Below, one piece after another: positions 1 through 64,000 of a stretch of 64,000 nt of DNA. A program made the translations under genes and the position numbers. The first letter of the stretch is position 1; each line of letters begins with the position of its first letter. Origin of the DNA: Prevotella sp. (GTDB lineage: Bacteria; Bacteroidota; Bacteroidia; Bacteroidales; Dysgonomonadaceae); assembly GCA_031285625.1 (NCBI GenBank), contig JAITVV010000043.1, forward strand, positions 1-64,000, written 5' to 3'. The notes under the pieces were generated by a model. The model worked only from the letters and a program-made list of their open reading frames with translations. It was not told where the DNA came from and made no database searches.

Positions 1-74
1 CCTTCATTTAAAACCAGCAGAACCGCTCGTTCGCGATCTGCAATACTAAATTTGTTACGTTTCTTTTTATACAT
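1..74 (-). CDS. IS3-family transposase OrfA N-terminus (partial)
   Basis: Hand translation MYKKKRNKFSIADRERAVLLVLNEG, resembling the OrfA HTH start; open to the window edge. Confidence 0.7.
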   Translation of the reverse strand, partial: MYKKKRNKFSIADRERAVLLVLNE

Positions 75-118
75 AAAATAAACCCTAAAAGTTTGTCTAA
101 CTTTTAGGGTTCACTTCA
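1..118 (-). mobile_element. IS3-family insertion sequence, left end (runs off the window)
   Basis: Minus strand starts TGAAGTGAACCCTAAAAGTTAGACAAACTTTTAGGGTT: a TG-terminated, IS3/IS150-like terminal repeat with an internal palindrome, followed by an OrfA-like start. Confidence 0.75.
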
Positions 119-150
119 TCGCGGATAGCCTTTTCAAGATGATTTGTATT

Positions 151-568
151 TTATCTTTGAGTAATAAAATTATTATTTTTATTATCTATTTCCACTCTTT
201 CAATAGCCAATAGCTCATCATCTTTATCATATATATAAATGAGGCATCCAGATTTATCAGCCCATGCATTAGCTCGTTTATTCCATTTCGTATAGGTTAT
301 ATGAGTTACTTTATCAGTATCCCCATAAACATATACATGTTTATTTACATTTCTCCATCCACCTGTCTTCGACCATTCATCTACTGATCTCTCAAGGATG
401 CGCCCATCACTGGCATATACATAATTCTTTTTAGTTACAGGCTCCAAAGTTTCATCATCAACCGTTACATATTCCTTTTTCACTCCTAATTCAGAATTTA
501 CCACATTGCTGTATACCTTTACATTTCTTGCATTAAGATTTACTGCAAAAACTAATAATTGCTTTCAT
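151..568 (-). pseudogene. DUF3836-like exported protein with frameshifted signal peptide
   Basis: ATG at 568 (MKAIIS..) stops after 11 codons; the frame of ORF 151..504 extends upstream as LLVFAVNLNARNVKVYSN without an ATG; TAtaTTTG promoter near 627-634. Confidence 0.5.
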
Positions 569-706
569 AATGTATATTTTTAAAGTTATAATTTAATAAA
601 TTAGTGTATTAGATTACTAGTACACTGCAAATATAGATTAACTTTTTGAAATAACAAATACTTCCATCACTTTTCTTGCTAAAAATCTATTTATTTCTTT
701 ATAATA

Positions 707-1405
707 CTACCCCAATTCGAAATCCAGACTAGATTTTCTAAAATCACGAAGAGCAAATTTTTCATCACATAATTGCTTCTCAGCTATACTGTTGATATCT
801 ATTTGAGGTACAACGTTTATATGATCATGCAACCCATAGTTCTTCACAAAGAGCACCAGATTAACATTGGGAGTATACCACTCGCCATCACCTCGTTCTT
901 CACGCCTGCACAAAAAACATAACGTTTGCCCGACTCTTATTTCCAAAGTGATATTAGTGCGGGGGAAATCTGTTATTATATCACCTGTTTCCTGATTCAC
1001 ATCTAAAAGATTAAATCCATATGGAGCAATGCTCTTGAAGTTTACATAAGGCAGTTGTCCCTTATTGCCTTGTATCCCGGTCTTATTACTCGATAACCTC
1101 TCATATCCCTTCTGCCAAACATTATTTTTATCAGGATGCTCGCCAGTGACAGAACAGACAACATTTGTATTTTCTTTAAAGATTTTAGCGCATAACTCAT
1201 CTGGTATACTCTCCGATAAAAAAGGCTTTCCTGAATCATAAGCAATGTATGGAGCAAAATGTCCTTTTGCTTTAGATGGCCCCGTATAAAAAAAAGCATC
1301 ATGAGGTAAGGTAGTTCGTACAGCACCCTTTCCATAAAAACGATATTCACGGACAAAAAACTCTATAAATAAAACTTTACGAGGAAATATTAAAGGTTGT
1401 TTCAT
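707..1405 (-). CDS. hypothetical protein (232 aa)
   Basis: Long ORF with ATG start and a TAatTTTG promoter element near 1422-1429; no family recognised. Confidence 0.7.
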   Translation of the reverse strand: MKQPLIFPRKVLFIEFFVREYRFYGKGAVRTTLPHDAFFYTGPSKAKGHFAPYIAYDSGKPFLSESIPDELCAKIFKENTNVVCSVTGEHPDKNNVWQKGYERLSSNKTGIQGNKGQLPYVNFKSIAPYGFNLLDVNQETGDIITDFPRTNITLEIRVGQTLCFLCRREERGDGEWYTPNVNLVLFVKNYGLHDHINVVPQIDINSIAEKQLCDEKFALRDFRKSSLDFELG

Positions 1406-1465
1406 TGCAATGTAGTTTGCACAAAATTAGTGATAAATTGAAACAGCCTCCAATATTTAGGGTAA

Positions 1466-2026
1466 TTATTCAAGTAACTCGTAATATAAGTCTCTCAATC
1501 GTTCTCGCAGGTGCAAGACTGCATAACGTTTCCGCGAAATAAGGGTATTTACAGTAATACCAGTTTCTTCCGAAATTTCTTTAAAAGAAAATCCCTCCAA
1601 CTCCGTAAGTTCAAAAATCTCACGTTGTTCTATTGGTATTTCAGACAGAGCGTTTTCCAGTTCAATCCAGACTAACGATCTCAAATATTCAGTTTCCGGA
1701 GAGGAATCATCATCCATGAGCAAGCTTGTGATCTCGGCCATAAACAATTCATCATTATCTTCCGTCTTCACATAAGGCATTTCCACCTCTCTATGTTTGC
1801 GGCTACGATCGATAATCTGATTATTAGCTACAGAATACAACCACGCTGAAATCTGCTCTATAGGTCTTTCAATCAGATCGATCTTAGAAAGCTGGTAAAA
1901 GACATTTTGCAGTATATCCTCCCCATCTTCTTTCGATAAGACACGCTTATTGATATAACCTTTTAGCTGATTCCGATATTTGTTGAAGATATCCGAAACA
2001 CTCTGTCCTTTCGGCTCTGTCGTCAT
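1466..2026 (-). CDS. ECF sigma-70 factor
   Basis: Region 2 (EDILQNVF..WLYSVANNQIID) and region 4 (REIFELTELEGFSFKEISEETG..NTLISRKRYA). Confidence 0.95.
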   Translation of the reverse strand: MTTEPKGQSVSDIFNKYRNQLKGYINKRVLSKEDGEDILQNVFYQLSKIDLIERPIEQISAWLYSVANNQIIDRSRKHREVEMPYVKTEDNDELFMAEITSLLMDDDSSPETEYLRSLVWIELENALSEIPIEQREIFELTELEGFSFKEISEETGITVNTLISRKRYAVLHLRERLRDLYYELLE

Positions 2027-2427
2027 TCTTCAGTTGTATTGCGATCCTCTTTTGATTCTTTTCTATCATTGCAAAATGCCGCACCGAATCCATTAAATTC
2101 GCGCATGTGACTACGCATATATTCCCGTTTTTCATCGCGTGACATATCTTTCATCTTATCCCGCATCATATGCCACTGACGAAAATCTTCTTTCTTTTGA
2201 TTACCAAAACGTCTATGACCTCCAAACTTTCCAAAGCCTCCAAAGCCTCCTAATAATAAACGGCTAAGTAGCATCAGTCCGGCAGCCTGCCAGTAATTGA
2301 TAGTTGTCCATCCTATGATAGACGGAATCAAAGCGTTCCAAAGCAACATAACAACAGCAATTGCAGCCGCAAAAACAGCAAGGAAAACCAAACCGCCCAA
2401 AAATCTCTTACCTCTAAAATTTTTCAT
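2023..2427 (-). CDS. small membrane protein with Gly-rich/charged tail, coupled to the ECF sigma
   Basis: Two hydrophobic segments (VMLLWNALIP..INYWQAAGLMLLSRLLLGGF); 4-nt overlap with the sigma gene. Confidence 0.85.
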   Translation of the reverse strand: MKNFRGKRFLGGLVFLAVFAAAIAVVMLLWNALIPSIIGWTTINYWQAAGLMLLSRLLLGGFGGFGKFGGHRRFGNQKKEDFRQWHMMRDKMKDMSRDEKREYMRSHMREFNGFGAAFCNDRKESKEDRNTTEE

Positions 2428-2458
2428 ATTTATATTTCTTTTATTATCATTATGTGAT

Positions 2459-2572
2459 TTATAATATGACCCTAAAGTACAAATGTAATATACTTACAGC
2501 AGCCATTATTACAGATGCTATTATTGTAATTACCGGAATAGCAACCTTACTTATATCTCTCTTTTCCATCAT
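2459..2572 (-). CDS. 37-aa single-TM small protein (not in ORF track)
   Basis: MMEKRDISKVAIPVITIIASVIMAAVSILHLYFRVIL*; fills the gap between ferredoxin and membrane protein on the same strand. Confidence 0.55.
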   Translation of the reverse strand: MMEKRDISKVAIPVITIIASVIMAAVSILHLYFRVIL

Positions 2573-2582
2573 GATTAATTTA

Positions 2583-2810
2583 TTACACTGTTATCAACTC
2601 AATGGCGTCTGTAGGACATTCCCATGTACAACCACCACATCCCTTACATCTATCCCGATATTCAACAGTCGCATAGCTACGATTATCTTTATAGACCATA
2701 CCTAATACTTTATGGTGGCATCTATCAACACATCTTTCGCACCCAATACACTTACGTTCGAATATTTGTAAAGATATGACTTCCACTTGTCTTCTTTTGA
2801 ACTTAAACAT
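2583..2810 (-). CDS. 2[4Fe-4S] dicluster ferredoxin
   Basis: CIGCERCVDRC and CKGCGGCTWECP motifs. Confidence 0.9.
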   Translation of the reverse strand: MFKFKRRQVEVISLQIFERKCIGCERCVDRCHHKVLGMVYKDNRSYATVEYRDRCKGCGGCTWECPTDAIELITV

Positions 2811-3033
2811 TCTTCCATATATTATTCTTTTAACACTCTATTAATTAAGATATATCTTCTACTATTGATGACGAACGAAGGGAAAATATATTTTAATTTT
2901 TTCTCTTTTTTACAGAAAAAACTTTTTACCACACTAATTATCAACCCATAAACAATACATTAAGATAAATTGTTAAATAATCAGTTTACATATCATCCAT
3001 AATATGTACTTTTGATGTCCTAAAAAAATTAAA

Positions 3034-3969
3034 ATGATGAAGAAATTTTATTCAATATTAATTATATGTTTGTTTGCCAGTAATGGTTTTGCACAGAAAA
3101 ATAACAAGCAGGAGATAACTATTCCTTATGATAGCACAACTAACTTTCTTGGTAAAAATGTCCAGCAATACACAGGGCAGCAGCTCTATCTGAAAGGTTT
3201 GGAAAAATCATCCCGACAATATGGATACACAGGATTTATTCTCAAATATAAAAAAGACGATGACCTATTGAATGAGGAAAAAAATATATATAAACCAAAT
3301 GATAATTACAGTTCGCGCTATGAAGATTTAGCAGGAAAATATTTTCAGGTATTAGAAGTCATCAAACATCCCAAAGCAAAGAAAAGTACTGAAGATTATC
3401 AGGACGATTACTATCTAAAATTGCAAGAGAAATCAAGTGGAGACATTCTGTATTATAAATATAACACTGATTCGGAGTATACATTTCCGTTTATCACTAC
3501 AGGGTTCTTTATCAAAGAAAAACAACTGCTAAATGGGAAGGAATATGTGATATCTGACGATATTCTGAAAATGTCCCGCAACCTGGCAACAGGAAAAGCC
3601 CTTACATTCACTACCGGACAAACATGGAAATGTGTTGACCTTACAATAGACAATACGAATAGTGAATTGTCACTTATTCTGCAAAATAAAGGAGGAGTAA
3701 AAACAGCTATCCCCTACTCTCTTCTGATCAACGATGGAGGTATAAAGAAAGTTTATACAGCAGCAGAAGCTTCAACACTTACTAAAAAATATAATTCAAA
3801 TAACTTCCGCCGTATTCTGCAAAACAAGATAAGAGTGGGTATGACAAAAGAAATGACCCGCTTGGCCTGGGGTGAACCAGCAGAAATAAAAGAAGGAAAA
3901 ACCGAACAATGGATATATCCTGCCGGAATACTTAATTTTAGGGGAGATAAGATTATAAGCACGAAATAA
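3034..3969 (+). CDS. exported hypothetical protein
   Basis: Signal peptide; C-terminal IRVGMTKEM..AWGEP..EQWIY SmpA/OmlA-like module; TActTTTG at 3007-3014. Confidence 0.8.
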   Translation: MMKKFYSILIICLFASNGFAQKNNKQEITIPYDSTTNFLGKNVQQYTGQQLYLKGLEKSSRQYGYTGFILKYKKDDDLLNEEKNIYKPNDNYSSRYEDLAGKYFQVLEVIKHPKAKKSTEDYQDDYYLKLQEKSSGDILYYKYNTDSEYTFPFITTGFFIKEKQLLNGKEYVISDDILKMSRNLATGKALTFTTGQTWKCVDLTIDNTNSELSLILQNKGGVKTAIPYSLLINDGGIKKVYTAAEASTLTKKYNSNNFRRILQNKIRVGMTKEMTRLAWGEPAEIKEGKTEQWIYPAGILNFRGDKIISTK

Positions 3970-3985
3970 AATCGTGCTTATAATT

Positions 3986-4420
3986 CTAATTGAAGATACT
4001 TTTATAATATACCAAATACCATTTATTATTAATATTCTGATATTTGGATACAATATCTACTCCAGAATCAGGAATATAAATCCGATGGAACACATCTTTG
4101 GGGTCTTCCTTAATCTCTACGCGATATTCAGTCGTATCAACGTCATATATCGAACCTATTAATAATTCCCAGTCCTCTTTTTCGATCTTATCAGAGATCA
4201 TTCTCCCATCCTCAGATATATCTCCATCTAAGGGAAACTGGATGCGGGATAGCTGAAATGCTCCGTCCTTAAGGAATTTAGTATAAAAAGTTTGAAAATC
4301 CTCTGTTTGCTGTCCATTATACTGGTCTGATACCTTTGCAGCCGTTTCATTACTCTTTTGCTTACAACCAACAAGACCATAAGCAATTACAATACACAGT
4401 AAAACAATGACATTCTTCAT
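3986..4420 (-). CDS. DUF4348-like lipoprotein
   Basis: Lipobox LVGC; EDFQTFYTKFLKDGAFQLSRIQFPL motif. Confidence 0.75.
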   Translation of the reverse strand: MKNVIVLLCIVIAYGLVGCKQKSNETAAKVSDQYNGQQTEDFQTFYTKFLKDGAFQLSRIQFPLDGDISEDGRMISDKIEKEDWELLIGSIYDVDTTEYRVEIKEDPKDVFHRIYIPDSGVDIVSKYQNINNKWYLVYYKSIFN

Positions 4421-4457
4421 ATCTCTTTTTTAACAAAGATATCATTTTATAATTTAA

Positions 4458-5285
4458 TCATCCTATAATCAAAGACGTCATACTCAAGGAACCTGCAATT
4501 ACCTTATCGTTAAAAAATCGGACTGACTCATCTTTCCCTTGTAAACCTAATGTATACAACAAAGGAATATAGTGTTCCGGAGTCGGTATTGCCATCAATG
4601 ATGCCGGAATATGCATGTAATCGATCAATGAATAATGATCCCGGCTCAGTATCTTCTCTTTCAGGAAGTTATTTAGCTCAAAAGCCCAGTCATAACCAAA
4701 TTCGGCATTGAAATCCTCCCCGGCAACTTTCACCATTCTCAAATTATGAATCATATTGCCACTCCCTACAATTAACACACCTTTACGGCGCAGAAACATC
4801 AATTCATTTCCCAAGCCATAATGGTACCTCGAATCTTTAAAATGATCAATACTCATCTGTACCACAGGAATATCAGCTTTAGGATAAATATGTTTCAGCA
4901 CGCTCCAACTACCATGATCCAACCCCCATTCATAGTCATCGCGGATATTTACTTTTCTTATTTCCTGCTGCACCATCTTGGCTAACAGGGAAGAACCCGG
5001 AGCCGGATATTGCTGAGCATACAATTCTCCCGGGAATCCATAAAAGTCATGTATAGTCTTAGGTCGATCCATTGCTGTAACAAAAGTACCTTTTGTTTCC
5101 CAATGGGCAGAAATGCAAAGTATGGCCTGAGGTTGCGGAATATCAGTACCCAGCTTTTGCCAGGTTCTAACAAATTCATTATCCTCAATAGAATTCATAG
5201 GAGTGCCATGCCCTACAAAAACGACAGGCATCAAGGGTGTATCAACAAAAGACATAACCTCTTTATGTAAATCTCTAAGTGTCAT
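4458..5285 (-). CDS. ygiD: 4,5-DOPA extradiol dioxygenase (LigB family)
   Basis: FVGHGTPM, SAHW, TIHDFYGFP, WGLDHGSW, PTPEHYIPL motifs. Confidence 0.92.
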   Translation of the reverse strand: MTLRDLHKEVMSFVDTPLMPVVFVGHGTPMNSIEDNEFVRTWQKLGTDIPQPQAILCISAHWETKGTFVTAMDRPKTIHDFYGFPGELYAQQYPAPGSSLLAKMVQQEIRKVNIRDDYEWGLDHGSWSVLKHIYPKADIPVVQMSIDHFKDSRYHYGLGNELMFLRRKGVLIVGSGNMIHNLRMVKVAGEDFNAEFGYDWAFELNNFLKEKILSRDHYSLIDYMHIPASLMAIPTPEHYIPLLYTLGLQGKDESVRFFNDKVIAGSLSMTSLIIG

Positions 5286-5351
5286 ACATCTATATTAAAA
5301 TCGGCTTTGGAATACCAAAGCCGATCCTGTAATTTACCGTTATCTGTTAAA

Positions 5352-6008
5352 TTATTTTGTTACTTTAGCGACTATTGTTATTTGCAACTCAATATTATCA
5401 TTCACAATATTTTCTTTCAGATCATCGAACAGTGTTTTAGATCCATATTTTACATTCCACTGTGTACGATCTATAGTAAATGGAACTGTTACAGCCTTAT
5501 ATACATCACCTTCCTTAGTTACTTTAGCCCCAAATGTGATATTCTTTTCTACATCCTTCATTTTCAGGTTTCCGCTTACATTATAATTAATGCTATCTGT
5601 AGCATTAGCAGCTTTTTCCACTTTAGTGATAGTAAAAGTACTTTCGGGATATGTAGCCACATCAAAGAAATCTCCACTTTTCAGGTGATCTGTTAACTGA
5701 TCTTTCAATACCTGTGTAGGAAGATCTTTATCAACTATACTATTCATATCAATTATAAAAGAACCCGATGCGACTTCCTCACCATTAATAGCCAGACTAC
5801 CACTTTTAAGAGCTATAGTACCTACATGCTCTCCGCCTACCTTAGAACCTTTCCATTGTATAGAAGATGATGGGACAATCACGGCAAGCTGTTCCCCGGT
5901 ACCTGAAGCTGCCGCTTGGGCATCAGTTCCTTCTACTTTATTTTTTGTTGTTGTATTGCATGACACTGCAAATAATACGATGGCGATCGCCAATAAATAA
6001 GTTTTCAT
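5352..6008 (-). CDS. YceI-family lipoprotein
   Basis: Lipobox AVSC; HLKSGDFFDVATYP and IDRTQWNVKYGS motifs. Confidence 0.9.
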   Translation of the reverse strand: MKTYLLAIAIVLFAVSCNTTTKNKVEGTDAQAAASGTGEQLAVIVPSSSIQWKGSKVGGEHVGTIALKSGSLAINGEEVASGSFIIDMNSIVDKDLPTQVLKDQLTDHLKSGDFFDVATYPESTFTITKVEKAANATDSINYNVSGNLKMKDVEKNITFGAKVTKEGDVYKAVTVPFTIDRTQWNVKYGSKTLFDDLKENIVNDNIELQITIVAKVTK

Positions 6009-6179
6009 TTTATCTTTTATTTTAATTAATTTCTGTTATTAAATACGATACAAAGTTAAGTGACAGTACTTCACCCACAAAATAGTTATTTTTATAAATA
6101 ATCATTAAAAATTTCATAGATTTGTACCCACAACACACTATAATAGAATTTTATTACACTAATTACTAGAACAAAAACT

Positions 6180-7091
6180 ATGGTAAACCTGGAATGGTAC
6201 AGAACATTTAAAGCCATCTATCAATTTGGAACATTGACTAGAGCCTCACAAGAACTGATGATATCCCAACCCAACATGAGTATTCAGCTAGCCTCACTCG
6301 AAACCTATATCGGACAACCTCTCTTTGTAAGGATGCCTCGAAAAATGATGCCTACTGAATATGGTAAACAATTATACACCCAAATAGTTGAGTCTATAGA
6401 TAATTTGGAACGCGTAGAAGCTGAATTTAAACGAACTGTATTAAATAAAGCGCCAAGTATACGTTTTGGAACACCATCGGAACTATTCAACAATTATCTG
6501 GCAGAACATATTGGAGAAGAGGATAATTTACATTTAACCGTAGAATATGGCTTAGCAGACAAACTTACAGAAAAGTTGATCAGCAACGATCTTGACATTG
6601 CAATCATTACCCGCCAAAGTAAATCGGACGATTCATTAACGTATGAAACATTATTTACCGAATCGTTCATGATAGTCTGCAATCCAGATACAGATACCAA
6701 TGAATTTGACGGCCATATCAAAGAAAATAATTTATCCGGAGCGGAGAAATGGCTAAAAGGGAAGAAATGGTATGCATATGACAATAATCTACCTTTGATC
6801 AGAAGATTCTGGAGAGAGAATTTCAAAAAACGCCCGATATTGAAACTACATGCAGTTATTCCTGACAATGATGCCATTCTAAAAGCTGTAAAAAACAGTA
6901 ATGGCCTGTCTGTATCATCAGACCTTATTGCAGGCAAAGCCCTTAAAGAAGGTAATGTAAAAGTGCTATGGAAAGGATCAGACACTGCAAATAACACGCT
7001 ATATCTGGCCTATAATAAAAATAAGATACAACCTCAATATCTCGAAAAAGTTAAAGGATTTATATTGAAATATGTTGATTTTCACAAATAA
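6180..7091 (+). CDS. LysR-family regulator, divergent from yceI-ygiD
   Basis: N-terminal HTH TLTRASQELMISQPNMSIQLASLE; 303 aa. Confidence 0.95.
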   Translation: MVNLEWYRTFKAIYQFGTLTRASQELMISQPNMSIQLASLETYIGQPLFVRMPRKMMPTEYGKQLYTQIVESIDNLERVEAEFKRTVLNKAPSIRFGTPSELFNNYLAEHIGEEDNLHLTVEYGLADKLTEKLISNDLDIAIITRQSKSDDSLTYETLFTESFMIVCNPDTDTNEFDGHIKENNLSGAEKWLKGKKWYAYDNNLPLIRRFWRENFKKRPILKLHAVIPDNDAILKAVKNSNGLSVSSDLIAGKALKEGNVKVLWKGSDTANNTLYLAYNKNKIQPQYLEKVKGFILKYVDFHK

Positions 7092-7202
7092 TTACAAAAT
7101 CTGCTTATCCGTACAATTTTCCTTCTGATTTACAGAAGTGTCATCGTAAAGATTCAGTTTTTTATGTATATTTGTTGTTATATATTACATATAAAGTGAA
7201 TT

Positions 7203-8858
7203 ATGGAAAATGGAAAATTTCTTTCTCTGATAAAAGACGGTATCTGCGACAACTGGGACCGTCCTGCGTTGACAGACTATAATGGAGAAACATATCTATA
7301 TAAGGATTTTGCAAAGAAAATAGCTCAACTTCATATCCTTTTTGACGATATGGGGGTGCAAAAAGGAGATAAAATTGCTATATGTGGACGCAATTCGTCA
7401 AATTGGACAGTTGCGTTCTTTGCTTCTCTGACTTATGGTGCTGTTATCACAACAATATTACACGATTTTAGTGGCGAAAGTATACACACATTAGTAAATC
7501 ATTCTGAGGCAAAAGTTTTATTTGCTGATGAGTATGTATGGTCTAAAATAGATCCTGTAAAGATACCTACAGTGGAGACAATAATGCTGATTGATGATTT
7601 TTCGGTACAAAAATCACGTTCAGCTAAATTACTAGAGTCTTGTTCGAATCTCGATCATGCATTAAACAAAAAGTTCCCTGATGGATTTACCAAAGAGAAT
7701 GTAACAGTGCATGACGAATCTCCTGAAGAACTGGCTGTATTAAACTACACATCAGGTACGACGAGCAATCCTAAAGGGGTGATGATCCCTTATCGCAGTT
7801 TGTGGTCTAATACACGTTTTGCAATAGATAATATTGAATTTGTAAAGGCTGGAGATGGCATCGTATGTATGCTGCCAATGGCACACATGTACGGACTGGC
7901 TTTTGAAGTATTATTATCAATATGCAAAGGGTGTCATATTCATTATCTGACACGTGTACCTTCGCCTCAAATAATTATGGATGCATTTGCAAAAGTAAAT
8001 CCTACATTAGTGCTGGCAGTACCTCTCATTATCGAGAAAATTATACAGATGCGCGTATTCCCCGAATTTAAGAAACAGCCGGCGAAAACATTATTAAAAA
8101 TACCTTTCTTCAAAAAGAAAATTTACAAGAAAGTAGCCGATAAACTTATACCAATGTTTGGAAATAAACTGGTTGAAGTTGTGATTGGCGGTGCAGCACT
8201 AAATAAAGAGGTCGGTCAATTTTTATCAGACATCAAATTTCCATATACAGTAGGCTATGGAATGACAGAATGCGGACCACTTATCTCTTATGAATACTGG
8301 GAAACATACAAACCAGGTTCTTGTGGACGTGCAGTAGACAGGATGAGTATTCGTATAGAATCGGCAAATCCGGAAACTGAAACCGGAGAAATTATAGTAA
8401 AAGGGCAAAACGTAATGTCGGGCTACTATAAGAATGAAGAGGCTACAAAGCATGTTCTTGACGAGGCTGGCTGGTTACGAACTGGCGATTTGGGAATAAT
8501 AGACCGTGATGGATTCCTGTATATCAAAGGTCGGAGCAAAACAATGATTCTTAGTGGTTCAGGACAAAACATATATCCGGAAGAAATTGAAGATTTTTAC
8601 AACAATTCTCCATATGTCAGTGAAGCATTAATAATAGAAGAGAATGGTAAGTTGATCGCTTTGATATATCCGGATAAAGATTACATGAGGAAAAACAATA
8701 TCAAAGACAGTGAATACTCTGAAATCTTTATCGCAGAAAAAAAAGCTATAAACAAACGTCTTCCGGGATATAGCCAAGTAGCTAATTTCAGGATACAGGA
8801 ACAGGAGTTTGAAAAAACACCCAAACGAAGTATTAAACGATTCTTATATCAGAAATAA
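7203..8858 (+). CDS. long-chain fatty-acid-CoA ligase (AMP-binding)
   Basis: YTSGTTSNPKG, GYGMTE, WLRTGDLG, GQNIYPEEIE. Confidence 0.93.
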   Translation: MENGKFLSLIKDGICDNWDRPALTDYNGETYLYKDFAKKIAQLHILFDDMGVQKGDKIAICGRNSSNWTVAFFASLTYGAVITTILHDFSGESIHTLVNHSEAKVLFADEYVWSKIDPVKIPTVETIMLIDDFSVQKSRSAKLLESCSNLDHALNKKFPDGFTKENVTVHDESPEELAVLNYTSGTTSNPKGVMIPYRSLWSNTRFAIDNIEFVKAGDGIVCMLPMAHMYGLAFEVLLSICKGCHIHYLTRVPSPQIIMDAFAKVNPTLVLAVPLIIEKIIQMRVFPEFKKQPAKTLLKIPFFKKKIYKKVADKLIPMFGNKLVEVVIGGAALNKEVGQFLSDIKFPYTVGYGMTECGPLISYEYWETYKPGSCGRAVDRMSIRIESANPETETGEIIVKGQNVMSGYYKNEEATKHVLDEAGWLRTGDLGIIDRDGFLYIKGRSKTMILSGSGQNIYPEEIEDFYNNSPYVSEALIIEENGKLIALIYPDKDYMRKNNIKDSEYSEIFIAEKKAINKRLPGYSQVANFRIQEQEFEKTPKRSIKRFLYQK

Positions 8859-8883
8859 GCCCAATAGTTATAAGTTATTCTTC

Positions 8884-8960
8884 TTTGTCATGTTGACTAA
8901 GGAAGTATTCCGTATTTGTTAATAAAAAGTGTAATGATCCTTCATTCTTCAGAATGAAAA
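8884..8960. repeat. degenerate copy of REP-like palindrome (family 1)
   Basis: TGTCATGTTGACTAAGGAAG...GATCCTTCATTCTTCAGAATGA, reverse-oriented relative of the copies at 31371 and 53249. Confidence 0.6.
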
Positions 8961-9017
8961 ATTTCTTCACAACTTAAAATAGGAAACAAAATATAAATAT
9001 TAATTCACAGTAAAAAT

Positions 9018-10703
9018 ATGTCAGACGATAAGAAGATCATTTTCTCAATGATGGGTGTAGGTAAGATTTACCCACCACAAAAACAAGTATTAAAAAACAT
9101 CTACCTATCTTTTTTCTATGGTGCCAAAATAGGTATTATCGGTCTTAATGGTTCCGGTAAATCTACCTTATTAAAGATGATTGCCGGAATAGATAAAGAA
9201 TATCAGGGAGAGATTATATCAGATAAAGAATACTCGGTTGGGTATCTTGAACAAGATCCAAAACTAGATCCAACCAAAACGGTTAAAGAGATTGTTCAGG
9301 AAGGAGTGCAACCAATTATAGACCTACTGAAAGAATATGAAGGCATCAACGAGAAATTCGGATTACCTGAATATTATGAAGATCAGGACAAAATGGATGG
9401 GCTTTTTGCCCGTCAGGCAGAATTGCAGGATAAGATAGATGCTACCGATGCATGGAATATAGATAATAAACTGGAACGTGCAATGGATGCACTCCGTTGT
9501 CCACCCGAAGATCAGCTGACAGAAAATTTATCGGGAGGTGAAGCTCGCCGCGTGGCTCTCTGCCGTCTGTTACTACAAGAACCGGATGTATTATTATTAG
9601 ATGAGCCTACCAATCACCTGGATGCAGAATCCATCGATTGGCTGGAGCAGCATCTGCAACAATACAAAGGAACAGTTATCTGTATTACCCACGACCGTTA
9701 TTTCCTAGATCACGTAGCAGGATGGATTCTTGAACTCGACCGAGGCGAAGGTATTCCTTGGAAAGGCAACTATACATCTTGGCTCGAACAAAAGACCAAA
9801 CGTATGGAGCAGGAAGAAAAACAAGCCAGCAAACGCCGTAAAACACTCGAACGAGAATTGGAATGGGTGAGAATGGCTCCTAAAGCACGTCATGCAAAAG
9901 GAAAAGCCCGTTTGAATGATTACGAAAAGTTACTGAATGCCGACCAGAAAGAACGTGAAGAAAAACTAGAGATTTTTATTCCGAATGGGCCACGCTTGGG
10001 TAATAAGGTTATTGAAGCACATGGAGTAAGTAAAGCATTTGGTGACAAACTATTGTTTGACAACCTTGAATTCATGTTGCCACCATCTGGTATTGTTGGC
10101 ATCATTGGACCCAATGGAGCCGGTAAAACCACCTTGTTCCGTTTAATTCAAGGCTTGGAAAAAGCAGATAAGGGAACATTCGAAGTAGGAGAAACAGTAA
10201 AAATAGGTTATGTAGACCAATCGCATACCGACATAGACCCTAACAAATCTGTTTATCAGGTTATTTCGGGTGGAAACGAATCTGTTCGTGTTGGAGGTAA
10301 AGATATTAATGCCCGTGCATATCTTTCCCGCTTCAACTTCTCAGGAGGTGACCAGGAAAAGCTTACCGGAGTGTTATCCGGAGGAGAACGTAACCGTTTG
10401 CATTTGGCCCTTACTCTTAAATCGGAAGCAAATGTACTCTTGCTCGATGAACCAACGAACGATATAGACGTTAATACTTTACGTGCGCTGGAGGAAGGAT
10501 TGGAAAATTTTGCAGGATGTGCAGTTGTAATTTCCCACGACCGATGGTTCTTAGACCGTATTTGTACACATATCCTCGCCTTTGAGGGGAACTCAGAAGT
10601 GTTCTTCTTTGAAGGTAGCTACAGCGAGTATGAGGAAAACAAAAAGGTACGGTTAGGAAATGTAGAGCCTAAACGAATCCGCTATCGTAAACTTATTAAC
10701 TAA
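9018..10703 (+). CDS. ettA: ABC-F translational throttle EttA
   Basis: LSFFYGAKIGIIGLNGSGKST, two ABC domains, ELEWVRMAPKARHAKGKAR linker. Confidence 0.95.
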   Translation: MSDDKKIIFSMMGVGKIYPPQKQVLKNIYLSFFYGAKIGIIGLNGSGKSTLLKMIAGIDKEYQGEIISDKEYSVGYLEQDPKLDPTKTVKEIVQEGVQPIIDLLKEYEGINEKFGLPEYYEDQDKMDGLFARQAELQDKIDATDAWNIDNKLERAMDALRCPPEDQLTENLSGGEARRVALCRLLLQEPDVLLLDEPTNHLDAESIDWLEQHLQQYKGTVICITHDRYFLDHVAGWILELDRGEGIPWKGNYTSWLEQKTKRMEQEEKQASKRRKTLERELEWVRMAPKARHAKGKARLNDYEKLLNADQKEREEKLEIFIPNGPRLGNKVIEAHGVSKAFGDKLLFDNLEFMLPPSGIVGIIGPNGAGKTTLFRLIQGLEKADKGTFEVGETVKIGYVDQSHTDIDPNKSVYQVISGGNESVRVGGKDINARAYLSRFNFSGGDQEKLTGVLSGGERNRLHLALTLKSEANVLLLDEPTNDIDVNTLRALEEGLENFAGCAVVISHDRWFLDRICTHILAFEGNSEVFFFEGSYSEYEENKKVRLGNVEPKRIRYRKLIN

Positions 10704-10834
10704 AAAAAACATAAATTTGTGCAACTAAACAGTAGTTGCATAGTCTTATAAATATAGGAACTGAGAGTAAATACAACAATTATTTACTCTCTGTTTTCCG
10801 ATATAGCGAGACTAAGGATTTCAAGGAAAAAAGA

Positions 10835-13396
10835 ATGGGTGACGCACCACAATATATTATCCAAAGAAGAGTTATATTACTTTCTTTGTTATGCATCCTT
10901 TGTGGTATTGCATACGCCCAATCACTCACGGTTGTACGTGGTAATGTGAGAGATGCTTCCACACGCGAAAAACTCCCTTTTGCAAGTATTACATTCGACA
11001 AAACCTCTTCCGGTACATTTTCGGACGAAGAAGGTGATTTCCGGCTGACTAATAAAGGTCCGCAAACCTCTGTTACGGTCTCTCTCTTAGGATATAAATC
11101 ACAAACATTTACGGTACATCCGGGGGTAATGACGACCAAAGAAGTATACCTGGAACCGGAAGATAAAGAACTGAAAGAAGTCATTGTTCGTCCAAAAAAA
11201 GAAAAATATTCCAAGAAAAATAATCCTGCTGTAGAACTTATAAAGAAAGTAATTGCGCACAAGAACGACAATAATATAACCAGTCTGAATTATTATCAAT
11301 ATGAAGAGTATGAACGTACTGTTCTTGCTCTGAACGAATTTAAACCGGAACAGGCACAATTTAAACGTTACAAGTTTCTACCCAATTACATTGATACATC
11401 CCTTATAGATCAGAAACAGATATTGCCTGTATCCGTTCGTGAGAAGCTGACAGATGTCTTTTACCGAAAAGATCCCAAGGATAGTAAAAGAGTAGTAAAA
11501 GGCTATCATATAGAAGGCCTCGACCAGGTTATAGAAACAGAAGGATTGGATGCTATCATAAAAGAAGTCTTTAAAGACATAAACATTACTGATAATTCTA
11601 TTACATTATTATTTCAGCAGTTTGTAAGTCCTTTGAGCGACCATAGTTCTGTTAATTTCTATCGTTGGTATATATCCGATACGGTGAATATTGATAAGGA
11701 CAGGTATGTAAAACTCGATTTTGCCCCTTTTAATTCACGGGATATCGGATTTACCGGTAATCTGTATATCTCACTGGATAGCATGTTTGCTGTAAAAAAA
11801 GCTGTGCTAAGGACTCCCAAGAAAATGAATATCAATTTTGTAGACGAATTAGTTATACAACTCGATTTTCAAAAAACGGCAGAAAATAAATGGATACCTT
11901 CCCAGGAACGGATGGCCATTGATTTATCGATGCTGGATATGGTAAAATTTTATGTAGATAAAACTAAATCGTACGAAAAATTTGAAATAAACAAACCGAT
12001 GGATCCCATCTTTGTACTGACGGCTCCTGAGGTATTTGAAAAAGATTACCTGAAGAGGGATAAGAACTACTGGGCAATGAACCGCCCTACTGATTATAAG
12101 AAAGATTACAGAATGGATCAGATGATGCAGGATGTAAATAAGGTTGCTTTCTTAAAAGTCTTGTTGCAAGCCGGAAGCATAGTATCTACAGGTGGTTATA
12201 TACCTACATCTACCAATCCTGAAAAGAACAAGCTGGATCTGGGTACATTCCCTACATTTTATAGTTATAATCCGATAGAAGGCAACCGTATACGCCTGAC
12301 AATGGCTACAACTAAGAATTTACATCCACATCTGTATTTTTATGGATATGCCGCTTATGGCACACGTGACGAACAGTTTAAATATTATGGAGAAGCAACA
12401 TGGGCTTTTAATAAGATAAAGAACCATAAAGATGAGTACCCCAAAAACAATCTGACCATTGCCTACAAATATGATATGAATACATTGGGACAAAGGTATA
12501 CCCAGGCAGAAAGAGATAATATATTTATGTCGCTTCGCCGTTCCAGTAATGTAAAAATGACTTACAACAGGCAAACACAGGTTTCATATATCAAAGAATT
12601 TTACGGAGGATTCTCAACAACTTTATCAGGGCAAACATTTGAAGAAAAGCCTGCAGGGAAACTGGTCTTTGAGAAAATGGATGAGAATGGGAATAAATAC
12701 AGTATCAACAAAATAGGTACTACCGAAGCTACATTAGCTTTACGTTACGCCCCTAATGAAAAGTTCTATCAACAACGCCGTCAGAGAAGTTCAATAACAT
12801 CTCCCCGCACTATATACAGTCTATCGCACACTATTGCTTTCAACAATTTTCTTGGAGGAGATTATAATTATAATAAAACCTCAGCCTCTTTTTTCAAACA
12901 AATGTGGATTGCACCTTATGGAAAGCTGACCATATCATTACAAGGCGAAAAAATATGGGGACAGGCTCCATTTCCTTTACTGATCACTCCTAGTGCAAAT
13001 AACTCCTATACCATCCAAAGAGGTAGCTTCTATTTAATAGAACCCCTTGAATTTGTGCACGATGCACAGGCATCATGGGAGATAAACTATCATATGGGGG
13101 GATGGTTATTTAACAGAATACCACTACTCAAAATGCTTAAATGGCGTGAAATATTCGGCTTCCGTGGTTTGATCGGCGATCTAAGCAAAAGAAATAATCC
13201 CCAGTATAATCATGACCTGTTGCTTATGCCTCAGGAAACATATACAACAGGGGATGCTCCATATATGGAGTACAATATAGGAATAGAAAATATTTTTAAA
13301 TTTTTCCGTATCGATTATGTGAGGAGACTAAATTATCTGGATCACCCCAATATTGATAAAGACGGATTCAGGATTTCATTTGATCTTACTTTCTGA
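10835..13396 (+). CDS. outer-membrane protein with carboxypeptidase-regulatory-like domain (DUF5686-type)
   Basis: VRGNVRDASTREKLPFASI..LKEVIV N-domain, KNNPAVELIKKVI, C-terminal Phe; start uncertain (track 10736, ATG at 10835). Confidence 0.85.
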   Translation: MGDAPQYIIQRRVILLSLLCILCGIAYAQSLTVVRGNVRDASTREKLPFASITFDKTSSGTFSDEEGDFRLTNKGPQTSVTVSLLGYKSQTFTVHPGVMTTKEVYLEPEDKELKEVIVRPKKEKYSKKNNPAVELIKKVIAHKNDNNITSLNYYQYEEYERTVLALNEFKPEQAQFKRYKFLPNYIDTSLIDQKQILPVSVREKLTDVFYRKDPKDSKRVVKGYHIEGLDQVIETEGLDAIIKEVFKDINITDNSITLLFQQFVSPLSDHSSVNFYRWYISDTVNIDKDRYVKLDFAPFNSRDIGFTGNLYISLDSMFAVKKAVLRTPKKMNINFVDELVIQLDFQKTAENKWIPSQERMAIDLSMLDMVKFYVDKTKSYEKFEINKPMDPIFVLTAPEVFEKDYLKRDKNYWAMNRPTDYKKDYRMDQMMQDVNKVAFLKVLLQAGSIVSTGGYIPTSTNPEKNKLDLGTFPTFYSYNPIEGNRIRLTMATTKNLHPHLYFYGYAAYGTRDEQFKYYGEATWAFNKIKNHKDEYPKNNLTIAYKYDMNTLGQRYTQAERDNIFMSLRRSSNVKMTYNRQTQVSYIKEFYGGFSTTLSGQTFEEKPAGKLVFEKMDENGNKYSINKIGTTEATLALRYAPNEKFYQQRRQRSSITSPRTIYSLSHTIAFNNFLGGDYNYNKTSASFFKQMWIAPYGKLTISLQGEKIWGQAPFPLLITPSANNSYTIQRGSFYLIEPLEFVHDAQASWEINYHMGGWLFNRIPLLKMLKWREIFGFRGLIGDLSKRNNPQYNHDLLLMPQETYTTGDAPYMEYNIGIENIFKFFRIDYVRRLNYLDHPNIDKDGFRISFDLTF

Positions 13397-14344
13397 TCAA
13401 ATGGATCCCAGTACTCTCAATAATAGTTCTTGAGGATCTAAAGGATGTTTTTTGGGAGGATCTTTAGGAATAAGCACCTTCAATCCCTGCGGTATTATTT
13501 TCACATGAATCTCCTTGCCCATTTCTACGGGATCACCATCAATATGCATAACTCCTGCTTCTTGCCGCTTGATTGTTACTTCATTTGTTATAAGTTCAAG
13601 CATTTTACTGTTCTCATCTATCTTTTTTGTAAACAACTGTAAAGACGTCTGCGGAACATCTAATATAGAGAGAGGCTTTAATATGGCAACATTCATCATC
13701 CCATCCTGAATATCAGCATGGGGGGCTATATGAGCATTATAACCATATTGGGAAGCATTGGCACATGTAACCACAAAGGCTTTATCCTTTATAGTTCCTT
13801 CGGGGCAAATAACTTCATATTCCTGTGGTTTCTGCTCGAAGAATGTCTCCAACATATTTTTTATATACATCAATGATCCCCGTTTTTTCTGTCCGGATAC
13901 TTTTGCGGCTACTTCAGCATCAAAACCGACACCACAGGTGCAAAAGAAAATCCGGTCATTTACAGTTCCATAATCAATAGATATAACATTCTCTTCCAAT
14001 ATAGTTTCAATGGCTTTTTTAGAGTCGGTAGGAATATTCAAATCTCTCCCCAATCCATTACCTGATCCCATAGGTATAATTCCTAAGGCAGTATCAGAGC
14101 CGACCAAGGCCCCTCCTACTTCATTTACAGTACCATCTCCGCCAACGGCAATAACATACTCTGCCCTGTCTTTTATAGCCAGCCGGGCAATTTCCGATCC
14201 ATGACCGGCATAACCCGTAATGAAAATATGCACATCAAACTTATGTGCATCAAAAGCTTTAGCAATCTTATGTGGCAGGTTTTGCTTGGCTGAAGTTCCC
14301 GACACAGGATTAATTATAACATATACTTTTTTCTTTTGAGCCAT
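13397..14344 (-). CDS. diacylglycerol kinase family lipid kinase (YegS/DgkB type)
   Basis: IINPVSG, GGDGTVNEV, PMGSGNGL, HIDGD. Confidence 0.93.
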   Translation of the reverse strand: MAQKKKVYVIINPVSGTSAKQNLPHKIAKAFDAHKFDVHIFITGYAGHGSEIARLAIKDRAEYVIAVGGDGTVNEVGGALVGSDTALGIIPMGSGNGLGRDLNIPTDSKKAIETILEENVISIDYGTVNDRIFFCTCGVGFDAEVAAKVSGQKKRGSLMYIKNMLETFFEQKPQEYEVICPEGTIKDKAFVVTCANASQYGYNAHIAPHADIQDGMMNVAILKPLSILDVPQTSLQLFTKKIDENSKMLELITNEVTIKRQEAGVMHIDGDPVEMGKEIHVKIIPQGLKVLIPKDPPKKHPLDPQELLLRVLGSI

Positions 14345-14480
14345 ATAAAGAAATAGTTTGTTTTACAAAAATAGTCTTTTAACACTCATAGACCAAAAAT
14401 AAGTATTGAATTATTGGAGTGGATATATTATGGTATAAATTGTCTTATAATAAGTTCTTTGATTTAATGGTACATGCAAG

Positions 14481-14533
14481 GAAAAAGTTACATAAAAAAA
14501 CATACAAAATTGTGTTACTTTTGTCACCTTTTT
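14481..14533 (-). repeat. intergenic motif family 2, copy A
   Basis: Minus strand AAAAGGTGACAAAAGTAACA-N20-TGTAACTTTTTC. Confidence 0.8.
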
Positions 14534-14589
14534 ACAATAAGAAACTATATATTAACCCTTTACAAAAGAACCACATATCTGTATTTTCT

Positions 14590-14624
14590 CTCTTTGTTAT
14601 GTTGAATGAAGTGAAACATCCCGA
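14590..14624 (-). repeat. half copy of REP-like family 1
   Basis: CTCTTTGTTATGTTGAATGAAGTGAAACATCCCG matches the reverse complement of the right arm at ~48027-48060. Confidence 0.7.
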
Positions 14625-14660
14625 CCTATTTTATCAGGAATAGAATATTTATAGATTAGA

Positions 14661-14713
14661 GAAAAAGTTACAATTAAAAGTACTATAAAACCTGTTACTT
14701 TTGTCACCTTTTT
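14661..14713 (-). repeat. intergenic motif family 2, copy B
   Basis: Same consensus with N20 spacer, exactly 180 bp from copy A. Confidence 0.8.
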
Positions 14714-14878
14714 GAAATAAATAAACTATATACCAAATATATTCTAAATACAATTATTATTTAAGATGACAAAATGATCAATAAACATCTAAAAGTAGCT
14801 ATTTTAAAGCGTCTTTAACTATAAATTGAAAGAAGAACTCATATATTTGTACATATTATACGAAATACCTAAAAGACC

Positions 14879-16162
14879 ATGCTGAGCGAATCTGAATGTA
14901 AACAAATTGTCTGCCTAATAAAAAAAGAAGTAGTACCAGCCATCGGTTGCACAGAACCCATAGCTGTTTCATTATGTGTAGCAAAAGCAACTGAAATACT
15001 TGGTGAATTTCCAGATAAAATAAAAGTACTGCTGAGCGCTAACATTCTGAAAAATGCAATGGGAGTAGGCATACCGGGGACAAAGATGGTAGGGTTGCCC
15101 ATCGCAATAGCATTAGGCGCGCTGATAGGTAAAAGTGAATATGGGCTACAAGTACTGAAAGATTTGAAACCTGCAGATGTAGAAGATGGCAAAAAATACA
15201 TTGCGGAAAAACGTATTGAAATAGGACTAAAAGAAAACATAGAAGATAATCTGTATATAGAAGTACTTTGCCAGAAGGACAATGAAGAATCCATCGCAGT
15301 AATAAAAGGGACACATACAAATTTTTCATATCTGGCTAAAAATGGAAATATCCTAAGTAGTGAAGGAAATAATAGTATAAAAAAAGATGAGAATGATGAT
15401 ATCATCTTATCTTTTTCGAAAGTATACGACTTTGCTATCACAGCACCGATAGAAAATATTCATTTTATTCTACAAGCTGCGGAAGTAAATCGCACAGCAT
15501 CCAAATTATCAGCACAAGGCAGCTATGGACATAATGTAGCCAAAACAATGACCGGAACTCTGGGCAAACAGATATTCGGAGACTCGATGCTCTCGCATAT
15601 GATGGCATACACGGCTGCAGCATGTGACGCACGTATGGATGGAGCTATGATACCAGTAATGAGCAACTCTGGCAGTGGTAACCAGGGTATTACAGCCACA
15701 TTACCAGTACTCACATATGCTGAAGACACAGACTGCTCTGAAGAAAACTTAATAAGGGCCCTTATACTCAGCCATTTGACAGTAGTTTACATAAAGCAGA
15801 AGTTAGGGCGTTTGTCAGCCTTATGTGGCTGTGTAGCTGCGGCAACAGGGGCCAGTTGCGGAATTACTTATCTTATGGGTGGGGATTATAATCAAATCAC
15901 ATTTGCTGTAAAAAATATGGTTGGAAATATTACAGGTATGATTTGTGATGGTGCAAAACCCAGCTGTGCCCTTAAAATATCCAGTGGGGTATCCACTGCC
16001 GTACTATCTGCAATAATGGCAATCGAACACAAGGTGGTATCCTCTCTCGAAGGTATTGTAGATGATGATGTGGATAAGACAATCGAAAACCTCACGAGTA
16101 TTGGAGCGGTAGGTATGCAGGAAACAGACAAGTTAGTTTTAAAAATAATGACAAGTAAATAA
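14879..16162 (+). CDS. UPF0597/YhaM (CyuA)-type serine dehydratase alpha-like L-cysteine desulfidase
   Basis: VVPAIGCTEP, DARMDG..VMSNSGSGNQG, GRLSALCG, GMICDGAKPSCALK. Confidence 0.9.
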   Translation: MLSESECKQIVCLIKKEVVPAIGCTEPIAVSLCVAKATEILGEFPDKIKVLLSANILKNAMGVGIPGTKMVGLPIAIALGALIGKSEYGLQVLKDLKPADVEDGKKYIAEKRIEIGLKENIEDNLYIEVLCQKDNEESIAVIKGTHTNFSYLAKNGNILSSEGNNSIKKDENDDIILSFSKVYDFAITAPIENIHFILQAAEVNRTASKLSAQGSYGHNVAKTMTGTLGKQIFGDSMLSHMMAYTAAACDARMDGAMIPVMSNSGSGNQGITATLPVLTYAEDTDCSEENLIRALILSHLTVVYIKQKLGRLSALCGCVAAATGASCGITYLMGGDYNQITFAVKNMVGNITGMICDGAKPSCALKISSGVSTAVLSAIMAIEHKVVSSLEGIVDDDVDKTIENLTSIGAVGMQETDKLVLKIMTSK

Positions 16163-16170
16163 TAATTAGA

Positions 16171-16626
16171 ATGAATAAGAAAATACTATTTTATGCTATA
16201 ATCATATGCGGACTATTCAGTGGATTTTCGGCATGCAACTCTACTAAGAAAGAAGTAAAAAGCGGTGATGAACAGGCTATTGATACAATGAAACTACAGT
16301 TTAATATCGCAAACGTAGATACTATGTCGGTTATCTTTCCGGAGAGTAATGATGTATTCGTAATTAATGAAAAAGACAAGGCAGAGCTTGGGAAGCTAAT
16401 AGCTTTGTCAATAAACGATACATTATGGAATAATAGCGGAATCATGGTAAAGATGGTTGCTCCTGATTATACTATTGTTTCCCATTATAAGGGTCAAAGT
16501 GCTGATAATAACAGCTGGCTAATGATCTGGAAAGAAAACGGAAGAGTAAAATTTGAGAATAAATGGTATTTTCTGGACGAAGCTAAGAAGTCCAGTATAT
16601 ACCAAATACTTGATGCATATAAATAA
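16171..16626 (+). CDS. hypothetical lipoprotein
   Basis: Lipobox FSAC; starts 9 nt after the upstream stop. Confidence 0.75.
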   Translation: MNKKILFYAIIICGLFSGFSACNSTKKEVKSGDEQAIDTMKLQFNIANVDTMSVIFPESNDVFVINEKDKAELGKLIALSINDTLWNNSGIMVKMVAPDYTIVSHYKGQSADNNSWLMIWKENGRVKFENKWYFLDEAKKSSIYQILDAYK

Positions 16627-16655
16627 AACAAAAGGCCGTTCAATAGAACGGCCTT
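16625..16655. terminator. intrinsic terminator between convergent genes
   Basis: AAGGCCGTTC-aata-GAACGGCCTT hairpin; U-tract on the minus strand. Confidence 0.8.
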
Positions 16656-16693
16656 AACCTTCGATAACCAAACTGTATTACTTGCCTAATATA

Positions 16694-18916
<2,223 letters not shown>

Positions 18917-19001
18917 TTAATAAATGTTTTCCGTAATACAAAGAAACCATTTTTCTTGCCCAACACTGGGATGGAAAATTAGTAAACATCATAAAAAAGT
19001 T

Positions 19002-19015
19002 TGCAAACGTTTGCA
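19002..19015. promoter_or_regulatory. LacI-type operator palindrome upstream of susB
   Basis: Perfect palindrome TGCAAACGTTTGCA; sister site at 25317. Confidence 0.75.
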
Positions 19016-19018
19016 GAT

Positions 19019-19053
19019 AAAAAAGAAGAAGCGGAATAAATTCCGCTTCTTCT
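19019..19053 (-). terminator. terminator after the susC-D-E unit
   Basis: AGAAGAAGCGGAA/TTCCGCTTCTTCT hairpin followed by T-run on the minus strand. Confidence 0.8.
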
Positions 19054-19073
19054 GATATGTATTTAATTTCTAA

Positions 19074-20231
19074 TTAAGGCATTTTCTCCTTACGAATAAT
19101 AACATAATGCCCAGTTAAGTCATTAAGAGCTAGGAAATATTTTCCATCCCTCTCTATTTTCAGATTATCACCACCCTGTGTGCCTATACCAAATGGTATG
19201 TCTACAGAGCTGCCGCCCCAATTAATATCCCAACCATCATTAGCCCGGAATTTAATTTCACCACCGACTAATTCGATATCAGTAATAACCCATATATGAG
19301 GTGAAACCTGCTCCATCGCAGTATCACTATCCCAACCTGTTGGTGTAGCGCTACCAATCACTCCAATTCTGCTATATGAATTTGCAGTTTCTGTATAAGG
19401 AATAAAAGAATGAGTAAGAGCATCCAGATCAACAGTTAGTGTATATAATCCACTTGCAGATGGGCCTGGAATATTATCACCATCATTATTAGGACTTAGT
19501 TTTCCATCTTTATATGCGAAAGATGTATCCCAATTACCAGCCTTGGTTATTAATTTAAAGCCACCGGAGGCAAATGAACCTGTATAAGTATATTTTTTAT
19601 TATCAACTTTACTGTTATCTGCAAATAGTACTTGTAAACCTTTTCCTAAAGCAGCGGCATCATTACTCCATGTATCGACACCAGAGATAACATCACCAGT
19701 AAGATATATTGCATCTTTTACTGGAATCTCCGGAACATAAGCCAATACCATCAAAGAGATAATATTAGAATAGAGAGTATCCGGACTATTTATAACACTA
19801 CTACTTTCTAACCTTAGAGTAGCAGCTATACGCATATTCAGGAATACCTCTTTTGCTTCATTGGTTTCTTCATCAAAGCCTCCAAATTTTATAGCCCAAT
19901 TGCTTAGGTCCGTACCCGAAAGAGCTTTAGAATAGACACTATTACCTAGAGAAATTTGATATGGTTCTTTAAATGTTTCAGTAGTATCCATCTCCAATAG
20001 GTATTCAACTACAATATCTTTACCAAAATTAGCCCTTGACCAGTTTAATACACTAGGAAAGGTAGATACAGTTTCTTCTGTCACAATAATATTAGTAGTT
20101 CCTTCTACCGTTACAGTAGGAGCTGTTGCATTCCCGGATTGAAGAGGATACATTTTATCTTCATCTTTTTCACATGCCGAGAAAAGGAATAATGGTAATA
20201 GAATGAGCAGAAATATATTAATCTTCTTCAT
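19074..20231 (-). CDS. SusE/SusF-like surface glycan-binding lipoprotein
   Basis: Lipobox FSAC; LNWSRANFG SusE N-domain; IGSATPTGWD and IKFRANDGWDINWG CBM motifs. Confidence 0.88.
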   Translation of the reverse strand: MKKINIFLLILLPLFLFSACEKDEDKMYPLQSGNATAPTVTVEGTTNIIVTEETVSTFPSVLNWSRANFGKDIVVEYLLEMDTTETFKEPYQISLGNSVYSKALSGTDLSNWAIKFGGFDEETNEAKEVFLNMRIAATLRLESSSVINSPDTLYSNIISLMVLAYVPEIPVKDAIYLTGDVISGVDTWSNDAAALGKGLQVLFADNSKVDNKKYTYTGSFASGGFKLITKAGNWDTSFAYKDGKLSPNNDGDNIPGPSASGLYTLTVDLDALTHSFIPYTETANSYSRIGVIGSATPTGWDSDTAMEQVSPHIWVITDIELVGGEIKFRANDGWDINWGGSSVDIPFGIGTQGGDNLKIERDGKYFLALNDLTGHYVIIRKEKMP

Positions 20232-20253
20232 AATGTTATGTTTTTCAGTTTGA

Positions 20254-21852
20254 TTAATAATTCGGATTTTGTTTTAAGTTTGGATTTGCCATAATATCAG
20301 TAGAAGGGATTGGATATATGTTATAGTGGCTGCTCACAGAACGTCCATCTTTAGAACCACCTTTCCATGGCCAAACATATTTGGCTGTTGTGAACATTCC
20401 AAAACGGATCAAATCGGTGCGACGATGACATTCCCAATATAATTCTCTTGATCTTTCATTTAAAATTTCGTCCAAGGAAACATTAGCAAAACTTGAATAA
20501 TTTTCAGATGAATTTCCAAAGGCTCTTTCTCTAAGTTTATTCATATAAAGAAGTGCATTAGCATCTGAGCCACCCGTTCCACCTCTCTTTACAGCTTCTG
20601 CATATACCAGATACATTTCAGCTAAACGAAATAGAGGAAAATCATTATCTGCATATCTTGCATGTGAACCACTAGCCCCTGCAACAGATATATTGCGATA
20701 TTTGTAAGTAGCCAATCCCTGACGAAAATTAGTTAAATCATCCATATCCGGAGTGTCTCCAACAAACAGGAAGCGTTTGTCCTTATCTTGGTTAAACCGA
20801 TCAGTCAAACCTGTCGTTGCACGATTTCCACTCCAGGCCGCATTATCAGTAAGCCCATAGTTTAATCCATATTCACTTTCTACAGCTGCATTATAACTAG
20901 AGTTTATCAAAAATGTTGTTCCTGCATAATTCTGAGTATTCACACCATCGTAATTGATAGATAGGATTATTTCATTATTATTCTTGTTATTATCTGCAAG
21001 GAAAAGATGCTCATAATTATCCATTAATGAGAAACCAGCACCGATTACTTTTCCACTATATGTTATAGCATCGGCATATCTTGCTTGTCCAGTATATACT
21101 TCTGCATTCAGATAAATGCGTGCCAGTAGTGCCCAAGCAGCAGCTTTATCCGCCCGTCCATATTCATTACTACGAGGATCTACTAATAAACTCTCTATTT
21201 CAAGAAGCTCCTTTTCTACATAGTTAAACAGATCTTTACGACTTATTTGTTCCGGTAAAGAACCAAATTCAACATTTTCGTCAACAAAAGGAGGATTGCC
21301 ATATACATCCATCATCACCCAATATTCAAAAGCCCTTAGAAAACGGGCCTCTGCCCGAAAATGTTTTATTTCGGTCACTTCGTCAGAAGTAAATCCTTTA
21401 CTATCTATGCTCGCATCTGTAGCATTTCTCAAAAATGCATTTGCATACATAATATGAAGCATACAGCGATTATAAAATCCTCTTGCAAAAGGATTTTCTG
21501 ATGAAAGATTAATATAATTTAATCCTGGGATTCCTTCATCCTGAAGCCAAATACACTTCACTTCATCTGTTGGAACTTCCTGAACATTAAAAAAACCACG
21601 TAAAAAATCAGCATAAGTGCCTTCATCTAATCCTGATATATCAGGACTTCCCGCAGGACCTTGATTCCCAGTCAAAGTATATCCACCATATACTTTGGCC
21701 AATGCACCCTTATACCCGTCAAATGTACTATACACTTCAGTATCTGTACTATCATTTTCAGGGAATCTGTTCAAGTCATCTGTGCACGAAGCCAGCATCA
21801 CAAGAGAGAAGGATGCACAAATAAACTTTTTCAATATATTATTTCTTTTCAT
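20254..21852 (-). CDS. susD: SusD/RagB glycan-binding lipoprotein (starch-SusD-like)
   Basis: Lipobox LASC; AEARFLRA, LARIYLNAEVY, FRLAEMYL, ERSRELYWECHRRTDLIRF. Confidence 0.93.
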   Translation of the reverse strand: MKRNNILKKFICASFSLVMLASCTDDLNRFPENDSTDTEVYSTFDGYKGALAKVYGGYTLTGNQGPAGSPDISGLDEGTYADFLRGFFNVQEVPTDEVKCIWLQDEGIPGLNYINLSSENPFARGFYNRCMLHIMYANAFLRNATDASIDSKGFTSDEVTEIKHFRAEARFLRAFEYWVMMDVYGNPPFVDENVEFGSLPEQISRKDLFNYVEKELLEIESLLVDPRSNEYGRADKAAAWALLARIYLNAEVYTGQARYADAITYSGKVIGAGFSLMDNYEHLFLADNNKNNNEIILSINYDGVNTQNYAGTTFLINSSYNAAVESEYGLNYGLTDNAAWSGNRATTGLTDRFNQDKDKRFLFVGDTPDMDDLTNFRQGLATYKYRNISVAGASGSHARYADNDFPLFRLAEMYLVYAEAVKRGGTGGSDANALLYMNKLRERAFGNSSENYSSFANVSLDEILNERSRELYWECHRRTDLIRFGMFTTAKYVWPWKGGSKDGRSVSSHYNIYPIPSTDIMANPNLKQNPNY

Positions 21853-21873
21853 AATTATTCGGATTTATCAAAA

Positions 21874-24800
21874 TTAGAAATTAAGATTTAAACCTATAAG
21901 GAATGTTCGAGGATTAGGATAGAAATTGTTATCGATACCTCCAGCTATTTCAGGATCTACACCATCATATTTAGTAATTGTAAATACATTTTGAACGGTA
22001 AAGTTTGCTTGAAGATTCATATTCTTAAGTATCCGTCCAAAGTCATAAGTCAATGATATATAATCCATTTTAAGGAATGATGCATTCTGAACATAATAAT
22101 CGGAACGCAAATTCTGATTAACGAAATTAGTATTATTGATATCATTCACTGTATTCGCCAAAAAGTTATTTGGGTTTAAGACTTGCGAATAATTACCTGC
22201 ATCGGAGTATATATTATTATACATATAGTTACCTAAACTTGAACGCAAAGAAGTATTCATAGTCCATTGTTTATACCTGAATGAAGTATTGAATCCCATA
22301 AATACATCTGGCTCTCCTTTTTTATAATGATAACGGTCTTCTTCGTTAATTACACCGTCTCCATTTAAGTCAGCATAAGCACCTTCTATTGGCTTTCCTG
22401 TCTCTTGATCATATAGTTGTTTATAAACATAAAATGCGTTTGGAGCATAACCTACCGAGTGAATTTGGATCGTACCACCTGTTCCTCCTGATATACCTCC
22501 GGTCACAACACCCTTATAAGAGGAATTAGCTCCATCATTAAGTGATAATTTTTCAATCTTAGTCTTATTATATGTTACATTGAATCCCAGATCCCAAGAA
22601 ATATCCTTTTTATCAATAGCTGTAATATTAATACTGGCTTCCAGCCCCCGGTTATTAAGATCACCAATATTCTTTACAATCTGGTTTGTATAATTTGTTC
22701 CACTAGGCAATGGAATTTCATTCAATAAATCTTTGGTTTTCTTATAGTAAAAATCAATTCCTCCAGAAAGTCTATTATTAAAGAAACCATAATCAAGACC
22801 AACATTATATGTCTGAGTCTGCTCCCATTTACGGTCTTTGTCATATCCATTAGGTCGCCACATATGATAGTATTTATCCCCAAACTGAACTTGTGCTGTA
22901 CCTTGACTATATCCATAAGTAGGTATATATCCATAGTTACCTATTTCCTGTTGTCCTGTAACCCCATAACCTAAACGTAATTTTAGAGCAGAAAGCTGTT
23001 CAAAACCTTTCATAAAACTTTCTTCACTCATTCTCCAGGCTAAAGCTACAGAAGGGAAAGTACCCCACCGGTTATCTTCACTAAAACGGGAAGATCCATC
23101 ACGGCGAACGGTCGCAGTTAGCAAATAACGTCCCATTAAGGTATAATTAAGACGTCCGAAATAAGAGATTAGTGTGTTTTGATCTGTTGCTGATGCGAAT
23201 GTAGGCTCTTCAGTTACTGTTCCTGAATATGTTTCTTTAGGATAGTTATAACTTGTCGTTTTCCAATCTTGATATGTATATCCAGCCATCACATCAATAC
23301 GGCTTTGTATTTCTTCTAAATCTTTGGCATAATTCAAATAAAACTCCATTAACAGATTTGTTTTATTTTGCTTAAATTTAGTACGCTCACCACCTTCACC
23401 TTCACCACCATTTGTAAATGATTGAGGTGCCCATTTTTCAACGACAACCCCACCTTTACCCTGAGCTACGTCGTAGCCTAAATTCAGATTAGCTCTCAAT
23501 TCAGGTAAAAAATGCAGCTTATAATCAAGTTGCATATTTCCTATACTACGATAAACATCAGATTTATCATTTCTGCTTTCTAACAATGCCACAGGATTCA
23601 TTGTAGCCAATGAGTTAGGATTTGTATTTCCTCCTGGAGGATACCATGTCCAATAACCATTAAACTGATCAAACCCATCGGCCTTTACCGGCTGAGTTGG
23701 ATCCATACGTAATGCAGCTCCAATAGCAGCTCCATTACCAAATCGTTGATTAGAATAAGTTCCCTTCACATTGAAATTTACACTAAGGTGATCCTGGAAG
23801 AATTTGGGAGATAAGCTAATAGCAGCTGTTGTACGTTGCATATTATCAGTCTTAAGAATACCATCCTGACTAAGGAAAGATACTGATACACGATAAGGTA
23901 AATTCTTCATTGAACCACTTATACTCAAATTATTGTCTGAAGTAAAAGCTGTACGAAAAATTTCGTCTTGCCAGTCAGTGTTTGCCGTACCTAACAAATC
24001 AATATGTCCTTGATTAGCTCTCGGATTATTCATTATTGCCTCACGAAACTGATCGCCAGACATAACATCAACTTTTTTGGCTACCGTGGAAATAGAATTT
24101 TGGGTAGAGAAGTTAATATTTAACTTCTGTCCTGCTTTCCCCTTCTTAGTTGTGATAATAATAACACCATTAGATGCACGTGAACCATAAATTGCTGTTG
24201 CAGAAGCATCTTTCAATACATTCATTGATTCTATATCATTAGGATTAATAAGTGATAAAGGATCTGTTGATCCTGACAAGCTACCATTATCCATAGGCAC
24301 CCCATCTACCACTAAAAGAGGATCATTACTAGCATTCAGTGATGCTCCGCCTCTAATTCTAATACGTGCTCCCGAACCTGCTCGTCCACCATTAGAAACA
24401 ATCTGTACACCAGCGACCTTACCTGTAATCAATTCACTTGGAGAAGTCACAACCCCTTTTTGAAAATCCTTATCAGTTATGGCTGTAATAGCACCTGTTA
24501 AATCATCTTTCTTTACACTACCATAACCAATAACTACAATTTCCTGAAGCATTTCAGTATCTTCCTGTAGGGTTACATTAATAGAAGTTTTTCCGGCAAC
24601 CGGAATTTCCTGAGATTTAAATCCCACATACGTAAATACCAATGTTCCATTTGCAGGAGCACTAATTTCATAATTTCCATCAACATCAGTTACAGTTCCA
24701 ACGGTCGTACCTTTTACAACAACGCTACCACTAATAATAGCTTCACCATTGTTATCTATTACATTACCTTTCACTGTTATATTTCCGCTTTGGGCAAAAA

Positions 24801-24879
24801 TATTGGATGTTGAAACCAGTATTCCCAACATAAAGAGTAGAAATACATTTAGACATCTGTTCTTAATCTTTCTTTTCAT
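21874..24879 (-). CDS. susC: SusC/RagA TonB-dependent transporter
   Basis: VVIGYG, LKDASATAIYGSRASNGVIIITTK, YPNPRTFLIGLNLNF; ATG at 24879 preferred over the track start. Confidence 0.95.
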   Translation of the reverse strand: MKRKIKNRCLNVFLLFMLGILVSTSNIFAQSGNITVKGNVIDNNGEAIISGSVVVKGTTVGTVTDVDGNYEISAPANGTLVFTYVGFKSQEIPVAGKTSINVTLQEDTEMLQEIVVIGYGSVKKDDLTGAITAITDKDFQKGVVTSPSELITGKVAGVQIVSNGGRAGSGARIRIRGGASLNASNDPLLVVDGVPMDNGSLSGSTDPLSLINPNDIESMNVLKDASATAIYGSRASNGVIIITTKKGKAGQKLNINFSTQNSISTVAKKVDVMSGDQFREAIMNNPRANQGHIDLLGTANTDWQDEIFRTAFTSDNNLSISGSMKNLPYRVSVSFLSQDGILKTDNMQRTTAAISLSPKFFQDHLSVNFNVKGTYSNQRFGNGAAIGAALRMDPTQPVKADGFDQFNGYWTWYPPGGNTNPNSLATMNPVALLESRNDKSDVYRSIGNMQLDYKLHFLPELRANLNLGYDVAQGKGGVVVEKWAPQSFTNGGEGEGGERTKFKQNKTNLLMEFYLNYAKDLEEIQSRIDVMAGYTYQDWKTTSYNYPKETYSGTVTEEPTFASATDQNTLISYFGRLNYTLMGRYLLTATVRRDGSSRFSEDNRWGTFPSVALAWRMSEESFMKGFEQLSALKLRLGYGVTGQQEIGNYGYIPTYGYSQGTAQVQFGDKYYHMWRPNGYDKDRKWEQTQTYNVGLDYGFFNNRLSGGIDFYYKKTKDLLNEIPLPSGTNYTNQIVKNIGDLNNRGLEASINITAIDKKDISWDLGFNVTYNKTKIEKLSLNDGANSSYKGVVTGGISGGTGGTIQIHSVGYAPNAFYVYKQLYDQETGKPIEGAYADLNGDGVINEEDRYHYKKGEPDVFMGFNTSFRYKQWTMNTSLRSSLGNYMYNNIYSDAGNYSQVLNPNNFLANTVNDINNTNFVNQNLRSDYYVQNASFLKMDYISLTYDFGRILKNMNLQANFTVQNVFTITKYDGVDPEIAGGIDNNFYPNPRTFLIGLNLNF

Positions 24880-24966
24880 GCGAAATAATATTAAGATTAA
24901 CATTAATATTGATTAATTTAATTATTGATTACTATATAATTCTCATATCGATATTCTGGATATTAC

Positions 24967-25020
24967 ACAAAAAGTCTTGCCCCAAATAGATTAATTACTA
25001 TTTGAGGTAAGTTTTTTTGT
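24967..25020 (-). terminator. terminator-like hairpin in the susC leader
   Basis: Minus strand CTTACCTCAAATAG-taattaat-CTATTTGGGGCAAG followed by ACTTTTTG; one mismatch and one G-U pair. Confidence 0.55.
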
Positions 25021-25033
25021 AATAATGTATATT

Positions 25034-25110
<77 letters not shown>

Positions 25111-25316
25111 GCAAAACACAGTTAACTCCCAAATTTTCAAGAGAAAAAATGGAAGAAACAAATGTTATATATTGTAAATTTTTCAACATAAATCTTAGTT
25201 CAGATTTAATTTCAGGGATATTCGTATTTTCATGACATCTATGGATTGCTATACAAAGATGATAAGTCCTATCTTGTTTTATGTTATAAGATTTTATAAA
25301 AATCAAGTTTTTGTTA

Positions 25317-25330
25317 TGCAAACGATTGCA
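25317..25330. promoter_or_regulatory. LacI-type operator upstream of susC
   Basis: TGCAAACGATTGCA, one mismatch to the susB site. Confidence 0.72.
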
Positions 25331-25612
25331 AATAAATTTTAAGATATCTTTTATTATCATCCCTTTTATAATCTTTTATACAAGCATTTAGGTTATTTAT
25401 TAAATGAATGTGCAAATTTTGGTTGTAATTCTTTAATTTTGTAACAAAATAAAGATCGTTGATAAATAAAACATTGCCCAAAAAGATATTTTTTAACGCC
25501 TAGAAAGCCTATAACTGCATTTCAATAATTACGTGACGCAGATATTATATTGTTATCAAAACAAAAAAAACAGGTTGTTTGTTTATTAAAATCATACCTC
25601 AATTAATCATAT

Positions 25613-26785
25613 ATGAACAATATTAAATGTACTTTAGCTACAACTTTACTATGTGTGCTCCTATTAGGCGCATGTAAAAAAGTGCAAACAGACTCCCCAA
25701 TTGTCGAAGTAGAACCGGCAACTACCGACAACATTGAGATTTATGGAGAATATGTAGGATTAATAAGAGCTTCCCGAAATGTAGAGATACATGCCCGTGT
25801 TGAAGGCTTCTTAGAAAAAATGACATTCAGCGAAGGTAAGGAAGTAAAAGCCGGAGAACCCCTCTTTTATATAAATAATAAGCCATATAAAGCCAGAGTT
25901 GAAAAAGCAAAAGCTCAACTAAAAAGGGATGAAGCAAAAGAACTAAAGGCTGAGAGTGACCTGAAACGAATAGAACCATTATACAACCAGAATGCTGCAA
26001 GTAGATTAGATCTTGACAATGCTGTAGCAGCATTGAATATGTCTAAAGCGGATGTAGCCATGAGTAAGGCTGATTTGGAGCAAGCCGAATTAGAACTTAG
26101 CTATACAGTGGTTCGCTCCCCTCTATCAGGTTATATCAGTGAACGCTATGTCGATATTGGTACTCTGGTAGGAAATTCAAAATCATTGCTGGCTGCAGTT
26201 GTTAAACGCGATACTGTATTAGTAGACTTTAAACTTACATCCTTAGACTATCTGCGCAGCCAACGCAGGAATGTACATCTTGGAGAATTAGATACTACCC
26301 GTTCGTGGCAACCATCTGTTATAGTCACCCTTGCCGATAACTCTGTATATAATGAAAAAGGAATCGTGGATTTTGCATCGCCTCAGGTAGATCCAAAAAC
26401 CGGAACATTCGGAGTCCGGGCAGAACTACCAAATCCGAACCAAGTATTGTTACCCGGTCAGTTTACGCGTGTAAAACTATTACTCGATGTAATGGAAAAT
26501 GTTGTAGTAGTTCCCCGCAAAGCCATTTCTATAGAAAAAGGAGGGGCATTCATTTTTGTAATTCGTCCTGACAGTATTACTGAAAAGCGCTATATAGAAA
26601 CAGGACCGGAACAAGACAATAAAATAGTTGTTACCCGTGGACTGAATGTGAACGAAAACATTGTAGTGGAAGGATATCAGAAATTAACTCATGGACAAAA
26701 AGTGATTCCAAGAACCAGGGAAGAGGAATTGAAAATAGAAGCCGAAACAAAAGCAAAAGAAATAAAGAAGGAGGATAAAAAATGA
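25613..26785 (+). CDS. RND efflux periplasmic adaptor
   Basis: Lipobox LGAC; EIHARVEGFL, VRSPLSGYI, DPKTGT..RAELPNP..LLPGQF. Confidence 0.95.
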   Translation: MNNIKCTLATTLLCVLLLGACKKVQTDSPIVEVEPATTDNIEIYGEYVGLIRASRNVEIHARVEGFLEKMTFSEGKEVKAGEPLFYINNKPYKARVEKAKAQLKRDEAKELKAESDLKRIEPLYNQNAASRLDLDNAVAALNMSKADVAMSKADLEQAELELSYTVVRSPLSGYISERYVDIGTLVGNSKSLLAAVVKRDTVLVDFKLTSLDYLRSQRRNVHLGELDTTRSWQPSVIVTLADNSVYNEKGIVDFASPQVDPKTGTFGVRAELPNPNQVLLPGQFTRVKLLLDVMENVVVVPRKAISIEKGGAFIFVIRPDSITEKRYIETGPEQDNKIVVTRGLNVNENIVVEGYQKLTHGQKVIPRTREEELKIEAETKAKEIKKEDKK

Positions 26786-29700
26786 AGCCCGGATTTTTTA
26801 TAGACAGGCCTGTATTATCCACTGTATTATCTTTATTGATAGTTATTATCGGTATAATCGGACTGATATTACTCCCAATCGAGCAATATCCCCAGATCAC
26901 CCCCCCGGTAGTAAAGATCAGTGCATCCTATTCGGGAGCAAATGCCACCACAGTATCTCAGGCTGTAGCTACGCCAATAGAACAGGAACTGAATGGTACT
27001 CCGGGTATGATTTATATGGAGTCCAGTAGTTCCAATTCCGGAGGGTTATCTATTACCGTTACATTTGATGTAAATACCAATGCTGATCTTGCTGCCGTAG
27101 AAATACAAAACAGGGTAAAACTTGCTGAAAACCGCCTTCCGGCTGAAGTTCTACAGAACGGTATCACTGTGGAAAAGCAGGCTCCGGGACAATTAATGAC
27201 CATAGCCTTAACTTCTGACGATCCCAAATATGATGAAATATATCTGAGTAATTATGCAACAATAAATATATTAGATGTGATCAGACGTATCCCCGGTGTT
27301 GGACGCGTATCGAATGCCGGTAGCCGCTATTATGGGATGCAAATATGGGTATATCCTGATAGACTCGCCAGTTTCGGGCTAACCATCAAAGACCTACAAG
27401 ATGCCCTAAAAGATCAGAACCGTGAGTCTGCCGCCGGAGAATTAGGAAAGCAACCGATAGTTAATGTGGATGTATCTATGCCAATAACAGCCCAAGGCCG
27501 GTTGTCTACAGTTAACGAATTTGAAGACATTGTTGTAAAAGCCAATAATGATGGGTCTTTTATCCGGATGAGAGACGTAGCACGCGTTTCATTGGAGGCA
27601 TCATCATACAGTACTGAGAGTGGATTGAATGGTAAATATGCCACAATGCTAAGTATCTATCTGCTCCCGGGAGCAAATGCTATGGAAGTAGCAGAAGAGG
27701 TAAAATCAGCAATGGTGCAAATCAAACAAGATTTTCCCGAAGGATTAGATTATCTTGTTCCATTCGATATGACTGAATACATTGGAGAATCAATACATGA
27801 AGTATATAAAACATTATTCGAAGCTCTAGCTTTAGTAATTATAGTTGTATTCCTTTCTTTACAGAACTGGCGTGCAGCAATGATACCAATCGTGGCAGTA
27901 CCGATTTCACTCATAGGAACTTTCGGGTTCATGTTAATGATGGGATTTTCACTCAATATGCTTACATTGCTAGGATTAGTACTAGCTATTGGTATTGTAG
28001 TAGATGATGCCATTGTTGTCGTCGAGAACGTTGAGCGTATTATGGAACAGAAAGGAGTGAATGCCAGAGAAGCAACACACAGAGCAATGAATGAACTTGC
28101 TGGGGCTCTGATTGCAACATCATTAGTGCTCGCCGCCGTATTTGTTCCGGTTAGTTTCCTGGATGGTATCACAGGAGCTCTATACAGACAATTTTCAGTG
28201 ACGATAGTAGTATCTGTACTAATATCAGCTGTAGTTGCTTTAACCCTAAGTCCTGCCATGTGCGCCCTTATTCTCCGGCCATCAAAGAAGAAAAAGCATT
28301 TTATATTCCGGAAAATAAATATATGGCTTGGAAAAGGGAATAAAAAGTATGCCAGCATCTTACTGAAAGTAATAAATAATCCTCGCCGCACTATGGCAGC
28401 ATTCGGCATGGTATTGGTATTTATATTTGTATTAAATAAAATTGTACCCACAAGCTTCATTCCGCAGGAAGATCAAGGCTATTTCACTGTAGAATTGGAA
28501 ATGCCGGAAGGTACAACGCTGGAACGTATGCGTACTGTTACAGACAGAGCCATTACGTATTTAGATACACATGATGCTGTTGAATATGTGCAAAATGTGA
28601 CAGGATCAAGTCCTCGTGTAGGGACTAATCAGGGACGAACAACACTTACTGTCATACTAAAATCGTGGAAAGAAAGAAGTGTGGGTGTGGACGAAGTGAT
28701 GCGTGAAGCACAGAAAGAGTTTTATAATTATCCGGAAATCAGGGCATTTGTCAGTCGACCACCCGCTATCCCCGGATTAGGTTCGGCTGGAGGAGTAGAG
28801 ATGAAGCTACAAGCACGATCTGATGCAAAATGGGAAGATCTAGTGGCTGCTACAGATACATTTATGTATTATGCCAATAAATCCAAATCTATGTCGAATG
28901 TATCATCATCCCTACAATCTGAAATACCCCAACTATATTTTGACGTAGATAGAGATCAAGCGATGCTATTGGGAGTACCGATGTCAGATATATTTTCTAC
29001 AATGAAAGCTTATCTGGGTTCTGTATATGTAAATGACTTCAATATGTTTAACCGTATATATAAAGTATACATACAAGCCGACCAGTCATACAGGGCAACA
29101 GCCAATGATATAAATCTGTTTTTTGTGAAGACTAAGAATGGAGAAATGGTACCATTAACAGCTTTGGGTAAAACCAGCTACACAACCGGTCCCGGTAATA
29201 TTACCCGCTTCAATATGTATACTTCTTCCTCGATGCAGGTTACTCCGGCTGCAGGGCATAGTTCCGGACAAGTAATGAATGATATAGTAAGTATTGCTAA
29301 TGAACACTTACCATCCAATATTGGGATAGCATGGAGCGGATTATCTTTCCAGGAACAAAAAGCCAGTGGACAAACAGGTGTTGTACTAGCACTGGTCTTT
29401 ATATTTGTATTCCTCTTTCTTGCAGCATTATATGAAAGCTGGACAGTACCCATTTCGGTTATCTTATCCTTACCAATAGCTGCATTAGGAGCATTCGTGG
29501 GAATATGGATACTAGGCTTGGATAACGATGTGTATTTTCAGATTGGGTTAGTAACCCTGATCGGGCTCGCAGCTAAAAATGCTATTCTGATTGTAGAATT
29601 CGCCAAGATACAGGTAGATGCAGGTATGCAACCTATTTTTGCAGCGATGCAGGCTGCAAAATTACGTTTCCGCCCTATTTTGATGACCTCACTGGCCTTC

Positions 29701-29931
29701 GTTCTCGGTATGCTACCAATGGTTATTGCATCTGGTCCGGGTTCAGCCAGCAGACACTCTATAGGTACAGGAGTATTTTTCGGTATGATTGTAGCCATTA
29801 CTTTAGGAATTATACTAGTACCATTCTTTTTTGTAATGGTGTACAAAGTGAAAAATAAGCTCAAAATACCGGAACTAAGTTTTCCTAAATTCCTGAAGAT
29901 TAAAAAACTTATAAAAAGAGATGAGAAGTAA
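26782..29931 (+). CDS. RND efflux permease (HAE1, AcrB-like)
   Basis: FFIDRPV, EQYPQITPP, AIGIVVDDAIVVVENVER, AKNAILIVEFA, RFRPILMTS. Confidence 0.96.
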   Translation: MKPGFFIDRPVLSTVLSLLIVIIGIIGLILLPIEQYPQITPPVVKISASYSGANATTVSQAVATPIEQELNGTPGMIYMESSSSNSGGLSITVTFDVNTNADLAAVEIQNRVKLAENRLPAEVLQNGITVEKQAPGQLMTIALTSDDPKYDEIYLSNYATINILDVIRRIPGVGRVSNAGSRYYGMQIWVYPDRLASFGLTIKDLQDALKDQNRESAAGELGKQPIVNVDVSMPITAQGRLSTVNEFEDIVVKANNDGSFIRMRDVARVSLEASSYSTESGLNGKYATMLSIYLLPGANAMEVAEEVKSAMVQIKQDFPEGLDYLVPFDMTEYIGESIHEVYKTLFEALALVIIVVFLSLQNWRAAMIPIVAVPISLIGTFGFMLMMGFSLNMLTLLGLVLAIGIVVDDAIVVVENVERIMEQKGVNAREATHRAMNELAGALIATSLVLAAVFVPVSFLDGITGALYRQFSVTIVVSVLISAVVALTLSPAMCALILRPSKKKKHFIFRKINIWLGKGNKKYASILLKVINNPRRTMAAFGMVLVFIFVLNKIVPTSFIPQEDQGYFTVELEMPEGTTLERMRTVTDRAITYLDTHDAVEYVQNVTGSSPRVGTNQGRTTLTVILKSWKERSVGVDEVMREAQKEFYNYPEIRAFVSRPPAIPGLGSAGGVEMKLQARSDAKWEDLVAATDTFMYYANKSKSMSNVSSSLQSEIPQLYFDVDRDQAMLLGVPMSDIFSTMKAYLGSVYVNDFNMFNRIYKVYIQADQSYRATANDINLFFVKTKNGEMVPLTALGKTSYTTGPGNITRFNMYTSSSMQVTPAAGHSSGQVMNDIVSIANEHLPSNIGIAWSGLSFQEQKASGQTGVVLALVFIFVFLFLAALYESWTVPISVILSLPIAALGAFVGIWILGLDNDVYFQIGLVTLIGLAAKNAILIVEFAKIQVDAGMQPIFAAMQAAKLRFRPILMTSLAFVLGMLPMVIASGPGSASRHSIGTGVFFGMIVAITLGIILVPFFFVMVYKVKNKLKIPELSFPKFLKIKKLIKRDEK

Positions 29932-31303
29932 ACTTATATATATAGCAACCATTTTACTGGTCTTATTTTCATCATGTAAAATAGGGCAAAAATATAAGCA
30001 ACCCGAAATGGATATTCCTCAGACATTTGAATCGAGAGGAATGGTAGAGGGAAATGCTTCTGATATAGGATGGAGTACGCTCTATCAGGATACTGTCTTG
30101 CAAGGCCTGATTACAAATGCTCTCGATCACAACAAGGATATGCTCGTTGCTGCCGCCCGTATAAAAGAAATGGCGGCAAACAAACGAATCTCCTTCGCAG
30201 GTTTATTTCCAGAGATCGGAGGAGAAGTAACCGGACAAAAAGAATATCTAAACTATGGCGGAGATAATAAAACTTATGATCCGGAGTTCAGGGCAAACCT
30301 GAATATAGGATGGGAACTCGATATTTGGGGGAAACTGCGATGGGCTAATGAAGCAGGTATTGCCGCATATATGCAAACAGTGGAAGCACAGAGAGCAATG
30401 CATCTTACTATTGTGGCACAAGTAGCTCAAGTCTACTTCGAGCTGAAAGCACTGGACAGGGAGCTCGAGATCGTAAAACAAACCCTGGAAGCCAGACGCG
30501 AAGGTGTAAGGTTTGCAAAGCTTCGCTATGAAGGTGGATTGACCTCTGAAATTCCTTATCGCCAAAGTCTTGTAGAATTGGCACGTACTGAAACAATGAT
30601 CCCAAACCTGGAAAATGAAATAAAGCTGAAAGAAAATGATTTGTTTGTACTGGTAGGGGAATTTCCGGTTGGAACAATACAAAGATCCGGAGGAGAAGAC
30701 ATAAGTCATCAACAGATACCGCAAAACCTCCCGGTAGACTTACCTTCGTCACTATTAAAACGCCGTCCTGATATGATACAGGCAGAGCAAAAGCTAATAG
30801 AAGCAAATGCAGAGGTAGGTATCGCACATACAGAGATGTTTCCTTCGCTCAGGCTGACTGGCAGGTTAGGTCTCGAAAACGATGAACTAACAGATTTTAT
30901 CAAAAGTCCTACGTGGTTTATTTCCGGCATATTAACCGGTCCGATATTCAATATGGGAAAGAATAAAGCCAAGCATAACGCAGCGAAGGCAGCCTATGAA
31001 CAAGAAGTTTATACATACGAAAAATCTGTATTGAATGCATTTAAAGAGGTGAATAACTCAATCAATACTTTCAATAAGATGAAAGAAGTATACCGTTCGC
31101 AGGAGGCTCTATATAACTCTGCAAAATCATACCACGAACTAGCTAAATTACAGTATGTAAACGGAATCGTAAGCTACATTGATGTATTAGATGCTCAGCG
31201 TCAGTTATTTGATGCAGAAATAGCCTTAAATACTGCAATACTGAACGAGTTGACATCTGTAGTATCTTTATACAAAGCTTTGGGCGGTGGTATCATAAAA
31301 TAA
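29921..31303 (+). CDS. OprM/TolC-family outer membrane efflux lipoprotein
   Basis: Lipobox FSSC; WELDIWG, LLKRRPD, LYKALGGG. Confidence 0.95.
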   Translation: MRSKLIYIATILLVLFSSCKIGQKYKQPEMDIPQTFESRGMVEGNASDIGWSTLYQDTVLQGLITNALDHNKDMLVAAARIKEMAANKRISFAGLFPEIGGEVTGQKEYLNYGGDNKTYDPEFRANLNIGWELDIWGKLRWANEAGIAAYMQTVEAQRAMHLTIVAQVAQVYFELKALDRELEIVKQTLEARREGVRFAKLRYEGGLTSEIPYRQSLVELARTETMIPNLENEIKLKENDLFVLVGEFPVGTIQRSGGEDISHQQIPQNLPVDLPSSLLKRRPDMIQAEQKLIEANAEVGIAHTEMFPSLRLTGRLGLENDELTDFIKSPTWFISGILTGPIFNMGKNKAKHNAAKAAYEQEVYTYEKSVLNAFKEVNNSINTFNKMKEVYRSQEALYNSAKSYHELAKLQYVNGIVSYIDVLDAQRQLFDAEIALNTAILNELTSVVSLYKALGGGIIK

Positions 31304-31323
31304 GATCTTCTAAGAATAAGAAA

Positions 31324-31474
31324 GAGGGTGTGTCAAAAGTAAAACAGCGCTATCAAAGTGTTAGCCTCTTTGTCATCCTGAGTGTAACGAAGGATCTCGA
31401 CTCTCCATACACGAGATGTTTCACTCCGTTCAACATGACAAAAAGAAAGTGAAAATTACTTTTGACACAGCCTC
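31324..31474. mobile_element. 151-bp MITE-like element: IS1182-like terminal IRs enclosing a family 1 REP-like palindrome
   Basis: GAGGGTGTGTCAAAAGT...ACTTTTGACACAGCCTC around TGTCATCCTGAGTGTAACGAAGGATCT...AGATGTTTCACTCCGTTCAACATGACA; lies between convergent genes. Confidence 0.7.
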
Positions 31475-31495
31475 TTTTTCCTATCACAAAATAAT

Positions 31496-34150
31496 CTATT
31501 GATTATCAGCTTCTAATTTCTTTATTTGCTCTTCTGCTTTATCTCTTAAATTTTGTCCCTGCTTTTTAGATTCATCTACTATCTTCTTACCAGCCGCCTC
31601 AGCAGCTTTCTTAGCAATAGGATTACTTCCTGCCTTTTCAACTAAAGCCTTGGACTGCTTTTCAGCTTCGGCCTCCAATTTCTTTGCAGCCGCATCCGCT
31701 TCTGTTCTCAGTTTCTCGATCTGCTTTGTTTTTTCTTCTGATAGTTTAGCTGATACATCCCCTCTTTTTTCACCACCTAACAGTTCATTTACAACTGATG
31801 AAGCAGCACCGGATACCAGCGATTTTGTATCCACTCCGATCTTAGGACTCGTAAATGTACCGCCAATAGTGATAGGCACAGCATTCACATAGTTATTTGC
31901 CATAGATTTAGGTAGAGTAACAGTACCCTTATAGTCGATGCTCTGATCCAGTCCTGTAGAACCTTCAAGCTTCATAACACCGCCATCTCCAAAATTCACA
32001 TTAAATGGTTTTGTATTTAGTTTTCCATTGTCAATAGAGAAAGGTAGGTTCAGATCTTTAGTAGAAAATGATTTTAAAGCATCTGTCTTCAATGCTGAAG
32101 ATAGTGCGGTCAGAGCCTCAACACCTTCAATTTTAAGATCATTTGTTTGTATAGCGCCACTACCTGTCAAAGCAGCCAGGGTTTGCATGATACTTTCTCC
32201 CAATGAAGTATTGAATTTCAAATTCATAGAATATGTGCCTGCTAGCTTCTCAAATATAGGGGCAAATTTCTGTACAGATTCAACAGACTTGAATGTCTCC
32301 GCAAAAGAAACTTTTGACAAAGCCAGGTCAAAGTCCACTTTAGGATTCTGTGGGTCAGAGGTATTGTATGTACCACTCACTTTACACGAGCCACCTAATG
32401 CATTAGCACCTACATTATTCAAAGTAAGGATTCCATTCTTAACAGTCATATTCCCGGCCATATTTGTGATGTTCATCTTACCGTACACTATCTGGCTTAG
32501 AGCTGCGCTCAGCGTAAAATCTATATTCTTAGGTATTATTATATCCTCGGATGTTGTGGTCTCTGTTTCTTCCGTTCCGGCAGTCTCACTACTTATAAAA
32601 TCATTTGCATTCAGATAAGTTGATTTAATATTCAATTGTCCCTTCAGCGTCTGATCTTTCAATGCATAAGCAATAAAGTTCTCTAAACGCCCTGTTGCCG
32701 AGATATCGTTTTTGCCGATCTTTACATCCAGAGCCGGTAAGTTCACATAACGTGGAGTAAATTCCAAAGAAGCATTATTAATCAATACTTCGGGCATATC
32801 TGTAGCCTTATATACCATACTACTCAACTTAAGGTTACCCGAAGCGGATACATTCTCGTATTGTTCTTTTTCTATCGCAGACATTCTGGTTGCGATATTT
32901 ATATCGGCACTAATTTTACCATTCAACTCTGTACCCTTCTCCAGTGGATAAACTTCCTTGATCATACCCAGATCGATAGTACCGTTTGCATGTGCTTTCA
33001 GGTTAGGATCACTCATCGGAGTAGTGATATTCAGATTTCCACTAAACGGATTTCCAGCCAGATTAAACCCGAATTTGTTAATGTCAACTATCATATTATC
33101 AAGGGAACCACCTTTGCTGGCTATAGCCATATTAACATTGATATTATTAACCGATTTAGGCAAAGAGGGATATTGAAACATTGCATCGTTTACAATTATT
33201 TTCACATCAAATGCAGGATAATTATCTCCTTGCATCAGCCCTTTAATATATGCATCCAAAGAAGCCGTCCCGGATGTTTTTACATCTTTAAAATCAGAAG
33301 TATACATTGCAGGAACGAGTGACAATATATCTTTAAATTCGGTATTCGGAGCATTTAATTTCAAATCGAAATCCATGTCTTCATAATCTTTCCCGACCAT
33401 TGCAAAAGTTCCGTCTATGGACGCCTTCAAATCATTCAACTGTAATTTGCTTTCCTTAAAAGTAAATTTCATGTTATCCAGATTTGCACTGATTGACGCA
33501 TCTGCAATACCCTGAATTTTATTCAGATATGGAATTCCATCCATAATGAAGGTAACTTCGCCAATAGTGGAACTTGTATTCAATGTAGTTTCACTTGCTG
33601 AAAAATCTCCGGATATTTCACCATTCCATTTACTCAGCATCATCTTCATCTTCGTCGAATCATTCTGATAAATAACATTACAGTCATTTAATGATATCTT
33701 TTTCAGACTCATCTTAAATGGTGAAGATGCTTCAGTATCTGTTGTAGTTGTCGAATCGGCTTTCATTATATCCCAGTTAGTACGGCCGTCGGCCAAGACC
33801 TTAGCCAAAACGGATGCCTTATCCAGGTTTATTTTAGAAATGTTGTATTCACTACCAAACAAGCTCATCAGATCAATTGTTACACTAGCTGATTTAGCCT
33901 GTAACAATGTGTCTTTCTCAAAATCTCCAATCCCGACAACTGTTGTATTATCTAAAGAAAGTGTTGCATTAGGGAAGTTTGAGAATAAATTCAGCCCGAA
34001 ATCCTGAATATTTACCGTTGCATTTAATTGTTCATTTGCTGCATTCACTACAGCCGTTTTAATTTTGTCCTTAAAAATAAAAGGAACGGCAATCATTGCT
34101 ACTATCACAATAACAATAATAACACCAATAATGGTAAGTAGTTTTTTCAT
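31496..34150 (-). CDS. AsmA-family protein
   Basis: N-terminal TM anchor, beta-rich body, DGRTNWDI, VPITIGGTFTSPKI, C-terminal coiled coil. Confidence 0.9.
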   Translation of the reverse strand: MKKLLTIIGVIIVIVIVAMIAVPFIFKDKIKTAVVNAANEQLNATVNIQDFGLNLFSNFPNATLSLDNTTVVGIGDFEKDTLLQAKSASVTIDLMSLFGSEYNISKINLDKASVLAKVLADGRTNWDIMKADSTTTTDTEASSPFKMSLKKISLNDCNVIYQNDSTKMKMMLSKWNGEISGDFSASETTLNTSSTIGEVTFIMDGIPYLNKIQGIADASISANLDNMKFTFKESKLQLNDLKASIDGTFAMVGKDYEDMDFDLKLNAPNTEFKDILSLVPAMYTSDFKDVKTSGTASLDAYIKGLMQGDNYPAFDVKIIVNDAMFQYPSLPKSVNNINVNMAIASKGGSLDNMIVDINKFGFNLAGNPFSGNLNITTPMSDPNLKAHANGTIDLGMIKEVYPLEKGTELNGKISADINIATRMSAIEKEQYENVSASGNLKLSSMVYKATDMPEVLINNASLEFTPRYVNLPALDVKIGKNDISATGRLENFIAYALKDQTLKGQLNIKSTYLNANDFISSETAGTEETETTTSEDIIIPKNIDFTLSAALSQIVYGKMNITNMAGNMTVKNGILTLNNVGANALGGSCKVSGTYNTSDPQNPKVDFDLALSKVSFAETFKSVESVQKFAPIFEKLAGTYSMNLKFNTSLGESIMQTLAALTGSGAIQTNDLKIEGVEALTALSSALKTDALKSFSTKDLNLPFSIDNGKLNTKPFNVNFGDGGVMKLEGSTGLDQSIDYKGTVTLPKSMANNYVNAVPITIGGTFTSPKIGVDTKSLVSGAASSVVNELLGGEKRGDVSAKLSEEKTKQIEKLRTEADAAAKKLEAEAEKQSKALVEKAGSNPIAKKAAEAAGKKIVDESKKQGQNLRDKAEEQIKKLEADNQ

Positions 34151-34262
34151 AATTTTGTTTGTTTATGTAATTTGTCATTTGTCCTTACATTGTAAACGAA
34201 TTGTTCACAACTTTCTTATGTATGTGTTAAGAATAAGATGGAAAATATTATAAAAAGTTTAA

Positions 34263-35156
34263 TCACGATCTTATAAACCGGGCATATACACTTAGTGGCA
34301 GGTGCTTCCCCGACCTGTCCGGTACGATCAATTCGCCATACTGGCAATTATTGACATCCGGAAAATAATCTTTTATAAGATTTTCAGCAATTACAGCAGA
34401 GAAGCCCATCGAATATAAATTTAAAATAAGGAATGAGTGGGCTTTTTCCAGAAGTTCACCACAAAGGGACATCAACTCTGCTATATTCTCTTCCAAAATC
34501 CATTTTTCACCATCAGGACCTCGTCCATATGCAGGCGGATCAAGAATAATTCCGTTATACTTTTTACCTCTCTTCACCTCACGGCGGCAAAATTTCAATG
34601 CATCCTCTACAATCCAGCGTATATTATCTAAGCCGGATGTTTCCATGTTTTCACGTGACCATGTAATCACCTGCTTCACAGAATCGACATGAGTTACATC
34701 CGCACCTCCGCTTTTAGCTGCAATAGAAGCGCCACCTGTATATGCAAAGAGATTTAATACTTTCGGCTCCGGTGTATTCAGGTTTTGTATTGTATCATAT
34801 ATAAAATCCCAGTTTTCAGACTGCTCCGGGAAAATACCGACGTGTTTGAAAGAAGTTAATCCCAGACGAAATTTAAGCTTCATTGCCTTGTAGTGGTAAT
34901 CAATAAACCACTGGTCGGGCATTCCTTTCTTCTGTATCCATACCCCTTTGTCGTTTCCGTCTTGTGATACCTTTCCTTTCTCTTTCTTGAAAGCAGCATC
35001 CGCCCTCTCCCATTCTGCCTCGGACAATGACTTGCGCCATACAGCCTGAGGCTCCGGACGACGGATAACGTATTTACCAAAACGTTCCAGTTTTTCGTAA
35101 TCACCCGAATCTATCAGTTCATAATCCTTCCAATGTTGCGGCTTGAGTAGTTGCAT
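34263..35156 (-). CDS. class I SAM-dependent methyltransferase (RlmI/RlmK-like)
   Basis: YELIDSG..KLERFG, VLNLFAYTGG, ILDPPAYG; the track's TTG start lies inside a TAaaTTTG promoter element, so ATG 35156 is preferred. Confidence 0.9.
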   Translation of the reverse strand: MQLLKPQHWKDYELIDSGDYEKLERFGKYVIRRPEPQAVWRKSLSEAEWERADAAFKKEKGKVSQDGNDKGVWIQKKGMPDQWFIDYHYKAMKLKFRLGLTSFKHVGIFPEQSENWDFIYDTIQNLNTPEPKVLNLFAYTGGASIAAKSGGADVTHVDSVKQVITWSRENMETSGLDNIRWIVEDALKFCRREVKRGKKYNGIILDPPAYGRGPDGEKWILEENIAELMSLCGELLEKAHSFLILNLYSMGFSAVIAENLIKDYFPDVNNCQYGELIVPDRSGKHLPLSVYARFIRS

Positions 35157-35210
35157 TTGATCTTGTATTTTATTCGACTGCAAATTTAAGATGATTATAC
35201 TGAATAATCA

Positions 35211-35262
35211 AAAAGGTGACAAAAGTGACACTTTCCAGTACATTATTAAATGTTACTTTTTC
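35211..35262 (+). repeat. intergenic motif family 2, copy C
   Basis: AAAAGGTGACAAAAGTGACA-N20-TGTTACTTTTTC, abutting the stop codon at 35261. Confidence 0.8.
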
Positions 35263-36754
35263 ATTTCTTTTTAAGAAAAGCGCTAAGCAATTGTTTAGCA
35301 ATAGGTGCTAAAACCGTTGTAGCCATTCTGCTCCAAAAACGTTTATTCTCAGTTGCATTTTTCTGATCTATCTTTGCCTGCGCTTTTTGCGCCCTTTCAG
35401 CTTCTTTTTGAGCTTTAGCCTGCTCCTTAGCTTGTGCTGCCTGCTCTTTTTCGCTCAAAACACCTTGTAAACGCTCCGTGAGAATTTCGTATGCCGATTC
35501 CCTGTCGATAGCCTGAGCATAATGCCTGTACAGAATTGAACTTTCTGTCATCTTTGTTCGCTCCGATGCATCAAGCGGTCCTATCTGCCCTTCAGGAGGC
35601 AAAATATACGCTCTTTCAACCATATTCGGACGTCCTTTTTCATCTAAGAAAGAAACCAACGCTTCACCTGTTCCAAGATCAGAAATAGCCTGCTCAGTAT
35701 CAAACTTAGGATTAGCCCGGAAAGTTTGTGCTGCAACTTTCACAGCTTTCTGATCCTTTGGTGTATAAGCACGTAATGCATGTTGTACACGATTACCCAA
35801 CTGCCCTAATACAGAATCAGGAATATCAGCCGGAGTCTGAGATATAAAATAAATTCCAATCCCCTTTGAACGGATAAGGCGAACAACCTGCTCAATCTTT
35901 TCCAATAAAGCTTTTGGAGCATCTGTAAATAATAGATGAGCCTCATCAAAGAAGAATACCAGCTTAGGTTTATCCGGATCTCCCACTTCAGGCATTACTT
36001 CAAATAGTTTGGTCATCAGCCACATCAAGAATGTAGTGTATACCCTCGGGGAATTCATTAACTTATCTGATGCCAGTATATTTATTACCCCTTTCTCGCC
36101 TACAGTCTGTATAAGGTCATCTATATTCAAGTTAGGTTCTCCAAAGAAATTATCTGCACCATCATGTTCCAAAGCGATCAAGCCACGCTGAATAGCTCCG
36201 ATACTAGCTGTAGAAATATTTCCATAACTTGTAGTAAACCGACTGGCATTATTCCCCACATATTCGAGTAGTTTTTGTAAATCTTTAAGGTCAATAATCT
36301 CTAGTAATTCATCTTTCGCTATTTTGAATATAATAGTTAATACAGCCGACTGGGTATCATTCAACGACAAAAGGCGGCTTAACAGAAGTGGCCCCATATC
36401 GGCTACTGTAGCCCTGATAGGTGCCCCTTGCTCTCCAAATACATCCCAGAACTGAACGGGAAAAGCCTGAAATTTAAACCCTTTATCACTTAACTTATAC
36501 GATTCAACACGCTGTGTCACACTTTCTTTATTGCCTCCTATTGCGGCCACACCTGACAAATCACCTTTAACATCAGAAGCAAATACAGGCACTCCCATCT
36601 CGCTAAAGGTCTCAGCCAGCGTTTGCAATGTCACAGTTTTACCTGTTCCGGTTGCCCCTGTTATAAGTCCATGGCGATTAGCCATTTTAGGGACTAAACA
36701 GACTTCCTCTTCTGCCGAGATAGCTACAAAAGCCCTTTTTTCATTATCAAACAT
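35261..36754 (-). CDS. DUF853/YjgR HerA-like ATPase
   Basis: [48 protein letters not shown]. Confidence 0.92.
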
Positions 36755-36884
36755 TGGATTGTATTTTTAAGTTTGTTTTTATATAAATTATAACAGTAAA
36801 TAAGCAAAAAGGTTACAACTTTATCTTTATTCACCCAACAAAATAAGATTCTAATTTTAAGCAACATACAATTAATAAAAGATA

Positions 36885-36935
36885 AAAAGGTGACAAAGGT
36901 GACACTTATAATATACTTTTATACTGTTACCTTTT
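36885..36935 (+). repeat. intergenic motif family 2, copy D
   Basis: AAAAGGTGACAAAGGTGACA-N20-TGTTACCTTTT. Confidence 0.8.
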
Positions 36936-37061
36936 ATTGATATCTTATATCTTTATATAAGACAATTATAATAAATATTCGCGATAGAACATCTACGAAA
37001 TCAGCAACAAAAATAATGATTTATTGTAATTGTATTGAATAGAATCTGATAAAGCTTAACT

Positions 37062-38387
37062 TTGACAAAAAATAATCTGTTGATTACAAAAAATAATATA
37101 TGGGCGTGGGCTATAGACAACCCTGTGAAAACAATAATTATCGCAGGGGTAATTATCCGTTTAGTTCTGGCAATGGTGTATCAACATATAACTTTATATC
37201 CTGATTCCGAAGATTATTTTGTATTAGCTAAGAGGTTATTGGCTTCTGATCTGTCGGGTTATGAAGGCCAGCGTTCACCGGGATACCCTGTCTTACTCGC
37301 TATAAGCAATCTTTCACCAACCATTATTATTCTATTGCAGGGATACTTTGGTATCCTCACTCTTATTCTTTTCTATAAAACTTGTCTGACTTTAGATATA
37401 AGTAAAAAAATATCACTGATCGTTACATTGATACTAGCATTTTATCTCCCGACTATATTTTTCGAATTTTCGTTGTTATCTGAAACCTTAACGCTACTGT
37501 TTACCATATTGGTTTTCTATCTTTTCATCAACATATGGAAAAATAAATCGACCCATTATTTGCTACTCGGATTATCCTGCGGATACCTTGTATTAATTAA
37601 GCCTTTCTATATTTTTTTACCCACTATATTATTCATCCTTTTTTTCTTAAAAAACCTCTCGAACAGAAAACACTTACTTAGAGCAATATATATATTAATA
37701 ATTCCGGCTATTGTGTTTCTAGGCTGGTCTTATGTAAACAAAACAAATACAGGATATTTCACATCGACCACCTTCTATGGATTTAACCTTGCTCAGAACT
37801 GTGTTAGCTTTGCCGAGAAGACTACTCCCGAATATACCGAAATAGGAGAAATATATGCTAAATACCGGGATAACAGGATATCGGATAAAGAGATCGCAAT
37901 GACAATATGGCAAGCCTATCCCGAACTGGAAGAAAAAACAGGATTATCATTTCCTGACCTATCAAAAAAATTATATGATTATAGTATTACCACTATTAAA
38001 GAAAATCCAAGAGAATATATAAAGCAGGTATTTATCTCATGGCGCGATTTCTGGAAGACTTCTTTATATTGGGAATATGATAGCGTTGCTCTACCCTACG
38101 CAAATGATATCATACTCTATATTTGTTATGCTGAAAGGATTTTGCTTCAATTTGTGAAAATAATGTTTGTGCTGCTTATCCCATATAATATTATACGAAG
38201 TATCAGGAAGTGCAAATTAACAACTGCAACAATTATCTCACTGATTGTACTCATAGCTTCTGTTTTACAGGCACTTGCCACCTATGGCACAAATTCCAGG
38301 TTCAGCTTTCCTTTTGAAGTAGTGATTGTATTATCCGTTTTACTAAATATTATCGAATACAGAAAAAAATTGGCCATACATAATTGA
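37062..38387 (+). CDS. multi-pass membrane protein, GT-C fold (PMT_2/ArnT-like)
   Basis: YPDSEDY, RSPGYP, LLSETL, LIKP motifs; about 10 TM segments; start uncertain. Confidence 0.75.
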   Translation: MTKNNLLITKNNIWAWAIDNPVKTIIIAGVIIRLVLAMVYQHITLYPDSEDYFVLAKRLLASDLSGYEGQRSPGYPVLLAISNLSPTIIILLQGYFGILTLILFYKTCLTLDISKKISLIVTLILAFYLPTIFFEFSLLSETLTLLFTILVFYLFINIWKNKSTHYLLLGLSCGYLVLIKPFYIFLPTILFILFFLKNLSNRKHLLRAIYILIIPAIVFLGWSYVNKTNTGYFTSTTFYGFNLAQNCVSFAEKTTPEYTEIGEIYAKYRDNRISDKEIAMTIWQAYPELEEKTGLSFPDLSKKLYDYSITTIKENPREYIKQVFISWRDFWKTSLYWEYDSVALPYANDIILYICYAERILLQFVKIMFVLLIPYNIIRSIRKCKLTTATIISLIVLIASVLQALATYGTNSRFSFPFEVVIVLSVLLNIIEYRKKLAIHN

Positions 38388-38864
38388 TTATTCAGCCTTT
38401 AAATCTTCCACAGGATTCAACCCTACCTTCTCCATATATTTGAGTTGCTCGGCCAACATTTCATTTGAAATATCTATTGACTTATTATAAATCTGCGCTG
38501 CTACGTGTATTATAGAATCTTTCTTTTCCAGACGATCCAGATTTTGGTAATTAATAAATAAATCGGAAGCCTCCCCGCCTATAAGTGTAAAGTATTCATT
38601 TGCCTTTCTGTGAAATTCCTTTGCGGCATCACTCACTTCAAGACTATTCATATTTCCCATAACACGGGCTGTATTTTCTTTCAGGTTTTGAGGGCTTTGA
38701 TCAATCATATTACCCTTCAGCATACTTTCATATACTTTTTCATATTGCCTATTTATATCAAAAAAGTTTGCAGCGACTCTTTCATTATATGCATACTCTG
38801 GATTACCCGAACAAGCAGTTAGAATAACAACACTTAGAATAATGAACAAAGATTTGATTCTCAT
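38388..38864 (-). CDS. hypothetical lipoprotein
   Basis: MRIKSLFIILSVVILTAC lipobox; TAtaTTTG promoter just upstream. Confidence 0.75.
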   Translation of the reverse strand: MRIKSLFIILSVVILTACSGNPEYAYNERVAANFFDINRQYEKVYESMLKGNMIDQSPQNLKENTARVMGNMNSLEVSDAAKEFHRKANEYFTLIGGEASDLFINYQNLDRLEKKDSIIHVAAQIYNKSIDISNEMLAEQLKYMEKVGLNPVEDLKAE

Positions 38865-38927
38865 TTTGTGATTTATAATAACAATATGCGACAAATATAG
38901 GAAAAAGATAACTCAATCGACACTAAT

Positions 38928-39884
38928 ATGAAACATTTAGAATTTGCACTAGGTAAAGATAACCAGTTCTGGAAATACATCGTTGTCCTGATTACGACTC
39001 TTCTTGCATCTAATTTTATCGGTATCCTGCCATTTGTTATTACAGCATTTATTATAGGCACATCGAATGGACTGAGTATAATGGAAATCTCAGAAAATAT
39101 AATGAATGCCGAATATTTGGGAATGTCTTCCAATCTTAGCCTTTTCCTTATGCTAATAGCTTTTGTTATTGCATTTTTAACCCTTGTCATTTTAGTTAAG
39201 TTGCTGCATCGTCAATCGATATCCGAAATAATAAACGGAACAAAGAAAATACGCTGGAAGCGCATCTTCTGGGGAGCCAGTATATGGATCACAATATCAG
39301 CTATTTCGCTGGCAATTAGCTATATTTCAGATCCGGACAATTTTGTTCTGCAATTCGATATTGCTTCATTTATACCCTTATTTTTCATTGCTGTGATATT
39401 GATTCCCATCCAGACTTCATACGAAGAATTTTCTTTCAGGGGATATCTTGCACAGGGGATTGGCCGTATAACTAAAAACCGCTGGATAGTAATTATTATA
39501 CCATCAGTATTATTTGCACTTATGCATTTGACAAATCCGGAAGTGAAAGAATACGGAGTTCTGGTAATGATGCCTAATTATCTTATTGTTGGATTATTAT
39601 TCGGCTTGGTCAGTGTTTTGGATGATGGTATAGAATTGGCTTTAGGAATGCATGCAGCTAACAATGTATTTCTCGGACTTACAGCAACACATGCTTCATC
39701 AGCCATACAAACTCCTGCCATATTCAGTCTCAAAGAAGCCGATCCTATCTACGGTATAATAGAAATAACGATTTTCAGTCTTATTGTTATTGCTTTTTTC
39801 TACAAAAAATACAACTGGAACTTCTCTGTATTGAATAAAAAAATAGAATTAGATAAAACCGAACAGGATACAATATCTATGTAA
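38928..39884 (+). CDS. CPBP (CAAX/Abi) intramembrane metalloprotease
   Basis: EEFSFRGY, FALMH, HAANN. Confidence 0.92.
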   Translation: MKHLEFALGKDNQFWKYIVVLITTLLASNFIGILPFVITAFIIGTSNGLSIMEISENIMNAEYLGMSSNLSLFLMLIAFVIAFLTLVILVKLLHRQSISEIINGTKKIRWKRIFWGASIWITISAISLAISYISDPDNFVLQFDIASFIPLFFIAVILIPIQTSYEEFSFRGYLAQGIGRITKNRWIVIIIPSVLFALMHLTNPEVKEYGVLVMMPNYLIVGLLFGLVSVLDDGIELALGMHAANNVFLGLTATHASSAIQTPAIFSLKEADPIYGIIEITIFSLIVIAFFYKKYNWNFSVLNKKIELDKTEQDTISM

Positions 39885-39973
39885 TGTAAACCTCTAATGA
39901 TCGAAATTACAGGATAAATACAAATAAATGCAGTTAAATTAACTACTTTTGCATGTATAAAAAATAATTGATT

Positions 39974-41911
39974 GTGATTTCAGTAGAAGGACTGACAGTA
40001 GAATTTGGAGGTTTCACCCTCTTTGATGATATTTCATTTGTTGTAAACAAAAAGGAAAGGATTGCCCTTGTAGGAAAAAACGGAGCAGGGAAATCGACCA
40101 TGCTTAAAATATTTGCAGGACTACAACCTCCTACCCGTGGAAATGTTGCAGCCCCCAAAGATACAACTATAGGCTATCTGCCACAGCATATGACTCTTAA
40201 AGAGGGAAATACAGTTTTTGAAGAAGCATCATTGGCTTTTGCTCATATTCAGAAGCTGGAAGCAGAACTTGATTATGTGAATAAACAACTGGCAGAAAGA
40301 ACTGACTATGAATCTGAAGCCTACCATGACCTGATAGAAAAATCAAGTTATCTGAACGAACAATTCATGATGTCTGGAGGGAATAACTTTCAGGCAGAAA
40401 TAGAAAAAACATTAACCGGATTGGGTTTCAAGCGTACCGATTTTACTCGTCCGACAAGTGAATTCAGTGGTGGATGGCGAATGCGTATTGAGCTGGCAAA
40501 GCTTTTACTACAACGTCCGGATGTACTGCTTCTTGATGAACCGACCAACCATCTGGATATAGAATCTATACAGTGGCTCGAAACATTCCTTGCTACCAGA
40601 GCCAACGCTGTAGTATTGGTCTCTCACGACCGGGCATTTCTTGATGCGGTTACACAACATACTATAGAAATCTCGCTTGGGCGTATCTACGATTATAAAG
40701 TACCATATACTAAATATGTGGAACTACGAAAGGAGCACCGCGAACAACAAATGCGTGCTTTCGAGAACCAGCAGAAGCAAATACAGAAAACAGAAGAATT
40801 TATTGAACGCTTTCGTTACAAAGCGACCAAAGCAGTGCAGGTACAATCCCGTATAAAGCAGCTTGATAAACTGGAACGGCTGGAAGTAGACGATGAAGAT
40901 AATGCTATGCTTAATCTTAAATTTCCACCAGCACCCCGTTCAGGATCCTATCCTGTAATTGCAGAAAATGTAGAAAAAAGCTATGGAGATCATCTGATAT
41001 TTAAAAATGTAACCCTTACAATTCACAGGGGTGACAAAGTAGCTTTTGTAGGGAAGAACGGAGAAGGTAAATCAACTCTGGTGAAATGTATAATGAATGA
41101 AATAGACTTCAAAGGAAAGTTGGAGTTAGGGCATAATGTCAAAATAGGATACTTTGCACAAAATCAGGCTCAGCTATTAGATGAAAATCTTACTGTTTTT
41201 GACACAATAGATTATGTAGCTGTAGGCGACATTCGTACTAAGATAAGGGATATTCTCGGAGCATTTATGTTCGGCGGTGAAGCTTCTGACAAAAAAGTAA
41301 AAGTACTTTCCGGAGGAGAACGCAGCCGCCTGGCAATGATACGTTTATTGCTTGAACCTGTAAACCTGCTTATTCTCGATGAGCCCACAAATCATCTGGA
41401 TATGAGATCTAAAGATGTGCTAAAAAAAGCCATAAAAGAATTCGATGGAACTGTAATTGTGGTATCGCACGACCGTGATTTTCTCAATGGATTAGTAGAC
41501 AAAGTATATGAATTTGGGAATCAACAGGTAATAGAACACCTCGGCGGTATCTATGAGTTTCTGGAAAGAAAAAAGATGGATAGTCTGAAAGAACTGGAAG
41601 TCCCGGTAAATACTGCGAGTAAAGATATAGATAAGACGCCGGAAGAACCATTAAATAAACTCACCTACGAAGAGCGTAAAGAACTTAGTAGACAAATCAA
41701 ACGAGTAGAGAAACAAATTTCTGAAATTGAGCAGGCCATAGAAAATAAAGAATCTGAAATAGCCGATATTGAAGTAAAATTAGCCACTCCGGAAGGGTCA
41801 GCAGATACGTCTCTATTTGAAAAGCATGGGATAATGACCAAAGAGTTACAAGAGGACATGAATCGTTGGGAAGAGTTGACATTAGAACTGGAAAATCTAT
41901 CGAACTCCTAA
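39974..41911 (+). CDS. ABC-F family ATPase (YheS/YdiF-like)
   Basis: Two ABC domains (GKNGAGKST, FSGGWRMR, DEPTNHLD; GKNGEGKST, LSGGERSR), C-terminal coiled coil, no TM. Confidence 0.93.
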   Translation: MISVEGLTVEFGGFTLFDDISFVVNKKERIALVGKNGAGKSTMLKIFAGLQPPTRGNVAAPKDTTIGYLPQHMTLKEGNTVFEEASLAFAHIQKLEAELDYVNKQLAERTDYESEAYHDLIEKSSYLNEQFMMSGGNNFQAEIEKTLTGLGFKRTDFTRPTSEFSGGWRMRIELAKLLLQRPDVLLLDEPTNHLDIESIQWLETFLATRANAVVLVSHDRAFLDAVTQHTIEISLGRIYDYKVPYTKYVELRKEHREQQMRAFENQQKQIQKTEEFIERFRYKATKAVQVQSRIKQLDKLERLEVDDEDNAMLNLKFPPAPRSGSYPVIAENVEKSYGDHLIFKNVTLTIHRGDKVAFVGKNGEGKSTLVKCIMNEIDFKGKLELGHNVKIGYFAQNQAQLLDENLTVFDTIDYVAVGDIRTKIRDILGAFMFGGEASDKKVKVLSGGERSRLAMIRLLLEPVNLLILDEPTNHLDMRSKDVLKKAIKEFDGTVIVVSHDRDFLNGLVDKVYEFGNQQVIEHLGGIYEFLERKKMDSLKELEVPVNTASKDIDKTPEEPLNKLTYEERKELSRQIKRVEKQISEIEQAIENKESEIADIEVKLATPEGSADTSLFEKHGIMTKELQEDMNRWEELTLELENLSNS

Positions 41912-41927
41912 ATAAGACATATACCTT

Positions 41928-42596
41928 ATGAGAACTATATTATTAATATTTTTGTTATTTATCTCAATGTGTTTGACCGCTCAGGAAATAGATGAAAATA
42001 TACTTGAGAATAAGACCTATATAGAAAGAATGGCTTATTTCAAAACCAATCCTCTAAAAAAAGGACAGATTGTCTTTTTAGGCAACAGTCTGACTCAAGG
42101 AGGTAAATGGGACAAATTCTTTCCAACACAAAGTCCGGCAAACAGAGGAATTGCCGGAGACAATACATTGGGGATGTTGTACCGCCTACCTGAGATTATC
42201 ATTGCACAGCCACGCAAATTATTCCTCTTGGCTGGTATAAACGATATATCGCTGAACAGGTCGAACGAAAAGATAATGACAGGGATCAGATCTATTGTTT
42301 ATCAGATAAAAGCCGGTTCACCTTCTACCAGAATATATGTGCAAAGCTTATTCCCTATCAATAATGAGCCAAACAGATATAAACGAATGTTGGATAAAGA
42401 AAAGCAGATTGAAGAGTTAAATAAACAACTTCAAAAATTCTGTGCACAGGAAGGAATCATATTCATAAATATCTATCCAGCCTTTCTGGGAGGAAGCCTG
42501 AAAATGGATGCTAAATACACTACAGACGGTCTGCATCTGAATGATTCAGGATATAGTGTATGGGTAGATCAGATAAGGCAGTATGTTGAAGAATAA
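41928..42596 (+). CDS. SGNH/GDSL hydrolase
   Basis: FLGNSLT, NRGIAGD, GIND, DGLH. Confidence 0.92.
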   Translation: MRTILLIFLLFISMCLTAQEIDENILENKTYIERMAYFKTNPLKKGQIVFLGNSLTQGGKWDKFFPTQSPANRGIAGDNTLGMLYRLPEIIIAQPRKLFLLAGINDISLNRSNEKIMTGIRSIVYQIKAGSPSTRIYVQSLFPINNEPNRYKRMLDKEKQIEELNKQLQKFCAQEGIIFINIYPAFLGGSLKMDAKYTTDGLHLNDSGYSVWVDQIRQYVEE

Positions 42597-42615
42597 CTTA
42601 ATATTTATATAATGT

Positions 42616-44676
42616 ATGAACAAGATCTTTTTTTATTTACCGATTGCCGCTCTGGCTATTACGCATATGAGTTGCAAACAGAAGGCAACCGCACAGGATT
42701 CGAAAGCTGATATGGAAAATGCTACAGCAAAATTTGATATTGCCAATATGGATACAACAGCCATAGCTGGCAACGATTTCTATCAGTACGCAACAGGAGG
42801 ATGGGCTAAAGCTAATCCGATCAAAGATGAGTATGCACGCTATGGTTCTTTCGACCAGTTGGCAGAAAGGAATCAGGAACAGGTAAAAGGACTTATTGAG
42901 GAACTGGGAAAAACAGAACACAAACAAGGTTCTATTGCACAAAAAATTGGTGACCTTTTTGCTCTGGGTATGGATAGTACCAAACTTAATACAGATGGGG
43001 TAAAACCGTTACAGGCACAATTGGATAAAATAAAAAATGCTTCAACAATTACCGATATCGTAAAACTGACCGGGGAACTCAGGAGGTATGCAAGATCGCC
43101 TTTCTTCGGACTATATGTAGGTGCTGATGATAAAAACAGTTCTATGAATATAGTTCAACTTTATCAGGGAGGCCTTGGTCTTGGCGAGCGTGATTATTAC
43201 ATTGCTAAAGATTCTACATCTGTAGCTCTTCGTAACGGTTACCTTAATCTTATAAAAACTCAATTTGTAAATGCCGGTTATACAGAAGCCGATGCACAGA
43301 AATCTGCTGATGCTATCTTGAAAATAGAAACAGCTCTGGCTACTGATCACTTCAAAAAAGAAGATACCAGAAAGCCCGAGTTGAATTATCATAAGATGAA
43401 GGTTAAAGACCTGAACAAATCGGTAGCAGGCTTCGAATGGGATGTATTCTTCGATGCAGCCGGAGCTAAAGGCTTTACAGACATAAATGTAGCACAGGTA
43501 AAACCAGTTGCCACAGCCATAAATCTCATACATTCTCTTCCTATCGATGAAAGCAAAGCATATCTTTCATGGTGCCTGATCAATTCTGCAGCATCTTATC
43601 TGAGCGACAGCTTTGTGAATGCCAACTTTAATTTTTATGGTAAGCAGCTAAGTGGACGTAAAGTATTGCAACCTCGTTGGAAACGTACCGTAAGCACTGT
43701 TGACGGAGCATTAAGCGAAGCAGTAGGACAAATGTATGTTGAAAAATATTTTCCTGCTGAAGCCAAAGAAAGAATGTTGGATCTGGTAAAGAATCTACAG
43801 GTAACATTAGGGGAACGCATCAATAATCTTTCATGGATGAGTGATGTTACAAAAGCTAAAGCTCAGGAAAAATTGAATTCATTTACTGTAAAAATAGGTT
43901 ATCCGGACAAATGGAAAGACTATACCAGCCTGGAAGTAAAAAAAGATTCTTATTGGGAAAATATCGTTCGTGCAAATGAATTCGACTATAATGAAATGAT
44001 CAATAAGATCAATAAACCTGTAGATAAGAGTGAATGGCATATGCCTCCACAAATGGTAAATGCATATTACAACCCTACAACGAATGAGATATGCTTCCCT
44101 GCAGGTATTTTACAGCCACCATTCTTCTATCTTAATGAAGACGATGCTGTGAATTATGGAGCCATAGGTGTTGTTATCGGTCATGAAATGTCTCACGGAT
44201 TTGACGATCAAGGTTCTCAATACGATAAAGAAGGAAACCTGTCTAACTGGTGGACTAAAGACGACTCTAAGAAATTCAACGAAAGAGCACAAGTGTTGGT
44301 TCAACATTTTAATAAGATTGAAGTTCTTCCGGGAGTATTCGGAAATGGAGAATTTACTTTAGGTGAAAATATCGGTGACTTTGGTGGTTTGCAGATCTCA
44401 TATAATGCATTTGAGAAAACCGAAGAAGCTAAGAAAGGTGAGAAGATAGACGGCTACACTCCTGAACAACGATTCTTCCTTTCTTATGCCGGAGTATGGG
44501 CAGGCAACATACGTGATGCAGAAATACTTCGCCGTACGAAGACTGATCCTCACTCATTAGGCAAATGGCGTGTAAATGGTGCATTACCTCATATCGACGG
44601 ATGGTACAAAGCCTTTAACATTACAGAAGACAATTCTCTTTATATACCAAAAGAAAAAAGAGCTGATATCTGGTAA
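42616..44676 (+). CDS. pepO: M13 family metalloendopeptidase (PepO-like)
   Basis: VNAYY, GHEMSHGFD (HExxH), GENIGD. Confidence 0.93.
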   Translation: MNKIFFYLPIAALAITHMSCKQKATAQDSKADMENATAKFDIANMDTTAIAGNDFYQYATGGWAKANPIKDEYARYGSFDQLAERNQEQVKGLIEELGKTEHKQGSIAQKIGDLFALGMDSTKLNTDGVKPLQAQLDKIKNASTITDIVKLTGELRRYARSPFFGLYVGADDKNSSMNIVQLYQGGLGLGERDYYIAKDSTSVALRNGYLNLIKTQFVNAGYTEADAQKSADAILKIETALATDHFKKEDTRKPELNYHKMKVKDLNKSVAGFEWDVFFDAAGAKGFTDINVAQVKPVATAINLIHSLPIDESKAYLSWCLINSAASYLSDSFVNANFNFYGKQLSGRKVLQPRWKRTVSTVDGALSEAVGQMYVEKYFPAEAKERMLDLVKNLQVTLGERINNLSWMSDVTKAKAQEKLNSFTVKIGYPDKWKDYTSLEVKKDSYWENIVRANEFDYNEMINKINKPVDKSEWHMPPQMVNAYYNPTTNEICFPAGILQPPFFYLNEDDAVNYGAIGVVIGHEMSHGFDDQGSQYDKEGNLSNWWTKDDSKKFNERAQVLVQHFNKIEVLPGVFGNGEFTLGENIGDFGGLQISYNAFEKTEEAKKGEKIDGYTPEQRFFLSYAGVWAGNIRDAEILRRTKTDPHSLGKWRVNGALPHIDGWYKAFNITEDNSLYIPKEKRADIW

Positions 44677-44694
44677 TAGAAAATCATAGATAAT

Positions 44695-44730
44695 AATAAG
44701 AGGCCCATTTTATTGGGCCTCTTATTTTTT
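44695..44730 (+). terminator. intrinsic terminator
   Basis: AATAAGAGGCCCA/TGGGCCTCTTATT plus T-run. Confidence 0.88.
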
Positions 44731-44900
44731 ATAATACCATATCATTTATTTACACCCACTTATATTATCTCTAACCCCTTAGCGACAAAAGAAATGGAGT
44801 TTTACATATTGTATTTATAGCCCATTCATCAATGTAAGGCACTGTTACTGTGTTGATTTATTGATTATATTTGGCTATCCTGAATCAATTATAAATACTT

Positions 44901-46145
44901 ATGAAAGCTTCTAACATTTTATTATCCGCCTCAATCCTATTATCCATCTTTCTATCCTGTACCAATAGAACTGAGAAAACATACTATCTCGATGGAGAAG
45001 GAATATCCAAAGAGGCGTTAAGCAACTATCTGGACAGATCGATCACCATGGTATACTTCCTGATGCCGGACAAACCTGAAGGAAGAAGAACCTATCCATA
45101 TCACGAAGATGATATACGAATGGTGAAAGACCTTAAAGCTAAGTTTATCGGACGATCTATTTACCGTTGGGGAGGAGAATCTTTACTCAATACCCAAGCC
45201 TTCTGGAAAAAAGCCAAGACGCTGATAAACGAAATGCATTCATTCGATTCCGATATGATCTTCCAGGCATGTATATTCGAAGTTATTACACAGGATGTAG
45301 ATAGTGTGAAAATTCCAGATTGGGTATTCCATGATTTCAACCTTCCTATAGAAAACCGTCATTTTTCTTATATGGATATGCTCAATGATGAAGGAAAACT
45401 GGTCGACCACTGGCGCAAAGGCAGCAGTGTACCCGATGTAAGTAAGCTGGAAACCCAACTTTGGTTTTATTATCTGGCAGGCTCCTATATCAGCCTGGGA
45501 TGTGAGGCCATACATATAGGGCAGGTCGGACTAATCGGAATGAATGACCCGGAACTTGAGTCATGGGACAAAACACTGAAAAAGATCCGCAAATATGCAC
45601 AAAAAAATGCAAGACGAAACTGGGTACTTATCGATGCTCATGTACCTACGGGAGGCATGGTAAAGGATGGTATCAGTTTACTTGACTTTAACTCATTTCC
45701 TTTGAGGATAAAAGAGATACCTGAAAAACCATATGAAGGCATATTAGAAGTTGGATATCAGGATGCCATATACACTAAAAGCAAAGGTTGCATATCACCC
45801 AGCGGATGGGAATGTGAGCACCTCCCCTATCTGGTTGAGTTTGATAACTATGGAAGAGGAAAAGATGCAAACATAGCAGATCATGAGAGTCACTACGTAT
45901 GGGGATGGGACGAAATATCATGGCTATCGCTACAACCCGAGGAATACCGCAATGAATGGATAAAATATGCTTATAACTGGCTGAAAGATACCGACTCTGC
46001 CGGACACCTTGAAATGCCAGGATTCAGAATGATTACCTGCCCCAACGAAACAGAGAACAGCTATAGAGCAAATACTAAAAGCGAAGATTGTCCTTTCGGA
46101 TATTCCCAGGAGGAAACTATAAAAAAATTATGGACTAGTGATTAA
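44901..46145 (+). CDS. hypothetical lipoprotein (possible TIM-barrel hydrolase)
   Basis: Lipobox FLSC; Trp/aromatic-rich; TAtaTTTG promoter near 44866. Confidence 0.8.
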   Translation: MKASNILLSASILLSIFLSCTNRTEKTYYLDGEGISKEALSNYLDRSITMVYFLMPDKPEGRRTYPYHEDDIRMVKDLKAKFIGRSIYRWGGESLLNTQAFWKKAKTLINEMHSFDSDMIFQACIFEVITQDVDSVKIPDWVFHDFNLPIENRHFSYMDMLNDEGKLVDHWRKGSSVPDVSKLETQLWFYYLAGSYISLGCEAIHIGQVGLIGMNDPELESWDKTLKKIRKYAQKNARRNWVLIDAHVPTGGMVKDGISLLDFNSFPLRIKEIPEKPYEGILEVGYQDAIYTKSKGCISPSGWECEHLPYLVEFDNYGRGKDANIADHESHYVWGWDEISWLSLQPEEYRNEWIKYAYNWLKDTDSAGHLEMPGFRMITCPNETENSYRANTKSEDCPFGYSQEETIKKLWTSD

Positions 46146-46219
46146 ATCCTTTTCTCCCTATTGCTAATAAATAACTTCTTTACAATAAGATAATTTTCAA
46201 AAAAAAAGATAAAGACCAA

Positions 46220-46957
46220 TTATACTTCTTTCTGTATTAATTTATCAAATTCTTCCCGACTTCCAACAAAGGCGTTAAGATCAACAACAGTACTAATACC
46301 ATCAATCCGTCCTCTGTTAGTATATTGCCAGAATAACCAATTACGACCATCAGGCAATTTGGGCTTTGATAATATATCCCGTATCCATATGGGATTATCC
46401 GGAAACTGACCGATAAGATAATTCTTATAGAACTCGTTTGTAGTATATATAAGTACCTTTCGTTGATAGTGGTTTTCTGTAATTTCCATATATTTAGCTA
46501 TCTCGGCAATAATATCTTCTTTTCTGTTTGCTTCTTGACAATTACCACCATACTCCAGATCTATAATCGGGGGTAGATCTATACTATCTTTAGGAACATA
46601 ATGAATATAATTACGTGCCTGAACATCACCATCTTTGCAGAACGTAAAAAAGTGATATGCTCCCACTGGGATATTATTGCGTATAGCTTCCCGCCAATTA
46701 TCCTGAAAAAGTGAATCTTTGTGATTACCTCCCTCTGTAGCCTTAATAAAAGCAAACTGTACAGCATTCCGATCCAGCCTGTCCCAGTCTATTTTCTGCT
46801 GATGATGAGATACATCTATACCCTGCACCGGATACTCTTCATAAGAAGGATAGTTCATACGAATATAACCTTTATTATATGCATAATACAGGTAGCCACC
46901 AACCCCGATGACCAGTGCAGCTGCAATAAAAGAAAATAAAACTAACCTCTTTTTCAT
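46220..46957 (-). CDS. GH25 lysozyme/muramidase with N-terminal TM anchor
   Basis: GIDVSHHQ, FIKATEG, GAYHFF, DLE, FWQY, VDLN. Confidence 0.93.
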   Translation of the reverse strand: MKKRLVLFSFIAAALVIGVGGYLYYAYNKGYIRMNYPSYEEYPVQGIDVSHHQQKIDWDRLDRNAVQFAFIKATEGGNHKDSLFQDNWREAIRNNIPVGAYHFFTFCKDGDVQARNYIHYVPKDSIDLPPIIDLEYGGNCQEANRKEDIIAEIAKYMEITENHYQRKVLIYTTNEFYKNYLIGQFPDNPIWIRDILSKPKLPDGRNWLFWQYTNRGRIDGISTVVDLNAFVGSREEFDKLIQKEV

Positions 46958-47077
46958 ACGGAGATTAAAGTTAATAGATAATATCATTTTAATTGAGATA
47001 ATAGTCACAATTTTCTTTCAGAATGTGGAAATTATCTTTATTTTTGATAAAAATTATTAATCAAAAAAGGAATAGCT

Positions 47078-47490
47078 ATGTCAGAATTTAATCAAGAGAA
47101 TCAGAATTATCAATCTCAAGGTTATCAGTCTACCCCTTATCAGGCAAATAATCTGGACGATTTTTCAAAACCGCTCAAGCGGCTAATAATCTAGCTTTAT
47201 CAATTGTAGCAACTGTACTGAGTCTTATCACATGTTGCGGATGGGTAAGTTGTCTTGGTGTCATATTAGGTATTATTGCAATTGTGTTCTCTACACAAGT
47301 AGATTCAAAATATGCACTAGGCGATTATGCTGGTGCTGAAAATGCTGCAAAATATGCTAAAATATTATCATTAGTAGCTATCGGAACAATTGTTCTTTCT
47401 ATAGTTCTTATCATTGTTTCTGTAATAGTTGGAGGAGGAATAGATGCCTTCATGAACAGTTATAAAGAAGCGTTGGAGCAATACAGTTAA
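47078..47490 (+). pseudogene. CD225/dispanin-family membrane protein, 1-nt frameshift near 47180
   Basis: ATG 47078 frame stops at 47192-47194; the other frame reads ANNLALSIVATVLSLITCC..GIIAIVFSTQV into track ORF 47284..47490. Confidence 0.75.
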
Positions 47491-47512
47491 TCAACTCTAT
47501 TCACATTATATA

Positions 47513-47547
47513 GAAAGGTAATTTTGCGGAATTACCTTTCATTTTTT
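47513..47547 (+). terminator. hairpin with T-tract between the CD225 and DUF2752 genes
   Basis: GAAAGGTAATT/AATTACCTTTC then ATTTTTT. Confidence 0.6.
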
Positions 47548-47955
47548 ATGAAAAAATATATCCTCATTATATTAGCAATCCTGCTTCCCATTGTTATCTT
47601 TTTAGTATATTATTTCATTTATAATATATCCGAAAACAATGGTTTATGCTCATTCAAAGAAATTACAGGACTCGAGTGTCCGGGATGTGGCGGACAGCGT
47701 AGCATATACTACTTATTACATGGAGATATATTGCAGGCATTACATTATAATGCCTTCTTTATACTAGCTGCACCATTCCTCCTGTATTTCTACTATCTTG
47801 GAGTAAGAGTATATATACTGAAGCAAGAGAGATATTTAAAAAGCTTCGTATTTTCATCATATTTTGCATATTCCCTGCTAATTTCTGTGGTTGTATTCTT
47901 TATCCTAAGGAATATACCTATATCTCCTTTCACTTATCTGGCTCCCCCTCAATAA
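47548..47955 (+). CDS. DUF2752 membrane protein
   Basis: CSFKEITGLECPGCGGQRS..LLHGD..ALHYN..ILRN. Confidence 0.9.
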   Translation: MKKYILIILAILLPIVIFLVYYFIYNISENNGLCSFKEITGLECPGCGGQRSIYYLLHGDILQALHYNAFFILAAPFLLYFYYLGVRVYILKQERYLKSFVFSSYFAYSLLISVVVFFILRNIPISPFTYLAPPQ

Positions 47956-48089
47956 GAGGCAAAAGTCGAAATAGCCTATTAAATTATTACTTTGTCATGT
48001 AATGAAGAATCCCGACCCTCCGGACACGAGATGTTTCACTCCGTTCAACATGACAAAGAGATAGTAAAAATTACTTTTGGGACAACCTC
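47956..48089. mobile_element. second MITE-like element (family 1 core with IS1182-like ends, left IR partly deleted)
   Basis: GAGGC-AAAAGT...CACGAGATGTTTCACTCCGTTCAACATGACAAA...ACTTTTGGGACAACCTC; fills the gap between convergent stop codons. Confidence 0.65.
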
Positions 48090-49209
48090 ATAGTACTTTT
48101 TTAAATCTCTCCAAAAATATTTTGGATTCCTCAATAGTCAGGCATAATGGTGGTAACAAACGGAAAACGTGTGTCCCTGTGGCTCCTGTAAATACTTTCT
48201 CTTCAAAAAGCAATTTAGATCTCTTCTCTTTAATCGGCTCGTCAAATTCCATTCCGATCATCAGGCCTCGTCCTCTGACCTCTTTTATCTGAGGGAATTT
48301 CTTCAATTCATTCATAAGAAACTCACCTACATTATACGCATTCTCTACCAGTTTTTCCTCTTTCATTATATCCAGTACTGCAATAGCAGCTGCACATGCC
48401 AAATGATTACCTCCAAAAGTAGTACCTAATTGTCCATAAACAGCCTTAAACATTGGATTTATCAATACTCCTGCCATAGGAAAACCATTTCCTATACCTT
48501 TTGCCACAGTTATCAGATCAGCCTTAATATCAGCATATTGGTGGGCAAAGAATTTACCGCTACGACCATATCCCGATTGTATTTCATCAAGAATCAGTAT
48601 TGTACCGGTTTGGGTACAAATTTCACGAAGTTCCTTCAGGAAGCTATCATAAGGGATCTGTATTCCGGCAACCCCCTGAATACCTTCGATTATTACAGAG
48701 CAGTATTCTTTAGTTTCCAGTTCCTTCTTTACAAACTCTATATCATTGAACGGAGCAAATACATAATTAGGATTATGATTTACAGGAGCAGAATAGCTGG
48801 GGATATCTGTCGCCGCTACTGTTGCCGATGTACGACCATGAAAAGCCTTATTAAATGCTAAAACTTTCTTGCGTCCATTATGGAAAGAGGCAAGCTTTAT
48901 TGCGTTCTCGTTTGCTTCAGCACCCGAGTTAATAAGGAAAAGGAAGTAATCAGGATAGCCACATTGCTCTCCGAGCTTCTGAGCCACCTCGATCTGTAAT
49001 TTATTAATCACAGAATTTGAATAAAATCCAAGCTTATTTAGCTGGTCTGTCAGTTTTTCTACATAATAAGGGTGCGTATGCCCAACAGATATTACAGCAT
49101 GTCCCCCATAAAGGTCAAGATATTCGTTACCTTTTTCATCATATACATAGCATCCCTTCCCTTTTACGACATTTATATCGAATAATGGAAATACGTCAAA
49201 TAATTTCAT
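48088..49209 (-). CDS. argD: acetylornithine aminotransferase
   Basis: YLDLYGGHAV, NSGAEANE, FHGRT, DEIQSGYGRSG, AKGIGNG; arg cluster context. Confidence 0.93.
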   Translation of the reverse strand: MKLFDVFPLFDINVVKGKGCYVYDEKGNEYLDLYGGHAVISVGHTHPYYVEKLTDQLNKLGFYSNSVINKLQIEVAQKLGEQCGYPDYFLFLINSGAEANENAIKLASFHNGRKKVLAFNKAFHGRTSATVAATDIPSYSAPVNHNPNYVFAPFNDIEFVKKELETKEYCSVIIEGIQGVAGIQIPYDSFLKELREICTQTGTILILDEIQSGYGRSGKFFAHQYADIKADLITVAKGIGNGFPMAGVLINPMFKAVYGQLGTTFGGNHLACAAAIAVLDIMKEEKLVENAYNVGEFLMNELKKFPQIKEVRGRGLMIGMEFDEPIKEKRSKLLFEEKVFTGATGTHVFRLLPPLCLTIEESKIFLERFKKVL

Positions 49210-49221
49210 TTCAAGTTTATA

Positions 49222-50550
49222 TTAGTTATTAATTTCTTTTATTACTTCTATCAATCTTTCTTGTTCCAATATATATGTTCCAAGCCTGTCTTCCGAAATT
49301 CCATCTTTTAACTTATAAGTATATTCGGGAAATCCATTCTGTTTTATAATCTCTAGATACTTAAACTGAATATTAGATATACTCACAAGCTGCGACGTAA
49401 TCTCAATAATATGGGTTGATACGGCAAAACAAGAGTTACGAACTTCCGAAAAAGCCGATATAACAGCCAAAGACCCGTCATAAGCATCTTTGACATTAGT
49501 ACCTCTGAATAGCTCATCAAATATGACTAACAAATTATTAACCTTAAGTCTTTCTGCTATATATTTTATTCTTAATACTTCTGAGTAAAAGTGACTATAT
49601 CCTGAATTTAAGCTATCAGATAGATTTATAGTAGTATACAATCCTGAAAACAGACTAAAGCACATACTTTTTGCCGGAACAGGGAAACCGGCATGAGCAA
49701 GGAAAACAGCTATACCTAAAGACTTTAGAAACGTTGATTTCCCAGCCATATTTGGTCCTGAAACGAAAAGAAGATTCTTATCGGGATTAAAATCAATATT
49801 ATTCTTTACAGGGTCCTTCAGGAACGGATGGAACAAGCCCTCAATCCTTATCATATTTTTCTCCGGCGAAACCTCAGGAAATGACAAACTATATTTTTCT
49901 GCAGCTTTAGACAACGACATAAAGACATCATATTCATACATCAAGTCTAGAAGAAAGTTTATCTGAGCTTTATGCGTATAACGAAATAAATAATCGTATT
50001 GTGCAGTTTTATATGCACTTATTTTCTCTAAACTTTTTATTTCCGATATTGCAGCATATTCATCCTGAGAAAACAATTTAGATATTTTTTCATTGTTTTT
50101 TTCAATTAAATCCGGACATCCTTTTTCCTGCAAATCTAAAGACAGCTTGTATAAAGAATTTATTAAATCAAGCGTATAATCTACCCCCCTTTCGATAATA
50201 TAATAATCATTATTAGGACTCAGTTTGTTCAAAAATCCTTTTTCAATAGCAGCAAACCTTGAAGGGGGCTGTGTAGGGTAATTACCCAAAGTCAGGTAAT
50301 GCTCTATAAAATCAAGAGAATTTTTATCTATATCTACTGTTATTTTTGAATTCTTAAAAAAGGCTATTGCATCTACTCTTTGACGGATATCATCGAAATT
50401 ATCCAATGGTGAGTTTAAAAAGTCATACAGTTTATTTTTTCCACCAAGACTACGCGTAAAATTAAACAGATCAAAAATAGACTTACTATTCTTAACCGTT
50501 TTAAAAATTTCTATGTCTTTCAATGTCTGACTATCAAACTCAAAACTCAT
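49222..50550 (-). CDS. short MutS-related ATPase (domain V plus partial III)
   Basis: GLFHP, SGPNMAGKST, SHFYSEV, FDELFRGTN, STH; no mismatch-recognition domain. Confidence 0.9.
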   Translation of the reverse strand: MSFEFDSQTLKDIEIFKTVKNSKSIFDLFNFTRSLGGKNKLYDFLNSPLDNFDDIRQRVDAIAFFKNSKITVDIDKNSLDFIEHYLTLGNYPTQPPSRFAAIEKGFLNKLSPNNDYYIIERGVDYTLDLINSLYKLSLDLQEKGCPDLIEKNNEKISKLFSQDEYAAISEIKSLEKISAYKTAQYDYLFRYTHKAQINFLLDLMYEYDVFMSLSKAAEKYSLSFPEVSPEKNMIRIEGLFHPFLKDPVKNNIDFNPDKNLLFVSGPNMAGKSTFLKSLGIAVFLAHAGFPVPAKSMCFSLFSGLYTTINLSDSLNSGYSHFYSEVLRIKYIAERLKVNNLLVIFDELFRGTNVKDAYDGSLAVISAFSEVRNSCFAVSTHIIEITSQLVSISNIQFKYLEIIKQNGFPEYTYKLKDGISEDRLGTYILEQERLIEVIKEINN

Positions 50551-50562
50551 TTACACTGACTT

Positions 50563-51927
50563 TTACAATGAGATATTATTTATCAATTCTATCAATCCTT
50601 CTTTCTTTATAATATACATGCCCAGCCGGATATCGGTAACTCCTTCTTTCAGCTTATATGTATATACCGGATGACCGTCTTCTTCTTTGATATCGAAATA
50701 GCAAAATTTTATATTTTCATTGGATTGCAACTCTCTGGCAACCTCTACAATATGCGAAGAAATAACAAAAAATGAAGTCTTAATCTTTGCAAAAGCAGAT
50801 ACAACAGATAGCGTACCATCATAAGCATCTTTCACATTAGTCCCCCGGAATAATTCATCAAAGAGAACCATCATATTATTATTTTGCTGCAATTTATTGG
50901 CAACATCTTTGATCCTCATCACCTCAGCATAAAAGTGGCTGTATCCCGAATTCAGATTATCAGAGATATTAATCGTAGTCGATAACCCGGACAGTATACT
51001 AAGTTTCAGCTTGCTGGCAGGAACAGGAAAACCGGCATGAGCCAGATAGACAGAAACTCCCAAAGCTTTCAGAAATGTAGATTTTCCCGCCATATTAGGA
51101 CCTGATACAAATAACAAATTAGATGAGGCTCCAAAACTCACATCATTTGCTACCGCATTCTCTACAAAAGGATGAAACAGACCTTCTATCTCAAGACAAT
51201 TTTCATTATCTGACACCATTTCAGGATATGAGAAATCATACATCTCGGCAGCTTTAGCTATCGACCTGAAAGCATCGTATTCATAGATAACATCCAGAAA
51301 GAACCTAAGATAATTTTTATCCGCATACCGAAATAAATAATCGTAGGTAGTAGTTTCTGTTGTTTTCACTTTCTTATGCTTTATAATATCAGCATAATCA
51401 GGTTCGGAAAGTATCCTGATCACCTCATTACTATTCCTTAAAAGTAATTTCGGTATATATTCATTTTTCGATCTGTCAATTAAAGTTTGAGAAAATAGAT
51501 GAAGTGTTTTTAATAGATCTATTGCTGCACCAACTCCGTTTTTAATCAAATAATAATCATTATTCGTGCTCAGTTTATCCAGCAAAAATTTCTCAAAGGC
51601 CATGTACCGGGAGGGAGATTTCGTCGGATAATTAGCATGTCTGAGATAATACTCTGTAAAGTCAAGAGAATTTTTATCCACACTCATACCTGCTGGACAA
51701 TGTTTCTGAAAAAAGGCAATAGCTTCTTTTCGCTCTGTAATCTCATCCAGATCAGTTGAAGGAGAAGCCAGAAAACTATGTATTTTCTTTTTTCCCCCAA
51801 AACATTTGGTATGATCGAACAAATCAAATACAGATGTTCCGTTACTGACTGTATTAAATATCTCGAGATCTTTCTTTGTTTGACTATCAACTTCAAATTT
51901 CATATTTTCCATATTATAAGATTCCAC
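50563..51927 (-). CDS. short MutS-related ATPase (paralog of the adjacent gene)
   Basis: GLFHP, SGPNMAGKST, SHFYAEV, FDELFRGTN, SSH. Confidence 0.9.
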   Translation of the reverse strand: MESYNMENMKFEVDSQTKKDLEIFNTVSNGTSVFDLFDHTKCFGGKKKIHSFLASPSTDLDEITERKEAIAFFQKHCPAGMSVDKNSLDFTEYYLRHANYPTKSPSRYMAFEKFLLDKLSTNNDYYLIKNGVGAAIDLLKTLHLFSQTLIDRSKNEYIPKLLLRNSNEVIRILSEPDYADIIKHKKVKTTETTTYDYLFRYADKNYLRFFLDVIYEYDAFRSIAKAAEMYDFSYPEMVSDNENCLEIEGLFHPFVENAVANDVSFGASSNLLFVSGPNMAGKSTFLKALGVSVYLAHAGFPVPASKLKLSILSGLSTTINISDNLNSGYSHFYAEVMRIKDVANKLQQNNNMMVLFDELFRGTNVKDAYDGTLSVVSAFAKIKTSFFVISSHIVEVARELQSNENIKFCYFDIKEEDGHPVYTYKLKEGVTDIRLGMYIIKKEGLIELINNISL

Positions 51928-51973
51928 CTATTCTTTTATAATATAGATGAAATATGAGATTATATTCCATAAG

Positions 51974-52033
51974 AAAAAGTGACAAAAGTGACAAAAGTAA
52001 CAGGTATTGTGTATTTTCTAATGTAACTTTTTC
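51974..52033 (+). repeat. intergenic motif family 2, copy E
   Basis: AAAAAGTGACAAAAGTGACAAAAGTAACA-N19-TGTAACTTTTTC (three direct units). Confidence 0.8.
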
Positions 52034-52078
52034 ATCTTATCCAAAACTCGATACCTCTTATTATAAGATAATATTAGC

Positions 52079-53209
52079 CTATAATTCTCTCATATAACCT
52101 ACAATTGTCTTCATCGCAGTACCCCAGTTTAACCGCGTCTCAAAATCGTTATATGCAGATAAGGCAAGTTCATTGTAGTATTCCTTATTATTAAATATCT
52201 TATAAATCTGTTCTGCATAATCCTTTGGCGCCACATCCGGACTAAGGATTATTCCGTTTGTATCGTTCACAATAGATGGAATTCCCCCTGTAGCGGCAGA
52301 TATACAGGGAACACCGTATGACATAGCTTCTGAAAATACAATCGGAGTACAATCTGCCCGCGATGGAATAAACAGGAAATGGCTTTGTAAGATCAAGTCC
52401 TCCACTTTTTTCATTCCTTCGGGAGTAGCCTTACTTATCCGTCCATGATTAATGATATATGGAGGAAGGTTTTCCACTACCAGATCGTCTATGCCAACTA
52501 TATGCAGTTCCACCGGCTGATGCAACTCTTCATTTAAAAATTTAACAGCCTCAATGGTTATATCACCACCTTTGCGAAACCACTCTACGCCAAGAAAAAG
52601 TATTTTACATACATTCGGGTCTCTCCTTTTTACTGCATCTTTTATTTCATCTAAAGATAATTGCCTGGTAGAAATATTTGCTCCGAAAGGTACAATCTTT
52701 ACTTTGGCAGGATCAGTGTTATAATCTTTAATAGCACTATCTGCAGCCCACTGTGAACTATAAATAGCCAGACTCGAAGTATCTAATGATAATTGCTCCA
52801 TCTGCGTCCCCTCTTTGATATATAGTTCACTAAGGTTTGTAAAATAGTTATAATAATTAATCATAGAGGCAAACGTGGCATCCGTATAGATTACTTTATG
52901 CTTACTGGTTTTCAGGTAAGACATCAGAGTAGAACTATGTGAAAACAGGATATCAGTTGCAGGATTTAATCGTGCCGATATTTGCTTAGCATAATTTTTC
53001 CCAAATTCAGGCGAACGATCAGCCCTGTATATCTTATTTCTTCCATATAACCTATTCTTTACTTTAAGAGAGAATGTCCAGTCCTCATGCAGATCTGTGA
53101 TATAATCTACGTGGGCATATTTTGCAAGGCTGGTCGCTTGAAAATGAACAGTACCTGACCAATGCTTTATATCAATCGATGGAAAATTAGTTACATAAGT
53201 TACATTCAT
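52079..53209 (-). CDS. GT4 (GT-B) glycosyltransferase
   Basis: VPFGAN, FLGVEWFRKGGD, PSRADCTPIVFSEAMSYGVP..TGGIP. Confidence 0.9.
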   Translation of the reverse strand: MNVTYVTNFPSIDIKHWSGTVHFQATSLAKYAHVDYITDLHEDWTFSLKVKNRLYGRNKIYRADRSPEFGKNYAKQISARLNPATDILFSHSSTLMSYLKTSKHKVIYTDATFASMINYYNYFTNLSELYIKEGTQMEQLSLDTSSLAIYSSQWAADSAIKDYNTDPAKVKIVPFGANISTRQLSLDEIKDAVKRRDPNVCKILFLGVEWFRKGGDITIEAVKFLNEELHQPVELHIVGIDDLVVENLPPYIINHGRISKATPEGMKKVEDLILQSHFLFIPSRADCTPIVFSEAMSYGVPCISAATGGIPSIVNDTNGIILSPDVAPKDYAEQIYKIFNNKEYYNELALSAYNDFETRLNWGTAMKTIVGYMREL

Positions 53210-53248
53210 TGTCTATTCTTTTTTAAGTAAAGATAAGGTTTATTTTTA

Positions 53249-53318
53249 TGTCATTCTGAACGAAGTAAAGAATCTCATGGTTAATAAGACACGAGATGCT
53301 TCGTTCCTCAACATGACA
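53249..53318. repeat. REP-like palindrome family 1 (core only) downstream of argC
   Basis: TGTCATTCTGAACGAAGTAAAGAATCTC...GAGATGCTTCGTTCCTCAACATGACA. Confidence 0.78.
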
Positions 53319-53340
53319 AAAAAACATACACAATACTACT

Positions 53341-54309
53341 CTAAAAAGCTGATGCCTTCAATTTTAACCCTACAGTCTCTTCCAGACCAAAGATCAGGTT
53401 CATATTATGAACAGCCTGACCGGAAGCACCTTTCACTAAGTTATCTATACATGAGAGAATGAGAAACTTATTACCATGCTTTTCGAGATGCAAAACACAC
53501 TTATTAGTATTTACTACCTGCTTCAGATCAATATTCTTATCTGAAACAATAACAAATGGACTATCTTTATAAAAGTCTTTATATATTCTTTCAGCATCTT
53601 CTATCGTCCCATCATAGTTAAGATACGTAGAAACAAAAATACCTCTGGTAAAATTTCCGCGTACAGGTATAAAATTAATTTCGGATGCGAAATTTGCCTG
53701 TAATTGGGTCAATGACTCACCTATCTCTTGCAGATGCTGATGTTCGAAAGCTTTATATACCGATATATTATTTTCACGCCAACTAAAATGAGATGTTGCG
53801 GAAGGCTTCACTCCTGCCCCTGTAGATCCGGTAATAGCATTTACATGAATTTCTGTATTCAGCAATCCTGCATTGGCCAATGGTAATAGGCCTAACTGTA
53901 TAGCTGTAGCAAAACAACCCGGATTAGCAATATAAGAAGTATTTTTTATTTTCTCTTTGTTTAGTTCAGGCAGTCCATATACAAATTTATTACCCTCTGC
54001 TTTGTGGCGATAATCTGTAGACAGGTCAATTATTTTCAAGTGACCAGGTATCTGGTTTGCTTCCAGAAACTTTTTAGTATCTCCATGAGCCGTACAAAAG
54101 AACAGAACATCAATCTTCTCGTAAGGTAACTGATCTGTAAAAGACATATCTGTCTCGCCCAAAAGTCCTCCATGAACGTCTGTTAACTTATTTCCCGCAT
54201 TACTGGTACTGTTTACAAATACCAGTTCCACTTGTGGATGGTTGAGTAAGATTCTTATCAGTTCTCCCGCCGTGTAGCCTGCGCCACCTATTATTCCTGC
54301 TTTTATCAT
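53341..54309 (-). CDS. argC: N-acetyl-gamma-glutamyl-phosphate reductase
   Basis: IIGGAGYTAGEL, YGLPE, IANPGCFAT, IDNLVKGASGQA. Confidence 0.96.
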   Translation of the reverse strand: MIKAGIIGGAGYTAGELIRILLNHPQVELVFVNSTSNAGNKLTDVHGGLLGETDMSFTDQLPYEKIDVLFFCTAHGDTKKFLEANQIPGHLKIIDLSTDYRHKAEGNKFVYGLPELNKEKIKNTSYIANPGCFATAIQLGLLPLANAGLLNTEIHVNAITGSTGAGVKPSATSHFSWRENNISVYKAFEHQHLQEIGESLTQLQANFASEINFIPVRGNFTRGIFVSTYLNYDGTIEDAERIYKDFYKDSPFVIVSDKNIDLKQVVNTNKCVLHLEKHGNKFLILSCIDNLVKGASGQAVHNMNLIFGLEETVGLKLKASAF

Positions 54310-54325
54310 TACAATATATTTATTG

Positions 54326-54764
54326 AAACACAGAGTAAGAAGAGTAGAAAAGAGTTTATATTGAATATCTTTTTATTCCGTCTCTCAATGATTTCACATT
54401 AAAATTAATCAAATATCCGATTTTACATCTGGAAAGTTTTAGATATGTAAATAATTGCGCTATATGAAGCGGATGTAGTTCTGCTACTGCTTTCAATTCA
54501 AGAATAACCTTGTTCTCTACTAATAAATCTACCCTGTATCCAGCTTCGATTTCGATACCTTTGTATTCAATAGGCATTTCTTCTTGGCGTGTCACGCGTA
54601 AACCACTTTCTGCTATTTCATAGAAAAGACATTCTTCATATACTCTCTCAAGTAATCCCGGTCCAAGAGCAGAATGTACATCATATGCGCATCTTAATAT
54701 TTCTCCTGTTAATTTTTGCTCTTCAAACATAAAAACTCTTTTCTACTCTTTTTACTCTGTGTTT
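54326..54764. mobile_element. IR-bounded GxxExxY cassette inserted between argG and argC
   Basis: AAACACAGAGTAAGAAGAGTAGAAAAGAGTTT (54326-54357) and its reverse complement (54733-54764), 31/32 identical. Confidence 0.7.
54356..54730 (-). CDS. GxxExxY protein (PD-(D/E)xK nuclease superfamily)
   Basis: LGPGLLERVYEECL, YRVDLLVE..VILELKA, QLFTYL..GYLINF. Confidence 0.93.
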   Translation of the reverse strand: MFEEQKLTGEILRCAYDVHSALGPGLLERVYEECLFYEIAESGLRVTRQEEMPIEYKGIEIEAGYRVDLLVENKVILELKAVAELHPLHIAQLFTYLKLSRCKIGYLINFNVKSLRDGIKRYSI

Positions 54765-54774
54765 AATACAATTA

Positions 54775-55974
54775 TTACTTTCCGTTTTTCTTCTGTACAC
54801 TATGATATATCTTATTAGTCATAGCATATATCTTGGTAAACCCTTTTGCATCATCCGATGTCCATGCTTTGTTCATTTCACCATATTCACCAAAATCGGC
54901 TTTCATCAGGTCAAATTCACTTTCTATGCCCACAAGTGTATAATGATATGGTTTCAGTTCAACAATAACCTTTCCTGTTACATTTCGTTGCGAACTGTCA
55001 AGCATAGCTTCGATATCACGCATTACAGGCTCAAGATACTGAGCTTCATGCAAAAACATGCCATACCAGTTACCCACCTGATCTTTCCAGTATTGCTGCC
55101 ATTTAGTAAGCGTATGTTTTTCCAGCATCTTATGCGCGTTAATAATTACAAGCGGAGCAGCTGCTTCAAAACCTACACGACCTTTTATTCCTATAATAGT
55201 ATCACCTATATGCATATCACGACCTATAGCATAAGCCGATGCTATTTCTTCTATTTTTTGTATAGCTTTTACTTTATCTGTATATTTTTCGCCATTTACC
55301 GCTGAGATTTCTCCTTCCTTAAAATCAATAGTCAACGTTTCTGAGCCTTGTTTCTTCAGTTGGGAAGGGTATGCATCCTCGGGTAAGGTCTGATCCGACT
55401 TCAATGTTTCTTTTCCGCCGATACTTGTTCCCCAAAGACCTTTATTAATAGAATACTCCATCTTTGTGAAATCGGCTTCATAGCCATGTTCTTTCAGGTA
55501 ATTGATTTCGTATTCACGGGTAAGTAGCATATCACGTGTAGGGGTGATAATCTCAATACCGGGAGCAAGCACATCGAAAGTAAGGTCGAAACGCACCTGA
55601 TCGTTGCCAGCACCTGTACTGCCATGAGCTACCGCATCAGCACCAATTTCCTTTGCATAATTAATAATAGCGATTGCCTGAAAAATACGTTCGGAGCTTA
55701 CAGATATAGGGTATGTACCATTACGCAATACATTACCAAAGATCATGTATTTTATACTCTTCTCATAATATTCTTGCGTAATATCAAGACTAACATGCTT
55801 TACTGCACCTAATTTATAAGCCTTTTCTTCAACAACTTTCAGTTCTTCGGGCGAAAAGCCTCCGGTGTTAGCTATTGCCGTGTAAACCTCATAACCAAGA
55901 TCAGCTGATAAATATTTGGCACAAAAAGATGTATCTAATCCTCCACTGAATGCTAAAACGACTTTCTTTTTCAT
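54775..55974 (-). CDS. argG: argininosuccinate synthase
   Basis: VVLAFSGGLDTS, AHGSTGAGNDQVRF. Confidence 0.96.
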   Translation of the reverse strand: MKKKVVLAFSGGLDTSFCAKYLSADLGYEVYTAIANTGGFSPEELKVVEEKAYKLGAVKHVSLDITQEYYEKSIKYMIFGNVLRNGTYPISVSSERIFQAIAIINYAKEIGADAVAHGSTGAGNDQVRFDLTFDVLAPGIEIITPTRDMLLTREYEINYLKEHGYEADFTKMEYSINKGLWGTSIGGKETLKSDQTLPEDAYPSQLKKQGSETLTIDFKEGEISAVNGEKYTDKVKAIQKIEEIASAYAIGRDMHIGDTIIGIKGRVGFEAAAPLVIINAHKMLEKHTLTKWQQYWKDQVGNWYGMFLHEAQYLEPVMRDIEAMLDSSQRNVTGKVIVELKPYHYTLVGIESEFDLMKADFGEYGEMNKAWTSDDAKGFTKIYAMTNKIYHSVQKKNGK

Positions 55975-56069
55975 TTCTTCAATTGCTTTTGGGTCTCAGA
56001 CCCTTTTATTTTCTATATTGATATTCTAAAGTAACTGTTAGGAATTTTATAATAACTTATATTCTGCAT

Positions 56070-56702
56070 TTAAAGCTTACCTTTTTCAATCTTCTTTATT
56101 ATTGCTTTTACTTCTTTCTTATCCTTTTGTTTTTCAGGATCGAAAAGCATGGCCGTGCATATACAGTATTTTCTCTCGGTACGGGTAAGCACATCATAAT
56201 TCACACACCCCTGACAACCTCGCCAAAATGCCTCATCATCAGTCAACTGTGCAAATGACACCGGTACATAACCAAGTTCTGTATTTATTTTCATTACAGC
56301 AGCTCCCGATGTTAACCCAAATACTTTTGCTTCAGGAAACATGGCTCTGGCCAGAGAAAAAGCATGTTGCTTGATCTTTTTAGCCAAACCGTGTTGTCTA
56401 AATTTCTCAACTACAATAAGTCCTGAGTTTGCAACATATTGCTTGTTACCCCAGGATTCGATATAGCAAAAACCGGCAAATTCATCTCCCATAAGAGCGA
56501 TAATAGCTTTTCCTTCCTTAATCTTGAGTTCAAGATATTCGGGCGAACGTTTTGCAATACCTGTACCGCGAACTTTTGCCGCAGCTTCTATTGTATCCAA
56601 TATGGTCTGCACATAGCTAAGATGCTGCTCTCCTGCTATCTGTATAGTGAGTTGTTGTTGCTCCATGGGTTTTTCTACCACTAGTTCTTCTACGTTGTTC
56701 AT
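56070..56702 (-). CDS. GNAT acetyltransferase, probable Bacteroidetes-type N-acetylglutamate synthase
   Basis: AKVRGTGIAKRSP, FCYIESW, VANSGLIV, FWRGCQGC..CICTAM; between argR and argG. Confidence 0.85.
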   Translation of the reverse strand: MNNVEELVVEKPMEQQQLTIQIAGEQHLSYVQTILDTIEAAAKVRGTGIAKRSPEYLELKIKEGKAIIALMGDEFAGFCYIESWGNKQYVANSGLIVVEKFRQHGLAKKIKQHAFSLARAMFPEAKVFGLTSGAAVMKINTELGYVPVSFAQLTDDEAFWRGCQGCVNYDVLTRTERKYCICTAMLFDPEKQKDKKEVKAIIKKIEKGKL

Positions 56703-56712
56703 TGTTATTGTT

Positions 56713-57168
56713 CTATTGAATATTGGGTATAAATGCAGATAATGAGTCAATAACTTCCTCTCTGCTTATATTTTCTCTTGGTATCAGCAAGATGGTATCA
56801 TCACCTGCTACTGTACCTAATATATATCCGGATGCCTTATTATCTATTTCACCTGCTATTGCCATTGCATAACCGGGACGAGTCTTCATTACGGCTAATT
56901 GGCCTGAAAACTCAATACTGACAAAACCGAAAGAAGATAAAGGATTTTCATCCTGAATAGTAGCTATATTTTCGGAGAACTGATAGATGTAACTTCCCTG
57001 TGATGTCGGCACTTTTACTATTTTCAGTTCCTTTATGTCACGCGACAGTGTAGCCTGAGTAAGCTCAAAGCCTCTTTCTATCAACATCTTAAGAAGCATA
57101 TCCTGACTATTTATTTCACTCGTCTGAAGCACTTCCTTTATTATTTTATGTCTGAATTTTTTAGTCAT
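56713..57168 (-). CDS. argR: arginine repressor
   Basis: TQATLSRDIKEL, KTRPG, GTVAGDDTIL; ATG at 57168. Confidence 0.95.
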   Translation of the reverse strand: MTKKFRHKIIKEVLQTSEINSQDMLLKMLIERGFELTQATLSRDIKELKIVKVPTSQGSYIYQFSENIATIQDENPLSSFGFVSIEFSGQLAVMKTRPGYAMAIAGEIDNKASGYILGTVAGDDTILLIPRENISREEVIDSLSAFIPNIQ

Positions 57169-57169
57169 A

Positions 57170-57208
57170 CACGTATAAATATGCAAAAACAATGCAAAAA
57201 TATACATT
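57170..57208. promoter_or_regulatory. tandem ARG boxes overlapping the argR promoter
   Basis: Cores TGCATATTTATACG (57172-57185) and TGTATATTTTTGCA (57193-57206) separated by 7 nt (canonical 18+3+18 layout); the second contains a TAttTTTG -7 element. Confidence 0.8.
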
Positions 57209-57249
57209 ATATTGCATATTTAAAAGTTTAGATATATAAAAATTACAAA

Positions 57250-57290
57250 ATAAAGGAGGAGACAACTCCCTTTATTGTCTCCTCCTTTAT
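57250..57290 (-). terminator. terminator after the GH3 gene
   Basis: 16-bp perfect stem ATAAAGGAGGAGACAA/TTGTCTCCTCCTTTAT. Confidence 0.88.
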
Positions 57291-57311
57291 GTACAGTTGA
57301 TTATTTGATAT

Positions 57312-59648
57312 CTATAAAGATAATTTTTCCTGTAATTTTATATTATCAGAAGAACTTCCCACCATAATTGTAAAGTCACCATTTGGCTCTACAATTTCAT
57401 TCATCTTTTTGTCTATAATAGAAAAGACAGTTTTATCCAGAATAAATCCAATCGTTTTTGTCTCTCCTTTTTTCAGGGTTACCCGCTCAAAAGATTTTAA
57501 TTGCATAATAGGTTGCACCGTGGAAGCCCTATTATTTCTGATATAAAGCTGAACCACCTCATCACCTTCAAAATCTCCTGTATTCTGAATCGTTACCGAA
57601 ACTTCAATTTTGTCATCTCCACGCCCCATAACTAAATCTTTATATTCAAAAGTTGTATAACTAAGTCCATAGCCAAAACTATATAATGGCTTACTTGACA
57701 TTTCCACATAGTCATGACTTGCCGGATTTCGTCTATTATAGTATACAGGTAACTGACCTACCGATTTAGCAACAGATATCGGCAAGCGACCTGCAGGATT
57801 ATATTCTCCAAATACTATATCGGCAATAGCATTACCACCTTCTTGTCCGGGGTACCACGCAGACAACAACGCATCGGCGTTTTCCGAGGCCCAGTTCATA
57901 TTTAGTGGACGACCTTGTATATATACAACTATAATTGGCGTTCCTGTAGCTTTCACAGCTTTTAATAACTCGAGTTGTTTACCCATAAGATCCAAAGAAG
58001 CCCGGTCAAAACCTTCTCCACTTTCCATATCACTAACACTATTTTCATCGGCCACAGCTGCACCGGTTTCAATATACTTTGTTTTAAAGTCGCGGGCACT
58101 TGAACCACCAACAACAATTATCGCAACATCAGCCTGTTTGGCTACCGTTACAGCTCTATCTATCTCAAGGTTCGTCGTGTCCCTGATCGCACAACCTTTT
58201 ACATATTCAACCTGTGACGAATTCAGCTTTGACCGTATACCATCCAACACCGTTTTAATGTTACTTTCATCTTGCGGTGCAGTATAATCGCCTAATTGGT
58301 TATAAATATTATCAGCATTAGGCCCAATCACTGCTATTTTTTTTATTTTACTTTTATCAAGAGGTAAAGTATTCTTTTTATTTTCGAGCAGTACAACCGA
58401 TTCTCTGGCTACTTGTCTTGCCAAAGTAATATTTTCAGCTGTCCTTACCTGAAGTTTAGCTCTACTTTCATCCACATATGGATTTTCAAATAATCCCATA
58501 TCAAACTTAAGTTTCAAAATCTTATAAACGGCAGAATCGATTAGTTCCTCTTTTACCAAACCTTTTTTCACAGCATCAGATAAATTAAAGAATGCATTCC
58601 CCCCAAGATCACAATCCAGTCCGGAAGAAAGTGCCAATATAGCAGCATCATGTATAGTAGAGACAACATGATGGCTACCTTTTAATCCCTCAACACTCCC
58701 CAGATCGGAAACAGTAAAACCTTTGAAACCCCATTCTTTACAAAGAACATCTTTCAACAGATAATCATTCGATGTACATGGTATTCCATCTACAGAATTA
58801 TAAGCAGTCATAACAGAAAGTGCCCCGGCTTGCACAGCCTTTTTGAAAGGTGGTAAGTAATTTTCTTTCAGATCACGCAACCCAACACTATTGCTATTTC
58901 CATTGTGTCCACCCTCGGGCACACCATAGGCAACGAAATGTTTCAATGTTGAAATCAGGCTATAAGGTTTCGACAAATCTCCATTACCAAAACCCGAAAC
59001 AAAAGCCTCTCCCATTCGTGATATTAGTATTGGATCTTCGCCATATGTTTCTTCCACTCTCGACCATCTTGGTTCCCTGGCAAGATCAAGCACCGGACCA
59101 TATCCGATATGAGAGCCCTGCAAACGCGCCTCTTGAGATATGGTAGAAGCCATCCGCCGGATAAGTTCGGGATTCCATGTTGCGGCTTGCCCTATTGCGG
59201 TAGGGAAAACGGTTGTGCCTATTGCCATATGTCCATGCGGGCATTCTTCGGCAATAAACACTGGGATACCCAAACGGGTATTTTCAATTATATACCGTTG
59301 TAAGGCATTTCCTGCTTTTGCGGCCAATTGGGGATTCAGTCCGTTTTCCAGTGTCTTTTTAGTCCATGGATCAGCCCTGAATGTAGCCCATAACATACCT
59401 ATATGCCTTTGTTGAACATATTCTTCGAATTTCTTCGAGTGCGTAACTTTATCCCCGCTTTTTTCATACATTTCCCATCCCAGAGGGCATAGCAACTGAC
59501 CAACCTTTTCCTCTAATGTCATATAGCTTATGAGATCGAGTGTTCTCTCACTGCTACTCAGATTCCGGTTTTTATATCTATACTCTTGTTGGGCATTAAC
59601 TGCCTGAAATAACAATAATGCAAGAATGCTTAGTGTAATATGTTTCAT
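57312..59648 (-). CDS. GH3 beta-glucosidase/xylosidase
   Basis: RLGIP..EECPHG, REPRWSRVEETYGED, KHF, VSD, ESGEGFDR, Fn3-like C-terminus. Confidence 0.95.
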   Translation of the reverse strand: MKHITLSILALLLFQAVNAQQEYRYKNRNLSSSERTLDLISYMTLEEKVGQLLCPLGWEMYEKSGDKVTHSKKFEEYVQQRHIGMLWATFRADPWTKKTLENGLNPQLAAKAGNALQRYIIENTRLGIPVFIAEECPHGHMAIGTTVFPTAIGQAATWNPELIRRMASTISQEARLQGSHIGYGPVLDLAREPRWSRVEETYGEDPILISRMGEAFVSGFGNGDLSKPYSLISTLKHFVAYGVPEGGHNGNSNSVGLRDLKENYLPPFKKAVQAGALSVMTAYNSVDGIPCTSNDYLLKDVLCKEWGFKGFTVSDLGSVEGLKGSHHVVSTIHDAAILALSSGLDCDLGGNAFFNLSDAVKKGLVKEELIDSAVYKILKLKFDMGLFENPYVDESRAKLQVRTAENITLARQVARESVVLLENKKNTLPLDKSKIKKIAVIGPNADNIYNQLGDYTAPQDESNIKTVLDGIRSKLNSSQVEYVKGCAIRDTTNLEIDRAVTVAKQADVAIIVVGGSSARDFKTKYIETGAAVADENSVSDMESGEGFDRASLDLMGKQLELLKAVKATGTPIIVVYIQGRPLNMNWASENADALLSAWYPGQEGGNAIADIVFGEYNPAGRLPISVAKSVGQLPVYYNRRNPASHDYVEMSSKPLYSFGYGLSYTTFEYKDLVMGRGDDKIEVSVTIQNTGDFEGDEVVQLYIRNNRASTVQPIMQLKSFERVTLKKGETKTIGFILDKTVFSIIDKKMNEIVEPNGDFTIMVGSSSDNIKLQEKLSL

Positions 59649-59650
59649 TT

Positions 59651-60382
59651 TTATAGTATATATTTAATTTCTTTGAAGGCGAAGCGCTTTATTTTATTTT
59701 CTTTTGTTCTTAAAACAAGTAATCCTGAAGGTTCTATATCATCTATTTGGGCAAGAAACTGTGATTTACCATCATTATACAAATGATATCCTTCTTTTCT
59801 GAAAAGAGATTCCTTGTATCTATTTACAATGAATTGGACATTACCATCTTTTATTAGTTGGTAATAGTTACGAATATTATAAATGACTTCTCTGAGAATA
59901 TTTTCAATATTATATTCTTCCCTCGTGATTTGTTTTAATGAAACCGGATTTGGAGCATTACTCCAAAATTTCTCCTGATTGATATTAATACCTATTCCTG
60001 CTACCGACTGGCCAATCCTATCTTCTATTATAGTATTTTCCAACAAGATTCCACAAATCTTTTTCTCCTGCCAATAGATATCATTAGGCCATTTTATTGA
60101 GATATTTTCTGCATAATTTTTCAGACAATCAGCAACAGCAAGTGAAACAATCTGTGAAAGAATGAATTGTTTCTCAGCACTAATAGTATCTGGATAGAAT
60201 ACTATACTGAAAAGAAGATTTTTTTGGTTTTCAGATTCCCATCCATTTCCCCGTTGTCCTTTTCCTGCCAATTGGAAATCGGACCAAACTACAGTACCTT
60301 CTTCAACATTTTGTTTTATCAGAAGTTCCTTCAGATAATTATTCGTTGAATCAGTTTCTTTTATATGGATTATTGCTGACAC
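59651..60382 (-). CDS. birA: biotin--[acetyl-CoA carboxylase] ligase (no HTH)
   Basis: TDSTN, GKGQRGNGW, IKWPND, KICGILLE, GIGININ. Confidence 0.93.
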   Translation of the reverse strand: MSAIIHIKETDSTNNYLKELLIKQNVEEGTVVWSDFQLAGKGQRGNGWESENQKNLLFSIVFYPDTISAEKQFILSQIVSLAVADCLKNYAENISIKWPNDIYWQEKKICGILLENTIIEDRIGQSVAGIGININQEKFWSNAPNPVSLKQITREEYNIENILREVIYNIRNYYQLIKDGNVQFIVNRYKESLFRKEGYHLYNDGKSQFLAQIDDIEPSGLLVLRTKENKIKRFAFKEIKYIL

Positions 60383-60385
60383 CTG

Positions 60386-60757
60386 TTAGCTGTTTGGCAG
60401 ATTTTTATATTCAGTTTGTTTTACCTTTGGCAACTTCTTTATAACCTCATCTACCGAGTGCTGAATGAGTTCTTTAATAAGATTATCAGGGACATCGCTC
60501 TCCAACACAATGGTATTCCAATATTTCTTATTGGAATGATATCCAGGCAACACACCAGTGTACAGTTCGCGCAATTCGATTGCTTTTTCGGGATCACATT
60601 TCATATTTAGCCAGAACTCTCCATCTTTGGATTCCAGTCCCATATATGCAAACATTTTATCCATCACTTTATAAACCAATGTATCATCTCCGAATGGAAA
60701 TGACTCTGTTGCTCCTTTTATGGAGATGCAAGCTTCACGTGCTTCTTCTATATTCAT
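60386..60757 (-). CDS. MmcQ/YjbR family protein
   Basis: FPFGDDTLVYKV..KMFA, KCDPE, PGYHSNKKYWN. Confidence 0.92.
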   Translation of the reverse strand: MNIEEAREACISIKGATESFPFGDDTLVYKVMDKMFAYMGLESKDGEFWLNMKCDPEKAIELRELYTGVLPGYHSNKKYWNTIVLESDVPDNLIKELIQHSVDEVIKKLPKVKQTEYKNLPNS

Positions 60758-60774
60758 AATATTCCGGGTTATTT

Positions 60775-61140
60775 CTAATTTACAGGCGCTAAAAATGCAT
60801 CATCAATATGATCTATCTCAAAGCCTTTTCCATTCCAGATTGCTGCAACAACATCAAAACGGGCAGGCAACTCAATATCATACTCTTTTAAATAAAAATC
60901 TGCAGTCTCTACTATTCGTCTGATTTTTCCTTTTGATACCGCTTCTTCCGGATTTCCCCAATAATTGGAACTTCTTGTTTTTACTTCTGCAAAAACAATA
61001 AATTCTTCATTGCGGGCAATAATATCTATTTCGTATTTCTCATTAGTCCAGTTCCTCTGAATAATCTCATAACCATTCTGCTGAAAATAATTTACAGCTG
61101 CATCTTCTCCTTTTCTACCTAAATCATTATGTTCAGCCAT
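60775..61140 (-). CDS. yraN: YraN (UPF0102) family protein
   Basis: LGRKGE, EIDIIA, FAEVKTR, RFDV. Confidence 0.92.
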   Translation of the reverse strand: MAEHNDLGRKGEDAAVNYFQQNGYEIIQRNWTNEKYEIDIIARNEEFIVFAEVKTRSSNYWGNPEEAVSKGKIRRIVETADFYLKEYDIELPARFDVVAAIWNGKGFEIDHIDDAFLAPVN

Positions 61141-61151
61141 AAATACAGGAC

Positions 61152-61862
61152 TTAAGGATTTAAGACTTTTCTTACTTTATCATAAACAGGAACCAGATTA
61201 ACTGTATCTTCTGTCAGGCAATATTCTACTGAGTCTTGCAGATTATTTGCTTCCAAACGCTTGATATGTTCGGTACGATTAATATAACTACGGATATTAG
61301 GTAAGGCCTCCGCCCACACAGACAGAGCTACCTGTACAGCATCTGAGGCAACAGAGTAACCTCTTTCAATCAGTCTTGCAGCCAGCGCCCCTCCAAAAAG
61401 TGTATCCTCAATATTGAAACGATTATTCCATCCGGCGCAAAGTATCATTACATCTTTTTGTTTCTTAATACAAAAATCAGTTAATGCACTTATGTTAGAG
61501 AAAGCACCGATGGTAAGAATGTCTGCCCCGCTTGCAGCATCAATAGCCTGAGTACCGTTCGTGGTTGTGAATACAACTTCTTTACCTTCTATCTTTTCTT
61601 TTGTATAATCAAATGGAGAATTTCCAAAATCAGCGAAATCACACCGTTTCACATTCCGTTCTGCACCCACCAGATACCCTTTAGCTTTGTAAGCCTCAGC
61701 CTCCTCAATTGAAGCTACAGGAATAATACATTCAGCTCCATTATTCAAGGCAGCACACATAGTGGTAGTGGCTCTGAAAACATCTACGACCACAACTATA
61801 TAGTCATTACTGTCAGCATAATAAGGATATAAAGCGGGAGAAAAACAAATATCTACTTTCAT
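61152..61862 (-). CDS. comB: 2-phosphosulfolactate phosphatase family
   Basis: VDVFRATTT, GAER, FGNSP, TTTNGT, CAGW..ED. Confidence 0.9.
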   Translation of the reverse strand: MKVDICFSPALYPYYADSNDYIVVVVDVFRATTTMCAALNNGAECIIPVASIEEAEAYKAKGYLVGAERNVKRCDFADFGNSPFDYTKEKIEGKEVVFTTTNGTQAIDAASGADILTIGAFSNISALTDFCIKKQKDVMILCAGWNNRFNIEDTLFGGALAARLIERGYSVASDAVQVALSVWAEALPNIRSYINRTEHIKRLEANNLQDSVEYCLTEDTVNLVPVYDKVRKVLNP

Positions 61863-61864
61863 AT

Positions 61865-62659
61865 TTATAGTGCAGCTTTTATTCTCACCAGTTTTTCCAT
61901 CAGGCCTTCAAGCTGATCGAGCGGAAGCATATTAGCCCCATCAGATAATGCATTGGCTGGATCAAAGTGTGTCTCAATGAATAATCCATCTACACCTGTA
62001 GCTATGCCAGCCTTACACATTGTTTCTATCAGCTTGGGCTGTCCACCGGTAACACCTGATGCCTGATTTGGCTTTTGCAAACAATGAGTAGCATCCAAGA
62101 CTACCGGAAAACCAAATTCTTTCATTTCAGGTATTCCCCGAAAGTCAACCACAAGATCGGAATACCCGAATGATGTACCTCTGTCTGTTATAATAACATT
62201 ATTATTTCCTGAATCTACTACTTTCTGCGCGGCAAATTGCATTCCATTCGGCGCAAGAAACTGTCCTTTTTTGATATTTACGATCTTTCCAGTTTTAGCA
62301 GCAGCAATTAACAGATCCGTCTGACGACATAAAAATGCAGGAATTTGTAATACATCGACATATTCGGCTGCCATAAGGGCATCATGAGTTTCGTGTATGT
62401 CCGTCACTGTAGGGATACCAAATGTTTCGCCTACTTTACGAAGTATTTTCAATGCTTTTTCATCACCTATCCCTGTAAAGGAATCGACTCGTGAGCGATT
62501 TGCTTTCTTGTATGAACCCTTAAAAACATAAGGAATATTTAATCTATCGGTGATAGTCTTAACTTTTTCGGCAATACGAAGTGCCATCTCTTCCCCCTCT
62601 ATAACACAAGGTCCCGCAAGCAAGAAGAAATTATCATTTTTCAAGTCTGTTATATTCAT
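61865..62659 (-). CDS. kdsA: KDO8P synthase
   Basis: AGPCVIE, KANRS, QIPAFLCRQTDL, NIKKGQF, DATH. Confidence 0.96.
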   Translation of the reverse strand: MNITDLKNDNFFLLAGPCVIEGEEMALRIAEKVKTITDRLNIPYVFKGSYKKANRSRVDSFTGIGDEKALKILRKVGETFGIPTVTDIHETHDALMAAEYVDVLQIPAFLCRQTDLLIAAAKTGKIVNIKKGQFLAPNGMQFAAQKVVDSGNNNVIITDRGTSFGYSDLVVDFRGIPEMKEFGFPVVLDATHCLQKPNQASGVTGGQPKLIETMCKAGIATGVDGLFIETHFDPANALSDGANMLPLDQLEGLMEKLVRIKAAL

Positions 62660-62733
62660 TTCAATTATATATTTTACTTACTATTCTTCAAAGATACAAA
62701 TATTGAGCCATAGTGAGATGAACAGAATAATAT

Positions 62734-62778
62734 TTACAATAAAAAAACCGACTAAATTAGCCGGCTTTTTTATTGTAA
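62734..62778 (-). terminator. terminator after the last gene
   Basis: TTACAATAAAAAAACCG/CGGCTTTTTTATTGTAA imperfect hairpin with T-runs. Confidence 0.7.
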
Positions 62779-62786
62779 GGTTTCTC

Positions 62787-64000
62787 TTAATTAATCGTAA
62801 TATCTTTAAATACAGCATTACATAATTTGTTTCCGTTATGAGACGTGACAGCCATACCGGCATATACCTTATCGGACATAAATATTATTTGAGAAGAACC
62901 GATTTGTGTCCATTGGGAATTATCTGTTGAGTAATAGGCAGTAAATAAACTACCCGACTTCTTAATTCGTACCCACACATTATTATTCTGAACCGAAGCC
63001 ACTGTAGCTGAAGTGCCCCATCCGTCTATACTTCTTCTCTGAAATGTAACCTTCGATGATGGAGTAATTGCTACCATTACATTTTTAGAATTTACATTTA
63101 GACCCGAACGAATCATAAGACCTGCTTTTGCCCAATCATTTGTATTATCCAAGCCTACGACCTTAGCTGTAATTGTCATATTTCCGGACAACTGCTGATA
63201 GGTAAAATTAAACTGATCGCTCGAACCTTCAATATCTGTTCCGGAACCAGCTATTTGATACTGCTTTAGTTCCGTATTAAACGAAGAAGTTCCAGCTATA
63301 TTAACACTTCCTACATCCAGTTTTTTCCAAGGAGCAAGCGTTGACTTGAATTTCTTAACAGTAACATCACTAAATACAGCTTTTGTTGCCTGATTTACAT
63401 CATGGGATGTAACAGCCATTCCTATATAAAATTTATCAGATATATCTACCGTCTGATCAAGACCTATTTGTATCCAGTTTTTATTATCGGTAGAGTAAAA
63501 AGCACTAAAACTATCATTCTCCTTACGAACCTTGAGCCAAACCGGAGCTTTTATATTATTTGCCAATTTAGCTGATGTGCCTCCACCATTAGTTGTTCTA
63601 TACTGAAATGAAACTCCATTTGATGGTGTCATAGCAACCATAGCATTACTTGAGTTATTTACTAAAGAAGAACGGATCATAAGTCCTGCCTTAGTCCATG
63701 CATTAATTGCGTCCACACTATTTATTTTTGCAGAGAACTCTACATCGCCTTCCAGCTCCTGATATACATAACGGAATTCATCTTTTGTGCCCTCAATATC
63801 GGCACCTGCAGCTTCGATACTGAACTGAGATGTTGTTGCATCATAACTGGATTTACTATCAACAAGGAGTTTACCTATATCGCTTCTCATCCATGGCTCC
63901 GGCCAGATATTAGCAGGATTTTCAGATGCTTTAACGCGTATCACAACAGAAGCATGAGGTCTCAAAGCAATATTAAACGATTTCATATCACCTAATTCTT
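62787..64000 (-). CDS. C-terminal part of a multidomain glycoside hydrolase-like protein with two ConA-like (DUF1349-type) repeats
   Basis: Frame open to the window edge (ELGDMKSFNIALRPHASVVIRV); two ~185-aa repeats with W..DIG..G.DI.G..D.F..YQ.L.G..W.KAGLMIR. Confidence 0.75.
   Translation of the reverse strand, partial: ELGDMKSFNIALRPHASVVIRVKASENPANIWPEPWMRSDIGKLLVDSKSSYDATTSQFSIEAAGADIEGTKDEFRYVYQELEGDVEFSAKINSVDAINAWTKAGLMIRSSLVNNSSNAMVAMTPSNGVSFQYRTTNGGGTSAKLANNIKAPVWLKVRKENDSFSAFYSTDNKNWIQIGLDQTVDISDKFYIGMAVTSHDVNQATKAVFSDVTVKKFKSTLAPWKKLDVGSVNIAGTSSFNTELKQYQIAGSGTDIEGSSDQFNFTYQQLSGNMTITAKVVGLDNTNDWAKAGLMIRSGLNVNSKNVMVAITPSSKVTFQRRSIDGWGTSATVASVQNNNVWVRIKKSGSLFTAYYSTDNSQWTQIGSSQIIFMSDKVYAGMAVTSHNGNKLCNAVFKDITIN

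Follow-up and report, generated by a model that had tools for sequence, protein, structure and literature searches.

In the Prevotella sp. genome G000, the genes argG and argC lie one after the other on the minus strand and are separated by a small gene of the GxxExxY (PDDEXK_3) family, which is enclosed between two long inverted arms (Table 1). The window, that is, the whole stretch of 64,000 nt that was analysed, also contains argR and a GNAT acetyltransferase gene on the argG side, and a GT4 glycosyltransferase gene past the end of argC.

Table 1. Positions of the GxxExxY cassette, its arms and the surrounding host genes in the window
Feature	Position	Strand	Basis or remark
argR	56716-57207	minus	argG-side gene string
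GNAT acetyltransferase	56073-56750	minus	between argR and argG
argG (argininosuccinate synthase), upstream host gene	54775-55974	minus	TIGR00032, 270 bits
Spacer, 10 nt, argG stop codon to upstream arm	54765-54774	minus	
Upstream (5') arm	54729-54764	minus	inverted-repeat search; 36 nt
GxxExxY / PDDEXK_3 gene, 124 aa	54356-54730	minus	PF13366, TIGR04256
Downstream (3') arm	54326-54361	minus	reverse complement of upstream arm, 34/36
Spacer, 16 nt, A/T-rich, downstream arm to argC start codon	54310-54325	minus	
argC (N-acetyl-gamma-glutamyl-phosphate reductase), downstream host gene	53341-54309	minus	TIGR01850, 299 bits

The inverted-repeat search of the window detects the two 36-nt arms at 94% complementarity with 367 nt between them, and the 32-nt inverted repeat described in the initial annotation (31/32 identical) sits inside them. 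The AGAGTA-like subrepeats noted at the same time are AGAGT cores, three in each arm, and those of the upstream arm start at 54758, 54749 and 54739, giving a phasing of 9 and 10 nt. At the inner end of the upstream arm, the 32-nt core stops 2 nt short of the ATG and the 36-nt version includes its A and T, and the TAA stop codon of the GxxExxY gene is covered by the downstream arm; both placements were described correctly from the outset. The argG stop codon occupies 54775-54777 and the argC ATG lies at 54309. When the TATT/AATA extension is counted with a one-base bulge, the gaps to the argG stop and the argC start are 6 and 12 nt, in good agreement with the first estimate of about 6 and 11 nt; each detail of the initial annotation that was checked proves correct.

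A 29-nt arm core, searched with up to three mismatches, matches the two arms alone in the window (two matches occur in 0 of 100 shuffles) and again the two arms alone in the 4.84-Mb genome, where the backwards control gives 0 matches. Inspection of the ORFs and Pfam matches at the locus reveals no transposase in or beside the cassette, and no direct repeat recurs consistently where the arms end in the nine copies known from this site, as the initial annotation had also stated for transposase and target duplication. The hexamer ATTGTA, present on both sides of the cassette in G000, was considered as a target-site duplication and rejected, being absent in the related genomes G004 and G008. A terminator-like site was not found at the cassette, and the sole Rfam match between 53200 and 56100 is a chance miRNA-like one (E 0.47). 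The 124-aa gene and its arms are a discrete, non-random unit of ~440 bp.

The encoded protein and its long-term constraint

The 124-aa protein matches PF13366 at 146.9 bits (cut-off 22) and TIGR04256 at 152.8 bits (cut-off 35), with no other Pfam match. Residues G25-x-x-E28-x-x-Y31, D68 and E78-x-K80 are invariant in 17 proteins of the genus, which is probably Dysgonomonas. The AlphaFold2 (AF2) model has a pLDDT of 90.8, and its top structural matches are Cas4 SSO0001 (Z 8.2; rmsd 4.4, 100 residues aligned), the BpuSI nuclease domain (Z 8.0), and Hjc (Z 7.0). The model thereby predicts a member of the PD-(D/E)xK fold class without a specific relative, and the assignment reaches the fold class and no further because the structural Z values (7-8.2) are middling. 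A sequence search of solved structures gives no match at E <= 0.01, Foldseek against the PDB gives none at E <= 0.001, and PHROGs contains no matching family. PADLOC returns weak matches alone (E 0.008-0.025), among them Cas4 with an E of about 0.02.

The gene is present as one copy in G000, and its product is conserved at 50-68% identity in the relatives fetched across phyla. Among G000, G004, and G008, the dN/dS of the gene is 0.04-0.14 at a dS above 1, and the identity of the arms is 0.89-0.92 compared to 0.60-0.64 at third codon positions; the upstream arm is conserved in both G004 and G008. Because the arms are more alike than third codon positions and dN/dS is this low, both the gene and the arms are under long-term purifying constraint.

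Word arrays across the GxxExxY family

The flanks of 95 GxxExxY loci were compared, comprising 18 from the genus and 77 cross-phylum loci, the latter being those with enough flank among the best 80 of at least 595 relatives, taken from named genomes. The record titles of the fetched set include Bacteroidota, Ignavibacteriota, Chlorobiota, Chloroflexota, Proteobacteria, Planctomycetota, Verrucomicrobiota, Cyanobacteriota, Acidobacteriota, Chlamydiota, and others, as well as one archaeal MAG. At least one word of the form C-R-C-N-R-A-G is present in the flanks of 94 of the 95 loci. The 120 nt upstream of the genes contain 195 forward and 61 reverse-complement words, and the 120 nt downstream contain 59 forward and 228 reverse-complement words, compared to 23 forward and 16 reverse-complement words (39 in all) in 22.5 kb of distal control sequence. 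Two or more inward-facing words occur on each side at 52/95 loci and the opposite arrangement at 9/95. Neighbouring words are most often spaced 9-10 nt apart (149 of about 280 intervals), 139 of the 190 flanks hold two to four words, and the outermost word of the arrays is TT-n-ACCACAGAG. At the argG-argC junction, each array consists of CACAGAG and two degenerate AGAGT units.

A strict ungapped inverted-repeat score exceeds 99% of the mismatched-flank controls at 21 of the 77 cross-phylum loci. Within the genus, 12/25 loci have a bracketing score above 13, a value close to the 95th percentile of the controls with mismatched flanks in that run; nearly all of these belong to the class of 124-128 aa, and no score above 13 is found among the eight genus loci that belong to the class of 143-151 aa or have a broken gene. 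The best inverted-repeat matches, whether strong or weak, are nearly all made of the C-R-C-N-R-A-G word family, and the strict ungapped score understates the array pattern. Judged by these flanks, the layout of a gene between arrays recurs across many phyla.

The word variants differ between protein clades: the argG-argC clade has CAC(A/G)GAGT, a second clade has CACTGAG, a third has C(A/G)CAAAG words, which it shares with Flavobacterium, and a fourth has none. Word type tracks protein clade, a pattern that common descent of gene and arms could alone explain. Flanking arrays at other GxxExxY genes and their covariation with the protein clades had both been named as points to check in the initial annotation.

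A comparable layout is present around genes of PF05635, the four-helix-bundle family of the 23S intervening sequence (IVS) type, which number 0-6 per genome in the genus and are lacking in G000. These ORFs lie between inverted arrays of short tandem words and between protein genes. Their words are GTTACRAG, TTTCAAG, CAGTYA, TAGC-type, and GAATGAA, in contrast to the CRCNRAG of the GxxExxY arrays, and a GxxExxY-type word is found upstream of 0/29 PF05635 genes in the genus. The G000 assembly is without an assembled 23S gene.

Arrays without a gene also exist. In G000, a clear gene-less pair lies at C14:58796-58942 and a further array at C5:9663, and hairpin elements of ~130 nt, composed of paired arrays about 100 nt apart, are found in G046, G047, G043, and G000, so that gene-less arm pairs, another point to check in the initial annotation, are indeed present. 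The 35 genomes of the genus contain 0-37 triple-word arrays each, and the backwards control gives about 0. The nine genomes with the cassette at argG-argC have 5, 7, 3, 37, 26, 8, 0, 11, and 28 arrays, and 15 of the 26 non-carriers have zero. The numbers are higher in carriers (Mann-Whitney p = 0.0012, after subtraction of the two arms of each cassette). With kinship controlled, the link between gene and arrays is not significant: of 6 independent pairs, ~4.5 have the same direction and ~0.2 the reverse (median p 0.125), and six pairs cannot reach significance. G045 has the cassette and 0 arrays under the triple-word pattern, G003 and G022 have arrays and lack a GxxExxY gene, and 21 arrays are present in G023, where a cassette of the argG-argC clade is lacking. 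The array of G005 is a module of larger mosaic repeats, and the other modules of these repeats recur dozens of times in G017, G042, and G003.

Turnover at the argG-argC junction

The length of the argG-argC junction ranges from 0 to 3345 nt in the 35 genomes of the genus. The cassette is present in nine (G000, G004, G005, G008, and G043-G047). Eleven junctions are short, and five of these retain remnants of the arms: the right-arm tip alone is left in G041, G007, and G013, and both tips are left in G022 and G024. The remnant in G024 is a 61-nt hairpin with the look of its sister G004's cassette after an internal deletion. Compact junctions without a remnant (G049, 0 nt; G020, 1 nt; G023, 23 nt) look never-occupied and supply the empty alleles that the initial annotation had proposed to look for. 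The ~440-bp unit described there is accordingly found present, absent or replaced among congeners, with the gene kept in 9/35 rather than fixed. The other junctions contain GTTAC-type or GC-rich palindromic repeats, or whole genes encoding a GH43-like lipoprotein, CotH-like proteins, and three tandem membrane-protein paralogues. Because unrelated repeats and genes also fill the site, the junction is a general insertion hotspot, and turnover there is not specific to the cassette.

The assorted hairpin-forming repeats at this junction in other species raise the question of whether the arms are a coincidence, being a generic stem-loop or terminator between the cistrons of the arg operon that is unrelated to the enclosed gene. 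However, the junctions of 0, 1, and 23 nt have no native hairpin, no terminator-like site is found at the cassette, the same words flank 94/95 GxxExxY loci, and an arm of this kind is not expected by chance. A native operon hairpin is ruled out by these junctions and by the recurrence of the words, and coincidence in general is very improbable indeed.

On the tree of argG and argC, the presence of the cassette takes nine changes for nine carriers, no fewer than with shuffled labels. G005, which has the cassette, is nested among G017, G042, and G003, which have an unrelated insert of 460-500 nt (flank dS 0.08-0.26). The difference between G005 and G017 is confined to the junction (flank dS 0.08-0.19); it begins ~25 nt short of the argG stop and extends as far as the right arm's outer end. 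An imported tract is not visible in the flanking genes of this pair, and co-conversion of the sequence just outside the arms with cassette clade is not seen. The allele comparison shows that the cassette is gained, lost with arm scars left behind, and exchanged between species at this junction.

The cassette tree adds to this picture. All nine site copies and a copy in G001 form one clade (100/99), and the genus copies elsewhere fall outside it. Within the clade, G000 groups with G004 and G008 (100/99) and G005 with G043 (99/93), whereas the flank tree groups G000 with G043 (99). Forcing G000 and G043 together in the cassette tree costs 51 log-likelihood units and is rejected (p-AU 5.6e-5). 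The G001 copy (C78) has its own arms and is flanked by a lipoprotein gene on one side and a peptidase-like gene on the other; its contig is 2 kb long and belongs to an assembly that is 51% complete. Because this copy lies outside the argG-argC junction, the lineage occupies at least two loci. The lineage is faithful to its site and has undergone losses, scarring and lateral exchange, which fits homing endonuclease genes and also an old resident shuffled by recombination. The mobility suggested in the initial annotation is supported in part by the turnover of the unit, its exchange and the G001 locus; high mobility does not follow, as the genus lineage is almost wholly at one site and G000 has a single clear gene-less relative.

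An old resident would be a nuclease gene that serves the host and became fixed early at the junction, with the arrays as operator or regulatory sites and the patchiness produced by loss and homologous recombination. The single clade of all nine site copies, the strong and long-lasting selection on gene and arms, the single copy per genome, and the 50-68% identity of the protein across phyla are all in line with such a gene, and the five scars show loss by deletion. In contrast, the gene is kept in 9/35 species alone, gene-less arrays exist, some of them as ~130-nt hairpin pairs, and the swap between G005 and G017 is limited to the junction without an imported flanking tract. Moreover, the same layout is present at unrelated sites in many phyla and at the second locus in G001, and no defence family is matched beyond the weak Cas4-like hit (E about 0.02). 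A resident host gene is considered rather improbable.

Orientation, arm pairing and relation to known systems

The neighbours of the cassettes at the 95 loci were assigned by a heuristic, namely the longest stop-to-stop ORF found inside 700 nt and reaching 110 aa or more. By this measure, with related loci not being independent, the upstream neighbour is co-directional with the cassette at 82/93 loci and the downstream neighbour at 77/91; both are co-directional at 66/89 and both opposite at 0/89. Ordinary genes are co-oriented in about 70% of cases, and a null of 50% holds for orientation-blind insertion only. The absence of antisense insertion in co-directional gene pairs is striking, the arms being alike from both strands. 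The orientation fits a promoterless gene that relies on read-through, and an insert that is non-polar on the operon mRNA.

The predicted fold of a 491-nt RNA has a long-range stem formed by the arms (-114 kcal/mol, z = -3.9). Contigs from RNA libraries of insect-gut samples hold the cassette, and one of them (X2) links it to argG. The 435-nt contigs that run from arm to arm (X1 and X3) were considered as an excision product and rejected, as they equal the graph break expected at a 36-nt inverted repeat with k=31. No inversion joint appears in the contigs, which by their nature would not reveal one, and the missing coverage of argG and argC in X6 is uninformative. A low-depth contig of X6 has a permuted, in-frame joint of 369 nt from 54368 to 54736, with a shared string of 6 nt at the joint. 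The two ends do not face one another in the stem, and the joint is therefore unlike a stem cut followed by ligation; it may reflect template switching, a circle or a tandem copy.

The mismatches between the arms indicate what is maintained. In 46 arm pairs, 7/408 fixed word positions are mismatched (1.7%), compared to 33/306 variable word positions (10.8%) and 77/587 spacer positions (13.1%); the difference between fixed word positions and spacers has a Fisher p of 6e-12. The transition mismatches between arms show no G-U bias, with 30 sense-compatible and 35 antisense (p = 0.62). Since the mismatches favour the spacers and G-U bias is absent, selection acts on the words in their inverted geometry and not on pairing in the mRNA.

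These numbers bear directly on the view that the cassette is an intervening sequence at the RNA level. The stem in the arg transcript would be cut by RNase III or a similar enzyme, which removes or silences the ORF and separates argG from argC; the nuclease gene would be a passenger, and mobility of the DNA would be due to host recombination. The architecture matches that of the ORF-bearing 23S IVS (PMC4990558). In addition, the fold is predicted to be a long-range arm stem, the arms adjoin both the start and the stop codon in this cassette and in the majority of its close relatives, the cassettes lie in sense within host gene strings, and the PF05635 genes of the genus are built alike. On the contrary, the sense strand has no G-U excess, the words are kept and the spacers are mismatched, many loci have arrays with poor complementarity, and the RNA-library contigs reveal no processing. 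The ORF is also under strong purifying selection, and because of this it is not a decaying passenger. An intervening sequence at the RNA level is unlikely. The mRNA pairing and the non-polar, IVS-like behaviour suggested in the initial annotation hold up in part, with the architecture, the sense orientation and the predicted stem in their favour, and the pairing counts and the better retention of words than of pairing against them.

The explanation preferred here, which is quite plausible while falling a little short of probable, is a selfish and promoterless insertion cassette, in which the gene for a PD-(D/E)xK nuclease lies between inverted C-R-C-N-R-A-G arrays phased at about one helical turn. 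The association of gene and words suggests that the arrays would be the recognition sites of the encoded nuclease, either in duplex DNA or in a hairpin that is extruded or single-stranded. Cleavage of the arrays would promote the copying of the cassette, or of hairpin derivatives that lack the gene, into sites that match or are empty, much as with a free-standing homing endonuclease or a REP/RAYT pair. Expression of the gene would come from argG read-through only. Once the 3' arm is transcribed, the two arms may base-pair within the mRNA and hide the start codon, which would keep the output of nuclease low and preserve the expression of argC. A wider claim is possible and yet rather doubtful, namely that GxxExxY cassettes are a new class of autonomous mini-elements with the 124-aa nuclease as sole mobility protein. 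The nuclease would read phased heptamer arrays, probably in hairpin or cruciform form, and bring about the copying of its own cassette and of gene-less hairpins into intergenic operon sites in 15 or more phyla; PF05635 cassettes and the ORF-bearing rRNA IVSs would then be sister systems with a different protein.

Several known systems share features with this cassette. Like homing endonuclease genes, it has a nuclease without a transposase, patchy and site-specific occupancy, and a conflict between the gene tree and the flanks (p-AU 5.6e-5); cycles of gain, decay, and loss are a further general likeness. In some phage homing endonuclease genes, the start site is masked in read-through RNA. In contrast, homing endonuclease genes have no counterpart to the arms, the cassette protein is unusually conserved across phyla, and cleavage of the empty site, a feature of homing endonucleases, is putative for the cassette. 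With MITEs and IS elements, the cassette shares terminal inverted repeats, short gene-less derivatives and intergenic insertion, and it differs from them in having neither a transposase nor a target-site duplication.

In REP/REPIN-RAYT systems (PMC3116915), a single-copy gene is flanked by its own repeats in inverted orientation, the repeats also occur as gene-less hairpin doublets, the repeat type tracks the gene lineage, and repeat numbers tend to be higher with the gene present; the cassette resembles them in the first three respects, and in the last by a tendency that is not significant with kinship controlled. However, RAYT is a Y1 HUH protein (TnpA-REP) and the cassette protein is of the PD-(D/E)xK class, REPs are palindromes tagged by GTAG/CGTC and the cassette has phased arrays of 7-nt words, and the cassette arrays are few (0-37 per genome), with the gene in sense inside operons.

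The closest architectural likeness is to the 23S rRNA IVS. According to PMC4990558, the ORF-bearing form is 428-444 nt long, with a 28-bp terminal stem, tandem heptamers before an ORF of ~120 aa, and excision by RNase III. Both units are thus ~430-440 nt in length, with terminal inverted repeats that can form a long stem, an ORF of ~120 aa in the loop, short tandem repeats by the ORF start and a patchy distribution, and the IVS is regarded as selfish in that text (PMC4990558). They differ in that the IVS is hosted by helix 25/45 of the rRNA and encodes an S23p / PF05635 four-helix bundle, whereas the cassette is hosted by an mRNA operon at argG-argC and encodes a PD-(D/E)xK protein. Excision by RNase III is a feature of the IVS (PMC4990558) and would be putative for the cassette.

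Within the literature searched, the large family PDDEXK_3/PF13366 is named only in a 2012 survey of PD-(D/E)xK proteins, where it is listed as 'Unknown' with multiple transfers (PMC3424549). A description of a gene-plus-repeat unit was not found in the literature on GxxExxY or PDDEXK_3/PF13366, supplementary files being outside the search, and the cassette family is widespread and apparently undescribed in print. The combination of a GxxExxY/PDDEXK_3 protein with a conserved DNA word in fixed geometry provides a direct biochemical hypothesis, namely that the arms are the substrate. The argG-argC junction is a ready natural experiment, with filled, scarred, empty, and swapped alleles among 35 species. 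The link between family and word could also account for one class of hairpin repeats found between genes in Bacteroidota and in many further phyla. Moreover, the likeness to rRNA intervening sequences could illuminate the origin of the latter, which is called unclear in PMC4990558.

Arm copies in the cassette and elsewhere in the genus

At the argG-argC junction of a congeneric genome, G008 (locus L006), a second and complete short hairpin is present besides the gene, placed after the GxxExxY stop codon. It is composed, in order, of a copy of the left arm, a loop of ~17 nt and the right arm, and the G008 cassette holds three arm copies. Relatives of the arms without a gene are also found in G000, the genome of the window, as an inverted pair of CAC(A/G)GAGT arrays lying directly past a gene end and as a single array (see the table). 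In another congener, G005, loci L172-L179 are intergenic mosaics of several repeat modules, namely GTTAC-type, TAGC-type and AATTAAGAAT-type modules and CAC(A/G)GAGT arrays. The first three are similar to the arms of PF05635 genes, and dozens of copies of them also occur in G003, G017 and G042. A longer GxxExxY subclass has a tail rich in tyrosine and lysine, and flanking inverted arrays are absent from it at its genus loci.

Features in the window and in genomes of the same genus
Feature	Location	Strand	Details
Gene-less arm relative	G000 C14:58796-58942		inverted CAC(A/G)GAGT array pair, ~145 nt, spacer ~77 nt
Gene-less arm relative	G000 C5:9663-9692		single array
PF05635 gene by argC 3' end	G001:C38:12468-12782
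PF05635 gene by argC 3' end	G011:C122:1719-2033
PF05635 gene by argC 3' end	G042:C18:12906-13199
PF05635 gene by argC 3' end	G047:C291:140-331
Longer GxxExxY subclass	L039, L043-L046, L049		143-151 aa, 80-94 bits
Two adjoining paralogous genes	window 49222-51927	minus	442 and 454 aa
Terminator-like hairpin	window 57250-57290	minus	17-bp stem, then T run; directly upstream of argR

A permuted RNA contig

A circularly permuted cassette contig of 350 nt was obtained in a single case, at the low depth of 2.8, from metatranscriptome run X6. Its joint connects 54368 to 54736 through a 6-nt string common to both sides, and the implied unit is 369 nt, in frame, and without the stop and the last three codons. 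The contig could be an artefact of template switching, or it could derive from either a circle or a tandem copy.

Neighboring genes and arg operon junctions

In the window, the two adjoining paralogues contain only MutS domains III and V, and the terminator-like hairpin is probably the end of the preceding 778-aa gene. The argG-argC junction of G015 (L133, 2813 nt) is occupied by three tandem membrane-protein paralogues of ~256 aa, and BLAST finds matches to the initial ~100 nt of argC at two additional places in it. Four congeners have PF05635 four-helix-bundle genes at the 3' end of argC or a short way past it, and thus a second arg operon junction gathers cassettes of a sister kind.
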